Shown here: positions 1 to 64,000 of the stretch, piece after piece | Numbering within the stretch: the stretch's first letter is position 1 | How the letters are laid out: each line of letters opens with the position of its first letter | NCBI GenBank assembly: GCA_965368975.1 | Contig: CBDUPA010000027.1 | Span: forward strand, 1-64,000 | From: an uncultured bacterium | GTDB lineage: Bacteria > Acidobacteriota > Thermoanaerobaculia > Multivoradales > JAHZIX01 | Length of the DNA stretch: 64,000 bases | Direction: 5' to 3' | Notes under the pieces: generated by a model | The model's input: the letters and a program-made list of their open reading frames with translations, nothing else | Database searches by the model: none | Told to the model about the DNA's origin: nothing | Translations under genes and position numbers: made by a program

Positions 1-98
1 TGCTGCCTATGCCCGCGAGGTCGCCGCGACCGGTCTCTGGCGCGCCGCGGCCTGATGAGCAGAGGACGAGGCTGCTGACTTCGGTGGTAAGCTAAAGA

Positions 99-320
99 AT
101 GATGAAGCCACAAGAACTCCAGCAACAAGTTCTCAACCTCCCCGAGGCAGACCGCCTCGCTCTGGCCGAGGCTGTCTGGGCGAGTCTGGACAACCCGGAT
201 GCCTTTGAGCTTCCAGCGTGGCAGCGCGAGATTCTGCAGCAGCGCCTGGCGACTGTAGACAAGGAAGAAGGTGAGCCTTGGGAAGCGGTGCGAGCCGAGC
301 TGTGGCCTGAACTTGCGTGA
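99..320 (+). CDS. Putative addiction-module antitoxin (TIGR02574-like)
   Basis: 73 aa with pattern LP..DRL.LAE..W.SL...LP.WQR..L..RL...GEPWE.VR; overlaps the downstream ParE-like gene (GTGA). Confidence 0.8.
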   Translation: MMKPQELQQQVLNLPEADRLALAEAVWASLDNPDAFELPAWQREILQQRLATVDKEEGEPWEAVRAELWPELA

Positions 321-610
321 AATCTCTGCGTCTCAGTTCGGCTGCGCGGCAGGATATCGAGGAAGCCAAAGCCTGGTACGCGGAACAAGGGCCTGACTTG
401 GATTTACGCTTCGGGCGGGATCTCGATTCCGTCCTAGGGCGAGTTCCACGTTTCCCGTCGGGCTTTCCGCGCATCTTCCAGCGAGTCCGGCGGGCCAACC
501 TGAAGATCTTTCCGTATGGCGTCTTCTACGTCGAGCGCCGTAAGGACATCTTTGTAGTTGCCGTGATGCATCACGCTCGACATCCACGGCGTTGGCAGCG
601 GCGCCTGTGA
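317..610 (+). CDS. Type II toxin, RelE/ParE family
   Basis: 97 aa basic protein: A.QDIEEA..WY, FPYGVFY, VVAVMHHARHP..W..R. Confidence 0.85.
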   Translation: MKSLRLSSAARQDIEEAKAWYAEQGPDLDLRFGRDLDSVLGRVPRFPSGFPRIFQRVRRANLKIFPYGVFYVERRKDIFVVAVMHHARHPRRWQRRL

Positions 611-656
611 AGGCTCGATGGCTTCGAAGGTGGTTCCGGGAACTCCTGCCACATGA

Positions 657-3314
657 CTAGTCGTTGTCTTCCGCCCCCGTCCAGTCGTCGATGCGCGCGA
701 TGTCTTCGAAGTCTTCCGGCATGCGCTCGTTCTGCTTCGGGATATAGAACGGACGCTGCTGGTACCACGGCAGTTCCAAGATGCGGGCCTGGTCCGGGTC
801 GTAGTACCGGACCGGCTCGGTGCCGTGAATGAAGGCTTCCTGGATGACCTCGGCGGCACCGGGAACGGGACGTAGGCCCGTCCAGCGTTCTACCGGGGCG
901 ATCTCGATGCCTGGAGGAGGATCGAAGGTTTCGCCTTCTTGCAGCCAGCCGTCTGCCAGGCCGGCTTCGACGATGGCTCGCCAGATGGGCAGGGCGGCTT
1001 CGGCGCCGGTCATGTTGCGGCCGATGGGGCGCATCTTGTCGTAGCCGACCCAAGTGAGGATGGTGTAGCGCGGCGTGAAGCCGACGAACCAGGCGTCGGA
1101 GTAGTTGTCCGTGGTGCCGGTCTTGCCGGCCAGGGCGATCGGCAGATCGGCGACGGCGTAGGCGGTGCCACGGTCGACGACGCCTTCGAGAATGTGGGTC
1201 AGGACGTAGGCGATCTGGGGTTCCATGGCGCCGTGTGTCTCGGGGTGGTGACTCTCGAGGATCTTGCCGTCCGGATCGGTGACACGCTCGATGAAGTACG
1301 GTTTGACGAAGATGCCCTGGTTGGCCACGGCGGCATAGGAGGCGGCCAGTTCGAGAGGTGTCAGGTCCGCGACGCCGAGGGCCATGCTGGCGACCTGCAT
1401 CAGCTCGCTCTGGATGCCGCAGCGGCGGGCGAAGTCGATCGTCTGCTCGGCGCCTACCATGTCCATCAACTTGACGGCGGTCAGGTTGAGCGACTTTTCC
1501 ATGGCGCGGCGCAGGGTCACCATGCCGTGGTACTCGCGATCGTAGTTGCGCGGCCGGTACTCCGGTTCGCCGGTGGCGCCCGGGAAGTAAGTCGGGGCGT
1601 CGAAGAGGGTGTCGGCGGCGGTGTAGCCGGACTCGAGCGCGGCGCCGAAGACGAAGAGTTTGAAGGCCGAGCCCACCTGGCGGTGAGCCTGGGTGACGCG
1701 GTTGAACTTGCTGCGCTCGAAGCTCCAGCCACCCACCATGGCCCGGATCGCACCGGTGGCGCTCTCGAGCACCAGCACCGCGGATTCCAGTTCCGGCACC
1801 TGCTCTAGAAAGACCTGCGGCAAGCCGCCTTCGGTCTCCGGTGGCTCGATTCGGAACCAGGCGACGTCGCCCGCTTCCAGGACTTGGTCAGGACGCCGAC
1901 GGTAGGTCCAGGCACGGCCGCTCGGCGACACCAGGCCTTTGGAGGTCAGGTCGTACGTCTGGTCCTCGATCCGCACGCGGGCGCGCTGGCGGTCGCTTTC
2001 CAGCACGATACCCTCGAACCAGTTCTCCGGCACCGGCTTGTCACCGTTCCACGACGGCAACTCGGCGGTCTCCAGCTCTGTTTCCGGCAGCCGCTGCAGC
2101 GGTCCGCGCCAGCCCTTGCGCTTGTCGAGGTGCAGCAGGTGCTGTTGCATCGAGGTCTCGGCGGCGCGCTGGATGTCGAGGTCGAGCGTCGTCTCGACGC
2201 TGAGGCCGCCTTCGAGGAGCTGGGTGGTGCCGAAGGTCTGTTCCAGGTGACGGCGCACCTCTTCTGCGAAGTAGGGAGCCACGGCTTCCTCGTTGCGCTG
2301 CGGGATGACGCCCAGCGGTTGCACGCGTGCGACCTCGAACTCGGCCTCGCTCAGGTAGCCCACCGCCTGCATCCGGCGCAGCACCCAGTTGCGCCGTTCG
2401 AGTACCCGTTGCGGCCGGCGGTAGGGGCTGTAGTCACTGGGTCGCTGGACGATCCCGGCGAGCATCGCTGCCTCGTGGGTCTCCAACTCGCCGACCGACT
2501 TGCCGAAGTAGTAGCGCGCACCGGCTTCCATGCCGTAGTTGCCGTGGCCGACGTTGAATAGATTGCAGTACAGGGTGAGCAACTGCTGCTTGCTGTAGCG
2601 CTTCTCCAGCTCGACGGCGGTGAAGGCTTCCTCGATCTTGCGCTTCCAGGTGCGGTCGCGCGTCAGGTAGAGGGCGCGCGCCAGCTGCATGGTGAGCGTC
2701 GAGGCGCCTTCGCGCACTTCGCCGGCCTGGAAGTTGGTCCACGCGGCCCGCAGGACGCCCTCGGCGTCGATTCCGCCGTGCTGGAAGAACTTGCTGTCCT
2801 CGACCGCCACGATCGCACGCTGGAGGACCTCGGGCACCTGCCCTTCCTGCAGCTGGATACGACGCTGGCGGTGGAACTGCGCGAACGTTTCGCCGTTGCG
2901 GCTGAAGACCTGGGTGATCAGACTGGGCCGGTAGCCGATCAAGGATTCGACTTCGGGAATGTGAATCGCGGCAGCGAAGACGACACCGCCGAGAGCACCG
3001 AGCAAGACGACGGCGGCGATCGGCAGGCCCCAGCGCACCGCGGGGCGCTGCAGGATCGCGCGCCAGCCCTGGGGCTCGCCGCTAGCGTTCTCGGGAGCAG
3101 CTGCGGTCTGCGTGGCCGCAAGGCCACCTGCCGCTGCAACGCCACCTGCTGTAGCAACACCGCCGGCCGCAGCAACACCGCCGGCCGCGCGACCCTCGGA
3201 GGCAGGGGGTTGCGCGACGACCGGTGCGGGCTCGGGGGACCCTGCAGCACGAGCTTCGTCCGGGGCTTCGGTGGCGGAGGAGGAGGGGGTAGGGTCCAGC
3301 GGGTCGTACTGCAT
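657..3314 (-). CDS. Class A penicillin-binding protein (PBP1A family; transglycosylase + transpeptidase)
   Basis: EDSKFFQHGG and GASTLTMQLAR (GT51); SAFK, SLN and KTGT transpeptidase motifs; N-terminal TM helix. Start placed at the ATG 6 nt after a TATAAT. Confidence 0.93.
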   Translation of the reverse strand: MQYDPLDPTPSSSATEAPDEARAAGSPEPAPVVAQPPASEGRAAGGVAAAGGVATAGGVAAAGGLAATQTAAAPENASGEPQGWRAILQRPAVRWGLPIAAVVLLGALGGVVFAAAIHIPEVESLIGYRPSLITQVFSRNGETFAQFHRQRRIQLQEGQVPEVLQRAIVAVEDSKFFQHGGIDAEGVLRAAWTNFQAGEVREGASTLTMQLARALYLTRDRTWKRKIEEAFTAVELEKRYSKQQLLTLYCNLFNVGHGNYGMEAGARYYFGKSVGELETHEAAMLAGIVQRPSDYSPYRRPQRVLERRNWVLRRMQAVGYLSEAEFEVARVQPLGVIPQRNEEAVAPYFAEEVRRHLEQTFGTTQLLEGGLSVETTLDLDIQRAAETSMQQHLLHLDKRKGWRGPLQRLPETELETAELPSWNGDKPVPENWFEGIVLESDRQRARVRIEDQTYDLTSKGLVSPSGRAWTYRRRPDQVLEAGDVAWFRIEPPETEGGLPQVFLEQVPELESAVLVLESATGAIRAMVGGWSFERSKFNRVTQAHRQVGSAFKLFVFGAALESGYTAADTLFDAPTYFPGATGEPEYRPRNYDREYHGMVTLRRAMEKSLNLTAVKLMDMVGAEQTIDFARRCGIQSELMQVASMALGVADLTPLELAASYAAVANQGIFVKPYFIERVTDPDGKILESHHPETHGAMEPQIAYVLTHILEGVVDRGTAYAVADLPIALAGKTGTTDNYSDAWFVGFTPRYTILTWVGYDKMRPIGRNMTGAEAALPIWRAIVEAGLADGWLQEGETFDPPPGIEIAPVERWTGLRPVPGAAEVIQEAFIHGTEPVRYYDPDQARILELPWYQQRPFYIPKQNERMPEDFEDIARIDDWTGAEDND

Positions 3315-3372
3315 GGTCGGATTATACGAGGTTGGCGCTCGTTTCACCGCATGGCCCTACCCAGCCCCGGCG

Positions 3373-4461
3373 TCAGCGCCGCGAGACGTCCTGGGTGTCC
3401 ACCGAAGCCGGCACGCCGCGCGCCAGCTGTCGCAGGAGGTGGGCGACGGTTTCCAGCCGCAGCTGTGCCTCGTCCTGTTGCCCCGCAGAGCGCAGGACAC
3501 TCGCCAGCCGCAACAGGCAGTGGAGGTAGAGCGCGGGATCGTCGGTGCGCGGCAGGTGGTGCAGCGCTTGCGTCAAGTGCAGAATGGCATCGTCCCAGGC
3601 ACCACCGAACTGGTGCAGGCTGCCGAGGCGCAGCTCGACGCGACCGCGCTCGGCGTCCAGTCCGGCTTGCTCGTAGAGTTCCGCGGCGAAGCGTAGTTCA
3701 CGGGCCGCTATGCCTCGAACGTTCCCTCTCGCATGCCGCGAGAGCAGGGTGCCGAGCAACTCCGCGTAGCGTGCCTGGCACAGGGCCGACTTGGGGCTGC
3801 GCGCCATGCGGTCGTGGGCGCCGAGCAACTCGTTGTAGCTGACGTCGAACTGGCCGGCGAGGCGGCGGGCGTCGCTCAGACGCAGCCAGGCGCAGGTCTG
3901 CAGCTCAGCCACGAGGTCCGGCAGGTACGTCTGGGGATCGAGCAACGTGGTCAGGCTCACCGCAGCCTGGGCCAGGATCAGCGCGCGCGCGGGATCGGCC
4001 GCCTGGACTTCTTCGCTGCGATCGACCAGCAAGCGGGCGAAGCTCCAGAACACGAAGGTGGAGTTCATCTCGATGCGCATCGCCAGCTCGTCCGTCGACA
4101 GTCCCCGCAGCTGGTGCCACAGGCCCTGAGCGAGCGGGTATTCGTGTGCGGCGATCCGGTAGTCCGGATAGCCGATGGTGTCCATCCAGTGGTCGAGCTG
4201 GTCGCGGTTGGCCCGGCAGGTGCCGCAGGCCTCGACCCAGGGTGGAGCGTTGTGCTGTTGCAGCTCCTCCATGGACTGGCTGGCCAGCACATCCGCGAGC
4301 TGGCGCAGGTCGGGACAGGCCTCGGGATGCCCATCGGGGTAGCGATCGGAAGCGGAGTCGGTGGGAGAGGGGCGGGTTGGTTCCGGGGGGGGCGGTTCGC
4401 CGGGAGGAGTGGTCGATGCCAGCGGAGACGGTGCCAGGGGTGACGATGCCAGGGAATACAT
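3373..4461 (-). CDS. Hypothetical helical-repeat (TPR-like) protein with N-terminal CxxC
   Basis: CGTC motif followed by Ala/Leu-rich TPR-like helices; GGAGG upstream of ATG 4461; same architecture as 17054-18355. Confidence 0.65.
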   Translation of the reverse strand: MYSLASSPLAPSPLASTTPPGEPPPPEPTRPSPTDSASDRYPDGHPEACPDLRQLADVLASQSMEELQQHNAPPWVEACGTCRANRDQLDHWMDTIGYPDYRIAAHEYPLAQGLWHQLRGLSTDELAMRIEMNSTFVFWSFARLLVDRSEEVQAADPARALILAQAAVSLTTLLDPQTYLPDLVAELQTCAWLRLSDARRLAGQFDVSYNELLGAHDRMARSPKSALCQARYAELLGTLLSRHARGNVRGIAARELRFAAELYEQAGLDAERGRVELRLGSLHQFGGAWDDAILHLTQALHHLPRTDDPALYLHCLLRLASVLRSAGQQDEAQLRLETVAHLLRQLARGVPASVDTQDVSRR

Positions 4462-4545
4462 GGACTTCTTGACCTCCATATCTTTTCTATTGAAGCAGAA
4501 AAGTTCCCCATGATGGTACACGAAGTCGGCATATGTTGTCTAGGT

Positions 4546-4576
4546 AAACAAAAAGAGGAGGCCAAAAAGCCTCCTC
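4546..4576 (-). terminator. Rho-independent terminator after the CADD gene
   Basis: Minus strand GAGGAGGC-tttttg-GCCTCCTC followed by TTTTTGTTT. Confidence 0.75.
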
Positions 4577-4636
4577 CTGGAACGGGTGTCGTGGCGTGTC
4601 GTCTCCGAGGGGAACTCGGGCGCCGCCGAGGTCAGG

Positions 4637-5332
4637 TCAGCAGCTGATACCGGTCTCGGCGCAGACGCCGTCGAGCAACGTCCAGTAGGCGTCGAGCGCT
4701 TGGTCGGCTGCCTGGTACAGGGCCTCGGTGCTGGCGCCCTGCTCCAGGCAGCGCGCGAGGGCGGCACGTTCGCCGTCGCGGTGGCGCACGTCAGCTTCGG
4801 CGTGGACGGTGAAGTAGCGGTGGGTGGCGTCATCCTCGATACCGTAGAACTCCCGCAGGCCGTGCGACTTGGTGGCGGCGACCTCGGGCTGCTGGCTCTC
4901 GTAGGCGTAGAGCGCGGTCAGCGCCTCGACGCTCTGGCCCTGGCACAGGCGACGGAAGGTATCGACGGTGACCTGCGTCGAGTCGGCGGGGCGGGCGGCC
5001 GCGACGTCGTCGGCGTCCAGACCCAGGCCGGCGGCGAAGTCGAGCCACAGCGCGGGATGCGGCGCTGGCACGGACTCTTCTTCGCGTAGGTTGTCCTGCA
5101 GTTCGGCACGCACCTCGGCGTCCTGAGCGCGCTCGATGGCGTCGCGCAGGTAGGCCGGGAAGGCCTCGACATGCGGGTAGTACATGCGCGCGTAGGTGGC
5201 CAGCTGCTGCTGGCTCAGCTCGCCGGCGGTCCAGGCCTGGTAGAAGGGATGCTCGAGAATCGAGCGGCTGGCGATGCGACGGTCCAGTTCGGCCAGAACG
5301 GCCTCGGTTTCGTGGGTTGTGGTGTCGACCAT
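4637..5332 (-). CDS. CADD-family heme-oxygenase-like dimetal oxidase (PqqC/TenA-like; putative pABA synthase)
   Basis: 231 aa; LEHPFY..W..GEL, NL.EEE...H..LW, LYAYESQ.P.VA..K..GL, YF.VH.EADVRH align with Chlamydia CADD as I recall it. Confidence 0.85.
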   Translation of the reverse strand: MVDTTTHETEAVLAELDRRIASRSILEHPFYQAWTAGELSQQQLATYARMYYPHVEAFPAYLRDAIERAQDAEVRAELQDNLREEESVPAPHPALWLDFAAGLGLDADDVAAARPADSTQVTVDTFRRLCQGQSVEALTALYAYESQQPEVAATKSHGLREFYGIEDDATHRYFTVHAEADVRHRDGERAALARCLEQGASTEALYQAADQALDAYWTLLDGVCAETGISC

Positions 5333-5380
5333 GGAGGACTCCTTCGGACGGCGCCGCGGACGGCGGCGCTGGGTTTGCAG

Positions 5381-5447
5381 GGTGACAGGTTTGTTAGGTG
5401 GCAGTGTTTGTTAGGTGGCTGTGATTGTTAGGTGACAGTGGTTTAAA
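5381..5447. repeat. Four imperfect 16-17 bp direct repeats (core TTGTTAGGTG x3) in the divergent CADD/thiolase intergenic region
   Basis: TTGTTAGGTG at 5391, 5408 and 5425 (period 17). Confidence 0.85.
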
Positions 5448-5512
5448 CTCCAGGAGCGGAGTATATCCGTCCCACCCTGCCCACTCCAACGATGACCCGC
5501 ACGGAGATCCTG

Positions 5513-6697
5513 ATGAACATACAAGACCTCGTTCTGCTCGACGGCATCCGTACGCCGATGGCCGAGTTCAATGGCCCTTTTGTCGACACGTCCGCCATCG
5601 ACCTCGGCGCTCACGCCGCCAAGGCGCTACTCGAGAAGACCGGCACCGACCCGGCAGAGATCGATCACACGGTGGTCGGCAACGCGCTCCAGACCTCGCC
5701 GGACGCCATCTACGGGGCGCGCCACGTGGCGCTGCGCGCGGGAGTGCCGCACGAGAAGCCAGCGCTGACCGTCAATCGCCTATGCGGCTCGGGCATCCAG
5801 AGCCTCCTCTCGGGCGCCCACCTGATCCTGGCCGGTGAGGCCACCACCTGCCTGGTCGGCGGTATGGAGAACATGACGCAGGCGCCGCACGTCGTCTTCG
5901 GTGCACGCAAGGGCTTCCGTCTCGGCCATGGCAAGCTCGAAGACTGGCTGATGCTCAGCCTGATGGACACCTACTGCGGCTGCTACATGGCGCAGACCAG
6001 CGACAATCTGGCGCGCGACTACAGCATCAGCCGTGAAGAGCAGGATGCCTTCGCGCTCGAGAGCCAGCGCCGTGCCACTGCCGCCATGGAAGCTGGCCGC
6101 CTGGCCGAGGAGATCGTGCCGATCCAGGTCGGCCGCGGCAAGCGGGCCAAGACCATCGAGGCCGACGAGCATGTGCGTGCCGACTCGACGATGGAAGGTC
6201 TGGCCAAGCTGCGCCCCGCCTTCGACCAGGACGGCTTCGTCACCGCCGGCAACGCCTCCGGCATCGTCGATGGCGCCGCCATGCTGCTGCTGTCGACTGC
6301 CGAGCGCGCCAAGGCCCGCGGCATCGAGCCGCTTGGCCGCATCCTGAGCTGGGCCGTCGTCGGCGTCGACCCCTCGCGCATGGGCATCGGTCCGGCACCG
6401 GCGATCCGCGAGGCGCTGAAGAAAGCCGGTCTCGACGCTGGTCAGGTCGACCTGATCGAGATCAACGAGGCCTTCGCCGGCCAGATCCTGGCCGTGGTCA
6501 AGGAACTCGACCTCGACACCGACAAGCTCAACGTCAACGGCGGCGCCATCGCGCTGGGCCACCCGCTGGGCGCCACCGGCAGTCGCATCACCCTGACCGT
6601 GCTCAAGGAGCTGCAGCGCCGCGGCGGCGGTATCGGCGTCGCGTCTGCCTGCATCGGCGGTGGTCAGGGTATCGCCATCGTCGTCCAGGCCGGCTGA
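5513..6697 (+). CDS. Acetyl-CoA C-acetyltransferase (thiolase)
   Basis: NRLCGSG, NEAFA, GGAIALGHPLGATG and CIGGGQG motifs; GGAG before ATG 5513. Confidence 0.95.
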   Translation: MNIQDLVLLDGIRTPMAEFNGPFVDTSAIDLGAHAAKALLEKTGTDPAEIDHTVVGNALQTSPDAIYGARHVALRAGVPHEKPALTVNRLCGSGIQSLLSGAHLILAGEATTCLVGGMENMTQAPHVVFGARKGFRLGHGKLEDWLMLSLMDTYCGCYMAQTSDNLARDYSISREEQDAFALESQRRATAAMEAGRLAEEIVPIQVGRGKRAKTIEADEHVRADSTMEGLAKLRPAFDQDGFVTAGNASGIVDGAAMLLLSTAERAKARGIEPLGRILSWAVVGVDPSRMGIGPAPAIREALKKAGLDAGQVDLIEINEAFAGQILAVVKELDLDTDKLNVNGGAIALGHPLGATGSRITLTVLKELQRRGGGIGVASACIGGGQGIAIVVQAG

Positions 6698-6719
6698 TCC
6701 AGTGCTGGCTGCTTCTGCG

Positions 6720-7925
6720 ATGAGGTCGACGAACGACGGGCCCTCCTTCTGGCTGGCCCGTCCGACCCCGCCGATCGAGGCAGACGTGGTGATCGTCGGC
6801 GGGGGTCTTGTCGGTCTGTCCACTGCCTGGTGGATGAGTCGGTTGCTGCGCGATACCTCGAAGAGAGTCCTGCTCCTCGAAGCCGGCGGCCTCGCCGGGC
6901 GGGCGTCCGGACGCAACGCCGGCTTCCTGCTCACCGGTAGCGCCGAGCCCTACACCCGCTTCGCCGCCGAGGCCGGCGAAGATCGTGCCTTCGCCTTCTG
7001 GCAGCTCAGCTACGACAACCGCGAGCTGGTGCGTGCCGAGCTGCTGGACGGCGGGATCGTCGACGCCGAGTTCGTCCCGGAAGGCAGCTGGATCGCGTCG
7101 CTCGATCAGGAGGCGCAGACACGCGAGCTGCGCGAAAGCGCCGAGCGTCTGCTGGCCAAGGGTTTCTTCGGGGGGGAGCAGGGGCTGCGCTGGGTCGAGG
7201 GTGACGAGCTGCGCCGGGCTAGTGGCAGCGATCGTCTCGGCGGTGCCCTGCACCAGCCCCGCGACGGCGGCATCGATCCCGTCCGTCTCGCCCGCGGCCT
7301 GGCGTCGACCGCGCAGGCCCAGCACGATGGCCTGGAACTGCGCACCGGCGTGCGCGTCCGGACCTTGGAGCCGACCAATGACGGCCGCGTGCACCTGCAC
7401 ACGGAGAGTGGGGAAGTGATCGCCGAACGCGTCGTCCTCGCCCTCAACGCCTACGCTCCGCAGCTCCTGTCGCACCTCGATGGCGTCGTGCGTCCGGTAC
7501 GCGGTCAGGTCCTGGCGACCGCGCCGCAAGCGCGTCTCTTGCCCGGTGTCTGGTATATCGACGATGGCTTCCAATACCTGCGGCAACTGCCCGATGGCAC
7601 TCTGATTCTGGGGGGCTGTCGCAACGTGGCACCGGAGGAAGAGGTCGGTTACGAGGAGACGCCGAACCCCAAGATCCAGGTCGCGCTCGACACTTTCTTG
7701 CGCGATGCCTTCCCGCGTCTCGCCGAAGCGCCCGTGGTGCGTCGCTGGGCGGGGATCATGGCCTGGACGGACACCGGCTTGCCGGAGATCGGCGACGTTC
7801 CCGGTGTCCCCGGAGCGCTGTATGCCGCAGGCATGAATGGCCACGGCCTCTCGCTCGGTTTCGTCACCGGGAGGTACCTGGCTCGCCGAGCGCTGGGGGA
7901 GGACGTCGGCGAGCTGGTGCCGTAG
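6720..7925 (+). CDS. FAD-dependent oxidoreductase, DAO/PuuB-like
   Basis: VVIVGGGLVG, ASGRNAG, RWAGIMA, GMNGHGL. Confidence 0.85.
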   Translation: MRSTNDGPSFWLARPTPPIEADVVIVGGGLVGLSTAWWMSRLLRDTSKRVLLLEAGGLAGRASGRNAGFLLTGSAEPYTRFAAEAGEDRAFAFWQLSYDNRELVRAELLDGGIVDAEFVPEGSWIASLDQEAQTRELRESAERLLAKGFFGGEQGLRWVEGDELRRASGSDRLGGALHQPRDGGIDPVRLARGLASTAQAQHDGLELRTGVRVRTLEPTNDGRVHLHTESGEVIAERVVLALNAYAPQLLSHLDGVVRPVRGQVLATAPQARLLPGVWYIDDGFQYLRQLPDGTLILGGCRNVAPEEEVGYEETPNPKIQVALDTFLRDAFPRLAEAPVVRRWAGIMAWTDTGLPEIGDVPGVPGALYAAGMNGHGLSLGFVTGRYLARRALGEDVGELVP

Positions 7926-8136
7926 GCTCGAGGGGTGGAGGAGGACTGCATGCAGCAAGGACGTGCACCGTACGAGCAGTATCAGCGGGACGTCTCCTGC
8001 TGGTGGCCGCGCCGTCCGCCGGGCTAGCTCAGGCGAGGCCGAGTTCTTCGAGGGATTCCGCCTGGAGCAGCTTCCGTCCCAGGTGACGGAGTTTTCTGGC
8101 GTTCAACCCCTGGACCGTTGCCGGGAGTCCGATTCG

Positions 8137-8169
8137 AGTCTTGACAAAAAATTTTGTCAAGACTACGAT
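8137..8169 (+). promoter_or_regulatory. Sigma-70 promoter (TTGACA-N17-TACGAT) overlapped by a 13-2-13 palindromic operator
   Basis: AGTCTTGACAAAA-AA-TTTTGTCAAGACT at 8137-8164; -35 at 8141, -10 at 8164. Confidence 0.85.
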
Positions 8170-8175
8170 CCTCCC

Positions 8176-8853
8176 ATGCTCGACGCCGTCCATCCCGATC
8201 CTCCCTTGCTCGATGCCCCTCTCTTCGAAGTAGAGGTCATCGACGACCCGGCCGCCGCGATCCTGGCGCTGGACCCGGTGCGCGGGCGTCTCCTTGCCGC
8301 GCTCACCGAGCCGGCGTCGGCGGCGACGCTAGCGTCGCGCCTCGACTTGCCGCGGCAGAAGATCAACTACCACCTGCGCACGCTGGAGAAGCACGGACTC
8401 GTCCAGGTGGCCGAAAAGCGGCGCTGGGGTGGCTTGACGGAGAGACTGATGGTGGCGACGGCGGCGTCGTACGTGGTGTCGCCGGGAGCGCTCGGGCCTT
8501 TGACGGCAGAGCCGGAGCGTGCGGCGGATCGGCTGTCGGCGAGCTACTTGATCGCATTGGCGGCGCGGGTGATCCGCGAAGTAAGTGCGCTGTGGCGACG
8601 GGCGCGGGAAGTGGAGAAGCGCTTGCCGACGCTGTCGATCGACACCGAGATCCGCTTTCGCTCCGCGGCCGAGCGGGCGGCGTTCAGTCGTGAGCTGGCC
8701 GAAGCCGTCGCGACGCTGGCGTCGCGCTACCACGATGCCAAGGCTGAAGGCGGACGTGCACATCGTCTCGTCGTTCTGGCTCACCCCTTGATGCACACGT
8801 CCTCGACGCTGGACAGCCCGACCCTAGAGACGATGACAAAGGAGCCCTCATGA
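8176..8853 (+). CDS. ArsR-like (HTH_20) transcriptional regulator
   Basis: LDPVRGRLLAAL.EP.SA..LA.RL.LPRQKINYHLRTLE winged helix; ATG 6 nt after the -10. Confidence 0.85.
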   Translation: MLDAVHPDPPLLDAPLFEVEVIDDPAAAILALDPVRGRLLAALTEPASAATLASRLDLPRQKINYHLRTLEKHGLVQVAEKRRWGGLTERLMVATAASYVVSPGALGPLTAEPERAADRLSASYLIALAARVIREVSALWRRAREVEKRLPTLSIDTEIRFRSAAERAAFSRELAEAVATLASRYHDAKAEGGRAHRLVVLAHPLMHTSSTLDSPTLETMTKEPS

Positions 8854-9650
8854 GCGTGAAGATCAACGACGACGGACTGAGGTCCGTCCAGGTGGAAATC
8901 GAAGTCCCGGGCACTCCGGAAGAGGTGTGGCGAGCGATCGCGACAGGGCCGGGGGTATCGTCGTGGTTCGTCCATGCCGAGATCGACGGCCGGGAGGGCG
9001 GAGACTCGATCTACCACTTCGGCCCGGGCATGGACGACCGGGCGACGATCACCTCCTGGCAACCGCCGCGCGGCTACGCCACCGAGAATCTCGCCTGGCA
9101 CCCCGACGCACCGCCCCTGGCCACCGAGTGGGTCGTCGAGGCGCGGGATGGCGGCACCTGCGTGGTGCGGGTCGTACACAGCCTGTTCGCCAGCAGCGAC
9201 GAATGGGACGACCAACTCGAAGGCATGGAAGCCGGTTGGCCTGTCATGTTCCGTATCCTGTCCGGAGTGCTGTCGGAGTTCCGGGATCAGCCCTGGGCCA
9301 CCATGCACCTGTTGGCGACCCAGCAGGCGAGCAATGACGAAGTCTGGAGCGCCCTGGCAGGAACTCTCGGTCTGGCCGCAGCCCAGGAAGGAGAGCCTTG
9401 CCGGGTATCGGATGGCTTTCCGCCCCTGTCGGGAGTTGTCGAACACAGCCAGGCCACGCAGATGCTGGTCCGCCTCGAGCAGCCGGCGCCGGGGTTCGCC
9501 ACGGTCGGTGTCTGTGCTCCCTACCTGTCGTTGGGTCTCTATCTCTACGGCAACGAGGCCGTCGCCACGCTCGAGCGCGACAAGCCGCGCTGGCAAGCTT
9601 GGATGCAGCAACAGTTTCCGACCGACAGTCAACACGAGGAGTTCTCATGA
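8850..9650 (+). CDS. SRPBCC/AHSA1-domain protein (paralog 1)
   Basis: EIEVPGTPEEVWRAIATGPGVSSWF; ATGA overlap with the regulator. Confidence 0.85.
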   Translation: MSVKINDDGLRSVQVEIEVPGTPEEVWRAIATGPGVSSWFVHAEIDGREGGDSIYHFGPGMDDRATITSWQPPRGYATENLAWHPDAPPLATEWVVEARDGGTCVVRVVHSLFASSDEWDDQLEGMEAGWPVMFRILSGVLSEFRDQPWATMHLLATQQASNDEVWSALAGTLGLAAAQEGEPCRVSDGFPPLSGVVEHSQATQMLVRLEQPAPGFATVGVCAPYLSLGLYLYGNEAVATLERDKPRWQAWMQQQFPTDSQHEEFS

Positions 9651-10459
9651 GCGTCAAGATCAACGAAGATGGATCGCGGTCCGTGCAGGTGGAAGTCGAA
9701 GTGCCGGGAACCCCGGAGCAAGTATGGCAGGCGATCGCGACCGGACCGGGAGTGTCGTCCTGGTTCGTGCCGACCCAGATCGAAGAGCGCGAAGGCGGCA
9801 AGGTCGTGTCGAGCTTCGGTGAGGGCATGGACGAAACCGCCACCATCCAGGAGTGGCAACCGCCGCACCGCTTTGTTGCCGTGGGCAAGGAGTGGCCACC
9901 GGGAGCACCACCACTGGCGACGGAATGGGCGGTCGAAGCCCGCGACGGTGGACATTGCGTCGTGCGCGTCGTGCACAGCCTCTTTGCCAGCAGTGACGAG
10001 TGGGATAGCCAACTCGAGGGCACGGAGTCTGGATGGCCGTTCTTCTTCCGCATTCTACGCTTGGTGCTGACGCACTATCAGGGGCAGACGGTCGCTCCGT
10101 TGCAGATGATGGGGACGATCGAGAGCGACGGCGGGCAACTCTGGCAAGCTCTCAGCTCGGACCTCGGTCTCGAAGGCGCCAACGAAGGCGCATTCTTCCG
10201 GGCGCCCTCTGCTGTGCCGACACTGGCCGGCGAGGTGGATCTGGTAAAGACGGACGAGCATCGACAATTGCTGGCTCGCATCGACGAGCCGGCTCCTGGT
10301 TTCGCCACAGTGAGCGTGTGCGGTCCCTACGTCTCGTTTGGCCTCTACTTCTTCGGCGACGGCGCCGCGCAGGTGGTCGAGCGCGACGCACCGGCGTGGC
10401 GGCAGTGGTTCGGCCAGTACGTGCCAGCAGCAAAGCCGGCAGAAGGGGCGCCGGGCTGA
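9647..10459 (+). CDS. SRPBCC/AHSA1-domain protein (paralog 2, tandem duplicate)
   Basis: Near-identical N-terminus MSVKINEDG..; ATGA overlap at 9647-9650. Confidence 0.85.
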   Translation: MSVKINEDGSRSVQVEVEVPGTPEQVWQAIATGPGVSSWFVPTQIEEREGGKVVSSFGEGMDETATIQEWQPPHRFVAVGKEWPPGAPPLATEWAVEARDGGHCVVRVVHSLFASSDEWDSQLEGTESGWPFFFRILRLVLTHYQGQTVAPLQMMGTIESDGGQLWQALSSDLGLEGANEGAFFRAPSAVPTLAGEVDLVKTDEHRQLLARIDEPAPGFATVSVCGPYVSFGLYFFGDGAAQVVERDAPAWRQWFGQYVPAAKPAEGAPG

Positions 10460-10507
10460 TCTCCGGTCGGGTGAGAGTGCGGCGTCTGGGGCTGCCATAA
10501 TGGCCTC

Positions 10508-11641
10508 ATGATGCCGCACCGTCTCAGCTCGCCGCGTTTCTGGACCCTCTACGCCCTCGCCTGGCTGCCCTACCTGGGGCTGCTGACGCTGCTCTTCCTG
10601 GGTGAAGGTGGCGATCCGTGGCAGGGGCTGTGGTCAGCCTCGACCAACGTGCTACCGGCGGCGCTCTTGGGGGTCGCGGTGCTGGCAGGGTATCGACGCT
10701 GGCTGTGGCCGCTGCGCGAGCGTCAGGGGCGCTGGGGCTGGTGGCTGGTCGCCGGGGGCTTGGTGTACTCGGCGCTCTACGTGGCGGGGATGATCGGCAT
10801 CATGCTGCTCGAAGCGCTCTGGCTCGGTGGCGAGTTGCAGGTGCAGTGGATGTGGATGCCGTGGTGGGCGGCGACGGGACTGATGCTCTACACCATGTTG
10901 ATCGGCGTGGCACACGCACTGGTGGTGACCGGGGAGCTGCGCAGGGAGCGCGAGCGTCTGGTGCTGGCCGAGGCGGCGCGGGCGCAAGCGGAACTGGTGG
11001 CGTTGCGGGCACGGCTGGATCCGCACTTCTTGTTCAACACGTTGCACTCTCTCTTGGCACTGGTGCGGCAAGACCGACGACAGCAAGACCCAAGACAGGA
11101 CGAGACGAGCGCGGCCGAAGAAGCCCTGGAACAGTTCGGTGATTTGCTGCGCTACGCGCTGCGCGTGCAAACGGATGACCTGGACCGTGTGCCGCTGGCG
11201 TCGGAATGGCGGTTCGTGGAGAAGTACTTGGCGCTCGAACGGCTGCGCCTGGGTGACCGCCTGAAGCTGACGTGCTCGCTGGACGACGACGCCTTGGAGG
11301 TGCCGGTGCCGGTGTTCTGCTTGCAGCCGCTGGTGGAGAACGCGCTGCGGCACGCGGTGGCGCCGCGGGTGGAAGGCGGGTGCGTGACGCTGGAGGCGCG
11401 ACGTGTCGACGGCCGTTTGCGCTTGCGCGTCGCGGACGATGGGCCGGGAATGGACGTGGCGGAGGTCAGTGACGGTGCCGACGGGAATGGTTCCGAGGGC
11501 AAGGGCGTCGGGCTGGCCACGGTGCGGCGGCGGCTAGAGGTGCTGTATGCAGAGCGGGCGAGCTTCGAGGTCGCGTCGCGGCCGGGGCAGGGCTTCGAGG
11601 TGGTCCTGACACTGCCGGTGGACGACGAGGACGAGGCATGA
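10508..11641 (+). CDS. LytS/YehU-type sensor histidine kinase
   Basis: N-terminal TM helices, LRARLDPHFLFNTL, LQPLVENALRH, DDGPG, GVGL. Confidence 0.92.
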   Translation: MMPHRLSSPRFWTLYALAWLPYLGLLTLLFLGEGGDPWQGLWSASTNVLPAALLGVAVLAGYRRWLWPLRERQGRWGWWLVAGGLVYSALYVAGMIGIMLLEALWLGGELQVQWMWMPWWAATGLMLYTMLIGVAHALVVTGELRRERERLVLAEAARAQAELVALRARLDPHFLFNTLHSLLALVRQDRRQQDPRQDETSAAEEALEQFGDLLRYALRVQTDDLDRVPLASEWRFVEKYLALERLRLGDRLKLTCSLDDDALEVPVPVFCLQPLVENALRHAVAPRVEGGCVTLEARRVDGRLRLRVADDGPGMDVAEVSDGADGNGSEGKGVGLATVRRRLEVLYAERASFEVASRPGQGFEVVLTLPVDDEDEA

Positions 11642-11651
11642 AGGACGCCCG

Positions 11652-12446
11652 ATGAGCGATACCGCCCGCGTGCGTGCGTTGATCGTCGAGGACGAACCTC
11701 TCGCGCGGCAGGTGCTGCGCGAGGGGATGGCCGGAGTGGCGTGGCTGGAGTGCGTCGGCGAGGCGGCGGACGGCCGAACCGCGGTGTTGCGCATCGACGA
11801 ACTGCGGCCGGACCTGGTGTTTCTCGATGTCGAGATGCCGGAGCTGAACGGTTTGCAGGTTCTGGAGCGCATCGAGCATCGGCCGGCGGTGGTCTTCACC
11901 ACGGCCTACGATCATTACGCCGTTGCGGCCTTCGAGTTGGAGGCGCTGGACTACCTGCTCAAACCCTTCAGTCGCAAGCGCTTGCATGTGGCGCTGGAGC
12001 GCGTGCGCCGGCGCCTGGTGTTGGATGACGTACCGGCATCCAGCGCGGAATCGGACGTTGAGCGTGGACGCCGGGCACTGGCTGAAGGTGATGCGGCCGA
12101 GAGCAGTGCCGAGCGACCCCTGGAGCGTCTGTTTGCGCGCAAGGGCGAGCGTATCGTGCCCTTGACGGTGGCGTCGCTGGTGCGCTGCGAGGCGGCGGAC
12201 GATTATGTGCGTCTGCACACCGACGATGGCGCACGCTTCCTGGTGCACCTGACGCTGGCCGAACTAGAGCGGCGCCTGGATCCTAGGCGCTTCGTGCGTG
12301 TCCACCGCTCGCACCTGGTCAACCTCGACGCCTTGGCCGAGCTGCGACCGCACGACGAGCGACGTCTGCGGCTGACGCTGAGCGACGGCAGTACCGTGAT
12401 CGCCAGTCGCGATGCCTCGCGCAAGCTGCGCGAGCAGATCCTCTAG
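11652..12446 (+). CDS. LytTR-family response regulator
   Basis: Receiver domain (VEDE, FLDVEMP, LLKP) and LytTR domain (FVRVHRSHLVN). Confidence 0.93.
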   Translation: MSDTARVRALIVEDEPLARQVLREGMAGVAWLECVGEAADGRTAVLRIDELRPDLVFLDVEMPELNGLQVLERIEHRPAVVFTTAYDHYAVAAFELEALDYLLKPFSRKRLHVALERVRRRLVLDDVPASSAESDVERGRRALAEGDAAESSAERPLERLFARKGERIVPLTVASLVRCEAADDYVRLHTDDGARFLVHLTLAELERRLDPRRFVRVHRSHLVNLDALAELRPHDERRLRLTLSDGSTVIASRDASRKLREQIL

Positions 12447-12499
12447 CCGTTCACCGACGGCTTACGCCCCTTCGGATGGTGGCTCGTCCCGTTCACCGA
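12447..12499 (+). promoter_or_regulatory. LytTR-type triple direct repeat upstream of the DUF2911 gene
   Basis: CCGTTCACCGA (12447), CCCTTCGGATG (12468), CCGTTCACCGA (12489); 21-bp period. Confidence 0.75.
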
Positions 12500-12609
12500 A
12501 CGGCCCGAAGCATCCTCTCGCCGCGGCCGTATCTTGCTCGTGCAGTCCCGCGGAACGGTTCCGTGGGGCGGCACGACAGAAACGACATCGACGAAGAGAG
12601 GACACCACG

Positions 12610-13500
12610 ATGAGACATATCCTGCTCGCAGCCGCGCTGTTGTCGACGGTACTGATGCTGCTGCCGGCACCGATGACCGCCGCTGAACTGCCCTTCCCGC
12701 CGCGGCTCAGTCCGCCGGCCCAGGTGACCCAGGTCGTCGGTCTGACGGAGGTCAGCTTCCGTTTCGGCCGCCCGCGCGTCAACGACCGCAAGGTATGGGG
12801 CGAACTCGTGCCCTACGGCGAGATCTGGCGCACCGGTGCCGACAATGCGACGGTGGTAGAGCTGTCGACAGAGGTCGAGGTCGAGGGCAAGAAGCTGGCC
12901 GCCGGCCGCTACGCCTTGATGACCGTGCCGGCTTCCGACGGCGGCTGGACGCTGGTCTTCAACGGTCAACCGGACCAGTGGGGCGCCTTCAGCTACGCCG
13001 CGGAGCACGACGTGCTGCGTGTACCCGTCAAGGCACGCAAGGTCCCCAGTCACCAGGAAGCCTTCCAGATCGAGATCGCTGAGATCGCCGACAGCTCGAT
13101 GGACGTCGTGCTGAGCTGGGATCAGCTGGAGGTGCCGTTCACCGTGCAGGTGCCCGAAATCACCCACGAAGCGCTACTGGCTCGTGCCGAAGAGGTCATG
13201 GCCAGCCAACCGCACGGCTTCGTCCTCTGGGAGTGGGTCGGTGTCCTGCAGCAGCAAGGCGTCCAAGACGACCGCGTTGTCGCCTGGGCGGAGCAGCTCA
13301 CGGAAGCCGTCCCCAACTTCTTCACCCTCAGCCTGCGCGCCCAGGTTCTGGCCGCGCACGAGCAAGCCCCCAAGGCGATCGAGATCGGCCGTCAGGCGCT
13401 CGAAGTCGGTCGGAAGAACCTCGGTACCAACCAGTTCCTGACCGAGCAGGTGCTCGACGATTTCAGCGACACCATCGAAGGTTGGCAGCAAGCCGACTGA
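12610..13500 (+). CDS. DUF2911-domain secreted protein
   Basis: Signal peptide; SPPA.V.Q.VG.T, GRP...R.VWG.LVPYG.IWRTGA.NAT. Confidence 0.85.
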   Translation: MRHILLAAALLSTVLMLLPAPMTAAELPFPPRLSPPAQVTQVVGLTEVSFRFGRPRVNDRKVWGELVPYGEIWRTGADNATVVELSTEVEVEGKKLAAGRYALMTVPASDGGWTLVFNGQPDQWGAFSYAAEHDVLRVPVKARKVPSHQEAFQIEIAEIADSSMDVVLSWDQLEVPFTVQVPEITHEALLARAEEVMASQPHGFVLWEWVGVLQQQGVQDDRVVAWAEQLTEAVPNFFTLSLRAQVLAAHEQAPKAIEIGRQALEVGRKNLGTNQFLTEQVLDDFSDTIEGWQQAD

Positions 13501-13513
13501 CCCGTACTGAAGA

Positions 13514-13532
13514 GGGGGCTGGAACAGCCCCC
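13514..13532. terminator. GC hairpin between convergent genes (possible terminator)
   Basis: GGGGGCTG-GAA-CAGCCCCC; no clear U tract. Confidence 0.4.
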
Positions 13533-13587
13533 CTAACCCGCAATCACACTACATCCTGGCGCTCGGTACGCGCCAGGATGTCCACCG

Positions 13588-16053
<2,466 letters not shown>

Positions 16054-16168
16054 GATGAACTCCGATTGGTTCGTGCCTCGTGGCGTAGGTGCGTCGCCGA
16101 CGGCTGGGACCGCCGGAGTGGATCTTCTATGTTACTGACTTTTTTCGTGCGGGTGGGGAGAGATGCGA

Positions 16169-16948
16169 TCAGAAGCTGAGGCGAACGTAGGCGCTGGTCT
16201 TGTCCAGGTCGCCCGACTCGTAAGTGGCTCCGATGCCCAGGTTGCGCGACAGCTTGTACGTCACGGCGCCGCCGTAGACCGTCTCGTCGCCGAGTTCGAC
16301 GTTGCCTTCGGAGTCGATGGAGATCTCACTCAGCTGCTGTTCGGTAAAGCGGGCGTAGCCCATGAGCTCCAGCCGGGTACCGAGCATGAAGCGCAGGCCG
16401 GCTCGGTAGTCGAGACCGTTCTCGTCGACGCTCAGGCCCGCGAGGGTGAGGCCGCCACCGGCGTCGAAGGTGACGTCGATGCCGTCGAAGTTGAGATCCG
16501 TGCGCTCGTAGGCGACTTCGCCGAAGGCGTCGACGCCCGGAATCAGGCTGACGCGCAGGCCGATGCCCAGACGAGCGTACTTGGTCTCCAGCGGTGCGCC
16601 CGCGGCGACCGTCTGGCTGCCGTCGGTGAGCACGGTGTTGAGGTCGATGTCGACGCCCGAGATGTATTCGCCGGTGATGTAGACGTTGCGTAGCAGGAGC
16701 AGCGAACCGGCGAACCCATAGCCATCCCCGTCGTCGCCTTTCAGCGTCGTTGGTACCACACCGCCACTCTCGAAGAAGACGCCCAGGTCGCGGTTGATAT
16801 AGCGCAACTCGACATAGGAGTAGTCGATGCCCTGCGCCAGGGCCGGGCCGGCGCTCAGCAAGCACAGGGGCAGCAGGCAGAGTGTGGTCAGCAAGGCGGT
16901 GGCACGGATCGTGGGGCGCGTGGTCGAGCTAGTCATCGAGCTAATCAT
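16169..16948 (-). CDS. Outer-membrane beta-barrel protein
   Basis: Signal peptide (ALA|QG), alternating beta-strands, C-terminal YVRLSF. Confidence 0.75.
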   Translation of the reverse strand: MISSMTSSTTRPTIRATALLTTLCLLPLCLLSAGPALAQGIDYSYVELRYINRDLGVFFESGGVVPTTLKGDDGDGYGFAGSLLLLRNVYITGEYISGVDIDLNTVLTDGSQTVAAGAPLETKYARLGIGLRVSLIPGVDAFGEVAYERTDLNFDGIDVTFDAGGGLTLAGLSVDENGLDYRAGLRFMLGTRLELMGYARFTEQQLSEISIDSEGNVELGDETVYGGAVTYKLSRNLGIGATYESGDLDKTSAYVRLSF

Positions 16949-17053
16949 AAGGCGCAGTCTCCTCGGGTCGAGTCGTCGCGGTCGAATGGCGTCGGGCAGA
17001 TTGTACCCGAGGTGGGAGCCCCTTTGCCGAGAACTCGGCGCGACAATCCAGGA

Positions 17054-18355
17054 TCACGAGGGCTTCGCGGCCGCGCCGATGCAGCGCGCGCGCGCCTGCA
17101 GGAGTTGCAGGTTCAGCTGACTGAGCACCGTCGAGGTTACCGCCTGCTGGCGAACCGCGGTCTCGAAGAAGGTGAGCGCGGCGCGCGCCTCGCGGTGCAG
17201 CTCGAAGGAGCGTAGCAGCGGCACCGTCTGTGCGGTAATCACCTGCAACTCGTCGAGTCTGCCTTCCTGGTTGTAGAGCAGTGCCAGGTCCAAGCACACC
17301 ATGGCCGCGTCGTAGGTGACACCTGCCTCCTGGCACTGGTAGTGGGCCGCGCGCAGCAGGTTCTCGGCGTCTTGACGGTGGTCGAGACCGAGCGCGATGC
17401 GGCCGGCCAACCAGTCGACGACCAGTCCCAGCCGTGGCCACGACTCGAAGTGCTGGCGGTAGAGCGGCATGTCGTGCTGCAGATCTTGCTTGGCCTGGTG
17501 GAATTGTCCGGCGCCGCAGCGGTAGAGCGTCAGGTTGTGGCGGGCGCACAGGTAGAGACGTTCGTTCTGGCGTGGGTCCAGCTGTTCGAGGACGCGGTCG
17601 GTCAGCGCGATGGCGTTCTCGCAGTCATCGAGAAAGTAGTGGGTGTAGCCCAAGACCAGCATGTGCGCGACCGCAGCCGTCGAATTGCCCAGGATACGGA
17701 ACAGCCGGATGGCTCGCCGCAAGTGCCGGATGGCCTCGTCGAAGCGTCGCTGATCACGGCGCAGGGAACCGAGGAAGCCGTTGATCTCGGCCGCAGCGGT
17801 CAGGTCCGCGGGGCGCCAGGCCAGCTGCTGGACACGCTGGAATAGTGCCTCGGCACCCTGCAAATCGCCCAGCGCGCGCAGCGCATTGCCTTGGTGCGCG
17901 AGGGTCAGGGCGATCAGGTCAGGGTCGTCGCAGCAAGGGTCGAGTGCTTGCCCTGCGAGGCGGGCGCGGTACAGGGCCAGGTGCGGCATGCCCGGCAGGG
18001 CTTCGCGTGCCGCCTCGAGCATGACGTGCGCGAAGGCGCAGCCGCGGAAAGTACCGTCCTGGTGGGCTGCCGCGGCCATGAGTTGCTGCTCGGGTGGTAG
18101 CTCTTCGAGCCGCTGGCGCCATTCTTGGGCGAGCTCCTGATCGTGGTGGATGCGCTCGTGCTGGCGCAGCAGACGCTGACCGACGTTGTGGACGATGTCC
18201 GAATAGTCGAGCGCACTGCAGCGTGCCTGGAACTCGGCGACTGCCGTCAGGCACTCCGAACATTCTTCGATCGGGTGCTCCAACAGCTGTACGAAGGCAT
18301 CACTGTCGAGTTGACGTTGATAGAAAGCCCATAGCAGGTCGGCCGTGACGTGCAT
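17054..18355 (-). CDS. TPR-repeat protein with N-terminal H...CxxC motif
   Basis: LEHPIEECSEC followed by TPR-like helices (QGNALRALGDL..AE..F; LGSLRRDQRRFDEA); GGAGG before ATG 18355. Confidence 0.7.
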   Translation of the reverse strand: MHVTADLLWAFYQRQLDSDAFVQLLEHPIEECSECLTAVAEFQARCSALDYSDIVHNVGQRLLRQHERIHHDQELAQEWRQRLEELPPEQQLMAAAAHQDGTFRGCAFAHVMLEAAREALPGMPHLALYRARLAGQALDPCCDDPDLIALTLAHQGNALRALGDLQGAEALFQRVQQLAWRPADLTAAAEINGFLGSLRRDQRRFDEAIRHLRRAIRLFRILGNSTAAVAHMLVLGYTHYFLDDCENAIALTDRVLEQLDPRQNERLYLCARHNLTLYRCGAGQFHQAKQDLQHDMPLYRQHFESWPRLGLVVDWLAGRIALGLDHRQDAENLLRAAHYQCQEAGVTYDAAMVCLDLALLYNQEGRLDELQVITAQTVPLLRSFELHREARAALTFFETAVRQQAVTSTVLSQLNLQLLQARARCIGAAAKPS

Positions 18356-18901
18356 GTTAAGTATCTCCCTCCGGTCAGAAAACGGCCTATCGTCGTTGGA
18401 GTGCATCCAAAGGTACATTTCGGGACAAGGCGGAGGGTCGAAGTTCAAGAAGGACCCGCGCCGGTCAACCGACGCGGGTCCGGCCTAGGGAGGCCTACCG
18501 AGTGGAGTCAGCTGTCGATGCCTGCAAGAAGTCCGGTTGGATCGATCGGATTTCCGTTCGGGTCCAGGCCGGGGCCCAGAGACATCGCTCCACTCAGGTG
18601 TCTTGTACAGCCTCGGAACGAGGCCCTCCTTGCACTGGATTGCGTGGGTTGGCGGCAAGGTAGCTGAGTGGGGAACATGCCTAAACTCCTGCGAGCGGCA
18701 CCGAGCCACGCGGCTTTATGCCGGTAGCTGTCCGCTCTTCACAATGTACGGTGCATGAAAGGGCCAAGAATGGGGCAGGAGAAGTAGTTGTTGCCGTTGA
18801 GCATAGGTTGATGCAGTGCGAGAAGAGGGGGTGGATGTGTGCTGGAAAGCGAAGACTCGGGGCCGAAAGTCTCGCCCGGAGTGCGCTACCATAGAGCGTC
18901 T

Positions 18902-20782
18902 ATGCTGAGATTGGTTGCTTATGCCCCGGATGGTGTGCAGCGCTTCCCGCTGCACCGCGACGAGATGGTGATCGGAAGTGAGGCCGATTGCGATATTCGG
19001 TTGCCGTATACGGGCGTTTCGGGACGGCACGCGCGGCTGGTGCGGCGCGATGGAGAGCTGCGCGTGGAGGACCTGGGCAGCCGCAAGGGCGTGCAGGTGA
19101 GCGGCAAGCGGGTGCGCGAGGCGACGCTGGAGGTGCTCGACGAGATCCGCCTGGGTGGTGTGACGCTGCTGGTCGAGGACGTGGTGCCGGAGACGCCGCA
19201 GGCGGCGCCGGAGCCGGAAGTGCTGCCGGAGGTGGACATCACGCCGGCGTCGATGATCGAGCACCTGGCGCGCATCAGTGATTGGGTGCTGGCCGACGCC
19301 GAGAGTCGCACGACGCTGGAGTCGTTGGTCAGCGACCTGCTGCGCCGCTTCGGTGGCGGCGTGCTGTTCTTGTTCCAGGGCGAGGCCGAGAGCGCCGGCA
19401 TGAAGTTCGTGGTCACCAGCGAGGCGGCGTGGCTCAGCTGTGCCGAGGATTTGCTGGACCAAGTGGGTGAGAACTGGCAGTCGGACGCGCTCGGCACTTC
19501 CGGCGCTGAACTGGAAGGTCGCCTGGCGGGCAATCCGGCGTGGGTCTGCTGCCACCTGTACAAGGCGATGGAGCGCCGCTACTTCTTGGTCGTCGCGCTG
19601 CCACGCTACCGTCCCGATCTTTCGATTGCCGCCGAGCTGCGCACCGAGGGTGGCGAGACGGGCACTGAGGGTGGCGAGACCGGCAGCGAGGAGGGCCCGC
19701 CGGAGGCCTGGTCGCCGCGACGGGCGCTGCGCACGCTGGGCGATCTGCTGATTCTCGGCTTGGTGCATCACGTGGGCTGGTATGAGCCGATCCTGCCAGG
19801 CAAGGAGGGGCGCCAGAATCTGACGCTCGATCCGGGGCTGATCGTCGGTGAGTCGAAGGTGATGCAGCAGCTGGTGGAGCAGCTGAAGGCGGCGGTCGAC
19901 CCACCGGTGCAGGTGCTGCTGCGCGGTGAGCCGGGGGTGGGCAAAGAGCTGTTGGCGCGCTCACTGCACCTGTCGGGCAGTCGCCGGCACGGGCCGTTCG
20001 TCACCGCCGGCTGTGGCGGCGTCGAGCCGTTCCAGATCGAAGCTGATCTGTTCGGTGCCGAGATTCCGGGCAAGGAAGGGCCGGTGCGACGCCAGGGCAA
20101 GCTGCAGCTGGCCGACGGTGGCACGCTCTACTTGCAGGACGTCGATCAGCTACCGCTGGAGCTGCAGGCGCGCCTGGTGCGCTTCTTGCGCTCTTCGGAA
20201 GTCGAGCCGGCGGGCAGCCAGCAGGCGCAGAAGGTCAATGTGCGCCTGATCGCGTCGAGCCGTGGGCCGCTGGAGCCGCTGGTGGCCCGCGATCGTCTAC
20301 GCGTCGACCTGGCGTACCGACTGTCGCAGTTCGCCATTGACGTGCCGCGCCTGCGCGAGCGCAAGGAAGACCTGCCGCTGCTGATCCAGAGTTACATCAA
20401 CCGTTTCTGCCACGAGAGCAGCAAGCGAGTCCAGGGCATTACCGTCAAGGCGATGACGGCGCTGCTCAACTACGAGTACCCGGGCAACTTGACCGAGCTG
20501 GAAAACATCGGCCGGCAGTTGGTCAACCTGTGCCCGAATGGCCAGCCGATCGAGTCGAACCTCTTGCCGGAACGGGTGCGCGGCAGTGAACTGCGTGCCG
20601 CCGCGCGGGTCGACAGCACGACGGAACTGGATCTCGAACGCCTGGTTGCCGAGTGCGAGGGCGCGGCGATCCGCGAGGCGCTGCGGCGCAGCAATGGCAA
20701 CAAGTCTCAGGCGGCCCGCTTGCTGGGCCTGTCGCGCAACGGCCTGGCCATGAAGATGCAGCGCTATGGATTGCAAGGTTGA
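18902..20782 (+). CDS. FHA + sigma-54-interaction-like AAA+ + Fis HTH regulator (degenerate)
   Basis: FHA (IGS..CDI, VSGRHA, DLGSRKG), Walker A GEPGVGKE, NKSQAARLLGLSR HTH; GAFTGA loop absent. Confidence 0.85.
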   Translation: MLRLVAYAPDGVQRFPLHRDEMVIGSEADCDIRLPYTGVSGRHARLVRRDGELRVEDLGSRKGVQVSGKRVREATLEVLDEIRLGGVTLLVEDVVPETPQAAPEPEVLPEVDITPASMIEHLARISDWVLADAESRTTLESLVSDLLRRFGGGVLFLFQGEAESAGMKFVVTSEAAWLSCAEDLLDQVGENWQSDALGTSGAELEGRLAGNPAWVCCHLYKAMERRYFLVVALPRYRPDLSIAAELRTEGGETGTEGGETGSEEGPPEAWSPRRALRTLGDLLILGLVHHVGWYEPILPGKEGRQNLTLDPGLIVGESKVMQQLVEQLKAAVDPPVQVLLRGEPGVGKELLARSLHLSGSRRHGPFVTAGCGGVEPFQIEADLFGAEIPGKEGPVRRQGKLQLADGGTLYLQDVDQLPLELQARLVRFLRSSEVEPAGSQQAQKVNVRLIASSRGPLEPLVARDRLRVDLAYRLSQFAIDVPRLRERKEDLPLLIQSYINRFCHESSKRVQGITVKAMTALLNYEYPGNLTELENIGRQLVNLCPNGQPIESNLLPERVRGSELRAAARVDSTTELDLERLVAECEGAAIREALRRSNGNKSQAARLLGLSRNGLAMKMQRYGLQG

Positions 20783-20865
20783 GTTTCCTTCGGGCATAAA
20801 GTGACACCCGACGACGTTGGCGGGCTCAGTGCCTGCCTCGATTAGATAAGAGGAGAGCAGAAGTC

Positions 20866-22530
20866 ATGAGTCATCCGAGCCGTACCGTGCGTGCCCCCCG
20901 TGGGCTGGAGCTGAGTTGCCGAGGCTGGCAGCAGGAAGCCGCGCTGCGCATGCTGATGAACAACCTTGACCCGGACGTCGCCGAGCATCCCGAGGAACTG
21001 ATCGTCTACGGCGGTTCGGGCAAGGCAGCACGCAATTGGGCGTGCTTCGACGCTATCGTCGACACGCTGCGGCGCCTGGGACCGGAAGAGACGCTGCTGG
21101 TACAGAGCGGCAAGCCGGTGGCGGTGTTCCAGACGCACGCCGGCGCGCCGCGCGTGCTGATCGCCAACTCGCTGCTCGTCCCGCATTGGGCCACCGCCGA
21201 CGAGTTCCGCCGCTTGGAAGGTCTGGGCCTGACGATGTACGGCCAGATGACCGCCGGTTCGTGGATCTACATCGGCACGCAGGGCATCCTGCAGGGCACC
21301 TACGAGACGCTCGCCGAGTGTGCACGCCAGCACTTCGGCGGCAGCCTGCACAAGACGCTCACCGTCACAGCTGGGCTGGGCGGCATGGGCGGCGCGCAGC
21401 CGCTGGCGGTGACCATGAACCGCGGTGTCTGCCTGGCCGCCGAGGTCGACGCGACGCGCATCCAGCGGCGCCTCGATACGCGCTACCTGGACGAGCTGGC
21501 GCCGTCGATCGACGCTGGTATCGACCGCGCGCTGGCCGCCAAGGAAGCCGGCGAGGCGATTTCGGTGGCGGTCGAGGCCAATGCTGTCGACCTGCTCGAA
21601 CGGCTGCTCGAGCGCGGTGTCACCCCGGAGGCGTTGACCGATCAGACGTCGGCCCACGACGCGCTGCAGGGCTACGTGCCGCACGGCATGACCTACGCCG
21701 AGGCGCTGGAGCTGCGCGCCGCCGATGCGGACAGGTACATCGCCCGCTCCAAGGCGTCGATGGCCGCGCACATCCGCGCCATGCTGGCTCTGCAGGACCG
21801 CGGCGCCGTCACCTTCGACTACGGCAACAACCTGCGCGGCCAGGCGCTCGAAGAAGGGGTCGACAACGCCTTCGACATCGGCGGCTTCGTGCCCATGTTC
21901 ATCCGGCCGCTGTTCTGCCTCGGCAAGGGGCCGTTCCGCTGGGCTGTGCTGTCGGGGGACGAGGAGGACCTGCGGGTCACCGACGAGGCGATCCTCGAGC
22001 TGTTCCCCAACGACGAGCCGTTGCACCGCTGGATCCGCATGGCGCAGGAACGCGTCGCCTTCCAGGGCCTGCCGTGCCGCATCTGCTGGCTGGGCTACGG
22101 CGAGCGGGCCAGAGCGGGGGCCAAATTCAACGAGCTGGTGGCGTCGGGCAAGGTGTCGGCGCCGATCGTCATCGGTCGTGATCATCTGGACTGCGGCTCG
22201 GTGGCCTCGCCCAACCGTGAAACCGAGGGCATGCTCGACGGCTCCGACGCCATCGGCGACTGGCCCATCCTCAACGCGTTGCTCAACGCCGTCAACGGCG
22301 CCACCTGGGTCAGCGTCCACCACGGTGGCGGCGTCGGCATCGGCTACTCGCTGCATGCCGGTATGGTGTCGGTCGCCGATGGTACGCCGGAAGCGGCGGC
22401 CCGCCTGCAGCGGGTGCTCACCGGCGATCCGGGCATGGGCGTGGTCCGTCATGTCGATGCCGGCTACGACGACGCCATCACGTGCGCCCGTGAGCACGGC
22501 GTCGACGTGCCGATGCTGGATCGCGACTAG
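20866..22530 (+). CDS. hutU: Urocanate hydratase
   Basis: [54 protein letters not shown]. Confidence 0.97.
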
Positions 22531-22550
22531 AGCGAGCGAGTCATGACGCC

Positions 22551-25500
22551 GTGAGCCAGGGCACCCCAAACCGAAGCGGCCCAGATCAAAGCGGCCCCGT
22601 TCGAAGCACCGCAGTTCGAAGTAACGCCATTCGAAGCAACGCAGTTCGAAGCACCGCCAAGCGCAATCCGCTCGAACTATTGCTGCTGCTGTTGGCTCTG
22701 GCGGCGCCGGCCCTGGCGCTGCTCGATGCTGTGCCCGACTGGCCTTGGGCGTCGCTGGCCCTGCTGTTCCTGCTGCTCGGTTGGTTGTTTGTGCGACCGC
22801 CGCTGCGCGAGGTCGCGCTGACCGGCGGCGCCATCCTGACGGCGGCGCTGATCCTCGGCCACGGCTGGATGCAGCAGCGCCGGCCATCGCTGTCCGAGGC
22901 CGAGTGGGCGTCGCAGGTGCGCGGCGGCTACGCGCAGATCTGGCAACGTCTGCAGGCCCGTGCCGAGCAGGGGCGCGGGCTGCTATGTGCTCCCGACGAC
23001 CCCGAGAGCGGCGACCGTGGCGAGGTCTTCGCCTGCCTGGGCCTGCTGGCCGATGAACTGGAGCCACGCTCGGCGCTGCTGTTGCTCGAGCCCGACGGCG
23101 AGACCTACGCCTGGGCCGGTGAGGGTGTGCTGCACGATCTGGAGCAGCGCCCGCTGCCGCCGTCGGGCGTCACCTATCGCGTCAGCTTTGGTGCCGTCAC
23201 TGTGCTCTACGTGTTGCCGCTGAGCGAGGAACGTCGCCCCTGGCGTCTCGTCGCCGGCCGCACCTTTCCCGCCGACCAGCTGCCGTTCGCCAATCCTGGC
23301 CGCGGCAGCCCGCGGGACTTCAGCTGGACCCTGACTGACGATCCGCAGGATCTGCCCGCGGATGTGCGTCTGGTGCGCCTGCAGGGGCACCCGACCCTGG
23401 TCGCCTGGCCCAACCGTGGTGCCGGAGCCGCAGGCAGCGAGCCCCTGGCCGGAACCTTGCTGCAGCGACCGGAGCTACGCCTGGCCTGGTTCGTCCTCGG
23501 CTTCGGCCTGCTGGCGCTGGCCGTGATGCGTGGCGTGGTGCTGGCCGTGCCCGACGATCTGCCCTCGACGCGCAACGACGGCGAGCGCCGGCCGCGTGTC
23601 GAGAACGTACGCTTGAGTCGACCCTGGCGCAGCCTCAGCGTCGCCGCCTGCGGTCTCGGCGGTGCCGCCGCCTGGAGTCTGGCGGCCACTACCTCGGTGT
23701 CGGTGACCCTGGCGTTGGCCGGTGGTGGTCTGCTCGCTGCCCTCGGGCTGCGCGGCTACAATCGCTCCGGGCGTTTCCTGCCGGTCACCTTCAAGGGGCT
23801 GGCTGCGGCGCTCTTGCTGCTCGTCTGTGCCTGGTGGCTGCAGGCCTACTTCGGGCCCCTCGACCTTGCGTCCGAGCTGTTCGCCACGCCGGTCGCCGTA
23901 GTCCTGCGTGTCGCTCTGGCGGCGGCGGCGTGCGGCTTGTTCCTGCTCGCCGGGCGCGAAGGGCAAGACGTACCCGAAGCCGGCGACGGTTGGGCCTGGC
24001 TGTGCACCGGTCTGCTGGCCGGCGCCGCTGCCTTCCACGATTCTTGGCTGCTGGCCGCCGGTCTGCTCGCCGGTGCCGGTGTTTGCCTGGCGGTGTGGGC
24101 CGATCCGTGGCGCGTCGCACATCGGGCCAGTAGCTTGACGGCGATGGTGCTGCTCGGCTCGCTGGCGGGCGCCACGGCGTGGGAGATCAGCTACCGCTAC
24201 CACCTGCGGGCGACGCTGCAAGACGACTTGCTCTACCGTCTGCGGCCGCTGTCGCAGCAGGAGGAGGACGACCTGGCTGGTGACCTGGCGCGCTACTTCG
24301 ACCGCCGAGACCTGGCCGACATGGTTCCGGTCGACCCCAAGCAACTCGAACACCAGGACCTCGCTTTCCGTATCTGGCGACGCTCGCCGCTGGCGCGCCA
24401 CAACGCGCTGTCGGCGGTCGTCGTCCGGCCGCACCGCGGTCCGCCCTCGGCCTTCTCCTACGGCCTGTCGCTGCGCCGTTTCCGCCAGGCCGAGCTGCCC
24501 CCGGAACTGGCCTCGCGCCGGCAGCCGGCGTGGGAGGCACGGCACATCGAGGCGGTCAGCGAGCTACAGTTCCGCGGCGAGAGCTGGGGTACCCTCACCT
24601 ACTGGCTGTGGCCGCAGCCCGGCTTCTTGCTGGGCACCCTGCAGCAAGCAGACGAGATCGACCAGGGTCTGCTGACGCGCGGCGTCGCTGGTGGCAATCT
24701 GGTCGAGGGGCTGCCGCAGCCGGTCTTCTACTCGCTCTACAACCGCGAGGGGCGAGCACTGCTGACACCCTGGGAAGAGGCGCCGCCACTGCCCGGCGAT
24801 ATGATCGACAGCGCCCAGCCCGAGCCCAGCCCACGCGTCGTCGACACCCCGGTGGGCAACGCCTGGGCCTTCCGCCGCCTGCGCAGTGACGGTTGGGAAG
24901 TGCTCTACCTACCGGTGCTCAACCCGCTCGCCGCCCTCGACCGCGCGGGTACTCACGCGCTTGGTGTACTCGCCCTGTTCGCCGTTGGTTCGCTGTTCAC
25001 CCTGCTGCTCGCCCTGCCGCGCGCGCCCTTCCGTGACCTCCTGCGGCGCACGCTGCGCTCGTATTCCAAGCGTCTGTTGCTGGTCTATAGCCTGCTGTTG
25101 TTGATTCCGCTGCCGCTGCTCAACGTCACCCTGGTCACTGGCATGGAAGAGCGCTTGTGGCGCCAGCAGCGCCTGGAGGGCGAGGCCGCCTTGAGTGCCG
25201 CCCGCTACTACATCAACGACGCCCTGTTCAACTTGCCGCCTGGCTTCGGCATCGACACTTCCTTCGACGACCGGCTGCGCGAGCTGGCGAGTATCGTCCA
25301 GCACGATGTCCACCTCTACTACGGTGGTGCCAACGTCACGGCGTCGTCGCGCCGCGACCTGTTCACCGCCGGCCTGCTGCCCAAGCGCATCCCCGGCGAG
25401 ATCTTTTCGCGCCTCGTGTTGGGCGACTACATCCAGCTGTCGCGCACCAACGTGGTCGGCGATCTGCGCTACGTCGAGCTGTATGCTCCGTTGCGCGATC

Positions 25501-26933
25501 CCGACCGCCCGGCCGGCCAGGAGCGGCTATTCCTCTCTATGCCGCTGCTGGCGCAGCAGAAAGAGGTCACTCGCGAGCTGACCCAGATGCGCCGCCAGGC
25601 ACTGCTGGTCACAGCCGCCCTCTTTGCCGTCATGGTTGCGCTCAGCATCCGCCTGGCCCGCCGCTTCACCGAGCCGCTCGAAGAGCTGGTCGAGGGCACG
25701 CGCAAGATCGCCGCCGGCGCGCCGTCGCTCGACCTGCAACCGCGCGAGCTGGAACTGGCCGAGCTGGTCGAGGCGGTCGACGACATGGCGCGCAAGATCG
25801 ACCACGGCCGGCGTCAGCTGTTGCACGAGAAACAGGTGGTCGAGCGCATGGTCGACAACATCACCTCGGGCGTCGTCTCGCTCGACCTCGACCAGCGCGT
25901 CGTGATGCACAATCGCGTCGCCGGGCAACTGCTCGGCGTCAAGGTCGGTGACCGGCTCGAGGACCTGCTCGAACGGCGTCCCCGCCTGGCACCGATCGGT
26001 GACCTGATGCGCCGCCCGGGTGACGAGCCGCGCCGCGTCACCGTCCACCTGCCGCCACCCGAGGCCGCCGCCCACGAGGCGTCCGCACACGAGTTGGGCG
26101 ACGCCGGTTCCCTGGAGCAGGAGTGGTCCGTCGTGTGGGTGCCGATTCCGGGCAGCGACGCGCCCTCGGCCCTGTTGGTGGTCGAGGACGTCACCGAAGT
26201 GCTGCGCGGTCAGCGCTTGCAGGCCTGGGCCGAAATGGCGCGCATCATCGCGCACGAGATCAAGAATCCGCTCACCCCCATCCGCCTGTCCACGGAGCAC
26301 ATGCAACTGGTGCACAAGGGCGATCCGGAAGCCTTTCCGGCGGTGTTCGAACGCTGCACCGCCAACATCCTGCGCCAGGTCGACGAACTGCGCGAGATCG
26401 CCACCGAGTTCTCCACCTACTCGAAGATCCCGCGCATCGACCCGCAGTTCGGCGATCTCGCCGAACTCGTCTCCGGCCTGGTGGACGGCTACCGCGCCGC
26501 ACCGCCGCCCGGTGTCACCGTCTACCTCGATTTGTCGGACGTCGAAGTCGGTGGTGTCACCAGTGTGCCCGCCCGTTTCGACGCCCGCGTGCTGGCGCGC
26601 GCGGTGCGCAACCTGCTCGAGAACGCCGTGCGTGCCAGCGCTGGTGGCGGCGACGTGCGCGTCTCCTTACACCGCGTCCCAGCCCCTGAAACCGAGGGCG
26701 CCGAGCCGCGCGATTTCTGCCGTATCGTGGTCACCGACACTGGCCCCGGCGTCGATCCCGACCACCTCGGCCGCATCTTCGATCCCTACTTCTCGACCCA
26801 CGACAGCGGCACCGGCCTCGGCCTGCCGATCGCGCGCCGCATCGTCGAGGAGCACGGCGGCACTATCGTGGCGCGCAACCGCGAACAAGGGGGCCTGGAA
26901 GTGACGATCACGGTGCCGATTACGGACGCCTGA
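22551..26933 (+). CDS. Very large membrane-bound sensor histidine kinase (NtrY-like: HAMP-PAS-HisKA-HATPase)
   Basis: Many TM helices; AWAEMARIIAHEIKNPLTPI, NLLENA, DTGPG, GTGLGL. Confidence 0.88.
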   Translation: MSQGTPNRSGPDQSGPVRSTAVRSNAIRSNAVRSTAKRNPLELLLLLLALAAPALALLDAVPDWPWASLALLFLLLGWLFVRPPLREVALTGGAILTAALILGHGWMQQRRPSLSEAEWASQVRGGYAQIWQRLQARAEQGRGLLCAPDDPESGDRGEVFACLGLLADELEPRSALLLLEPDGETYAWAGEGVLHDLEQRPLPPSGVTYRVSFGAVTVLYVLPLSEERRPWRLVAGRTFPADQLPFANPGRGSPRDFSWTLTDDPQDLPADVRLVRLQGHPTLVAWPNRGAGAAGSEPLAGTLLQRPELRLAWFVLGFGLLALAVMRGVVLAVPDDLPSTRNDGERRPRVENVRLSRPWRSLSVAACGLGGAAAWSLAATTSVSVTLALAGGGLLAALGLRGYNRSGRFLPVTFKGLAAALLLLVCAWWLQAYFGPLDLASELFATPVAVVLRVALAAAACGLFLLAGREGQDVPEAGDGWAWLCTGLLAGAAAFHDSWLLAAGLLAGAGVCLAVWADPWRVAHRASSLTAMVLLGSLAGATAWEISYRYHLRATLQDDLLYRLRPLSQQEEDDLAGDLARYFDRRDLADMVPVDPKQLEHQDLAFRIWRRSPLARHNALSAVVVRPHRGPPSAFSYGLSLRRFRQAELPPELASRRQPAWEARHIEAVSELQFRGESWGTLTYWLWPQPGFLLGTLQQADEIDQGLLTRGVAGGNLVEGLPQPVFYSLYNREGRALLTPWEEAPPLPGDMIDSAQPEPSPRVVDTPVGNAWAFRRLRSDGWEVLYLPVLNPLAALDRAGTHALGVLALFAVGSLFTLLLALPRAPFRDLLRRTLRSYSKRLLLVYSLLLLIPLPLLNVTLVTGMEERLWRQQRLEGEAALSAARYYINDALFNLPPGFGIDTSFDDRLRELASIVQHDVHLYYGGANVTASSRRDLFTAGLLPKRIPGEIFSRLVLGDYIQLSRTNVVGDLRYVELYAPLRDPDRPAGQERLFLSMPLLAQQKEVTRELTQMRRQALLVTAALFAVMVALSIRLARRFTEPLEELVEGTRKIAAGAPSLDLQPRELELAELVEAVDDMARKIDHGRRQLLHEKQVVERMVDNITSGVVSLDLDQRVVMHNRVAGQLLGVKVGDRLEDLLERRPRLAPIGDLMRRPGDEPRRVTVHLPPPEAAAHEASAHELGDAGSLEQEWSVVWVPIPGSDAPSALLVVEDVTEVLRGQRLQAWAEMARIIAHEIKNPLTPIRLSTEHMQLVHKGDPEAFPAVFERCTANILRQVDELREIATEFSTYSKIPRIDPQFGDLAELVSGLVDGYRAAPPPGVTVYLDLSDVEVGGVTSVPARFDARVLARAVRNLLENAVRASAGGGDVRVSLHRVPAPETEGAEPRDFCRIVVTDTGPGVDPDHLGRIFDPYFSTHDSGTGLGLPIARRIVEEHGGTIVARNREQGGLEVTITVPITDA
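22600..22658 (+). repeat. 15-bp tandem repeat (TTCGAAG core x4) in the kinase N-terminus
   Basis: TTCGAAG at 22600, 22615, 22630 and 22645; encodes (V/I)RS(T/N)A repeats. Confidence 0.8.
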
Positions 26934-26949
26934 AGCAGCGGTAAGAGCC

Positions 26950-28650
26950 TTACTCCTCCAGCAGCAGCTTCACCAACTCTTCGCCGTCGGGAGTGCCCCA
27001 GCCGGTGCACGGGTCCCAATGGTCGTTGGCGTGGTAGTAGCCGTTGTTCCCGATCGGCACGCGGCGTAGAGCCTGGCTCATGTGATCGCGGTAGAGGAGT
27101 GGATTCAACCAGCCTGCACGCCGTCCCGCGACTTCGTTACAGCGCGCGATCAGGGCCGCCCACAGCGGTGTCGAGGCACTGGTGCCGCCGCCCGAGAACT
27201 CCTGGCCGGCGACGATCATGCGGTAGCCCTGTGTCAGGTCCGCCTTGGCGGCGACATCGGGCACGCCGCGGCCTTGGGGCCGGTCCTTGCCGCCGGTGCC
27301 CTGCTGCCAGGTCGGCTGCTCGAAGAAGCGGCTGAAGCCACCGCCGCTGGCCGCCGTGTGCGGACCGCGTGACTCGTTCCACACTACTTCTGGAGTCACT
27401 TCTTCGTCGTGCGGCGTGGTGCCGCCGCACGACAAGGCCATCGGGCAGGAGGACGGGAAGTGGGCGTTGGGCTCGCCGTTCTCTAGATCGGCACCCTTGT
27501 CGCCCGAGGCGCAGCACACGGTAACACCGCGCAGTGCGGCGTGCTGCAGTGTCTCGTTGATCACCTTGGCCAGATTCGGGCTTACCGAGTGTTCCCCGGT
27601 TCCCCAACTGCACGACAGCACGTCGATGTCACGGTTGCGGTCGTTGAGTGCGGCCAGCAGGCTGTGGACTTCTCCCAACTCCGTGTTGCTGCCGATGTAG
27701 AGCACCAGCTTGGCCCCCGGCGCAAAGCTACCGGCGAGCTGTAGATCCTGCGTTGTCTCGAGGGTCCAGGCGACCTGCGAGGCGATGTCCTCGCTCATCT
27801 CGGGCATCTTGCCGCTGCGCAGCGCCGCCAGGTATTGGCGCACGTCTTCGGCTGCAGCCGGATCGTTTTTGGCCTCGCCGATCGTCACCACTTCGATCTC
27901 AGGCACGGCGTCGCCGAAGTAAGCCTTCATGTCCTCCGCGTGGAAACCGCCGCCGAGCGTCAGGATGCCGATGGTCTGCCCGCGGCCGGTAGCCTGCGGG
28001 AACCGGTAACGCCGTATGCAGTCCGCGGGATCGGTCCAGACGCGGTCGCTGGTCTTGGTCGTCGTGCCTGCTGTCGAGCCCGGAGTCGTCGTGTCCGGAG
28101 TCGTCGTGTCCGGAGCCGTCGAGTCCTGGTCGCCCCCATAGCTGTCATCAGAGTCGCTGTCAGCGCGGAGCCAGGGAGGTTCGAGGCTGCGCAAGCTGAA
28201 GTGAAAGAAGCCGAAGTGCGGCCTGCTGTCGAGCCCGAACATGCCTTCGATGACGCCGGACAGCTCTCCGTCGGTCAGCACATCGAGCCCGTCGCCTTCC
28301 AGGAAGTGCACTACCTGCTCGCCGATGCGGTCGAAGACGAGCGAGACGTGGAAGGCCAGGATGATCTTGGGCGTCGGTCCTGCGAGCAGGATCAGCCGAC
28401 TGTCACGGTTGATCTCGACGATGTCCAGCTCGTGTCGGTCAGCGAACCCGATGACCTGTGCGATGTCTTCGTCGGCGGCGCCGTAGCGGGTTTGAACTCC
28501 GTCAAAGTCGAAGTACTCGCGCCTCGCGGGCTTGTGCATCGCTTGCCGCGCCAGAACGGCCGAGCAGTTGTCACTGCGCGGCCGCAGGATCAAGCCGACG
28601 GTCATCCGTTCCGGCTGAGGCAGTTTGGAACGCAGGGATTCGAGAAACAT
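26950..28650 (-). CDS. S53 (sedolisin/kumamolisin) peptidase with pro-domain, no signal peptide
   Basis: ETTQD (Glu-Asp), SCSWG, ASGDKG, RGVPDVAA, GGTSASTPLWAA, WDPCTGWGTP. Confidence 0.9.
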   Translation of the reverse strand: MFLESLRSKLPQPERMTVGLILRPRSDNCSAVLARQAMHKPARREYFDFDGVQTRYGAADEDIAQVIGFADRHELDIVEINRDSRLILLAGPTPKIILAFHVSLVFDRIGEQVVHFLEGDGLDVLTDGELSGVIEGMFGLDSRPHFGFFHFSLRSLEPPWLRADSDSDDSYGGDQDSTAPDTTTPDTTTPGSTAGTTTKTSDRVWTDPADCIRRYRFPQATGRGQTIGILTLGGGFHAEDMKAYFGDAVPEIEVVTIGEAKNDPAAAEDVRQYLAALRSGKMPEMSEDIASQVAWTLETTQDLQLAGSFAPGAKLVLYIGSNTELGEVHSLLAALNDRNRDIDVLSCSWGTGEHSVSPNLAKVINETLQHAALRGVTVCCASGDKGADLENGEPNAHFPSSCPMALSCGGTTPHDEEVTPEVVWNESRGPHTAASGGGFSRFFEQPTWQQGTGGKDRPQGRGVPDVAAKADLTQGYRMIVAGQEFSGGGTSASTPLWAALIARCNEVAGRRAGWLNPLLYRDHMSQALRRVPIGNNGYYHANDHWDPCTGWGTPDGEELVKLLLEE

Positions 28651-28666
28651 CAGGCCGGAGCGCTTC

Positions 28667-28897
28667 TCAGACGCAGACGCACATCAGGCAGGTATCTGGG
28701 TCCACCTCGTCTTCTTTGCCCCAGCGTCGTCGCAACTCGGCCTTGATCTCCTCTTTGGAGAAGTCATAGCCGTGCACCTTGCCGATGCCCTGCAGTAGTT
28801 TGTGGATATCCGGTAGTTTATCCTGGAGATTCTTGTTCTTGAAGACATCGTCCAGGAATTTCTTGGCCTGATTGTCAGCTGCTTGCGTCTCAGCCAC
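28667..28897 (-). CDS. Nif11-like leader RiPP precursor, C-terminal core TCLMCVCV
   Basis: AKKFLDDV.KNKNLQDKL...GKVHGYDFSKEEI resembles the Nif11 leader; AGGAGG RBS before GTG; lies between the YcaO and peptidase genes. Confidence 0.85.
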   Translation of the reverse strand: MAETQAADNQAKKFLDDVFKNKNLQDKLPDIHKLLQGIGKVHGYDFSKEEIKAELRRRWGKEDEVDPDTCLMCVCV

Positions 28898-29031
28898 GTC
28901 GCACCTCCTTGAGCGCGGAATCGGGGAGTGGAGTCCTCAGGGATGATGTCGTTATACCAGAGCACCGCGGCAAAGACCAGATGCACGGCGGCGTCGGGGG
29001 CCGGCGTCGGGGCGGGCGCGAGTCGGTACGT

Positions 29032-31374
29032 TCAAGTTAGCAGATATACGGGATTTAGCTCGACTTCCCGGCGCGCCGCCGGCAGCCAGCCAAGCGCCAC
29101 GGGCACCTCGAACAGCCGCCCGGGTGCCCACCTTGGCCGGAAGTGACGCAGTCCCGGCACCACCACGCGGACGACCACCAGGCCGATTTCGGGCCGGGTC
29201 TGGTCGAGCACGAGGGTCTCGAGACCCAGCTGTCGTGCTCGGTCGACGCACATCTCGACCGCTGCTTTCAGGCTCGCTAGGCGCTCCGGTGCTCGCGCTG
29301 GTGCAGCCGGCCGCAGGGGCACGCTGCCCTCGGGATCGAGAAACGTCGTTGCTTCCAGTGGACCGCTGAGTACCCGCCGCGGTGCCGCCCATGCCGCCGG
29401 TGCCGCCGATGCCGCGAGCAAGCCGGGGAGCGACTGCCCCAGCTCGGTCAGCGCCCGCGCCAGGGCGATGCCGGCGTCGAGATGGCAGCCAAAGCCGAAG
29501 ACGGGGTCGGAGTCCTGGGGCTCGCCAGCGGAGCGCGAGATCGCGGCGTAGGTGGGGAAGCCGAAGTCGCTGGTGACGTCGAGCACGTGGAGGTTGCGTC
29601 TCAACCGCGCGTGCAGGTCGCGGGCACCGTCGATCAGCTGTCCGAGTCGGCCACCAGCACCGGCGCCGTCGCCGACCGTCGACAAGTCCAGCCCGGGTCG
29701 CCGCGCCCGGTTGTACCACCACAGGGCCACCGCGTCGCGCTCTACCAGTTCCAGGAAGCCCTGCAGGATCGCTTCCTCGAAGCAGGTGCCCGCGGCGCAG
29801 CCATTCGAGTCGGCGGCGGCGAAGCGTGGCAGATCTGGGGCTGCCAACGAGGGTGGTGCGTGGAAGTAGCAGCAAGCGGTTGGCAGGTAGCGCTGGCGCT
29901 GGTCGGTCAGCGACCACAGCGGCGTCCAGTCGACTTCCGCCTCGACGTCGAAGGGCGCCGGGATCCACAGCGCTTGCTGCGCCAGACCCGGTGCCGCCGC
30001 GGCGTTGCGGGCGTCGCGCTCAGCGTACTGCGCGTTGCTGAAGTGTAGGACGTGCCGCGGATGGATCGCTTCGCCGTCCTCGAAGTCTCGCAGACGCCCA
30101 TGCCGCCGCGGCTCGTCCCCGCGAACCACACCGCTGTAGCGCTCCAGCGCCTCGCACACCGCCCCCGTCCGCGCCTGCGCCACCGTCATCCCCTTACCGG
30201 CCGCACGGGCGCGCTGCCCGGTGCGCAGGGCTTGCTCGCGTCGAGGGGACGGGAAGGCGTGCTCGGCGAGGTAGACGTGCAGGCCGTAGTCCGCGTCTGG
30301 CGGACTCGTCGCACCGGGCCGGACGTTGTGCACCAAGCCGGTCAGAGGACTCACATGCTGCCGCAGCCGCTCGAACGTCACGTCCGCCGGAAGCGCCCGG
30401 AAGCCTCCGTCGAAGCTGGCGGTGCTCTGGTCGACCAGGGGGATGGGGGAGAGTCGGATCGGTCGAGCCGATGCCGGGGCGTCCACGGGCGCGCCGCAGG
30501 CGGCACAGTCCGGCAGGCGTGCCAGGACGTGCGCTTGTGTCTCCAGCGTGCGCACGTCGAGCGTCCAGAGACGGCCTTCGAGGTCGGCGCGGTCGTCTGC
30601 CGTCAACCAATGCAGAAGCCGCAGCGCCGCGGTCTGCAAGGCCAGGTGCTGTGCGGTCGGCAGTGTCGGCGTGGGCGGCGTGCCGAGCAGGTCAGCGTAC
30701 GGCTGGTTCAGCCGCAGCCGGTGCGCCAGGCAGCTCCAACAGCCGGTGGAACCCGGTCGGAAGATCGGGCCGATCCAGGGCGTCGTGCCCGTCGGACGCA
30801 GCAGCATCCAGGGCGTGCCCCCGTCTTGAGCATCACGGTCCAGGGCCGCGCGGTTGAGGGCGTCGAGATCGGGGGAGAGGTAGTCGTCCGTGACGACGAT
30901 GCGGATTTCGGCAGTGTCCTCGACCTGGATGCCGCTCGACGTCAGCGCTTCGACCAGTCGTCCAGTGTCCAAGTCCCCGAGTGCTTGCACGCGCACTGGC
31001 GTCGAGCGGAGCCGCTGTCGTGCCTCTGCGTCGAGACCCAGGGCGTCGTGCGCCGCGGTCAGATGGTCGTCCTCTTCCGTCTCCGGATCCAGGTCGGAAA
31101 GACAGTTCTTTTCCGCCAGCAGCTGCAGCCCGTAGACGATGTCCAGCAGGCTGATGGTGCTGTCTGGAAGAGAGTTGTCAGCCGTCTTCGCTGCCTCGCG
31201 CGTCAGGATGTCGACGAGATCTTCGGGAGTGTTCTCGCCGTCGAGATGAGGCACGAGGAGCGGCAGTAGCCGGTTGTGGAAGCGGACCGTGGTGCCGTCG
31301 CCGTGCACGATGACTAGATTCGGCGCCTCGACGTGGGCGTCGAGATGACGGCGCAGGCGGGGGTGGTAGAGCAT
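29032..31374 (-). CDS. Fused E1-like/YcaO cyclodehydratase (TOMM, PatD/TruD-like)
   Basis: WIGPIF.PG.TGCWSCLAHRL, AGKG.T..QAR..A.CEALERYS, DSNGCAAG, ELVERDA, VVPGLRHF..R.APGRL. Confidence 0.93.
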   Translation of the reverse strand: MLYHPRLRRHLDAHVEAPNLVIVHGDGTTVRFHNRLLPLLVPHLDGENTPEDLVDILTREAAKTADNSLPDSTISLLDIVYGLQLLAEKNCLSDLDPETEEDDHLTAAHDALGLDAEARQRLRSTPVRVQALGDLDTGRLVEALTSSGIQVEDTAEIRIVVTDDYLSPDLDALNRAALDRDAQDGGTPWMLLRPTGTTPWIGPIFRPGSTGCWSCLAHRLRLNQPYADLLGTPPTPTLPTAQHLALQTAALRLLHWLTADDRADLEGRLWTLDVRTLETQAHVLARLPDCAACGAPVDAPASARPIRLSPIPLVDQSTASFDGGFRALPADVTFERLRQHVSPLTGLVHNVRPGATSPPDADYGLHVYLAEHAFPSPRREQALRTGQRARAAGKGMTVAQARTGAVCEALERYSGVVRGDEPRRHGRLRDFEDGEAIHPRHVLHFSNAQYAERDARNAAAAPGLAQQALWIPAPFDVEAEVDWTPLWSLTDQRQRYLPTACCYFHAPPSLAAPDLPRFAAADSNGCAAGTCFEEAILQGFLELVERDAVALWWYNRARRPGLDLSTVGDGAGAGGRLGQLIDGARDLHARLRRNLHVLDVTSDFGFPTYAAISRSAGEPQDSDPVFGFGCHLDAGIALARALTELGQSLPGLLAASAAPAAWAAPRRVLSGPLEATTFLDPEGSVPLRPAAPARAPERLASLKAAVEMCVDRARQLGLETLVLDQTRPEIGLVVVRVVVPGLRHFRPRWAPGRLFEVPVALGWLPAARREVELNPVYLLT

Positions 31375-31380
31375 GCCCGG

Positions 31381-31434
31381 ATTGTACTTGTTACTTGTAT
31401 TGGGCTACTCGTACTGGTTACTCGTATTGGGCTA
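31381..31434 (-). promoter_or_regulatory. Putative YcaO promoter: -10 TACAAT plus a 27-bp direct repeat over the -35 region
   Basis: TACAAT 6 nt before ATG 31374; GTACTTGTTACTTGTATTGGGCTA (31384) and GTACTGGTTACTCGTATTGGGCTA (31411). Confidence 0.65.
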
Positions 31435-31449
31435 TCCCTTCATCACGAC

Positions 31450-33336
31450 CTACCCGTCCGTCAGCTCCATCTCCTCGACGCGGATCACCGGTGTCTCGCC
31501 GTGGACCTCCAGCTCGCCGCGCACCTGGATCAGGCGCCCCGCCCAGGGAATCTGGTAGTCGAGCTTCTCGCCCGGCTGTCCGGCCAGCAGGTAGACGACG
31601 TCCGTGCCATCGGTGCCGCGCACCAGCAAGCCAGGGGGCACGCCGCCGGTGAGGCAGAGGATGGCGCAGGCGCGGTGGACTTTACCGGTGCCGGGACGCA
31701 TGACGCCGAGGTAGCACTTGGTGTCGACCAGTTCGCCCACCAACTCGACGCCGCCCAACTTCGACGCCGGCGGTAGCCGTTCCTCCGCGGCCGGAGCGCC
31801 CAACACTTCGAAGCTGGCTTCGTCGTTCATCTCGACCATGGTCAAGCCTTGACGGTAGATCAGGCTGCCGTCGAAGCGCACCTTCTGGCCGTGGTTGCCT
31901 TGCGCCCACGGGGGCAGGCCGTTCTTGCCGAAGCCGGAGATCAGCAGCTCGGTACGACCGTCGTGCAGGCCTGCTGTCTCGGCCTCGGGGTCATCCGTGG
32001 GCGTGGTGAGGTGCAGCAGGGTGACGGGGGTTTCGTAGAGGACGCCCTCGAAGGTGCGCTGGACGCCGAACTCGAAGACACCGGTTTCCAGTTCGCGTTG
32101 CTGGTGCGCGATGATGGCGCTGACGACCGGTAGCAGGACGGCGAGCAGCACGCCGACGAAGACGAGGTGGCGCTTGAGGCCGGCGGGGAGGGCGAGGTAG
32201 CCGACGTAGAAGGGGTCGTCCTGGTTTGGGGAGGTACCAGCTGCGGAGGCCGCCTCGGCAAGGTCTGAGGGGGCGGGGACGCCGTCGCTCTTGACCTGCA
32301 ACTCGAGTGGCTCGGGATGGAGATAAACGTCACTGGATTTGCCGTCGTTCTCGACCAGGCGCAGGCGGTAGGTGGGCACCACCTCGGTGAAGGGCGGCGG
32401 ACTGCAGCCATCTTCGGCCCGGTACTGCCAGCCGTGCCAGGGGCAGGTGACGCAGCCGTCGATGATCTTGCCTTCGCCGAGCGGGCCACCCTGGTGGCGG
32501 CAGACGTTGGACATGGCGAACAGCTTGTCGTCGTGACGGAAGACGGCCAAGCGCTCGCCGCTGATCACCACCACCTTGCCGCGTCCCTCGACCACCTCTT
32601 CGGCGCGGCAGGCACGCACGAAGCCCTCCTGCTCGGCGTCCGTCCGGGCTTGGGCACGCTGCCGATCGATGCGACTCTCCTGTACGGCAGCGGCGATGTG
32701 CAGGCCGAGCACCGTCAAGACACCGACGCCGAGCAGCACCGGGTAGACCACGCTGCGTTCGCTCTGCAGGGCACCCAACGCGACGTGCAGCACCAGGAAG
32801 GCATAGGCGACGAGCACCAGTACGTGCAGCGTTTTCCAGAACGACGGACCGAGGTTGCGGTTCCAGAAGTCGTGGCTGGTGGCGGCCATGAAGAAGAGGA
32901 TCAGCAGGGCGCCGGCACCGAAGACCTCGAAGGGGAAGTGCGCCAGGGAGGTCAGACTGTAGTCCTGCGCGTAGGCGGCGAGGACGTTGAGGAACGGGTT
33001 CTCCGGTCCCAGCACGTGGAACTGGATCAGCGCCAGCGTCGCGTGCACCAGGCCGAGGAAGAACATGGTGACGCCGAGGTGGCGACGGTTGTAGAGCAGG
33101 GGCAGGAAGCGACGGTCGAGGCGCGCCAGCGGGCCGATGCACAGGATCACGTGTAGCAGCAGGAAGGCGGCCACGGCGGTCGAGCGCAGGATCAGCGTCT
33201 CGGCGGTGATGTGCGGGTTGGTCAGCAGGCTGACCACGACGAAAGCGCCCAGGCTGAGCAGCAGCACGCCGGCGAGCACGGCGTCGTAGAGCTTCTTGTG
33301 GGAGTTCCACTGCACGGAGGTGTAGCCGACGGACAT
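31450..33336 (-). CDS. Ferric-reductase-like transmembrane + Rieske [2Fe-2S] protein fused to a membrane-anchored Cys-containing domain
   Basis: NRRHLGV...H and W..LH heme-ligand helices; CRHQGG...CPWHG Rieske motif; C-terminal GELVDTKCYLGVM..KVHRACA. Confidence 0.85.
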   Translation of the reverse strand: MSVGYTSVQWNSHKKLYDAVLAGVLLLSLGAFVVVSLLTNPHITAETLILRSTAVAAFLLLHVILCIGPLARLDRRFLPLLYNRRHLGVTMFFLGLVHATLALIQFHVLGPENPFLNVLAAYAQDYSLTSLAHFPFEVFGAGALLILFFMAATSHDFWNRNLGPSFWKTLHVLVLVAYAFLVLHVALGALQSERSVVYPVLLGVGVLTVLGLHIAAAVQESRIDRQRAQARTDAEQEGFVRACRAEEVVEGRGKVVVISGERLAVFRHDDKLFAMSNVCRHQGGPLGEGKIIDGCVTCPWHGWQYRAEDGCSPPPFTEVVPTYRLRLVENDGKSSDVYLHPEPLELQVKSDGVPAPSDLAEAASAAGTSPNQDDPFYVGYLALPAGLKRHLVFVGVLLAVLLPVVSAIIAHQQRELETGVFEFGVQRTFEGVLYETPVTLLHLTTPTDDPEAETAGLHDGRTELLISGFGKNGLPPWAQGNHGQKVRFDGSLIYRQGLTMVEMNDEASFEVLGAPAAEERLPPASKLGGVELVGELVDTKCYLGVMRPGTGKVHRACAILCLTGGVPPGLLVRGTDGTDVVYLLAGQPGEKLDYQIPWAGRLIQVRGELEVHGETPVIRVEEMELTDG

Positions 33337-33368
33337 AGAGGTCTCCTTGCGCTACCGTTGTGGCCGGC

Positions 33369-34091
33369 TCAGAGGCTGAGGCCGTGGACCGCGACGAACT
33401 CGCGGTGACTGAGGGAGTAGAGCTTCAACACCCAACCGGTGTCAGGGTCGAAGTCCGCGGGCAGCGCGAAACGGTGGACGGTCGGGCCCCACAGCGTGCC
33501 GAGGAATTGCGTGTCGCCGTAGCCGCGTGCCGGTGCCAGGTAGAGCGCCAGGTCCGGGATCTCGAGGTCTGTGCCGACTTCGGCCACCAGCTGATGAGCG
33601 CTTCCGTCCGTGCGGACTTCGACGCGCACCATGTCGGCCCGAGGCAGGTCTGGGAACGGCTGCTCGACGGTGGCCACCAGTTGGGGGAGTTCCGCGTCCG
33701 GTGCCACGGCGCGCGCCTGCTCCGGCGCTGGGGCCGGTCGCAGGATCAACGCCGCTGCCGCCAGGGCTGGCACCACGAGCAGCACCAGCAGCGCCAGGCG
33801 TCGGTGTGTGCTGCGCAAGCCGCGGGGGCTCAACGGGGTTTCGACCGGGCCGGCCGTGTCGGCACCACCCGGGCCGTCACCACGGAGTGCCGTACGCCAC
33901 TTGACCGCCATCAGCGGCCACAGGCCGACGAGGCCGGGCGTGATCATGAGACGAAAGACGAAGCCCGCGTGCTCGACACCGGCGTCCGTACGGTGCAGCC
34001 CGGCACCGTGGAATGCCAAGGCGAACAGCACGCCGAGTCCAACGTACACCGCCACGGCGGTGAGCACCATCTGCCACATGGGTAGCCACAT
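33369..34091 (-). CDS. Hypothetical membrane protein
   Basis: Three hydrophobic helices; co-oriented with the Rieske gene; GAGGAG RBS. Confidence 0.65.
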   Translation of the reverse strand: MWLPMWQMVLTAVAVYVGLGVLFALAFHGAGLHRTDAGVEHAGFVFRLMITPGLVGLWPLMAVKWRTALRGDGPGGADTAGPVETPLSPRGLRSTHRRLALLVLLVVPALAAAALILRPAPAPEQARAVAPDAELPQLVATVEQPFPDLPRADMVRVEVRTDGSAHQLVAEVGTDLEIPDLALYLAPARGYGDTQFLGTLWGPTVHRFALPADFDPDTGWVLKLYSLSHREFVAVHGLSL

Positions 34092-34210
34092 ACTCGTGAG
34101 TCCTCCTCGGTTGTGATGGCATGGTATCGCAGGGGGGAGTACGGATCGACGAACCGGTTCGGATGGCCACTGCCGGAGGGGCCCCAGGCAGGGTTGAGTG
34201 CGAGAGGCCT

Positions 34211-34239
34211 TTGACCCTCCGTGATCGCACTACTATAAT
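34211..34239 (+). promoter_or_regulatory. Sigma-70 promoter of the precursor-MNIO operon
   Basis: TTGACC-N17-TATAAT. Confidence 0.75.
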
Positions 34240-34279
34240 GGCCTTAATTCGTCAAGTTTCACTATTCAAGGAGGTTGGA

Positions 34280-34477
34280 ATGAAGAAGAGAACCCTCAGG
34301 ACCACCGAGATCCTCGACAGCGCAGCGCTGGAAGCTGTCGTCGGCCAGATCGAGACGACCATCTCCACCGGCGAGCAGCCGGAAGAGCTGCATCCCAAGT
34401 GCTGCTCGGGCGTGCACAACGTGACGCTCGGCACCCGCACCTGCAGCATCGCCACGTCTTACGAGCCTCTCGGCTGA
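34280..34477 (+). CDS. Putative RiPP precursor (65 aa) for the MNIO enzyme
   Basis: AAGGAGG RBS; MKKRTLRTTEILDSAALEAVVGQIETTISTGEQPEELHPKCCSGVHNVTLGTRTCSIATSYEPLG. Confidence 0.8.
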   Translation: MKKRTLRTTEILDSAALEAVVGQIETTISTGEQPEELHPKCCSGVHNVTLGTRTCSIATSYEPLG

Positions 34478-34485
34478 GGTTCCCG

Positions 34486-34521
34486 CGCTGCGGCGGTGGG
34501 TGCTCGCCCATCGCCGCGGCG
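34486..34521 (+). other. 15-bp stem-loop between precursor and MNIO gene (attenuator or mRNA stabiliser)
   Basis: CGCTGCGGCGGTGGG-tgctcg-CCCATCGCCGCGGCG. Confidence 0.6.
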
Positions 34522-34561
34522 TTGGAGTGTGTTTCGCCTTTTGTTTGCGAGGAGACCTGCC

Positions 34562-35536
34562 TTGACCACGCCCCGCGCTGAGAGTTCAACTCCCACCATC
34601 GCACCCCCGCTCGCGGTGGCCGAGGCGCCGGCAGACGACCGTGCTGATCGTCTGGCCGCCCTGCCCAAGCTCGGTGTGGGCCTGAGCTTCGAAGGAGCGC
34701 TGCGCCAGTTCGTCTACGAGAACGCTGACTGCTTCGACTTCCTCGAAGTCGTCCCGGACTCGATGTGGAACGATCTGGGTCCCGGCGAGATCCCGCGCTA
34801 CGAGGTCAACGAGACGCAGGCCGCCCTGCTCGACTGGGTGCACGAGCGTATGCCGATCATCGCCCACAGCGTGGGTCTGTCGATCGGCAGCGCCGATCAA
34901 TTCGACCTGGAGCACGTGGCCCAGATCGCGCACTGGCAGCGCAAGTTCGGCTGCCCCTGGCACAGCGATCATCTCAGCTTCAACCGCTTCGAAGATCCCC
35001 ACGGCGACACCATGGAGGTCGGCATCACGCTGCCCGTGCCCTATGACGAAGAGGTGTTGCAGATGATCATCGAGCGGGTCAAGGTGATGCAGCAGGAAGT
35101 GCCGGTACCGTTCCTGCTCGAGAACAACGTCTACTACTTCAAGATCCCCGAGCAAGACCTGGACGAGGCCACTTTCCTCAACCGGATGATGCACGAGGCC
35201 GACTGTGGTCTGCTGCTCGATCTGCACAACGTCCACGTCAACGCCAAGAACCACGGCTTCGACCCTTACGAGTTCCTCGAAGGGTTTGACTTGAGCCGGG
35301 TGGTCGAGCTGCACATCGCGGGCGGTCTGGAAATCGACGGCGTCTACATGGACGCGCACAGCGGTCCGTGCCCGGACGAAGTCTGGGACTTGCTGCGCTG
35401 GATCATGCCGCGCACTCCGAATGCCTGCGGTGTCGTGTTCGAGGCTTTCGGTGGTTACGCCAAGGACATGGGCACCCAGGCGATCCGTGCCGAGTTGACC
35501 CAGGCACGCGACATCGTGATGCCTTTCATGTCCTGA
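34562..35536 (+). CDS. DUF692 multinuclear non-heme iron oxidative enzyme (MNIO)
   Basis: HSVGLSIGS, SDHLSF, LLENN, LLLDLHN..VN, ELHIAGG, DAHS, VFE metal-ligand motifs; AGGAG before TTG. Confidence 0.92.
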   Translation: MTTPRAESSTPTIAPPLAVAEAPADDRADRLAALPKLGVGLSFEGALRQFVYENADCFDFLEVVPDSMWNDLGPGEIPRYEVNETQAALLDWVHERMPIIAHSVGLSIGSADQFDLEHVAQIAHWQRKFGCPWHSDHLSFNRFEDPHGDTMEVGITLPVPYDEEVLQMIIERVKVMQQEVPVPFLLENNVYYFKIPEQDLDEATFLNRMMHEADCGLLLDLHNVHVNAKNHGFDPYEFLEGFDLSRVVELHIAGGLEIDGVYMDAHSGPCPDEVWDLLRWIMPRTPNACGVVFEAFGGYAKDMGTQAIRAELTQARDIVMPFMS

Positions 35537-35557
35537 CCTGGTTTCGGCATACCGATC

Positions 35558-36193
35558 ATGTCTCTACAAGGCTTCCAACAGGCGCTGGCGGATCTGGTGG
35601 CGTCGCCCGAGATGCGAGCCCTGGCTTGCCAGGATCCGGACGCTGCCTTCGCGCGCTACCAACTGAACTCCAAGGATCGCCGCCGTCTCGAAGCCCTGGC
35701 GCACGACCGCCGTGGCATGGGTGCCGGCAACCTGATCCACAACTCCTTCCGGCTCGGCCTGGTCGCCGAGACGCTCCCCAAGACCCTCAACCTGCTGGGG
35801 CCGGCACGCTCGGAGCCGTTACTCAAGAAGTACTGGCACACCACGCCGCCCAAGGACTTCCGCTACTCCAACGAGGCCTTTCGCTTCGCCGATCACCTGC
35901 GCCTGCAGCAGGATGAGGGCGAGCTGGACGAGCCGTTCCTGGAAGAAGTCCTCAACTTCGAGCTCACCACCTTGAGTGCGTTGCAGCACAAGAGCCCACC
36001 GCCCAAGCTGCTCGAGTTCCGCCACGACCCGGAAGTACTGCTGCCGGCGTTGGAGGACCCGGACGTCGATCCGCGGGCGCTGGACCTGGAGGAGGGCGAG
36101 TACTACGTGCTGGTGCGCAGGCTACCGTCTGGAGACCTCGACGCGCGTCCGATTCCGCCGGCGCTGGCGGCGCAGTTGATGGGGTCGGCCTAG
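35558..36193 (+). CDS. MNIO partner protein (DUF2063/RRE-like)
   Basis: Directly after DUF692; FQQALADLV..P, LP.T..LLG, EA.RFA..L, L.FE pattern typical of MNIO partners. Confidence 0.7.
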   Translation: MSLQGFQQALADLVASPEMRALACQDPDAAFARYQLNSKDRRRLEALAHDRRGMGAGNLIHNSFRLGLVAETLPKTLNLLGPARSEPLLKKYWHTTPPKDFRYSNEAFRFADHLRLQQDEGELDEPFLEEVLNFELTTLSALQHKSPPPKLLEFRHDPEVLLPALEDPDVDPRALDLEEGEYYVLVRRLPSGDLDARPIPPALAAQLMGSA

Positions 36194-36203
36194 CGGAACG
36201 CGC

Positions 36204-37415
36204 TCACAAGTACCGGATCCACGACTCCCGCCGCCGCCGCTTGACCCCCGCGAACCACTTGCACAGCGGGTAGTGCAGCGCCACCACCAGGAGCCAGACG
36301 CCATAGACCAGCAGTAGGCTCGGCCTGTAGCTCTCGGGCCAGTTCTGCGGTGCTTGCTGCCACCAGTAGACCTCGCCGTAGCGCAGCTGCGAATAGCCGA
36401 CGGCGAGCAGATGGATCACCACGAAGTGGATCAGGTAGAAGAAGAGCGGTACGCGGCCGAAGACCAGCAGGAACTGTGCGGTCTTGCCGCGGAAGGCTTC
36501 CAGGTGTGGGAGTAGCCACAATGCCGGCCCCAGGGTCATCAGCAAGAACAGTAGCGACGGTGGGTACTTGGTGGTGTTGAGGAAAGACAGCAGCGTGAAC
36601 AGAGGCCCACGATCATCGGCGATCCAGGGGCTGGGGTCGCCGTAGAGGTTCCAGGCGCGCAGCAGGACGAAGGCTACGGTCGAGCCGATGCCGAGCACCA
36701 GCAGGCGCCGTTGACGTTCACCGGCGCCCAGGCCGCCGGCTGCCGGAGCGGTGAACCAGCGTCCCAGCAGGTAGCCGAGCGCCATCACGGCCGGCCATGG
36801 TAGCAACGGGTAGACCACCATGAAGCCGAAACCGTCGCCCACGCCCAGCCAAGCCTGCTGGTGTAACAGCGCCCACAGATAGGCGAGAGGCCGTGCTAGT
36901 TCTTGGGCACGGATTCCGTCCAGCAGGTTGTGGCCTGCCACCAAGAGCAGGGACGCCGTGAGCAACCACCGCTCGTCGAGCCCTTTCTCCAGTAGCCAGA
37001 CGAGGCCGGCGAGCAGAACCATCGACCAGCCGAGAATCCAGATGACCTGCACGAAGCCCCAGCCCATCGGGTAGCTCCACCAGCTCAAGTTCATCCAGGT
37101 CAGCTCGAGAAAGATCAACCAAAAGCCGCGCGTGACCAGGAAACGGCGCAGCGCCGGTAAGCCCTGGCGTTGACCGTAGAGGTAGGAGCCGGTTCCAGCG
37201 AGCAAGACGAAGACGGGGGCGCAGAAGTGGGTAATCCAGCGCGTCAGGAAGAGCATTGGTGGAGCTTGGTCCAGTTGCTCGGGTTGGAAAGGGAAGGGGC
37301 CGAAGAAGTCGCGCACATGGTCCAGCGCCATGATCACGATCACCAAGCCGCGCAGCAGGTCGAGGCTGTCGATGCGGTGGTTGCGGGACTTGGGGGTTGT
37401 GGTTTCGGTCTGCAT
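36204..37415 (-). CDS. DUF1624 / heparan-alpha-glucosaminide N-acetyltransferase-like membrane protein
   Basis: RIDSLDLLRGLVIVIMALDHVRD, TRWITHFCAP.FV.LAG, KYPPSL. Confidence 0.85.
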   Translation of the reverse strand: MQTETTTPKSRNHRIDSLDLLRGLVIVIMALDHVRDFFGPFPFQPEQLDQAPPMLFLTRWITHFCAPVFVLLAGTGSYLYGQRQGLPALRRFLVTRGFWLIFLELTWMNLSWWSYPMGWGFVQVIWILGWSMVLLAGLVWLLEKGLDERWLLTASLLLVAGHNLLDGIRAQELARPLAYLWALLHQQAWLGVGDGFGFMVVYPLLPWPAVMALGYLLGRWFTAPAAGGLGAGERQRRLLVLGIGSTVAFVLLRAWNLYGDPSPWIADDRGPLFTLLSFLNTTKYPPSLLFLLMTLGPALWLLPHLEAFRGKTAQFLLVFGRVPLFFYLIHFVVIHLLAVGYSQLRYGEVYWWQQAPQNWPESYRPSLLLVYGVWLLVVALHYPLCKWFAGVKRRRRESWIRYL

Positions 37416-37552
37416 GTGCGGCTCCGTTCGACTAGAAGTTCTCACCTGACTACGGGGCTGGCCGTCGCCAGGTTGCTGAAGTCACCGTGCTACGCTTCCA
37501 TAATCTCGAAATCCGCTTCCCTTTCCGGGAAGTGAAACTAGGAGGAGACATC

Positions 37553-37717
37553 ATGAAGAAGCACACCAAGGCTCAGAAGCTGCAGCTACATCGCGAGACC
37601 CTGACCACCATCACCGAGCTGCAGTCGGTGCAGGGCGCCGGGTCGCAAAACCGGGCTTGTGCGACGTACACCGAGATCATTGGTCCTTGCGTGCCGACGT
37701 ACAACTGGCAGTGCTGA
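37553..37717 (+). CDS. Putative RiPP precursor (54 aa), KLxLxRETL-type leader
   Basis: AGGAGG RBS; MKKHTKAQKLQLHRETLTTITELQSVQGA|GSQNRACATYTEIIGPCVPTYNWQC. Confidence 0.8.
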   Translation: MKKHTKAQKLQLHRETLTTITELQSVQGAGSQNRACATYTEIIGPCVPTYNWQC

Positions 37718-37809
37718 TGCACTGAAACTATGGCGGGCGGGGTGGCTATGGCAAAGCGGCGGGTTACGGGTAGAATCCTAAGTTCGAAAGCACTCTTCCG
37801 GAGGACCCC

Positions 37810-39186
37810 ATGACCGAGCATGCACCGACTGATCTGCCTGCAGCCAACTCGCCCGTCCCTGTCCACCGTGTCCTCGACCTGGTCGATCCCGCGACGCAGC
37901 AGCTCGGTGATCTGAGCCTCGACGAGGCTCGCACCCGACTGCTCGATGCCGATCCGGAGGGCGTGTTGGAAATCCCCGGTTCGTTCGCGCTCATCGCTCG
38001 CGACGGCGAGCGCGTGAGCTTGGCGCGCAGTCTCGACCGGCCGTTGCGCTACTTCCTGGCCAAGGAAGAGGCGGGGCCGATGTTGATCGTCGCCGAGCGC
38101 ATCGACGAGATCCGTGCCTGTCTCGAAGAGCATGGCTACGGCGGTCAGTTCCATCCGACCTACACGCGGATGGTGCCGGCGCACCACGTGACGCAGCTGC
38201 GCCTGATCGGTTGTCCGGACCCGAATCCCGTCTACCGTCGCTTCTTCGCGCCGGAGCGCGCCACGGGGCCAGCGGATCTCGACGCACTCGGGGTGGCGTA
38301 CGTGGGTGCTCTGTGTGCCGAGCTGCGCGATTGGTTGCTGGCGGTGCCCAAGGAGGAGCCGCTGGGAGTGCTCTTCTCGGGCGGCCTGGACAGCGGTGCG
38401 GTGCTGCTGTGTCTGCACCAGCAGCTGCTCGAGCTGGGGCACAGCCCGGCGCGGCTGAAAGCGTTCACGCTGAGTGTCGATGGTGGTGGGGCCGACCTGG
38501 CGCAGGCACGCGAGTTCCTGCACCGCGTCGATCTCGAGTTCTTGCTCGAAGCCGTCGAGGTAGAGGCTGCCGCTCTCGATCCGCTCGAGGCGGTAGCGGT
38601 GATCGAGGACTACAAGCCGCTCGACGTCGAGTGCGCGACGCTGCAGCTCGCCCTGGTACGGGCTCTGCGCGAACGCTATCCGTGCGACCCCTCGACCAGC
38701 TGGACCTACCTGGTCGACGGCGACGGTGGCGACGAGAATCTGAAGGACTATCCGATCGAGGAGAACGCCGAACTGACCATCCGCAGCGTGGTCAACAACT
38801 CGATGCTCTACCAGGAAGGCTGGGGCGTCGCGGCGATCAAGCACTCGCTGACCTTCTCGGGCGGTTACAGTCGGGGCTGCGTGCGCACTTTCGCACCGGC
38901 TCGTCGCTTTGGCTTCGTCGGCTTCAGTCCCTATACGCGGCCGCGCCTGATCGAGGCTGCCGAGAGGATTCCATTTGCCGAGCTGACGGGTGGCGACCAC
39001 GGCAAGCTGTACGCGCTCAAGGGCGAGATCCTGCGTCGCGGCGTCGCCGCCCTGACCGGTCACGAGCTGCCGGTGTTCGAGAAGCGTCGCTTCCAGCACG
39101 GAGCGGCACCGGAGAGCGTGTGGCGGCGGCTCTTCGACGTCGACCCAGAGGTCTACCGCCGCCACTTCCTGAGCCTCTACGCCTGA
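37810..39186 (+). CDS. Asparagine-synthetase-like ATP pyrophosphatase (no N-terminal Cys glutaminase nucleophile)
   Basis: PP-loop LFSGGLDSG, DGDGGDENL, C-terminal K.ILR...KRRFQ. Confidence 0.85.
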   Translation: MTEHAPTDLPAANSPVPVHRVLDLVDPATQQLGDLSLDEARTRLLDADPEGVLEIPGSFALIARDGERVSLARSLDRPLRYFLAKEEAGPMLIVAERIDEIRACLEEHGYGGQFHPTYTRMVPAHHVTQLRLIGCPDPNPVYRRFFAPERATGPADLDALGVAYVGALCAELRDWLLAVPKEEPLGVLFSGGLDSGAVLLCLHQQLLELGHSPARLKAFTLSVDGGGADLAQAREFLHRVDLEFLLEAVEVEAAALDPLEAVAVIEDYKPLDVECATLQLALVRALRERYPCDPSTSWTYLVDGDGGDENLKDYPIEENAELTIRSVVNNSMLYQEGWGVAAIKHSLTFSGGYSRGCVRTFAPARRFGFVGFSPYTRPRLIEAAERIPFAELTGGDHGKLYALKGEILRRGVAALTGHELPVFEKRRFQHGAAPESVWRRLFDVDPEVYRRHFLSLYA

Positions 39187-39190
39187 GCCA

Positions 39191-40237
39191 GTGAACTCCC
39201 CTGTGCCAGGTGCCGGGTCGCTCGCCCAGCGCGTGCGTGCGTTGCGCTCGCCGAAGCCTCGGCACGATCCCTGGCGCGCGCAAGGGATCGCGATCGAGGA
39301 GGAGCGCCAGGCCGACGGGTCGCGTCGGCCGGCGGTGACGATCTTCCTGACGGGTGCCGAGTGCCCATTCGCGTGTGTCTACTGCGACCTGTGGCGCTAC
39401 ACCCTCGACGGGCCGACACCGCCCGGCGCCCTCGCCGTGCAGCTACGGCGGTCGCTGACAGAGGTAGCGGCGGTGGTCGGGCGCGAGGAGCTGTCGGAGG
39501 CGACGCTGAAGCTCTACAACGCGTCCAACTTCTTTGAGCCCCGTGCGGTGCCCCCCGGGGACCTGGAGCAGCTACTCGACCTCTTGGCTCCCTACGGCCG
39601 CGTGGTGGTGGAGAGCCACCCGCGCCTGGTGGACGAGCGGTGCCGCGAGTTCGCGGTCGGCCTGGCAGCCCGCGGCGGCGGCTGCTTGGAGGTGGCGATG
39701 GGCCTGGAAACCGTGCACCCGGAAGCGTTGCCTCGGCTTGGCAAGCAGACGTCGGTCGAGATCTTCGATCGCGCGGTAGCGACCTTGCGCGACAGCGGCC
39801 TGGCCCTGCGAGCCTTTGTGCTCGTGGGCACACCTTTCGTGCCGGCCGCCGAGCAACTGCACTGGACGCTGAGCTCGGTCGAGTACGCGCTGCAGGCGGG
39901 TGCCGAGCAGGTGTCCCTGATTCTGGTGCGCGATGGCAACGGGTATCTCGACTCCCTGGCCACGACGGACTTCCAGCGGCCCTCCTTGGCGCAGCTCGAG
40001 GAGGCGCTGGACCAGGCGCTGCGCCGTCAACACGAACGCCGGGCCAAGAAGGGCGCGATCCGCGAAGGGGAGGGACGAGAAGGTGTCGTGATCGCCGATC
40101 TGTGGGATGTCGAGCGCTTCTCGACCTGCGACGCCTGTATGGAGGCTCGGTACAACCGACTGGAGCGCATGAACCTCTTGGGCGAGCTGCCGCCGCCGGT
40201 GGCATGCACGCGCTGTGGCTCGTGCCATGAGCTCTGA
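39191..40237 (+). CDS. Radical SAM protein, RaSEA/Elp3-like
   Basis: CPFACVYC; KLYNASNFF, VVESHP, EVAMGLET; C-terminal CDAC...CTRC. Confidence 0.85.
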   Translation: MNSPVPGAGSLAQRVRALRSPKPRHDPWRAQGIAIEEERQADGSRRPAVTIFLTGAECPFACVYCDLWRYTLDGPTPPGALAVQLRRSLTEVAAVVGREELSEATLKLYNASNFFEPRAVPPGDLEQLLDLLAPYGRVVVESHPRLVDERCREFAVGLAARGGGCLEVAMGLETVHPEALPRLGKQTSVEIFDRAVATLRDSGLALRAFVLVGTPFVPAAEQLHWTLSSVEYALQAGAEQVSLILVRDGNGYLDSLATTDFQRPSLAQLEEALDQALRRQHERRAKKGAIREGEGREGVVIADLWDVERFSTCDACMEARYNRLERMNLLGELPPPVACTRCGSCHEL

Positions 40238-41879
40238 GGCGAGGGCGACTGGCAGCAGGACCTGGGACGTTGTCATCGCCGGTGCCGGCTTTGCTGGCAG
40301 TCTCTTGGCGCGGATCCTGGCGACGCAGGGGTGGCGCGTGTTGCTGGTGGAGAAGGGGCGTCATCCGCGCTTCGCGCTCGGCGAGTCGTCGACGCCGCTG
40401 GCCAACTTCGCGCTCGAACGTCTGGCTCGACGCTGGAAACTGCCGGACCTGCACGCGCTGGCCGCCTACGGCCGATGGCGGCGCGACCTGCCCGAGTTGC
40501 GCCGTGGTCTCAAGCGGGGCTTTACGTTCTTCCAACATCGCTCCGGCGTGCCGTTGGAGAGGAGCTGCGATTTCGCCGCGGGAGACGGCCGTCTGCTGGT
40601 GGCAGCCAGCCCCGAGGACGCCCTGGCGGACAGTCACTGGCTGCGTGCCGACGTCGATCACTTCCTACTCGAGCGGGCGATCGAGGCGGGCGCCGGGTAC
40701 CGGGGCGGCGTCGAGTTGACGTCCGTGGTGGTCGACGAAGGGGGCGTTACGGTCGGTGGTGGAGACTTCGAAGCTCGCGCCGACTTCCTGGTCGACGCCA
40801 CCGGTCCCGGTGGTCTGGCGGGGCGGCTGGGTATCGAGGCGGTCGACGCTCCTGTGGCTGAGATGGCGGAGGACGATGCGGGGCGACCGTCGACGCTGCT
40901 GCTCTATGGTCACTTCGAAGGCGTGCGCGATACCGTCGATGTGCTGCTCGAGGCGGGTGTCGAGGTACCGCGCGGCCCCTATCTAGACGACCGGGCCGCG
41001 GTGCACCACCTGCTCGACGAAGGTTGGATGTATGTTCTGCCGTTCGACGAAGGCGCCGCGGGTCAGCGTCTCACCAGCGCCGGCGTCGTGCTGCGTCGCG
41101 GTACCGATCCTGAGCTGTGCGCCCTGGCGCTCGAGGCTCCCCGAGCTGCCTGGACGCGTCTGCTCGCTCGCTATCCGACGCTGCAGAGCGTCTTCGCGAC
41201 GGCCACCGAGCATCGTCCCCTGGCCGTGCTGCCACGCCTGCGCCACCGACTCAGCGCCTCCACGGATGCCGCTTTCGGGCGTTGGCTGCTGCTGCCGCAC
41301 GCCTATGCGTTCTTCGATCCGCTGTACTCGACCGGCCTGGCGTGGAGCCTGCTCGGCGTCGAGCGTGTCGTGGACCTGTTCCAGCGAGCGCCGCGCGAGG
41401 CCGCCGGCATGCCGTCACGGGTGGGGCTAGCTCGCTATGCCGAGCTGCTCAGCGTCGAGGCCGACCACGTCGATCGCCTGATCGCGGGTGCCTATCTCGC
41501 GATGGGCGATTTCCAGCTGCTGGCCGCACAGACCCAGCTCTACTTCGCCGCCGCCAGCTTCCAAGAGCTGCGTCAACGGCTGGTGCTTCCTGCGGGGGAT
41601 TCTGCCGCGGCTTGGGAAGGTTTTCTCGGTGCCACCGATTCGATCAGCCGAGACTTCGTCGCCGAGGGAGAAACTCGCCTACGTCAACAGCGAAGTGACT
41701 TCGCGGACTGGGTCGCGTCCGCGATCGAGCCGCGCAACGTCGTGGGCCTGGCGGACCCCGGGCGACGCAATCTCTACCCGGTCGACCTCGATGTGCTGCT
41801 GCGCGATGGGCACCGCCTCGGACTGGATCGTGCCCAGCTACACGCAGCGTTGCCGTTGTTACGGGGCGGTCAACTCTGA
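40227..41879 (+). CDS. Flavin-dependent halogenase-like protein (PrnC/Trp-halogenase superfamily)
   Basis: GAGFAG, HPRFALGESSTP, GLKRGF (putative catalytic Lys), GWMYVLPF (WxWxIP-like), FFDPLYSTG. Confidence 0.8.
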   Translation: MSSEARATGSRTWDVVIAGAGFAGSLLARILATQGWRVLLVEKGRHPRFALGESSTPLANFALERLARRWKLPDLHALAAYGRWRRDLPELRRGLKRGFTFFQHRSGVPLERSCDFAAGDGRLLVAASPEDALADSHWLRADVDHFLLERAIEAGAGYRGGVELTSVVVDEGGVTVGGGDFEARADFLVDATGPGGLAGRLGIEAVDAPVAEMAEDDAGRPSTLLLYGHFEGVRDTVDVLLEAGVEVPRGPYLDDRAAVHHLLDEGWMYVLPFDEGAAGQRLTSAGVVLRRGTDPELCALALEAPRAAWTRLLARYPTLQSVFATATEHRPLAVLPRLRHRLSASTDAAFGRWLLLPHAYAFFDPLYSTGLAWSLLGVERVVDLFQRAPREAAGMPSRVGLARYAELLSVEADHVDRLIAGAYLAMGDFQLLAAQTQLYFAAASFQELRQRLVLPAGDSAAAWEGFLGATDSISRDFVAEGETRLRQQRSDFADWVASAIEPRNVVGLADPGRRNLYPVDLDVLLRDGHRLGLDRAQLHAALPLLRGGQL

Positions 41880-43406
41880 AGTCCGCAACGGAATCGGGTC
41901 ACCGGGCCGGCGCGGCGGTTGTTCGAGCAGTACGTGCAGCAGGTTGTTCTGGAAGTTGGGGTTCTTGATCATCCCCAGGTGGCTGTCGGTGATGAAGATG
42001 GTGCTGGTCCAGGAGACCGGGGACGTCAACCATGGTCCGGCTGCTCCCAGGCTGCGCTCGTCGGCCAGCGCCGAGGCGCGCGAGACGCGGCTATCGCCTG
42101 GTGCGGTCAGCTGAGGGCCAGCTTCTTCCGAGTTCTCGAACAGCAGCTCCAGCTCGCCGTCTTGGACATCGATGATCACCCTGGTCAGCGTCTCGCGATG
42201 GTCGCCGGCGAACAGGAAGACCTGGCTCGGCGGTGGGCGGTCGGCATGGCGATCCAGCGCGATGGCGAAGCGACGAGCGCGATCGAAGGCGGCGTCCATG
42301 AACTCCACCATGCGTTCTCGCCGGCCGGTGCGCTCGGGCTCATTGGGGAACAGCCACTGCAGATAGGGGTCCTGGTTCTGTGCGAAGGGTCCCCAACCAT
42401 GCGCCGCCCACAACTCGCCGTCGTAGAGATCGAGGTCGACGGGCAGGCCCGCCAGGTTGACCATCGGCGCGTTCTCGTTGCTGCCTTTCAGGCGTGGCAG
42501 CAGCTGGTACGAGGCTGGGATCGACGCCAGGTGCACCGGTTCCAGTTTGGGCAGGAAGGGCAGCAGGCGGCGTCCCAGGATCATGCGTTCCAACATCACC
42601 ATGGTGCCGAAGTTGGGCGGCGCCACCAGCACCATCCGGTCGATGTCCTCGGCGCCCGCCCAGGTGATCTCAGCGCCCTCGGGGTCGTCGAGCACGTCCT
42701 TGGTGCCGTAGCGCAGGTAGTAGCGAGCGATCAGGCCGCCCATCGAGTGGGCGACGATATCAAAGCGCACGGGACGTTCGGGCAACCCCTGGCTGGCACG
42801 CCGTCGCTGCACCTCTTGGCGTGCCTCGGCGATGAAGACGCCCAGCTCGGCGGCGTTGGCGGCGTTGTCGCGGCGGAAGTCGTAGACAAAGGTGAAGCAG
42901 CTCTGCGTGTTCTTGCCAGGGTCGGGACCGCCCAGCTCATCTGCCTCGTAGCCGTTCTGACCCAGCAATGCCAGCAACTCGGCATAGACGTCGATCTCGA
43001 CTTCGCCGACACCCGCGTTGGCGCGCCAAGAGCCGAGGGGTGCTGTCGCGATGACGTCGTCGAGCAGGGCCGCGATGTCGCGGTGCGTCGGGTTCGGCGG
43101 CAGGTTCCAGGGGTCGAGCGCCAGACCGCGCACGCCATCCGGGGACGCGAACTCGATGACGTCGCCGCCGAACGACTCACCCCACAGGATCTTCTCGTCC
43201 GTCGAGCGCACCAGTTTGGTGCCGCCGAAGCCGGGAATGACGATCACCGGGTTGCGCTCGACATTGCGCAAGCTCTCTTGGTACACCGTCGGCAGGTCCG
43301 GGCTGGGAAGGCGTCCCAGCTCCTGGCGCACGTAGTTGCAGCCAGCGATCAGCCAGAGACTGCCCACCAGGAGGCACAGGTGCACGGTGCTCGCGAGCCG
43401 TTTCAT
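41859..43406 (-). CDS. Lipoprotein alpha/beta hydrolase (LCAT/PGAP1-like)
   Basis: Lipobox LIAGC; PVIVIPGFGGT; YDFRR; AHSMGG nucleophile elbow; GD.RV; H near C-terminus. Confidence 0.75.
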   Translation of the reverse strand: MKRLASTVHLCLLVGSLWLIAGCNYVRQELGRLPSPDLPTVYQESLRNVERNPVIVIPGFGGTKLVRSTDEKILWGESFGGDVIEFASPDGVRGLALDPWNLPPNPTHRDIAALLDDVIATAPLGSWRANAGVGEVEIDVYAELLALLGQNGYEADELGGPDPGKNTQSCFTFVYDFRRDNAANAAELGVFIAEARQEVQRRRASQGLPERPVRFDIVAHSMGGLIARYYLRYGTKDVLDDPEGAEITWAGAEDIDRMVLVAPPNFGTMVMLERMILGRRLLPFLPKLEPVHLASIPASYQLLPRLKGSNENAPMVNLAGLPVDLDLYDGELWAAHGWGPFAQNQDPYLQWLFPNEPERTGRRERMVEFMDAAFDRARRFAIALDRHADRPPPSQVFLFAGDHRETLTRVIIDVQDGELELLFENSEEAGPQLTAPGDSRVSRASALADERSLGAAGPWLTSPVSWTSTIFITDSHLGMIKNPNFQNNLLHVLLEQPPRRPGDPIPLRTSELTAP

Positions 43407-43607
43407 GCGCTCCATCTTATCCGCAAAATCCGATGTGACCTGCATGTGAGCCTTGCGAGGCGCTTCGGCTGAAGGTAACTCTGGTCCTGGGTGGGTGCCT
43501 GCCTCGCACCTTCCTGTCGATGCTTACGTCCGAGTTCGCAAGAAAGTTACTCGGTGGTGCCCGAACGGCTTGGGTAGTCCGGAGACCTGGTGCTTGGTGT
43601 GGCTCGA

Positions 43608-43772
43608 CTAGGCCTGAAGCTCCCGAGCCCGCTCCACCACCTCGCGCGCCGCGCACTTCCCACACGCCGACGCCTCGTCGTCACTGCGCTCGAATTGGCG
43701 CAGGAACGTCCGTACGCTATACACCGCAGCGACGATCACCACCAACGCGACAACGAGCCATTGAAGAGCCAT
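43608..43772 (-). CDS. FeoB-associated Cys-rich small membrane protein (absent from the ORF track)
   Basis: Hand translation MALQWLVVALVVIVAAVYSVRTFLRQFERSDDEASACGKCAAREVVERARELQA: TM helix + CxxC, downstream of feoB. Confidence 0.75.
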   Translation of the reverse strand: MALQWLVVALVVIVAAVYSVRTFLRQFERSDDEASACGKCAAREVVERARELQA

Positions 43773-44030
43773 CAGAATGCCTCCAGGAGTTGCAGGTGGT
43801 CTCGTAGCCAGATGGCCAGGTCTTCTTCGCTCTCTTGTCCTGATGCCAGAGAGAGCATCACCTTGATAGCCTCCTGATGGGATACTTCAAGCTCCCAGCC
43901 GTTCAGGCCGAGGAAGGTGTACATGGCGACGAACGCGATTCGCTTGTTGCCATCCTGCGCCATGTTCGATTATTTGATCGAAGTGCATGGCATCCACGAA
44001 CGGCCTATCCAGCCACAGTGGTTCTACCAC
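43772..44030 (-). pseudogene. Death-on-curing (Doc/Fic) toxin pseudogene
   Basis: N-terminus VEPLWLDRPFVDAMHFDQIIEHG and C-terminus DGNKRIAF..MYTFLGLNG lie in different frames; the central region including HPF is missing. Confidence 0.75.
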
Positions 44031-44035
44031 GGTGC

Positions 44036-44261
44036 TTACTTGGCGAGTTCCTGTAGCGCAGCCTGGTACTTCACAGCCCCGCGGCGGTAGATACGGAGCG
44101 CCTTGTCCAGCTTGGGGTCCTGCGGTGTCAGCAGGATTCCTCGATCGGTTTCGAGGGCAAACCAACTCTCCTGGCCCGTCGATGGGTTGCTCGACCATAC
44201 GGACCGGCAGGGAGGTACGTACCGAGTCTCCGTCGCGCTCTAGAGTGATTTTCGCGACCAT
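44036..44261 (-). pseudogene. AbrB/MazE-type antitoxin, frameshifted
   Basis: MVAKITLERDGDSVRTSLP in one frame; ETDRGILLTPQDPKLDKAL...KYQAALQELAK* in another. Confidence 0.7.
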
Positions 44262-44300
44262 AGTTTGCCTAGGATAGCACCACGGCTCGTCTCACCCTTG

Positions 44301-46418
44301 TCAGCCCAGTCCCAAGGCCAGGCCACCCTGGTACGTGACGAAGGCGGCCACCCACGCCAGGACGGTCATGTAGACGAAGAGGAAGATTGCCCACCACCAG
44401 CTCTCCGTCTCCCGTTTGACCACCGCGACAGTGCTCATGCACTGGCAGGCCAGGACGTAGAAAATCATCAGGCTGACCGCGACGAGGGACGTGAACACGG
44501 GTTGGCCGGTGTCGGGGTCGACGTCGTTCTTGAGGGCTTGCCGCAGGCTCTGGCTCTCCTCGTCCGCTTCGCCGACGCTGTAGATCGTAGCCAAGGCACT
44601 CACCGCAACTTCACGGGCGGCGAAGCTGGCGATCACGGCGACGCCGACTTTCCAATCGTAGCCGAGGGGTTCGATCACCGGTTCGATCAGCTGGCCCATC
44701 CAGCCGACGGCGCTGTGCTCGACCTGGTAGGCGGCTGCCTGGTTGGGTGTCACGTCGGCTGGTGGTTCGACCTTGGGGAAGCTGGCCAGGAACCACAGGA
44801 CGATGCTGATTGCCAGGATGATGGTGCCGGCGCGGCTGAGGAAGAGCTTGGAGCGCTCGACCATGCGCCACAGGACATCGCGCAGGGAGGGCAGGCGGTA
44901 GGGCGGCAGCTCCATGACGAAGAGGGAGCGTTCGCCCTTGACCACGAAGCGCTTGAGCACCCAAGCGGCTCCGATGGCGAAGACGACACCGAGCAGATAC
45001 AGGATCAGCAGGGTTGTGCTCTGCGCCGGCAGGATGCCGAACCACATGGCTTGCGGGATGAAGGCGCCGATCAGCAGAGTGTAGACGGGCAGGCGCGCCG
45101 AGCAGGTCATCAACGGGGCGACCAGGATGGTGACGAGACGGTCGCGCGGGTTGTTGATGGTGCGTGTTGCCATGATGCCGGGGATGGCGCAGGCGAAGGA
45201 ACTCAGCAAGGGAACCACCGAGCGGCCGGAGAGGCCGACCTTGCGCATGGCACGGTCCATGATGAAGGCGGCGCGGGCCATGTAGCCGGTGTCTTCGAGC
45301 AGGCCGAGGAAAAAGAAGAGGATGAGGATCTGTGGCAGGAAGATGACCACCGCGCCGACGCCCGCGATCACACCGTCGACCAGCAGGCCACGCAGCGGAC
45401 CGTCGGCCATGCGGTTGCCGACCCAGGCGCCGAGCTCGCCAGTGCCGTCATCGATGGCGTCCATGAAGGGACCGGCCCAGGCGAAGACGGCCTGGAAGAT
45501 CAGCGCCAGGATGGCGACGAAGATGAGCGGGCCTGCCCAGCGGTGGGTGAGCACGGCGTCGAGACGATCGCTGACGCTGAGGCGGTGCTCTTCAGGGTGC
45601 TGGACGGCACGGCGCACGAGCGGACCGATCCAGGCATAGCGGCCGAGCGTTTCGGCCTGGGCGAAGGGCACGCCGGCTTCTTCGAGGCGGCCACGGGCTT
45701 CGCGCACGGTGTCCCAGAAGGTCGCACTGTGGTAGCCGGGGAAGTTGGCGGCGCGTTCGCTGCTCAGGGCGCGCAAGACGTCGGCGGTACGCTGACGCGG
45801 GGTCAGCTGCGGCAGCTCGTCTTGCAGACGCTCGGCCAGCTCGTGGACCGTGTGGGCGACTTCCGGGTCGAGCACCCAGCGCTTGGGAGCCCGCTCGGGC
45901 AGCGGGCCGGCGATGGCGGCACGCAGCTCGTCGAGGCCCTCGCCACGGCTGGCGACCAGCGGCAGCACGGGGACGCCGAGTTCCTCGCTCAGCGCCTCGG
46001 CATCGACCTCCAGGCCGGCGGCAGCGGCGGTGTCGAGCATGTTGAGCGCCACCAGGGTCGGCAGGCCGAGGTCGAGGATCTGGCTGGCGAGGTAGAGGTT
46101 GCGCTCCAGGTTGCCGGCATCGACGATCACCACCACCAGGTCCGGTGTGCGTGACTCGTCGATCAGGCCGAGGAGGGCGCGGTAGGCGATCTCTTCGTCC
46201 AGCGATTCGGGGTTGAGGCTGTAGAGACCGGGGATGTCGACGATCTCGATCGGCTCGCCCTGCGGCCCTTTGGTCATGCCGACCTTGCGCTCGACGGTGA
46301 CCCCCGGGTAGTTGCCGACGCGCTGGCGCAGGCCGGTCAGGCGGTTGAAGACGGTGGTCTTGCCGACGTTGGGATTGCCGGCCAGAGCCACCAGGCGTGG
46401 AGCGGTCGAGGAGGTCAT
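44301..46418 (-). CDS. feoB: Ferrous iron transporter B
   Basis: GNPNVGKT, NYPGVT, DIPG, NMLD G-motifs; gate/TM domain (LEDTGYMARAAF, TCSARLPVY). Confidence 0.97.
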   Translation of the reverse strand: MTSSTAPRLVALAGNPNVGKTTVFNRLTGLRQRVGNYPGVTVERKVGMTKGPQGEPIEIVDIPGLYSLNPESLDEEIAYRALLGLIDESRTPDLVVVIVDAGNLERNLYLASQILDLGLPTLVALNMLDTAAAAGLEVDAEALSEELGVPVLPLVASRGEGLDELRAAIAGPLPERAPKRWVLDPEVAHTVHELAERLQDELPQLTPRQRTADVLRALSSERAANFPGYHSATFWDTVREARGRLEEAGVPFAQAETLGRYAWIGPLVRRAVQHPEEHRLSVSDRLDAVLTHRWAGPLIFVAILALIFQAVFAWAGPFMDAIDDGTGELGAWVGNRMADGPLRGLLVDGVIAGVGAVVIFLPQILILFFFLGLLEDTGYMARAAFIMDRAMRKVGLSGRSVVPLLSSFACAIPGIMATRTINNPRDRLVTILVAPLMTCSARLPVYTLLIGAFIPQAMWFGILPAQSTTLLILYLLGVVFAIGAAWVLKRFVVKGERSLFVMELPPYRLPSLRDVLWRMVERSKLFLSRAGTIILAISIVLWFLASFPKVEPPADVTPNQAAAYQVEHSAVGWMGQLIEPVIEPLGYDWKVGVAVIASFAAREVAVSALATIYSVGEADEESQSLRQALKNDVDPDTGQPVFTSLVAVSLMIFYVLACQCMSTVAVVKRETESWWWAIFLFVYMTVLAWVAAFVTYQGGLALGLG

Positions 46419-46440
46419 GACGACGGTCGGCGCAGCCGCT

Positions 46441-46683
46441 TCAGGAACGCTGATCCTGCGGGCCGGTCAACTCGACCTCGATCGCCGAGGCTTCTTCGCG
46501 GCGCAAGGACAGCAGGTAGCCCCGCACGCGGATCTCCAGCGGATCGCCGAGCGGCGCCAGGCGGACCATCTCGACTTCGGTGCCGGGCAGCAAGCCCATC
46601 TCGAGTAGCCGCACCGGCGGCGTGCTGGTCCAGCTCACCACCGTCGCGCGGTGGCCGGGTTTGACTTCGTGCAGTTGTGGCAT
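46441..46683 (-). CDS. feoA: FeoA
   Basis: RLLEMGLLPG..V...APLGDPL..RVRGY.LSLR. Confidence 0.93.
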   Translation of the reverse strand: MPQLHEVKPGHRATVVSWTSTPPVRLLEMGLLPGTEVEMVRLAPLGDPLEIRVRGYLLSLRREEASAIEVELTGPQDQRS

Positions 46684-46703
46684 AGCGGGGCGAAGGGGGA
46701 GGT

Positions 46704-47201
46704 TCAGGCGTCCTGGGTGTCTGCGTCATCCGCAGTGGGTGAGGTGCTCTGGGATGCGTCGGTATCGGTGGCGCTGGCGAAAGTCGTGTCAATGACGTGG
46801 ACCTGCTGTGCCAGCTCGCCCGGCAGCGCGACGCGGCCGCTACCCAGGGCCAGGATTACGTTCCCCTTGCCGCCGTGCACCAGGTCGTTGCGCACTACGC
46901 GCAGGTTCCGGCCCTCGCACACGCCGAGGTCGCGCAAGCGCGCACAGCTGCTGGCATCGAGGCTGGGGATCAACACGCGAACCCGCCGTCCCGCGGGGAC
47001 GTGGCCGAGGCAAGTACAGCCTTCTGGCGTGCTGCGTAGCGGGCAGTCCAGCGGCGAGCACTCGGCCAGCGGTCCGCCGTGCAAGCCCGCCCGCACCGAC
47101 GCGGCCGGCATCGGGCCGGTCGCCGAGGCGACGGGTATGCGGTTCTCGCGGGCGAACGTGCGCGTCGAGAAGGTGCGTTGGAACCAGCGCTTCAAGGGCA
47201 A
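46704..47201 (-). CDS. Second FeoA-like protein with Cys-rich N-terminal region (start uncertain)
   Basis: RLRDLGV.EG..L.V...G.VIL..G.GRVAL. Confidence 0.65.
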   Translation of the reverse strand: MPLKRWFQRTFSTRTFARENRIPVASATGPMPAASVRAGLHGGPLAECSPLDCPLRSTPEGCTCLGHVPAGRRVRVLIPSLDASSCARLRDLGVCEGRNLRVVRNDLVHGGKGNVILALGSGRVALPGELAQQVHVIDTTFASATDTDASQSTSPTADDADTQDA

Positions 47202-47239
47202 GTTTCGACTCCGTTCGAAGGTCCGATCAGAGGATGATT

Positions 47240-47300
47240 TATTGAGACTCTATCTCAATAGTATGGAAAAATTGTAGTCGGGCGAGACTGGTATTGTCAA
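47240..47300 (-). promoter_or_regulatory. feo promoter (TTGACA-N18-TACAAT) with a Fur-box-like inverted repeat just downstream
   Basis: TATTGAGA-CTCTA-TCTCAATA at 47240-47260; -10 at 47271-47276; -35 at 47295-47300. Confidence 0.75.
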
Positions 47301-47409
47301 CGCCGCCAATGGTGCCAAAGCCGTCACGACTCGCCGGTCGGTGGTGCGGATTCGGGTAGACTGCGGGTGAACTCGAGCGGGGCGGGACATCAAACAGGAG
47401 AGATCGAAA

Positions 47410-48036
47410 ATGAGTAGCAGTGGCATTCGTGCGACCCTAGTTTCCGCGGTCCTACTTTCTTCTACCTCGTTGCTGACGGCCGGGCCTGTGCAGGCAGAGG
47501 TTCTCAGCGCGGCGGCTCACGGTTTTTCGTTGCAGGTCGTCGTGGAGATCGAGGCACCCATGGATCGTGTCTACGGCGCGCTGGTCGACGACATCGGCCA
47601 GTGGTGGCACCCAGATCACACTTACAGCCTGGATGCTGCCAACCTCTCGATCGACGCCCGCCCCGGCGGCTGCTTCTGCGAGATGTCGGCAGACGTCCAG
47701 GTCCAGCACCTGCAGGTCGCGATGGTCCGCCCGGGACGCTTGCTGCGCATGCTCGGTGGTCTCGGTCCGTTGCAGACGTTCGGGCTCGAAGGCAGTCTGA
47801 CCTTTGTGCTCAACCCCCAGGAAGTCTTCGACCCGGAGACCGAAGAACTCACGCTGTCGCAGACCGCCTGTGAGCTGGAATTGGTGTACAACGTTGGCGG
47901 CTATCTGGAAGCCGGCCTGGACCAGCTGGCACCGGCCGTCGACGGGGTGCTCACCGAGCAAGTGGCGCGGCTCAAGGCTTATGTGGAGACGGGGTCGCCG
48001 CTCGTTGCTGAAGCTGGGTCGGGGTCGCCCGAATAG
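47410..48036 (+). CDS. Secreted SRPBCC-family protein
   Basis: Signal peptide (VQA|E); WW..HTYS.D..NLSID..PGGCFCE; GGLGPLQ. Confidence 0.8.
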   Translation: MSSSGIRATLVSAVLLSSTSLLTAGPVQAEVLSAAAHGFSLQVVVEIEAPMDRVYGALVDDIGQWWHPDHTYSLDAANLSIDARPGGCFCEMSADVQVQHLQVAMVRPGRLLRMLGGLGPLQTFGLEGSLTFVLNPQEVFDPETEELTLSQTACELELVYNVGGYLEAGLDQLAPAVDGVLTEQVARLKAYVETGSPLVAEAGSGSPE

Positions 48037-48058
48037 TTGGGGTCGCCTGGATAACTGT

Positions 48059-49018
48059 CTAGCGCGGCCGTAGATCCGCGACGACACCCAAATGGTCCGA
48101 CAGGCGCGCCGGCACGGTGTGGTAGCCGGCGAATTCCAGCTCGGGCGACGCCAGGATCCAGTCGAGACGGCGGCGGGGTAGGTAGGTCGGGTAGGTGGGC
48201 AGCTCGCTCTCGGGCTTGTAGGCGTGCAGGTCGAGGTTTTCGGCCAGCATTTCGATTGTCTTACGCTCGTGCCGGTAGCAGCTGTTGAGGTCGCCGAGGA
48301 GTACCAGCGGTCGCGACCGGTGGCGCAGGCGGTCGATCATTTGGCCGATCTGCTTGCGCCGGATGTGCGGTGCCAGGAAGTCGAGGTGGACAGAGGCGAT
48401 GTCGACTTCGGCGTCGTTCCACGCCGGGACGCGCACGGTGGCGGCGACGAAGCCCTTGGTGTCGCGCCACGACATCTCGAACGGATGCGAGAAGGGGCCG
48501 TTCAGTTCCAGTGGGGTCACCAGAGCGGTGCCGGAGGCGAGGTTGATGTCGCCGACGCGGAAGGGGTTGTGGTCGCCGCGGAAGTGGTTCTCGGCGCCGG
48601 TGAGGCCAGCCAGGGTGGCGACGTGGTCGAAGTTGCCGCTCCAGGCGGAAGGGCCGTCTGCCTCCTGGAATGCCAGCAGATCGGCCTGCCAGTGCTCGCT
48701 GGTGGCCGCGATCTCGCCCAGATTGGCTTCGACGATGCGGCGCGGCAGCAGGGCCTGGTGGGGTGCGCGCCGACGGCCGTGGGCGATGTTGAGACTGAGG
48801 ACGCGCAAGCTGCCAGGGAAGGGGGGGGGGACAGGCTTGTCTCCGCCGCGCAGGCGCTGAATCAGGGTAGAACTCGTTCCAGATCCTCCGATCGACAGCG
48901 AGCCGACCGGCCAGGATGTGATGCGCTGTACCCGTTGCAAGGCGCGAACGGTGGCGCTACGGCGAGTCTCGCCGTTGCGGCGTGCCGTGCGGGTGCCGTG
49001 GAGGGCTTTATGGATCAA
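48059..49018 (-). CDS. Endonuclease/exonuclease/phosphatase-family protein
   Basis: SLNIAHG, FQE, SVHLD, GDLN, LDWI, SDH. Confidence 0.88.
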   Translation of the reverse strand: MIHKALHGTRTARRNGETRRSATVRALQRVQRITSWPVGSLSIGGSGTSSTLIQRLRGGDKPVPPPFPGSLRVLSLNIAHGRRRAPHQALLPRRIVEANLGEIAATSEHWQADLLAFQEADGPSAWSGNFDHVATLAGLTGAENHFRGDHNPFRVGDINLASGTALVTPLELNGPFSHPFEMSWRDTKGFVAATVRVPAWNDAEVDIASVHLDFLAPHIRRKQIGQMIDRLRHRSRPLVLLGDLNSCYRHERKTIEMLAENLDLHAYKPESELPTYPTYLPRRRLDWILASPELEFAGYHTVPARLSDHLGVVADLRPR

Positions 49019-49180
49019 GGGATCCTCTGGGTATGCAAACGACCTCGATGATGTCTTGAGAGCCTCGTAGTGTCTAGAAGGAGAGGCCCAGGATCAGGGG
49101 CTGTTGCGGCCGGCTGACCGGGCGTCTACCTGCAATATACCAGGTCTGCTAGCCATGGTCTTTGCCAGCCGTCCTTGCGG

Positions 49181-51295
49181 TCACCACTCTGCGCCGCCTG
49201 TGCCCGGCAGCCGGCGCAGATAAAAGCCGAGACGGGGTAGGGCGCTCGGTGGGGAAGCCGGCGCAGCAACCGGTGCGGTGGAGGGAGCCGATGCCGCGCG
49301 TGCCGGACAGGTGAGGATGCGAACGCGCGTCGGCCGCCGGGCACCGACCTCGAACGTGACGCCGCTGCCGAGCACCGCGCCGAGGTCGCTGGCGACGGTG
49401 AGGTGCAACTGCCAACCCTGCCCTTCTTCGAGCCACAGTGCCGTGGCTCCGGCGGGGGCGAGCTCGAAGCGTTGGATGGCGTCCGCGCCGGCGGGGAGCA
49501 CCTGCAGCGTCGAGGTGACGCGCACACACGTCTCGGGCGTCACCTCGCCTTGGACCACGCGCAGCAGGTCGACGTAGCCTTCCAGGCGGCGCAGTCTGGG
49601 ATCTGCCAGCCTCGGGTACGGGTGCATCCCGAGGGGGCCCTCGACCTGCCAGTCGAGGACGAAGGTTCCGAGGGGCACGGGACGCCAGCGGTAGAGAGCG
49701 TGGATGCCGGCATGGAGCGTCTCGACGCGCGGATCGGCGTCGAGACGCTGGCGCAGTCGCGCTTCGGCGGTGGCCAGGGACAGCGCCAGATAGTCACTGT
49801 CGAGTGCCTGTGCCGCCACAAGCACGGGATCCGGTGCCTGGCCGCTGGCCAGAGCCTGCCACGCGAAGTGTTGCAGTGGGTAGGGCAGGGCCATGAAGAT
49901 CGGGTCGAGGACATTCAGGTAGCGGCCCTGCGGTGCGTGGAAGAGATACAGCGGTGTCATCTGCCACGAGGCCGCAACGTGGGGTGGCCGTGTCCGGTCC
50001 TGGTGGGCTGCTTGCAGCGCGGTAGCCAGGGCTCGACGATCCTCCCGCCGAGCGTCTCGAGGGCCGGGATCGGTGCGCTGCAGGAAGATCGACGCCTGCG
50101 TCACGGCCTGGGGTATCGCCAGCGCAGCGCACAGTCCCAAGCCCACGGCCAGCGGCACCCGGCGACCGCCCGGGAGCGTGCAGCGTCGTCCTAGGCCGTG
50201 CCCCGGCCGTACCCAGTAGGCGAGGAGAGCGAGGGAGACGAACGGCACCATGTAGAGTGCGAAGCGCGACATGTGCAGGTAGAGCAGGCCGAAGGTGAGT
50301 GCGGTGATCGTGAGGTAGGCGGTGCGCCTCGCATGTTGGGGCCCGTCGGGTTCGCCTGGCCCGTTCGGAGGAGCGGTGGGCTTCGACGTCCGGCTGGCGA
50401 GCAGGCACAGGAGGCCGAGCGCCCACGGCAGGTAGAGTGCGAAGACGGCGGCCGTCGTCTGCGGCCGGATCTCGGTGCCGACGTCCAGCAGATCCTTGTG
50501 GGCGAAAAAGGAGAGGTTCTGCACGGCCCAGATCTCGACATTGTGCGGAAAACCCGGGTGCAGTACCAGCGCCGCTGTGGCTCCGAGCAGCGGATACAGG
50601 ATCAGGCCCCAGGGAAGGGCTGCGCGTTTCTCCTGTCCTGTGTCCCTGCTCAGGCGGCCTTCTCTGTTCGGGCTACGGCCCCAGCGCTGGAGCAGCGGCC
50701 AGGCGAAGGCCAGGCCACAAAGGCCGAGGAACGCGTGGAAGGCGGTGTACCCGAGGGTAAAGACGAAGGCGAGGACGGCCAGCGTTCGGTAGCGTTCGCG
50801 CGCGACGGCTTCGACCGCTAGCAAGAGCACGGTCAGGGCCAGCAACTCAGGACGCAGGCGCACAAGTCGCCAGGTGAACTCGGGGGCGCTCAGCACCAGT
50901 GCGAAGGGCAGCAGGTAGCCCCACTTGCCCACGAGCCGGGCGCCGGCCGCGGCAATCAGGGTCAGGATGAAGGCGTCGAACAGCGCCAGCGCCAGGCGTC
51001 CGCCGAGTTCGGGGTCGTCCGCTGTTCCCAGCGTGGTGAAGGGAGCGAGCAGTAGGTGGAAGAGGAATTCCTTGTCGCCGAAACCACTTTCGGTAGTGGG
51101 GTCGAGCAGACTGAAGCGGACGCCCGGGAGGTCGTCGAGGAAGCCTTCCTGGGCCATTTGGCGAGCGATCGCCAGGTGGTAGTAGGCGTCCGTGTCGTAG
51201 AGAACCGGATGTGTCTGATAGACCGCCAGCGCCCCGACGAGAGTAATCAGGAAGATAGCCGCGAGTGTGAGCAGGTGCGGACGTCGGGAGAACAT
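49181..51295 (-). CDS. Polytopic membrane protein, GT-C glycosyltransferase-like
   Basis: TM1 followed by DTDAYYH, many TM helices, soluble C-terminal domain. Confidence 0.55.
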   Translation of the reverse strand: MFSRRPHLLTLAAIFLITLVGALAVYQTHPVLYDTDAYYHLAIARQMAQEGFLDDLPGVRFSLLDPTTESGFGDKEFLFHLLLAPFTTLGTADDPELGGRLALALFDAFILTLIAAAGARLVGKWGYLLPFALVLSAPEFTWRLVRLRPELLALTVLLLAVEAVARERYRTLAVLAFVFTLGYTAFHAFLGLCGLAFAWPLLQRWGRSPNREGRLSRDTGQEKRAALPWGLILYPLLGATAALVLHPGFPHNVEIWAVQNLSFFAHKDLLDVGTEIRPQTTAAVFALYLPWALGLLCLLASRTSKPTAPPNGPGEPDGPQHARRTAYLTITALTFGLLYLHMSRFALYMVPFVSLALLAYWVRPGHGLGRRCTLPGGRRVPLAVGLGLCAALAIPQAVTQASIFLQRTDPGPRDARREDRRALATALQAAHQDRTRPPHVAASWQMTPLYLFHAPQGRYLNVLDPIFMALPYPLQHFAWQALASGQAPDPVLVAAQALDSDYLALSLATAEARLRQRLDADPRVETLHAGIHALYRWRPVPLGTFVLDWQVEGPLGMHPYPRLADPRLRRLEGYVDLLRVVQGEVTPETCVRVTSTLQVLPAGADAIQRFELAPAGATALWLEEGQGWQLHLTVASDLGAVLGSGVTFEVGARRPTRVRILTCPARAASAPSTAPVAAPASPPSALPRLGFYLRRLPGTGGAEW

Positions 51296-51414
51296 GACGA
51301 AGATTCTACCCAGACAGGTTCGAAGTCCAAGCGGCCGTGTCTGTGTTTTCGCGATTCCCGGCACAGGTCCTCCACCAGACGGTGCCCCACCGCGACGCGA
51401 ACGTAACGGCACGG

Positions 51415-52359
51415 CTATGCCCGCGGATGGAACTTGTCATACAGCGATCCAAGCCGATGCTTGTGGATGTGGGTGTAGATCTCGGTCGTAGCGATGTCGC
51501 TGTGCCCGAGCAGTGTCTGGACGGCGCGCAGGTCGGCGCCGTGTTCGAGCAAGTGGGTGGCGAAGCTGTGGCGCAGCACGTGGGGGGACACTTGGTCGAG
51601 TCCCAGCGGTAGCGCGTAGCCGCGCAGGATCTTCCAGAAGCCTTGCCGCGTCATCGCCTTGCCGCGGGCGTTGACGAAGACCGCGGAATGACGCATACCA
51701 ATGGACACCAAGCGGGTGCGTGCGTCCTGACGGTAGCGTGTCAGCCACAGCTGCGCCGTGTCGCCGACCGGCACCACGCGCTCCTTGCCACCCTTGCCGG
51801 AGAGCAGCAGGAAGTCGACTTCGTCGGCGCCTTCCTGACGCAGACCTTGCAGGTTGGCGAACTCCAAGCCGACCAGCTCACTCACGCGTAGGCCGGTGGC
51901 GTAGAGTAGCTCGATCATCGCCTTGTCACGCAGGCCGAGCGGCGTCGTGACGTCGGGGGCGTCGAGTAGCGCTTCGACCTGGGGCTCGGTGAGAACCTTG
52001 GGCAGTGGCCGGCCCAGCTTGGGACGCACGAGGTTGACCGAGGGGTCGTCCCTGCGTTCGCCGATCTTGACCAGGAACTGGTAGAAGCCGCGCAGCGCGG
52101 AGAGGGCGCGACTGACGGAGCGTGGGGATAGACCGTGGCGGGAGAGGTGGCGCAGGTGGCTGGCGAGATCGGTATATCCTGCCGCGGTCAAGCGGACGCC
52201 AGCGCGCTCCCGTAGGTCGCCTGAAAGGCGTTCGAGGTCGCGGCGATAACCTTCGACACTGTTCTCGGCCAGCCGACGCTCGGCGCGCAAGCTGTCGAGG
52301 AAGCGGCCGAGCAGGCGGGCGTCCGGGTCGCGCGGACGGCTGTTTGGACGCCCTGCCAT
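51415..52359 (-). CDS. xerD: Site-specific tyrosine recombinase XerD
   Basis: ERRLA.NS..GYRRDL; [12 protein letters not shown]; GKGGKER; MTRQGFW; [11 protein letters not shown]; LLGH.DI.TTEIY. Confidence 0.88.
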
Positions 52360-52377
52360 GCTGCTCAGGTGTCCAGA

Positions 52378-52581
52378 TCAGCCGTCCAGGACGAAGCTGA
52401 TCTTCATCATGACGCGATACTCGGTGATCCTGCCGTTCTTGACGCCGACCTTCTGTTCCTTGATCCAGGCACCCTTGATGCCCTTGACGGTCTTGCTGGC
52501 TTTCTTGATGCCCCTCTGGACGGCGTCTTCGAAGCTCTTCTCGGAAGCAGCGCTGATCTCGATGATTTTGGCGACGGACAT
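52378..52581 (-). CDS. Dodecin-family protein
   Basis: MSVAKIIEISA.SEKSFEDAV..GI.KA.KT...EYRV.MKISF; GGAGG RBS. Confidence 0.9.
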   Translation of the reverse strand: MSVAKIIEISAASEKSFEDAVQRGIKKASKTVKGIKGAWIKEQKVGVKNGRITEYRVMMKISFVLDG

Positions 52582-52690
52582 AAGCACCTCCTGGGTGTTA
52601 CAGCACCTCGGCCCTACCAACCAGGGGGGGCTGAGGCGAGTGTTGTTGAAGTGCTTCCAGTATAGCGCGATCGTCCCTACGCAAGGGGCG

Positions 52691-53956
<1,266 letters not shown>

Positions 53957-54051
53957 GTCGTTCTCCTACGCTTGTAGGATTGTACGCCAAAAGTCGCGCA
54001 GGGTTGGAAGGAAGGACTTAAAGACAGGAGATCTCGAGAGCAGGAAGGGTC

Positions 54052-54102
54052 GCCCGTCTTCAGGACGTGCCCATCTTCAGGACGTGCCCGTCTTCAGGAC
54101 AT
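54052..54102. repeat. 17-bp tandem triplication spanning the leuB stop codon
   Basis: GCCCGTCTTCAGGACGT / GCCCATCTTCAGGACGT / GCCCGTCTTCAGGACAT. Confidence 0.85.
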
Positions 54103-55210
54103 GCTCGGCCAGGAAGTCGCCAACCTCCGACGTCCCCCGCTCGCCGCCCAGGTCCGGAGTCGTGAAGTCATCGCCGATCGCCGCGATCACCGCGCCCTCG
54201 ACCGCCGCGGCCGCTTCGGAATGTCCCAGCGTCTCCAGCATCAGCGCCGCCGACAGCGCCGCGCCCATCGGGTTGGCGCGGTTGGTGCCTGCGTATTTCG
54301 GCGCCGAGCCGTGCACCGGCTCGAACATCGATACGCGTCCCGGATGCAGGTTCGCCGAGGCTGCCAGCCCCAGGCCACCCTGTAGCGCCGCACCCAGATC
54401 GGTGACGATGTCGCCGAACATGTTGTTCGTCACGATCACTTCGAAACGCTCCGGTGCGCGCACCATCTGCATGGTCAGCGCGTCGACGTAGAGGTGTGAC
54501 GTCTCGATGCCCGGATAGTCCTCGGCCACCTCGGCGAAACAGCGCTGCCACAGCCCGTGCGCGTGCTGCATGACGTTCGACTTGTCGGCCATGCACACCT
54601 GCGTCTTGCCGTGCGCCACAGCCCAGTCGAAGGCCGCGCGCAGGATCCGCTCGACGCCCTTGCGGGTGTGGATCTCCTCCTGCACCGCGATCTCGTCCGG
54701 CGTGCCCTTCTTGAAGGTGCCGCCGACGCCCACATAGGCGCCCTCGGTGTTCTCACGGAAGACGACGAAATCGATGTCGTCGGCGCTCTTGCCTTTGAGC
54801 GGACACAGGCGCTCGTCGTAGATCTTCACCGGTCGCAGGTTGATGTAGAGATCGAGCCCGAAGCGGATGCCGAGCAAGATGTCCTTGGCGTGCGCCATGT
54901 CGGGCACGCGCGGATCGCCGTACGCCCCGATGAAGATCGCCGCGTAGTTGTCGCGGAAGTCGTCCAGCGCCCCGGCGGGCATCGACTCACCCGTCTCCAG
55001 ATAGCGGTCGGCATCCCAGGGCAGCGATACCAGCTCGAGCGGTAGAGCCCACCGCTCCTGCGCTGCCTGCAACAGTTTGACGGCCTCTGCCGTCACGTCC
55101 TTGCCGATGCCGTCACCGGGCAGCAAGGCGATGCGCTGCGGGCGCTGGTTGCGCGGGTCGTGAGTGTTGTCAGAAGTAGGGGGTGAGGACGCGGATTCTG
55201 GCGTGCGCAT
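54077..55210 (-). CDS. leuB: 3-isopropylmalate/isocitrate dehydrogenase-family protein
   Basis: PGDGIG, NLRP, RENTEG.Y, DKSNV, NMFGDI..D, EPVHGSAP. Confidence 0.78.
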   Translation of the reverse strand: MRTPESASSPPTSDNTHDPRNQRPQRIALLPGDGIGKDVTAEAVKLLQAAQERWALPLELVSLPWDADRYLETGESMPAGALDDFRDNYAAIFIGAYGDPRVPDMAHAKDILLGIRFGLDLYINLRPVKIYDERLCPLKGKSADDIDFVVFRENTEGAYVGVGGTFKKGTPDEIAVQEEIHTRKGVERILRAAFDWAVAHGKTQVCMADKSNVMQHAHGLWQRCFAEVAEDYPGIETSHLYVDALTMQMVRAPERFEVIVTNNMFGDIVTDLGAALQGGLGLAASANLHPGRVSMFEPVHGSAPKYAGTNRANPMGAALSAALMLETLGHSEAAAAVEGAVIAAIGDDFTTPDLGGERGTSEVGDFLAEHVLKTGTS

Positions 55211-55342
55211 GGGCGAGATGGTAGCACAGGAGATTGCAGGTATTGGTGCGTCGAAACGACGCTCACGCACACCGCTTGCGGCGCGTCTCTGGTGCCTCGC
55301 TAGTCCTCTGGGCTTGCCAACCCGGCGATCCGTCTCGCTTCT

Positions 55343-58300
55343 TCACGGACCCGACGTTAGTACCACCAGCGGATCCCCCAACAGCCCATACGTGAACGGC
55401 ACATGGACGCGCGCATCGCCTGCCGCCAGGTAGGCAGCGAGCGCGGCTCGCACGGCATCTCCCAGTGGCTCCCCTCCCATCACACGCGGTAGGAACTCCT
55501 CACCCAATCGCACGCCGTCTTCGTTGAAGGCGAAGCCGGTGGGAGCCCACAGCGCGACGACACCGCCGTTGGGAGCCATCACCAATTGCTCGCTCAGCGT
55601 GTCGAAGAGCACGCGGTCGAAGCGGCCGAGGGCGCAGGTGAGGGCGCTGAGGATGGGGGTGCGGCCGGCGTTGCTCAAGCTTGCGATGTCGCTGCTGTGG
55701 AGTAGGCCAGCGCTATCACCGAGCTGGGTGAGATTGGCATGGCCGAGGAAGTTGACGAGCAGGGCGCCGCTGTTGAGTTGGTCGAGCAGCTGCTTCCGTG
55801 CCGCGGCTTCTCCCAGGGTATCGACATAGATGCGCTCGATCTCGAGCTGCTGTGGCACAAGACCGAGCAGGCTCTCACTGTCGTCGACGAACTCGCCGCC
55901 CTCGTCGACGGCGTCGGCGATCCACAGGCTGCGACGCTTCCAGGTGTTGAAGTTGGCGGTTTCGAAGGCTTGGACTTTGGCGACGTAGGCGGCCAGCTCG
56001 GCGTTGGTGCGAGCCGGGACACGGCCGAGGGCGACTTCGGGAACGCCGTCGTTACCGGTCAGATCAGCGATTCGATGATCCGAGGGGAAGAGGCCTTCGG
56101 GGGTGGACGTCATCGGTGACGGCAGCAGGTTGCCGCCGAAGCCGAGACGGTCCTTGAAGTCGAAGGAGCTGTCGCCCGCCAGCAGGACGTGGGTCGGCGC
56201 GACCGCCCAGGTAGCGCGGGCGTGGGCGAGGAAGTTGCGGATGGCCCACGGGCTGGTGCGACCGCCGTTGAATTCGTCGTAGATGTCCTGGACGCGTACG
56301 CGCAGTGCCTCGACGCCCTGCCCCTGCCGATAGGCAACGAGGTCGTCGGCTGCGGTTTCCAGTCCGGATGCAGCGAGGACGAGGTAGCTGGCGCGGTTGG
56401 TGGCATTCTGCAGGTCGCTCGGCGAATCGGGCTCGGGAGGCACGACGCGGGCGGTGGCGCGGGATTGTACGAGGTAGTGATGGCCGGGGACGGTCTGGAA
56501 GCTGACCTGGTAAGCGCCGGTGCCATCTGCCTGTGGTACGCCGTTGGTCACTTCGATCGGTTGTTGCGCATCGGTGACGTCCCAGACGCTCAGAGTGTCG
56601 ACGCTGAAGCCGTGGGCCGTCAGGCTGGTGCCGTTGGCGGGCGCCAGAAGTCGATCGTCTTGGGCCTGGTAGGTCCGCTGGTAGGCAAGGTCGAGGGCGT
56701 CCAAGTAGAAGATCTCCGAGGCGATACCGCTGGCAGCCGGGGTGTGGATCTCCAGAGTGTTGGCGCTGTCGTTGAGCAGGTTCTGTGCGAACGTGAGGTT
56801 GAGTTCATGGGCAGTACTACCGTCCCAGCTACTGCTGCCGATAGCGGTGCCGTTGAGTCGCACCTCGACCTGATGATCCAGGGCGATATCCGCGTCGCTG
56901 GTCTCGGCCTGGAGGTGGACGCGCAAAGAGGCGTTGGCACTGGTGTCTATGCGCCCAGGAGTCGGTAGGTCGACGCTCATGGTGTCGATGCCGGCACCAG
57001 CTGCCGGAGTCACATTGACGGCGCTCCAGAACCAGAAGTCGCTGTCCGGGTCGGTGATGACCGAGGTCAGCGGGGCAAACTCCTCCTCGAAGCGTTCCTG
57101 AGCGACGTAGCTCTGGTTGACGTTCGCCGCGGGTGCGCCGGCCGCTACCGTGGCCATGCGCACGCCGGGGCCATACTCCAGCCAGTAGACGTTGTGCGAG
57201 GTGTAGTGCCCGTCCGGGTGATCGTCCGGTAGGCTCTGGCCGAAGAAGTCGAGGCCGAGAATCTCACCGCTGTCGGCGTCCATCACGGGCAGCCAGGCGA
57301 AGCCCTCGGCGCCGAGGACCTCGGGGTCTTGCTGCCAGGCACAGAGGTTGCCGCTCTCGAAGCCGTCGAGCAAGATCTGGTCGCCGACAGGGGGCGGGAC
57401 ACACGGCACGGGGACCGGCGAGCTGATGCCACCTTGGTGCAGGCGCAGCCAACCGCGAGCGATCCAGCTCTGCACATCCTCGACGCTGAAGCCGCTGCCG
57501 AAGGCCTCGGCGATGGCGGTGGCGGTCAGGAAGTGCAAGCCGTCATCGGCGACGCGCAGGCGCAGGCGCTGGACGGTGATGCCTGCGTCGGGCAGTACTG
57601 GGGCAGCGTCGCTGGTGGTCTGCAGACGAGGGGAGGCGGGTGGGTTGGCGGCCCGCTCATATCCGATCGGAGCCGGGCGGGAGCTGGCGGTGGCGGGATC
57701 GAGCTCGACGTCGAGGCGGCCGAGGGTACGGAGGGTGCCGTCGATCTCGATCTCCTGCAGGAGGTAGGCCACGGCCATGCCGAAGGTCGGGGCGGCGTCG
57801 ACGATGCGATAAGCACCGCCCGTGACCGATTCGAGCGCCGGCAGCAGCCCTTGGCCGAGGCTGTGACGCACGGGGCGCCACTCAGGTGCCGGATGCGCAG
57901 CCGACGCGGCGGGTGTGCGCAGCAGGCGGAAGCCGGCGGTGCGGTGCTCGAAGCTAGTGTTCCAGTCTAGAACCACCTGGCCCTCGGCGATGTAGGCCTC
58001 GAAGTGGCGCAGCATGGCGAACGTCGCGGCCGCCAGCAGGTTGGTAGCGGTGATGCTATCCGTCTCGCCGCTGTTGACGGAGGTGGCGGTGAGCGTGACG
58101 GGATCGCGGTAGGACGGCTGCAGCGGATCGACGGCGCGGCGGATCTCGTAGGCCAGCTCGGTGCTGGCGGCGACAGCGACGTCCGGGTTGCCGTCGGTGT
58201 CGAGGTCATAGGCCGGGTCGACACTGTCCCAGGTGCCGTCGCCGTCGCTGTCGGTGGCGATGACGGTGTCGGGTGTGCCGTCGGCATTGGTGTCGATCAC

Positions 58301-61300
58301 CAGCTGTGTCGGGTGGTTGAGGCCGTCGAGGCCGAGGAAGACGGACGCGCCGACGGTGAACTCGAAGCGGTCGGCGCTGTCGGTCAGGTTCTTGATCGTG
58401 CCCGGGAAAATGGCGGTGTCGCCTGGGTCGACCAGTAGCGTGCCGCCGCCGCTCAGATCGTGGGTGGTGGCGGGCAGCAGGGTCGTCGTGTCCGTAGCGG
58501 CATCGAACAGGGCGGGGTCGGTCTGCGAGATGGCGGTCAGGTGGACGACGTCGACGTCGTCAGCCGTGGCACCTCCAGGGGCATCGACGACAACGAAGAT
58601 GGTCTGTAGCTGGCCGTCGGCGAGCAGTAGGGTGTTGTTGATCGCGACGTCGACGCCGGGGCTGTAGACACCGTCACCGTTGGAGTCGTTGTAGATGGTC
58701 GCGGTCCACCCGGGCAGGGTCGGGAACGCCGTCAGGTCGAAGGTGTCGGCGGCGCCGGTGTTGTTGGTCACGGAGTGCGTGTAGGCGATCGAGCCGCCGG
58801 CGGTCACCACGCCGCTCTGGTCCGGGGTCAGGATGACCGGGCCGACGTCTGGGCTGTCGACGATCGTGGTCTCGTCGGTGGCGAAGGCTGAGGGGCCGTT
58901 GGCACGGTCGGACGTGGCGGTGAGCGTTGTGGTCTCCTGGGTGCCAACCGCTGTGCCACCTGGCACGTTGACGCGCACGCGGTACTCGGTAGATTCACCC
59001 GGGTTGAGCGTTCCGGTGTTGATGGTCACGCCGCCGTCCCACACGCCATCACCGTTGCTGTCGGTGGCGATGACGGTGCCGGTAGCGGGGTCGATCAACT
59101 CGACGGTGTAGCCGAGTTCGCTGGTCAGCGTCAGGTCGTAGGCGTCGGCGTCCTGGCCGGTGTTGGTCACCACATGGGTGTAGGTGACGCTGCCGCCAGC
59201 TACGGTAAAGCCAGCGTTGTTCGGCTCGACGGTGACTGCCAGACGCACCACGTCGTCGGTGACGCTGGCCTGCAAAGGTGGTTGCTGATCGGTATCGAGC
59301 GTTGCCGTGTTGGCGATCTGGCTGATGCCGCCGGCCAGGGGATCGTCGACCACGACCTGGAAGGTGATGGTGAGACTGGCGCCCGGCGGCAGGCTGTAGC
59401 CGTCGCCGAGAACGACCAGGTTGGCGGGGTCACCGCCGACCACAGTGCTACCGCCGGTGATGGCGGAGAAGTCGATGCCTTGCACCCAGGCTGGGAAGTT
59501 CTGCCCGGAGCGGCGACGTTCCAGACGCACGGTCGTGTCGTTGAGGTAGCGGGCCGAGAACATCGGACGCGGGTAGGCGGTGCCGGTGCCGTTCTGACCG
59601 TTGGTGACCAGGGCCATCCTTTGGCTTGTCGCGCTGTCGACCGGCATATCGACCACAATGCTGCCGCTGTCGCCGTCGGCCTTGAACCTGTAGTCCACTG
59701 CCAGGTCCGGGTGGCTCAGGGTCCAGACTTCGAAATCGATCGCGTTGCCGGCCACTTCGATCCCGGCGGCGACCAGCGTTTCGCTGGCATTCTGGTTGAC
59801 GCCGTTGCCGAGCGTTACCAGCACGGCCTCGGCGGCGTCGCCGATGCCGTTGTCATTGGTGTGCCCGGTGCCCCACACCCAGGTCTGGTCGCGATTGACG
59901 GCGCTGATCGCGGCAGTGTTGTACTCGTCCACTGCGTCGGCGCCGTCGCCACCGTTGCCGCCCTGGACGCGCACGCGCTGGACATTCCATGCCGAGCCCC
60001 AGTCGACCACCATGACGGTGCTGGTGGCGGTCGAGAGAGTGGCGCCACCGGCATCACGGGTCCAGTTGATCTGGTCGCTGCCGGACGGGAAGAGGCGGGC
60101 ATGGCAGACCTTGGTGTTGTTCTGGTTGGTTTCGGAGGTATCGCAGCCGGCACCGTTGAAGCCGCCCACCAGCTGCACTTGATTGATGTCCGACCAGGTG
60201 CTGGCCGAGGTGGCGTTGCCGCTGGTGGCGGCGCCGGTGTGTGCGACTCGACGGACGTCGAGCAGGTTGAAACCGTTGGTCGCACAATCTGCGATGCACT
60301 CGACGACGGTGACCACGCCGACCCAGGAGTTCACCGCATTGCCGCGTTCGAAGCGCAGCACGTCTGCTCCTGCCGAGGTGCCGAGCTGGCCGGTGCCGAA
60401 GGGATCCTGGGTCAGGGCTGCGTAGTTCTCGTCCGGGCCACGGTTGCCGTTACCAGAGCCGTCGCCGTCGCTACCCTGGGCGACGACGAAGTACTCGGTC
60501 GCCAAGGCCTGGTTTAGCGTCAGATCATGGAAGGTGCCGCTGAAGGTACCCGGTGCCAGGTAGTACTCGGTCACCCGCATCACGGCGGAGTTCAGCGTGA
60601 CGAGGGTGCTGCCTGGTACAGCGCTGGTCCCGGTGGGGAGCGGGTCGCTGACGCTGACGCCGGTCTGGGTTGTCATCGAGGTGTTGACGGCGGTCAGCGT
60701 GTAGGTCACGGTCTGTCCGGGAACCACCTCGCCGTTGGGGGCATCGGAAGTCTTGCTGAAGGTCAGCGGATCCGGCTCGTAGCCCACCGGCGTCGTCGCC
60801 ACCGTGCCGCCCGCGATGACGGCCAGAGTCTGGGGGTCGTTGGCGGTGGATAGCGTGACGTTGGCCGGGAAGTCCGGATCCGTCTCGTCGACGTTCACCG
60901 TCGCTTGGGTGTTGCACAGGCGTACATTGTCGACGTAGAAGTTGTCCGAGCCGGAGCTGAAGCCACCGGTGGTGATGAAGCGGAAAACCACCGGATTGTC
61001 AGGTAGCTGGGCACTGTCGAGCGGGAGGCTGGCGCTTTGCCAGGTGGCGTCGCTGCCACCAGGATCCGGGTAGGTGGCGAGCACGTCGTTGAAGGTGCCG
61101 TCGTTGTCATAGTCGATGTCCAGCGTCACGACGTCGCCGCCCTCGAAACTCTCGCGCCGGTAGTTGAAGCTGAGCGTCGCCAGGCCGGAAGTGAAGCCGG
61201 CAGCGCCACTGAGGTCTGCGGCGCGCGTGAAGCCCTTGCTCGGTGTGGAGCCGGGACCGTCTTCGATCACCAGGCTGTTGCCGAAGACGGCCAGCGGATC

Positions 61301-64000
61301 GGTTGTCACCAGCATCGTGGCGGTGGTGGGATCCTGGTCGGCATCGCCCTGGTCGGTGAATTCGGTCCAGGGGGTAGCGCTCCAGTCCAGGCCGCCGTCG
61401 TTGCCGTTGTACGCCACGCTGCCGAAACCGTCTGCATAGCAGGCCAAAGCCACGGTGGCGATGTAGTCGCCGTTGGCGTCGGTGGTGACGGTCTGGATGG
61501 CGCCGGTCGAGTCGGTGACGGTGACGTCGATGTTCGCCAGGTCCGGCTCGCCGCCGTTCTGCACACCGTTGCCGTCGAGGTCGAGGAAGACGTGGCCGGT
61601 GATCTCGGCATCGCCGACGATCGGGGCCTGCACCAGGTTGGTGAAGGTAGGCAGAACTTCGGTCGAGGTGACGGTGGCCTGGTTGCTCACGGTCAACCCG
61701 ACGGTGCCGGGATCGACCTGCACCTGGAAGCGGAACGTGACTTCCTCGCCCGGGCCGAGCGTTGCCACCAGCAGTTCCAGGCGGTCGACGAATTCGGTAC
61801 CCTCGTCGGCATCGGCGGCGTCAGTGACCGAGGCGAAGGGGGCGATGTTGCGGCGCCAGGTCATCGACTCGCTGAGGTAGGTGGCGTTGGCCGGAAATAG
61901 GTCGACGATGCGCACGTTGTTCGCCGTGCCGTTGCCGATGTTGTCAACCGTGATCTCGAAGGTCGCGATCTCGTTCGGGTGCAGCAGGCCCGGGCCGGTC
62001 TTGGCCGCCACCAAGTTGGGGCCGACCAGGGTGGTGGTCACTTCGTTGGACGGGAAGAGCGGCGTCTGACTGCTCTCGTACCCGGCCTGGTTGTCGATCT
62101 GTGTGCCGGCGGGCAGGCCGGGGTTGACTGTCACCTGGAAGCTGAGTGAATAGGGGCCGCCCGGGGGCAAGTTCGCCGTGGTCCACTCGATGGCGTTCTG
62201 GCCCGCGTTGTAGGCGCCCACGAAGGGGGCGGTGGTGGTGATGCTGGCGGGCAGGAAGGTGGTATTGGGTGGAATCGCGTCGCTGACCGTGACGTTGGTC
62301 TCGGCGACCAGGCCGTTGTGGTGCAGGGTCAGCGTGTAGGTGAGCACTTCGCCGGCCTCGGGCGTGCCGTCGTCGGTCACCGCTTTGGTCAGTGTCAAGT
62401 CCGCTTGTACCACCTCGGCGGTGTCGAGGGGCGAGAACGTACTACCGCCCAGGGAGCCCTCGCCGTGCCCCTCGTTGGTCAGCGAGCGTGGTGTGCCGCC
62501 GGGGGCCGCCGGGATGTTGATCGAGTAGCGAACGGTGATCGTCTGGTTGGTCTGCAGCGTGTTGGGGAGCAGGCCCCAATCGAGGCGGTCGCGGCCGCTG
62601 CCGGGGTCGATCGAGAAGGCAGGGTCGGTAGTGCTCTGGCTCAGGTTCGGATAGGTGATCAGGGTCGAGCCGGGGACGTAGTCGGCGGTGGTGACGCCCG
62701 GTGGCAGCAGGTCGTAGATCTGGACGCCGGTCATCGGTCCCGAGTTGAAAGCGGAGAGCGTCAGGGTGTAGGTCGCGATGCCGCCAGCGGTGGGCAGCAC
62801 CGGCGTGTCGACGCTCTTCTCGAGCACCAGCACCGGATCGAGGAACAGCTGGTTGATCGGGTAGATGGCGTAGCCGGTGTCCTGGATCGGGTCAGGTCCG
62901 GTCGCCTGGTCAGTGTCCTGGCCGTAGGCCACCGCCACCGGTTTGTTGGCGACCACCAACGTGCCGGTGTTGTCGTAGTCGTTGAGGTCGTAGACGCGCA
63001 GCGATTGCAGGGCGTTGATCAGGTAGGTGTTGTTCGGCAGCGGTGCCGCGTCGGGGAAGTCGTCGCCGTCGAGGTCGATGACGTCGAAGATCCCGTCGTT
63101 GTCGAAGTCGATCTGGACTCGCGTGCTGTCGACGGTCGCCGAGACGAAGATTGGTGAGCGGTTGAGCGGGTCACAGACGCCGGGTCCAGCGGGGGGGATG
63201 GTGCAGTTGGCGTCGTTGGCCAGGCGTTGGGCCGCCTGACTCTGGAAGCCGGGATTGTTGACGCCGGGCGCAAAGGGAATCGTGTAGGTGGCGGTGACGA
63301 ACTCACGCGACAGCCAGGAGTGCCCCCAGTCGTTGGCGGGGCTCTGGTGACTGTAGGCCGACACACCCCAGAAGCGGCGATCGCTGGTCATGCGCACCGT
63401 CGAGTTGGCGGGGACGAAGCGCCCTGTGCCGGTGAAGTAGTCGACGCTCGCGTTGGGCGGCACGTTGATCACGACGGTGCCGACGCTGTCGGTCGCGGTC
63501 ACGGCCAGGCTGTTGAGCGGGTCGGGGTTGAAGATGTACAGGTTGAGAGGCCGGCTGCCCTGCAGCACCGGGTCGTCGCCCGGAGCCGTGATGATGTAGT
63601 CGGTGGAGTGCAGGATGTCGGGTAGCAGGCTGTAGAAGCGCGTGGCGAAGGTGCCGTCGCCGCCGGTGAAGATGAGACCGGCGATCGGTCCGGTGGTGGC
63701 GATGCGGGTACCGGCGTTGACCGTGATACCGGTCGCGGCGACACCGTCGATGAAGCCGCGTGAGCTGTAGTGCTGGCCGCGGTTGAGCGTGAACGCGACG
63801 TTGCCGGCTCCGGGAGAGTTGATGTTGACCTGCGTGTTGTCGTCGAAGGCGATCAGGTTGAGGTCGACGTACTTGAACGGCTCGGTCAGCGTGTTGTCAC
63901 CGGTGTAGATGTCCTCGCCGATCGGGATGGTGTAGGCGGTCGCGTTGGCGACCGCTTGACGCGGGATGATCTCGGTGGCACCGCCGATGAAGGGCGATAG
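55343..64000 (-). CDS. Giant extracellular protein (more than 2880 aa, 5' end outside window): DUF11/Ig-like repeats, SdrD-B-like domain, C-terminal C25 (gingipain-like) peptidase
   Basis: Frame appears open to base 64000; DUF11 motifs (L.LTK...G..LTYTL....V.D..P); GHVFLDLDGNG; VQDIYDEF, VLLAGD, GRVP, FLGHA...LTC dyad. Confidence 0.85.
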   Translation of the reverse strand, partial: LSPFIGGATEIIPRQAVANATAYTIPIGEDIYTGDNTLTEPFKYVDLNLIAFDDNTQVNINSPGAGNVAFTLNRGQHYSSRGFIDGVAATGITVNAGTRIATTGPIAGLIFTGGDGTFATRFYSLLPDILHSTDYIITAPGDDPVLQGSRPLNLYIFNPDPLNSLAVTATDSVGTVVINVPPNASVDYFTGTGRFVPANSTVRMTSDRRFWGVSAYSHQSPANDWGHSWLSREFVTATYTIPFAPGVNNPGFQSQAAQRLANDANCTIPPAGPGVCDPLNRSPIFVSATVDSTRVQIDFDNDGIFDVIDLDGDDFPDAAPLPNNTYLINALQSLRVYDLNDYDNTGTLVVANKPVAVAYGQDTDQATGPDPIQDTGYAIYPINQLFLDPVLVLEKSVDTPVLPTAGGIATYTLTLSAFNSGPMTGVQIYDLLPPGVTTADYVPGSTLITYPNLSQSTTDPAFSIDPGSGRDRLDWGLLPNTLQTNQTITVRYSINIPAAPGGTPRSLTNEGHGEGSLGGSTFSPLDTAEVVQADLTLTKAVTDDGTPEAGEVLTYTLTLHHNGLVAETNVTVSDAIPPNTTFLPASITTTAPFVGAYNAGQNAIEWTTANLPPGGPYSLSFQVTVNPGLPAGTQIDNQAGYESSQTPLFPSNEVTTTLVGPNLVAAKTGPGLLHPNEIATFEITVDNIGNGTANNVRIVDLFPANATYLSESMTWRRNIAPFASVTDAADADEGTEFVDRLELLVATLGPGEEVTFRFQVQVDPGTVGLTVSNQATVTSTEVLPTFTNLVQAPIVGDAEITGHVFLDLDGNGVQNGGEPDLANIDVTVTDSTGAIQTVTTDANGDYIATVALACYADGFGSVAYNGNDGGLDWSATPWTEFTDQGDADQDPTTATMLVTTDPLAVFGNSLVIEDGPGSTPSKGFTRAADLSGAAGFTSGLATLSFNYRRESFEGGDVVTLDIDYDNDGTFNDVLATYPDPGGSDATWQSASLPLDSAQLPDNPVVFRFITTGGFSSGSDNFYVDNVRLCNTQATVNVDETDPDFPANVTLSTANDPQTLAVIAGGTVATTPVGYEPDPLTFSKTSDAPNGEVVPGQTVTYTLTAVNTSMTTQTGVSVSDPLPTGTSAVPGSTLVTLNSAVMRVTEYYLAPGTFSGTFHDLTLNQALATEYFVVAQGSDGDGSGNGNRGPDENYAALTQDPFGTGQLGTSAGADVLRFERGNAVNSWVGVVTVVECIADCATNGFNLLDVRRVAHTGAATSGNATSASTWSDINQVQLVGGFNGAGCDTSETNQNNTKVCHARLFPSGSDQINWTRDAGGATLSTATSTVMVVDWGSAWNVQRVRVQGGNGGDGADAVDEYNTAAISAVNRDQTWVWGTGHTNDNGIGDAAEAVLVTLGNGVNQNASETLVAAGIEVAGNAIDFEVWTLSHPDLAVDYRFKADGDSGSIVVDMPVDSATSQRMALVTNGQNGTGTAYPRPMFSARYLNDTTVRLERRRSGQNFPAWVQGIDFSAITGGSTVVGGDPANLVVLGDGYSLPPGASLTITFQVVVDDPLAGGISQIANTATLDTDQQPPLQASVTDDVVRLAVTVEPNNAGFTVAGGSVTYTHVVTNTGQDADAYDLTLTSELGYTVELIDPATGTVIATDSNGDGVWDGGVTINTGTLNPGESTEYRVRVNVPGGTAVGTQETTTLTATSDRANGPSAFATDETTIVDSPDVGPVILTPDQSGVVTAGGSIAYTHSVTNNTGAADTFDLTAFPTLPGWTATIYNDSNGDGVYSPGVDVAINNTLLLADGQLQTIFVVVDAPGGATADDVDVVHLTAISQTDPALFDAATDTTTLLPATTHDLSGGGTLLVDPGDTAIFPGTIKNLTDSADRFEFTVGASVFLGLDGLNHPTQLVIDTNADGTPDTVIATDSDGDGTWDSVDPAYDLDTDGNPDVAVAASTELAYEIRRAVDPLQPSYRDPVTLTATSVNSGETDSITATNLLAAATFAMLRHFEAYIAEGQVVLDWNTSFEHRTAGFRLLRTPAASAAHPAPEWRPVRHSLGQGLLPALESVTGGAYRIVDAAPTFGMAVAYLLQEIEIDGTLRTLGRLDVELDPATASSRPAPIGYERAANPPASPRLQTTSDAAPVLPDAGITVQRLRLRVADDGLHFLTATAIAEAFGSGFSVEDVQSWIARGWLRLHQGGISSPVPVPCVPPPVGDQILLDGFESGNLCAWQQDPEVLGAEGFAWLPVMDADSGEILGLDFFGQSLPDDHPDGHYTSHNVYWLEYGPGVRMATVAAGAPAANVNQSYVAQERFEEEFAPLTSVITDPDSDFWFWSAVNVTPAAGAGIDTMSVDLPTPGRIDTSANASLRVHLQAETSDADIALDHQVEVRLNGTAIGSSSWDGSTAHELNLTFAQNLLNDSANTLEIHTPAASGIASEIFYLDALDLAYQRTYQAQDDRLLAPANGTSLTAHGFSVDTLSVWDVTDAQQPIEVTNGVPQADGTGAYQVSFQTVPGHHYLVQSRATARVVPPEPDSPSDLQNATNRASYLVLAASGLETAADDLVAYRQGQGVEALRVRVQDIYDEFNGGRTSPWAIRNFLAHARATWAVAPTHVLLAGDSSFDFKDRLGFGGNLLPSPMTSTPEGLFPSDHRIADLTGNDGVPEVALGRVPARTNAELAAYVAKVQAFETANFNTWKRRSLWIADAVDEGGEFVDDSESLLGLVPQQLEIERIYVDTLGEAAARKQLLDQLNSGALLVNFLGHANLTQLGDSAGLLHSSDIASLSNAGRTPILSALTCALGRFDRVLFDTLSEQLVMAPNGGVVALWAPTGFAFNEDGVRLGEEFLPRVMGGEPLGDAVRAALAAYLAAGDARVHVPFTYGLLGDPLVVLTSGP

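Follow-up and report, generated by a model that had tools for sequence, protein, structure and literature searches.

In a 64,000-nt stretch of DNA from an uncultured bacterium (hereafter the window), a short gene for a precursor-like peptide lies directly upstream of three tightly packed genes encoding an AsnB-like ligase, a small radical SAM enzyme and a flavin-dependent halogenase-like protein. This arrangement raises the question of whether the three enzymes (hereafter the trio) mature the peptide, as members of a new RiPP class, or whether two unrelated units happen to be neighbours.

The locus and its peptide family

The following features were identified in the region.

37553..37717, plus strand: ORF of a 54-aa precursor-like peptide (ORF call, ribosome-binding site)
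37748..37776, plus strand: promoter-like site ATGGCA-17-TAGAAT (9/12 consensus matches)
37810..39186, plus strand: AsnB-like ATP-dependent ligase, 458 aa (Pfam Asn_synthase)
39191..40237, plus strand: small radical SAM enzyme, 348 aa (PF04055, CX3CX2C)
40227..41879, plus strand: flavin-dependent halogenase-like protein, 550 aa from its ATG (PltM and CtcP matches)

The layout proposed in an earlier, sequence-only reading was confirmed: the peptide ATG, with an AGGAGG ribosome site 7 nt 5' of it (37540-37545), opens an ORF encoding 54 aa that is followed on the same strand, after 92 bp, by the AsnB-like gene; this gene and the radical SAM gene are 4 bp apart, and the radical SAM and flavoprotein genes overlap by 11 bp. 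The TAGAAT noted in that reading near 37771 belongs to the promoter-like site, which was called on consensus similarity alone. In the interval 37717-37810 the analysis reported nothing resembling a terminator, and the spacer showed no stable fold (z +1.38). Given this, and the short distance on a common strand, read-through transcription from the peptide into the trio is plausible. A search for sequencing runs covering 37400-41900 found none, RNA runs included.

The peptide has the composition ascribed to it, with the leader MKK..KLQLHRETL, a double-glycine-type site (VQGA/G) and the core GSQNRACATYTEIIGPCVPTYNWQC, which contains three Cys, two Tyr and one Trp. Apart from the peptide itself, a protein search returned a single 54-aa homologue (contigs of ~1 kb), which is 89% identical and differs at one core residue; this sequence match suggests that the peptide is the product of a genuine gene. 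A metagenome scan identified one 2.3-kb locus where the similarity is confined to the leader (63% identity over residues 1-30), the core differs and the trio is absent; this locus is uninformative on synteny in sister species.

An HMM of the leader matches the peptide at E 5e-11, and the class I lanthipeptide leader model NF038153 (type L1a) gave it 16.7 bits, under the cut-off of 22. We found no LanB- or LanC-like proteins among the six scanned around the peptide (34496-43445), nor LanB/LanC matches on contig C27, to which the window belongs; such matches sit on other contigs.

About 50 paralogues of the peptide, sharing the leader MKK..KLxLxRETL..GG, are present in the genome. The leader HMM gave 53 matches genome-wide, and a regular expression identified 45 members spread over 31 loci, after one of its 46 rows (contig C6) was dropped because of an internal stop. 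The family cores are hypervariable and rich in Cys, Ser and Thr, and, of 10 paralogues, two have leaders above the NF038153 cut-off (24.4 and 23.3 bits). The neighbours of the family are mixed and include M12 and S9 peptidases, Ser/Thr kinases with ECF sigma factors, MacB/FtsX transporters and one ATP-grasp protein. Two members adjoin a LanB and two LanC genes (C13:45177-51790), and the genome encodes three C39-peptidase exporters.

Prochlorosin-type systems combine many precursors with few synthetases. The family resembles them in its dozens of precursors with one leader and hypervariable Cys/Ser/Thr cores, scattered over a genome with few synthetase loci, but would depend on LanB/LanC (class I) rather than on ProcM (class II). 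We judge the peptide at 37553 to be an orphan lanthipeptide-type precursor that is not part of the trio. Its maturation, if any, would most likely proceed in trans, through LanB/LanC enzymes and C39-peptidase ABC exporters whose genes lie on other contigs.

The three enzymes of the trio

The AsnB-like protein begins MTEHAP and lacks Cys2, its Ntn domain being reduced to a truncated, Cys-less remnant. The PP-loop SGGLDS (residues 190-195, nt 38377-38394) is intact, and residues S190, G191, G192, D194 and S195 do not vary among 26 homologues; the earlier description of a kept PP-loop and a missing N-terminal Cys was therefore accurate. Pfam Asn_synthase matches residues 182-320 with 41 bits. The models of glutamine-hydrolysing AsnB (TIGR01536) and of lasso-type/macrolactam cyclases (NF033561) gave 26.9 bits against a cut-off of 267 and 16.9 bits against a cut-off of 300, respectively, and phmmer (E <= 1) found no AsnB-family relative among solved chains. 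The top fold match of the structural model (pLDDT 82.6) was beta-lactam synthetase (BLS; E 6e-13, TM 0.54-0.62), followed by AsnB/ASNS, CarA (E 7e-10) and TsnB9. The likeness to BLS and CarA, the best structural matches, lies in an AsnB fold that has lost the use of glutamine and adenylates a carboxylate for attack by an amine. However, identity with these enzymes is only 12-19%, the N-terminal domain of the trio protein is shorter, and clavam or carbapenem genes are absent near the trio. We infer that the Cys-less enzyme would adenylate a carboxylate and join it to an amine, either intramolecularly, as in BLS, or intermolecularly.

The radical SAM enzyme carries the CX3CX2C motif as C58/C62/C65 (nt 39362-39385), all three residues being invariant in an alignment of 28 sequences, and a CxxC...CxxC arrangement at its C-terminus; PF04055 matches it with 30 bits. 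The RaSEA resemblance claimed previously is real but weak, since TIGR01210 (RaSEA) gave 47.5 bits (E 1e-12) over residues 37-245 only, against a cut-off of 212.15. TIGR01212 (MnmL/YtqA) gave 15.8 bits (E 6e-3; cut-off 180). Foldseek identified no close solved relative of the model (pLDDT 92.8; TM < 0.5) and returned generic radical SAM barrels alone (Elp3, LipA, TsrM and HydE). Against radical SAM structures the fold reached Z 12-16, with queuine lyase as the top VIA match (Z 16.1) and biotin synthase within 1 Z of it. By analogy with its RaSEA/MnmL relatives, this enzyme may abstract a hydrogen next to a nitrogen, so that a C-N bond would be cleaved or rearranged. A complex prediction for the AsnB-like and radical SAM proteins (score 0.00, mark 0.32) speaks neither for nor against binding.

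The halogenase hallmarks attributed to the flavoprotein were borne out by its matches to solved halogenases over residues 8-443 (PltM, E 1e-41; CtcP, E 1e-37); PrnC was absent among the solved chains matched. The similarity to the PltM/CtcP/PrnC group is full-length and includes the GxGxxG motif (GAGFAG, residues 19-24, nt 40281-40298) and K96 (nt 40512-40514), which is invariant in 62/62 sequences and aligns with the Lys in GIKLGF of PltM; Lys 87 is the catalytic residue of PltM. The halogenase WxWxIP motif is degenerate (WMYVLP, nt 41025-41042). In the alignment, the first Trp is kept in 61/62 sequences, the second is Tyr in 57/62, Ile is replaced by Leu in 61/62 and the Pro position by Arg in 39/62, so that most relatives read W-x-Y-x-L-R where the window's protein ends in Pro. 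The flavoprotein further differs from the PltM/CtcP/PrnC group in its genetic setting, a three-gene operon conserved in hundreds of species instead of a polyketide or pyrrole cluster. The substrates of PltM and CtcP are free phenolic compounds, and a flavoenzyme of the PltM type would be expected to halogenate the electron-rich ring of a free small molecule.

Conservation of the trio and co-occurrence with the peptide

The radical SAM gene, which is single-copy in the source genome, has a homologue in 46 of 61 genomes of the source bacterium's order, nearly always in one copy. The other 15 gave no match, which indicates that the function is dispensable. At the loci fetched from this order, the AsnB-like gene has the radical SAM gene as its neighbour in 20/20, and the flavoprotein gene comes next in 17/20. 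Among 600 candidate stretches listed from species genomes, at least 581 encode a relative. In the best 80 of these at least 581 loci, the radical SAM gene was present at 69 of the 73 with at least 1.1 kb downstream, and the whole trio, in unchanged order, at 56 of the 60 with at least 2.9 kb downstream. The conserved loci belong to Acidobacteriota, Gemmatimonadota, Verrucomicrobiota and other soil and marine phyla, and the AsnB-like homologues are 59-76% identical across phyla.

Ten long proteins of fused form were found, every one a singleton. We rejected P0123 as a real fusion; its AsnB residues 5-293, an Arg-rich stretch and a radical SAM part look like the product of a frameshift. P0126, in which a single frame joins a piece of the AsnB C-terminus to a radical SAM portion and the flavoprotein, was likewise not counted. 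Beyond the trio, FG-GAP/ASPIC and SusD-like proteins were the only recurrent neighbour families (at least 12 loci), and no gene common to the flanks of the window's trio and other trio loci was found. Pfam (E <= 0.01) detected only Asn_synthase, Radical_SAM and FAD-binding domains in the trio; RRE/PqqD and SPASM domains were not found by this search, which divergent RREs can escape, nor were the RNA-binding domains PUA and THUMP. The parts of the literature that were searched contained no description of an AsnB-like/radical SAM/halogenase trio.

Co-occurrence was analysed at 100 trio loci, comprising 20 from the source's order and the best 80 of at least 581 from species genomes. Matches to the leader HMM (E <= 0.01) at the other trio loci numbered 0/100 (best E 0.12), as did tblastn matches to the peptide; these searches covered leader-type peptides, and unrelated short precursors could differ in leader. 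A regular-expression match at one locus was discarded, as it is a 20-residue frame that lacks a Met/Lys-rich start and that the leader HMM does not recover.

At the level of genomes, a leader DNA pattern was present in 7 of the 61 genomes of the source's order (reversed control, 0). The radical SAM gene was identified in three of these seven, with no match in four, and 43 of the 46 trio-positive genomes were without the pattern. Four of five further trio-positive genomes from other lineages also lacked it; the fifth has 20 matches, the nearest more than 130 kb from the trio. Because of its strict MKK start and exact L.L.RET[L/F] motif, the pattern overlooks divergent leaders, and in the source genome it marks 26 sites as against 53 for the HMM. 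Peptide and trio do not show the co-occurrence of precursor and maturase that characterises a RiPP cluster. The sequence-only reading had proposed, as the first of two options, that the trio matures the peptide, and had suggested searching the neighbourhoods of radical SAM homologues for a conserved upstream peptide; a trio that is widespread, with no leader-type peptide at any of the 100 loci, speaks against this option and matches the computational half of the outcome that the reading itself had named as refuting it.

We consider it very probable that the locus reflects the chance adjacency of two unrelated units, an orphan lanthipeptide-type precursor and a self-contained operon. In a genome with about 50 peptides of this kind, chance neighbours of enzymes and peptides are to be expected. 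The trio is best read as an operon that does not need the peptide at 37553 and is conserved across several phyla, and peptide and trio together most probably do not constitute a new pathway to a peptide natural product.

Alternative readings and the possible role of the trio

The main alternative concerns the substrate: the trio might act on a macromolecule, either a tRNA nucleoside, as a bacterial counterpart of ArcS-RaSEA or of MnmL/YhcC, or the side chain of a protein. Among curated families, the radical SAM enzyme resembles TIGR01210 and TIGR01212 alone, both of them tRNA-modification enzymes, and queuine lyase, its top if tied VIA match, has a 7-deazapurine substrate. The very high conservation of the AsnB-like protein across phyla and the single-copy, widely held radical SAM gene would also fit. 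Yet both family scores are far under their cut-offs, the trio has no detected PUA or THUMP domain, the nearest solved relatives of the halogenase use free phenolic substrates, and the function is dispensable in related genomes. We regard this alternative as unlikely.

Far less probable still is maturation of the peptide in cis, in which the peptide would be ligated or cyclised, modified by radical chemistry and halogenated on aromatic rings, thereby defining a new RiPP class; it could hold in this lineage at least, with the peptide perhaps recruited. AsnB-like enzymes serve as lasso-peptide cyclases, the Trp, Tyr and Cys residues of the core are possible targets of the halogenase or the radical SAM enzyme, and peptide and trio are closely spaced on one strand without a terminator-like site between them. 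Against this stand the lack of leader-type peptides at trio loci and of leader/trio co-occurrence across the 61 + 5 genomes, the absence of RRE and SPASM domains from the Pfam results and the low NF033561 score. Moreover, the AsnB-like protein retains 59-76% identity in phyla without the peptide, which argues for a substrate common to those phyla.

MNIO enzymes act on Cys-containing peptides, and the Cys-containing peptide at 37553 lies 1.36 kb downstream of the partner gene of an MNIO (DUF692) RiPP cluster (34283-36193), but that it is a second substrate of this cluster is the least probable reading of all, as an opposite-strand acyltransferase gene (36204-37445) intervenes, the MNIO gene is directly preceded by a precursor of its own, which does not match the leader HMM, and the C-x-x-C-[ILV]-S-G motif found in the upstream peptides of 4/6 inspected orthologous clusters is missing from the peptide.

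Returning to chance adjacency and a self-contained operon, the second proposal of the sequence-only reading, a peptide-independent pathway, agrees with our data in so far as it dispenses with the peptide. Judged from the family resemblance of the three proteins, the trio probably forms an amide bond at the expense of ATP, acts on a C-N bond by radical chemistry and halogenates. Its substrate is probably a common metabolite, since a consistent link to any further biosynthetic gene is lacking.

ArcS-RaSEA functions in archaeosine synthesis in Euryarchaeota, and MnmL/YtqA/YhcC in mnm5s2U synthesis. Like ArcS-RaSEA, the trio couples group transfer or ligation to the action of a small radical SAM enzyme, here homologous to TIGR01210 and weakly to TIGR01212, and a ligate-then-cleave sequence at a C-N bond would fit it. 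The trio differs in having an AsnB-like PP-loop ligase rather than ArcS as the partner, an additional halogenase, bacterial hosts and radical SAM scores far below the family cut-offs.

A more specific version, which we hold to be quite improbable as it stands, is a bacterial "ligate, then radically dealkylate" route with an amino acid as nitrogen donor. The glutaminase-less AsnB-like enzyme would ligate, the RaSEA/MnmL-like radical SAM enzyme would cut the C-N bond and the PltM-type enzyme would halogenate, giving a halogenated metabolite or a modified nucleoside.

For the organism, about 50 leader-sharing precursors with few lanthipeptide synthetase loci point to a possible combinatorial peptide library. 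A new RiPP class is not worth pursuing from the adjacency alone, which spares heterologous expression with the wrong substrate. For the trio, kept in order at at least 581 candidate loci, the product could be a widespread halogenated metabolite; were the dealkylating route true, its product would be a new compound common to hundreds of species of Acidobacteriota, Gemmatimonadota and Verrucomicrobiota.

Arrangement of genes in the window

The window is located on contig C27 of a 7.1-Mb genome that is 99% complete. Judged by the source names of its protein homologues, this genome belongs to Acidobacteriota, close to Thermoanaerobaculia. The gene arrangement described in the sequence-only reading was confirmed (92-bp gap, 4-bp gap and 11-bp overlap). 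It features a 54-aa precursor-like peptide (the 37553 peptide), followed by three consecutive genes (the trio) encoding an AsnB-like ligase, a radical SAM enzyme and a flavoprotein.

Features of the window
34211–34239, + strand: strong promoter-like site TTGACC-17-TATAAT (11/12 matches)
34283–34477, + strand: 64-aa peptide with ..HPKCCSG.. in its core, precursor of a separate RiPP-like cluster
34496–35536, + strand: MNIO/DUF692 enzyme (PF05114, E 1e-61)
35558–36193, + strand: partner protein of the MNIO enzyme, no family match
36204–37445, strand opposite to the trio: HGSNAT-like acyltransferase gene, upstream of the peptide ORF
37553–37717, + strand: 54-aa peptide ORF, AGGAGG 7 nt before ATG
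37810–39186, + strand: AsnB-like gene, 92 bp after the peptide ORF, with its own GGAGGA
39191–40237, + strand: radical SAM gene, 4-bp gap from the AsnB-like gene
40227–41879, + strand: flavoprotein gene, 11-bp overlap with the radical SAM gene
41859–43445, strand opposite to the trio: lipase-like gene, downstream of the trio

The RiPP-like cluster at 34211–36193 (+ strand), composed of the 64-aa peptide, the MNIO/DUF692 enzyme and its partner, is separate from the trio. Similar MNIO and partner pairs (47–63% identity) occur in six relatives; in four of the six, peptides bearing the motif C-x-x-C-[ILV]-S-G were seen upstream. Elsewhere, at 44301–46683 (− strand), a 705-aa ORF with a G-protein-type GNPNVGKT motif at its start and an 80-aa ORF upstream look, by eye, like a putative FeoB/FeoA iron-transport pair.

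Conservation of the trio and its relation to the 37553 peptide

Within the order to which the window belongs, 46 of 61 genomes carried a radical SAM gene homologue, and 20 of these 46 loci were inspected with 6-kb flanks. The AsnB-like and radical SAM genes were adjacent in all 20, with the flavoprotein gene next in 17, and tblastn identified no match to the 37553 peptide (0/20) or to the window's flanking genes. More broadly, at least 581 stretches of the 600 candidates listed from species genomes encode an AsnB-like relative. The best 80 of these loci represent Acidobacteriota, Gemmatimonadota, Verrucomicrobiota, “Deltaproteobacteria”, Multivoradales and one “Lysobacterales” bin; among the 60 that extend 2.9 kb or more downstream, 56 contain the whole trio in the same gene order, and the others retain the flavoprotein gene only (1), the radical SAM gene only (1) or neither (2). 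No paper listed in literature searches described this trio.

The sole recurrent neighbours outside the trio were FG-GAP/ASPIC beta-propeller genes (26 of the best 80 loci), which are absent among the immediate neighbours of the trio in the window. These large FG-GAP/ASPIC (UnbV) genes adjoin the trio at loci L046, L057, L058, L063, L064 and 21 others, mostly of Gemmatimonadota, and could reflect lineage synteny or a functional link.

A leader HMM built from the window's own genome scored the 37553 peptide at E 5e-11, and its best score across 100 other trio-candidate loci (the 20 same-order loci and the best 80) was E 0.12. The corresponding leader DNA pattern is strict (26 sites in the own genome versus 53 leader HMM matches) and gave 0 matches when reversed. 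It was present in 7 of the 61 genomes of the order, three with the radical SAM gene and four with no match to it, and was missing from 43 of the 46 trio-positive genomes. In the two other genomes with both, pattern matches and trio are on separate contigs. Five trio-positive genomes representing other lineages were also scanned; four lacked the pattern, and the fifth contained 20 matches, the nearest >130 kb from the trio. The lack of co-occurrence of leader and trio across genomes also argues against a trans-acting link. Thus, maturation of the 37553 peptide by the trio, proposed earlier as a new RiPP class, is not supported by these sequence comparisons: a leader-type peptide was found at 0/100 loci, and leader and trio did not co-occur across genomes. 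The alternative, a peptide-independent ligate-then-cleave pathway, is supported in its independence from the peptide, as the trio is conserved without a leader-type peptide; its chemistry is what we infer below.

The leader-peptide family

Sequence comparison indicates that the 37553 peptide itself is encoded by a real gene: a single close homologue shares 89% identity with it, and the two diverge at five residues in the leader but at just one in the core. It belongs to a family of ~50 small ORFs with a common MKK..KLxLxRETL..GG leader and hypervariable Cys-rich cores, alongside few LanB/LanC loci. In the own genome, the leader HMM picks out 53 small ORFs (E <= 1e-3), and a regular expression recovered 45 leader peptides across 31 loci. 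Genes near these loci encode, among others, M12 and S9 peptidases, MacB/FtsX transporters, an MvdD-like ATP-grasp protein, and Ser/Thr kinases accompanied by ECF sigma factors. The leaders resemble NF038153 (class I lanthipeptide leader), the cut-off of which was passed by 2 of 10 paralogues and not by the 37553 peptide. Two family members directly adjoin LanB and two LanC genes (contig C13, 45177–51790), and more LanB-/LanC-like genes and three C39-peptidase exporters are encoded elsewhere in this genome. In this Acidobacteriota-like genome, the leader-sharing ORFs possibly constitute a many-precursor lanthipeptide system. Because its core contains four Ser/Thr and three Cys, the 37553 peptide could possibly be matured in trans as a lanthipeptide.

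Trio enzymes and their proposed action

The AsnB-like protein lacks the N-terminal Cys and keeps the PP-loop SGGLDS, with S190, G191, G192, D194 and S195 unchanged across 26 homologues. Its Pfam Asn_synthase match is confined to residues 182–320 (41 bits), and residues 57–150 form a recognisable Ntn domain remnant. According to Foldseek, its model (pLDDT 82.6) is closest to beta-lactam synthetase (E 6e-13, TM 0.54–0.62), followed by AsnB/ASNS, carbapenam synthetase and TsnB9. Residues 313–350 (DYPIEEN..SVVNNSMLYQEGWGV..IKHSLT; window 38746–38859) are nearly invariant across phyla and despite this conservation have pLDDT <50; this stretch may serve as a lid or an interface, becoming ordered only in the presence of substrate or a partner. 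Like beta-lactam synthetase and CarA, which adenylate a carboxylate and form an amide, the AsnB-like enzyme would adenylate a carboxylate for amide formation with an amine.

The radical SAM protein features CX3CX2C and a C-terminal CxxC...CxxC. It scores 47.5 bits against TIGR01210 (RaSEA; cut-off 212) and 15.8 bits against TIGR01212 (MnmL/YtqA). Its confident model (pLDDT 92.8) showed no close relative among solved structures; the top VIA match was queuine lyase (Z 16.1, rmsd 3.2 over 220 residues), which biotin synthase equalled to within 1 Z. One 661-aa relative (P0124, a single sequence on one contig) bears FHA-type domains (PF00498, PF16697). RaSEA and MnmL/YtqA, the only curated relatives of the enzyme, act on modified nucleosides by breaking C-N bonds. 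The enzyme would cleave or rearrange beside the amide nitrogen. That the trio targets a nucleoside or tRNA is a less likely possibility.

The flavoprotein (residues 8–443) matches PltM at E 1e-41 and CtcP at E 1e-37, and on sequence criteria is a true relative of these halogenases. All 62 of 62 sequences conserve the Lys that aligns with the PltM lysine. The WxWxIP motif of halogenases is degenerate (WMYVLP here, mostly W-x-Y-x-L-R among relatives). As a PltM-type flavoenzyme it would halogenate an electron-rich ring. No carrier-protein gene, transporter gene or additional biosynthetic gene accompanies the trio consistently, so its substrate is probably a common metabolite.
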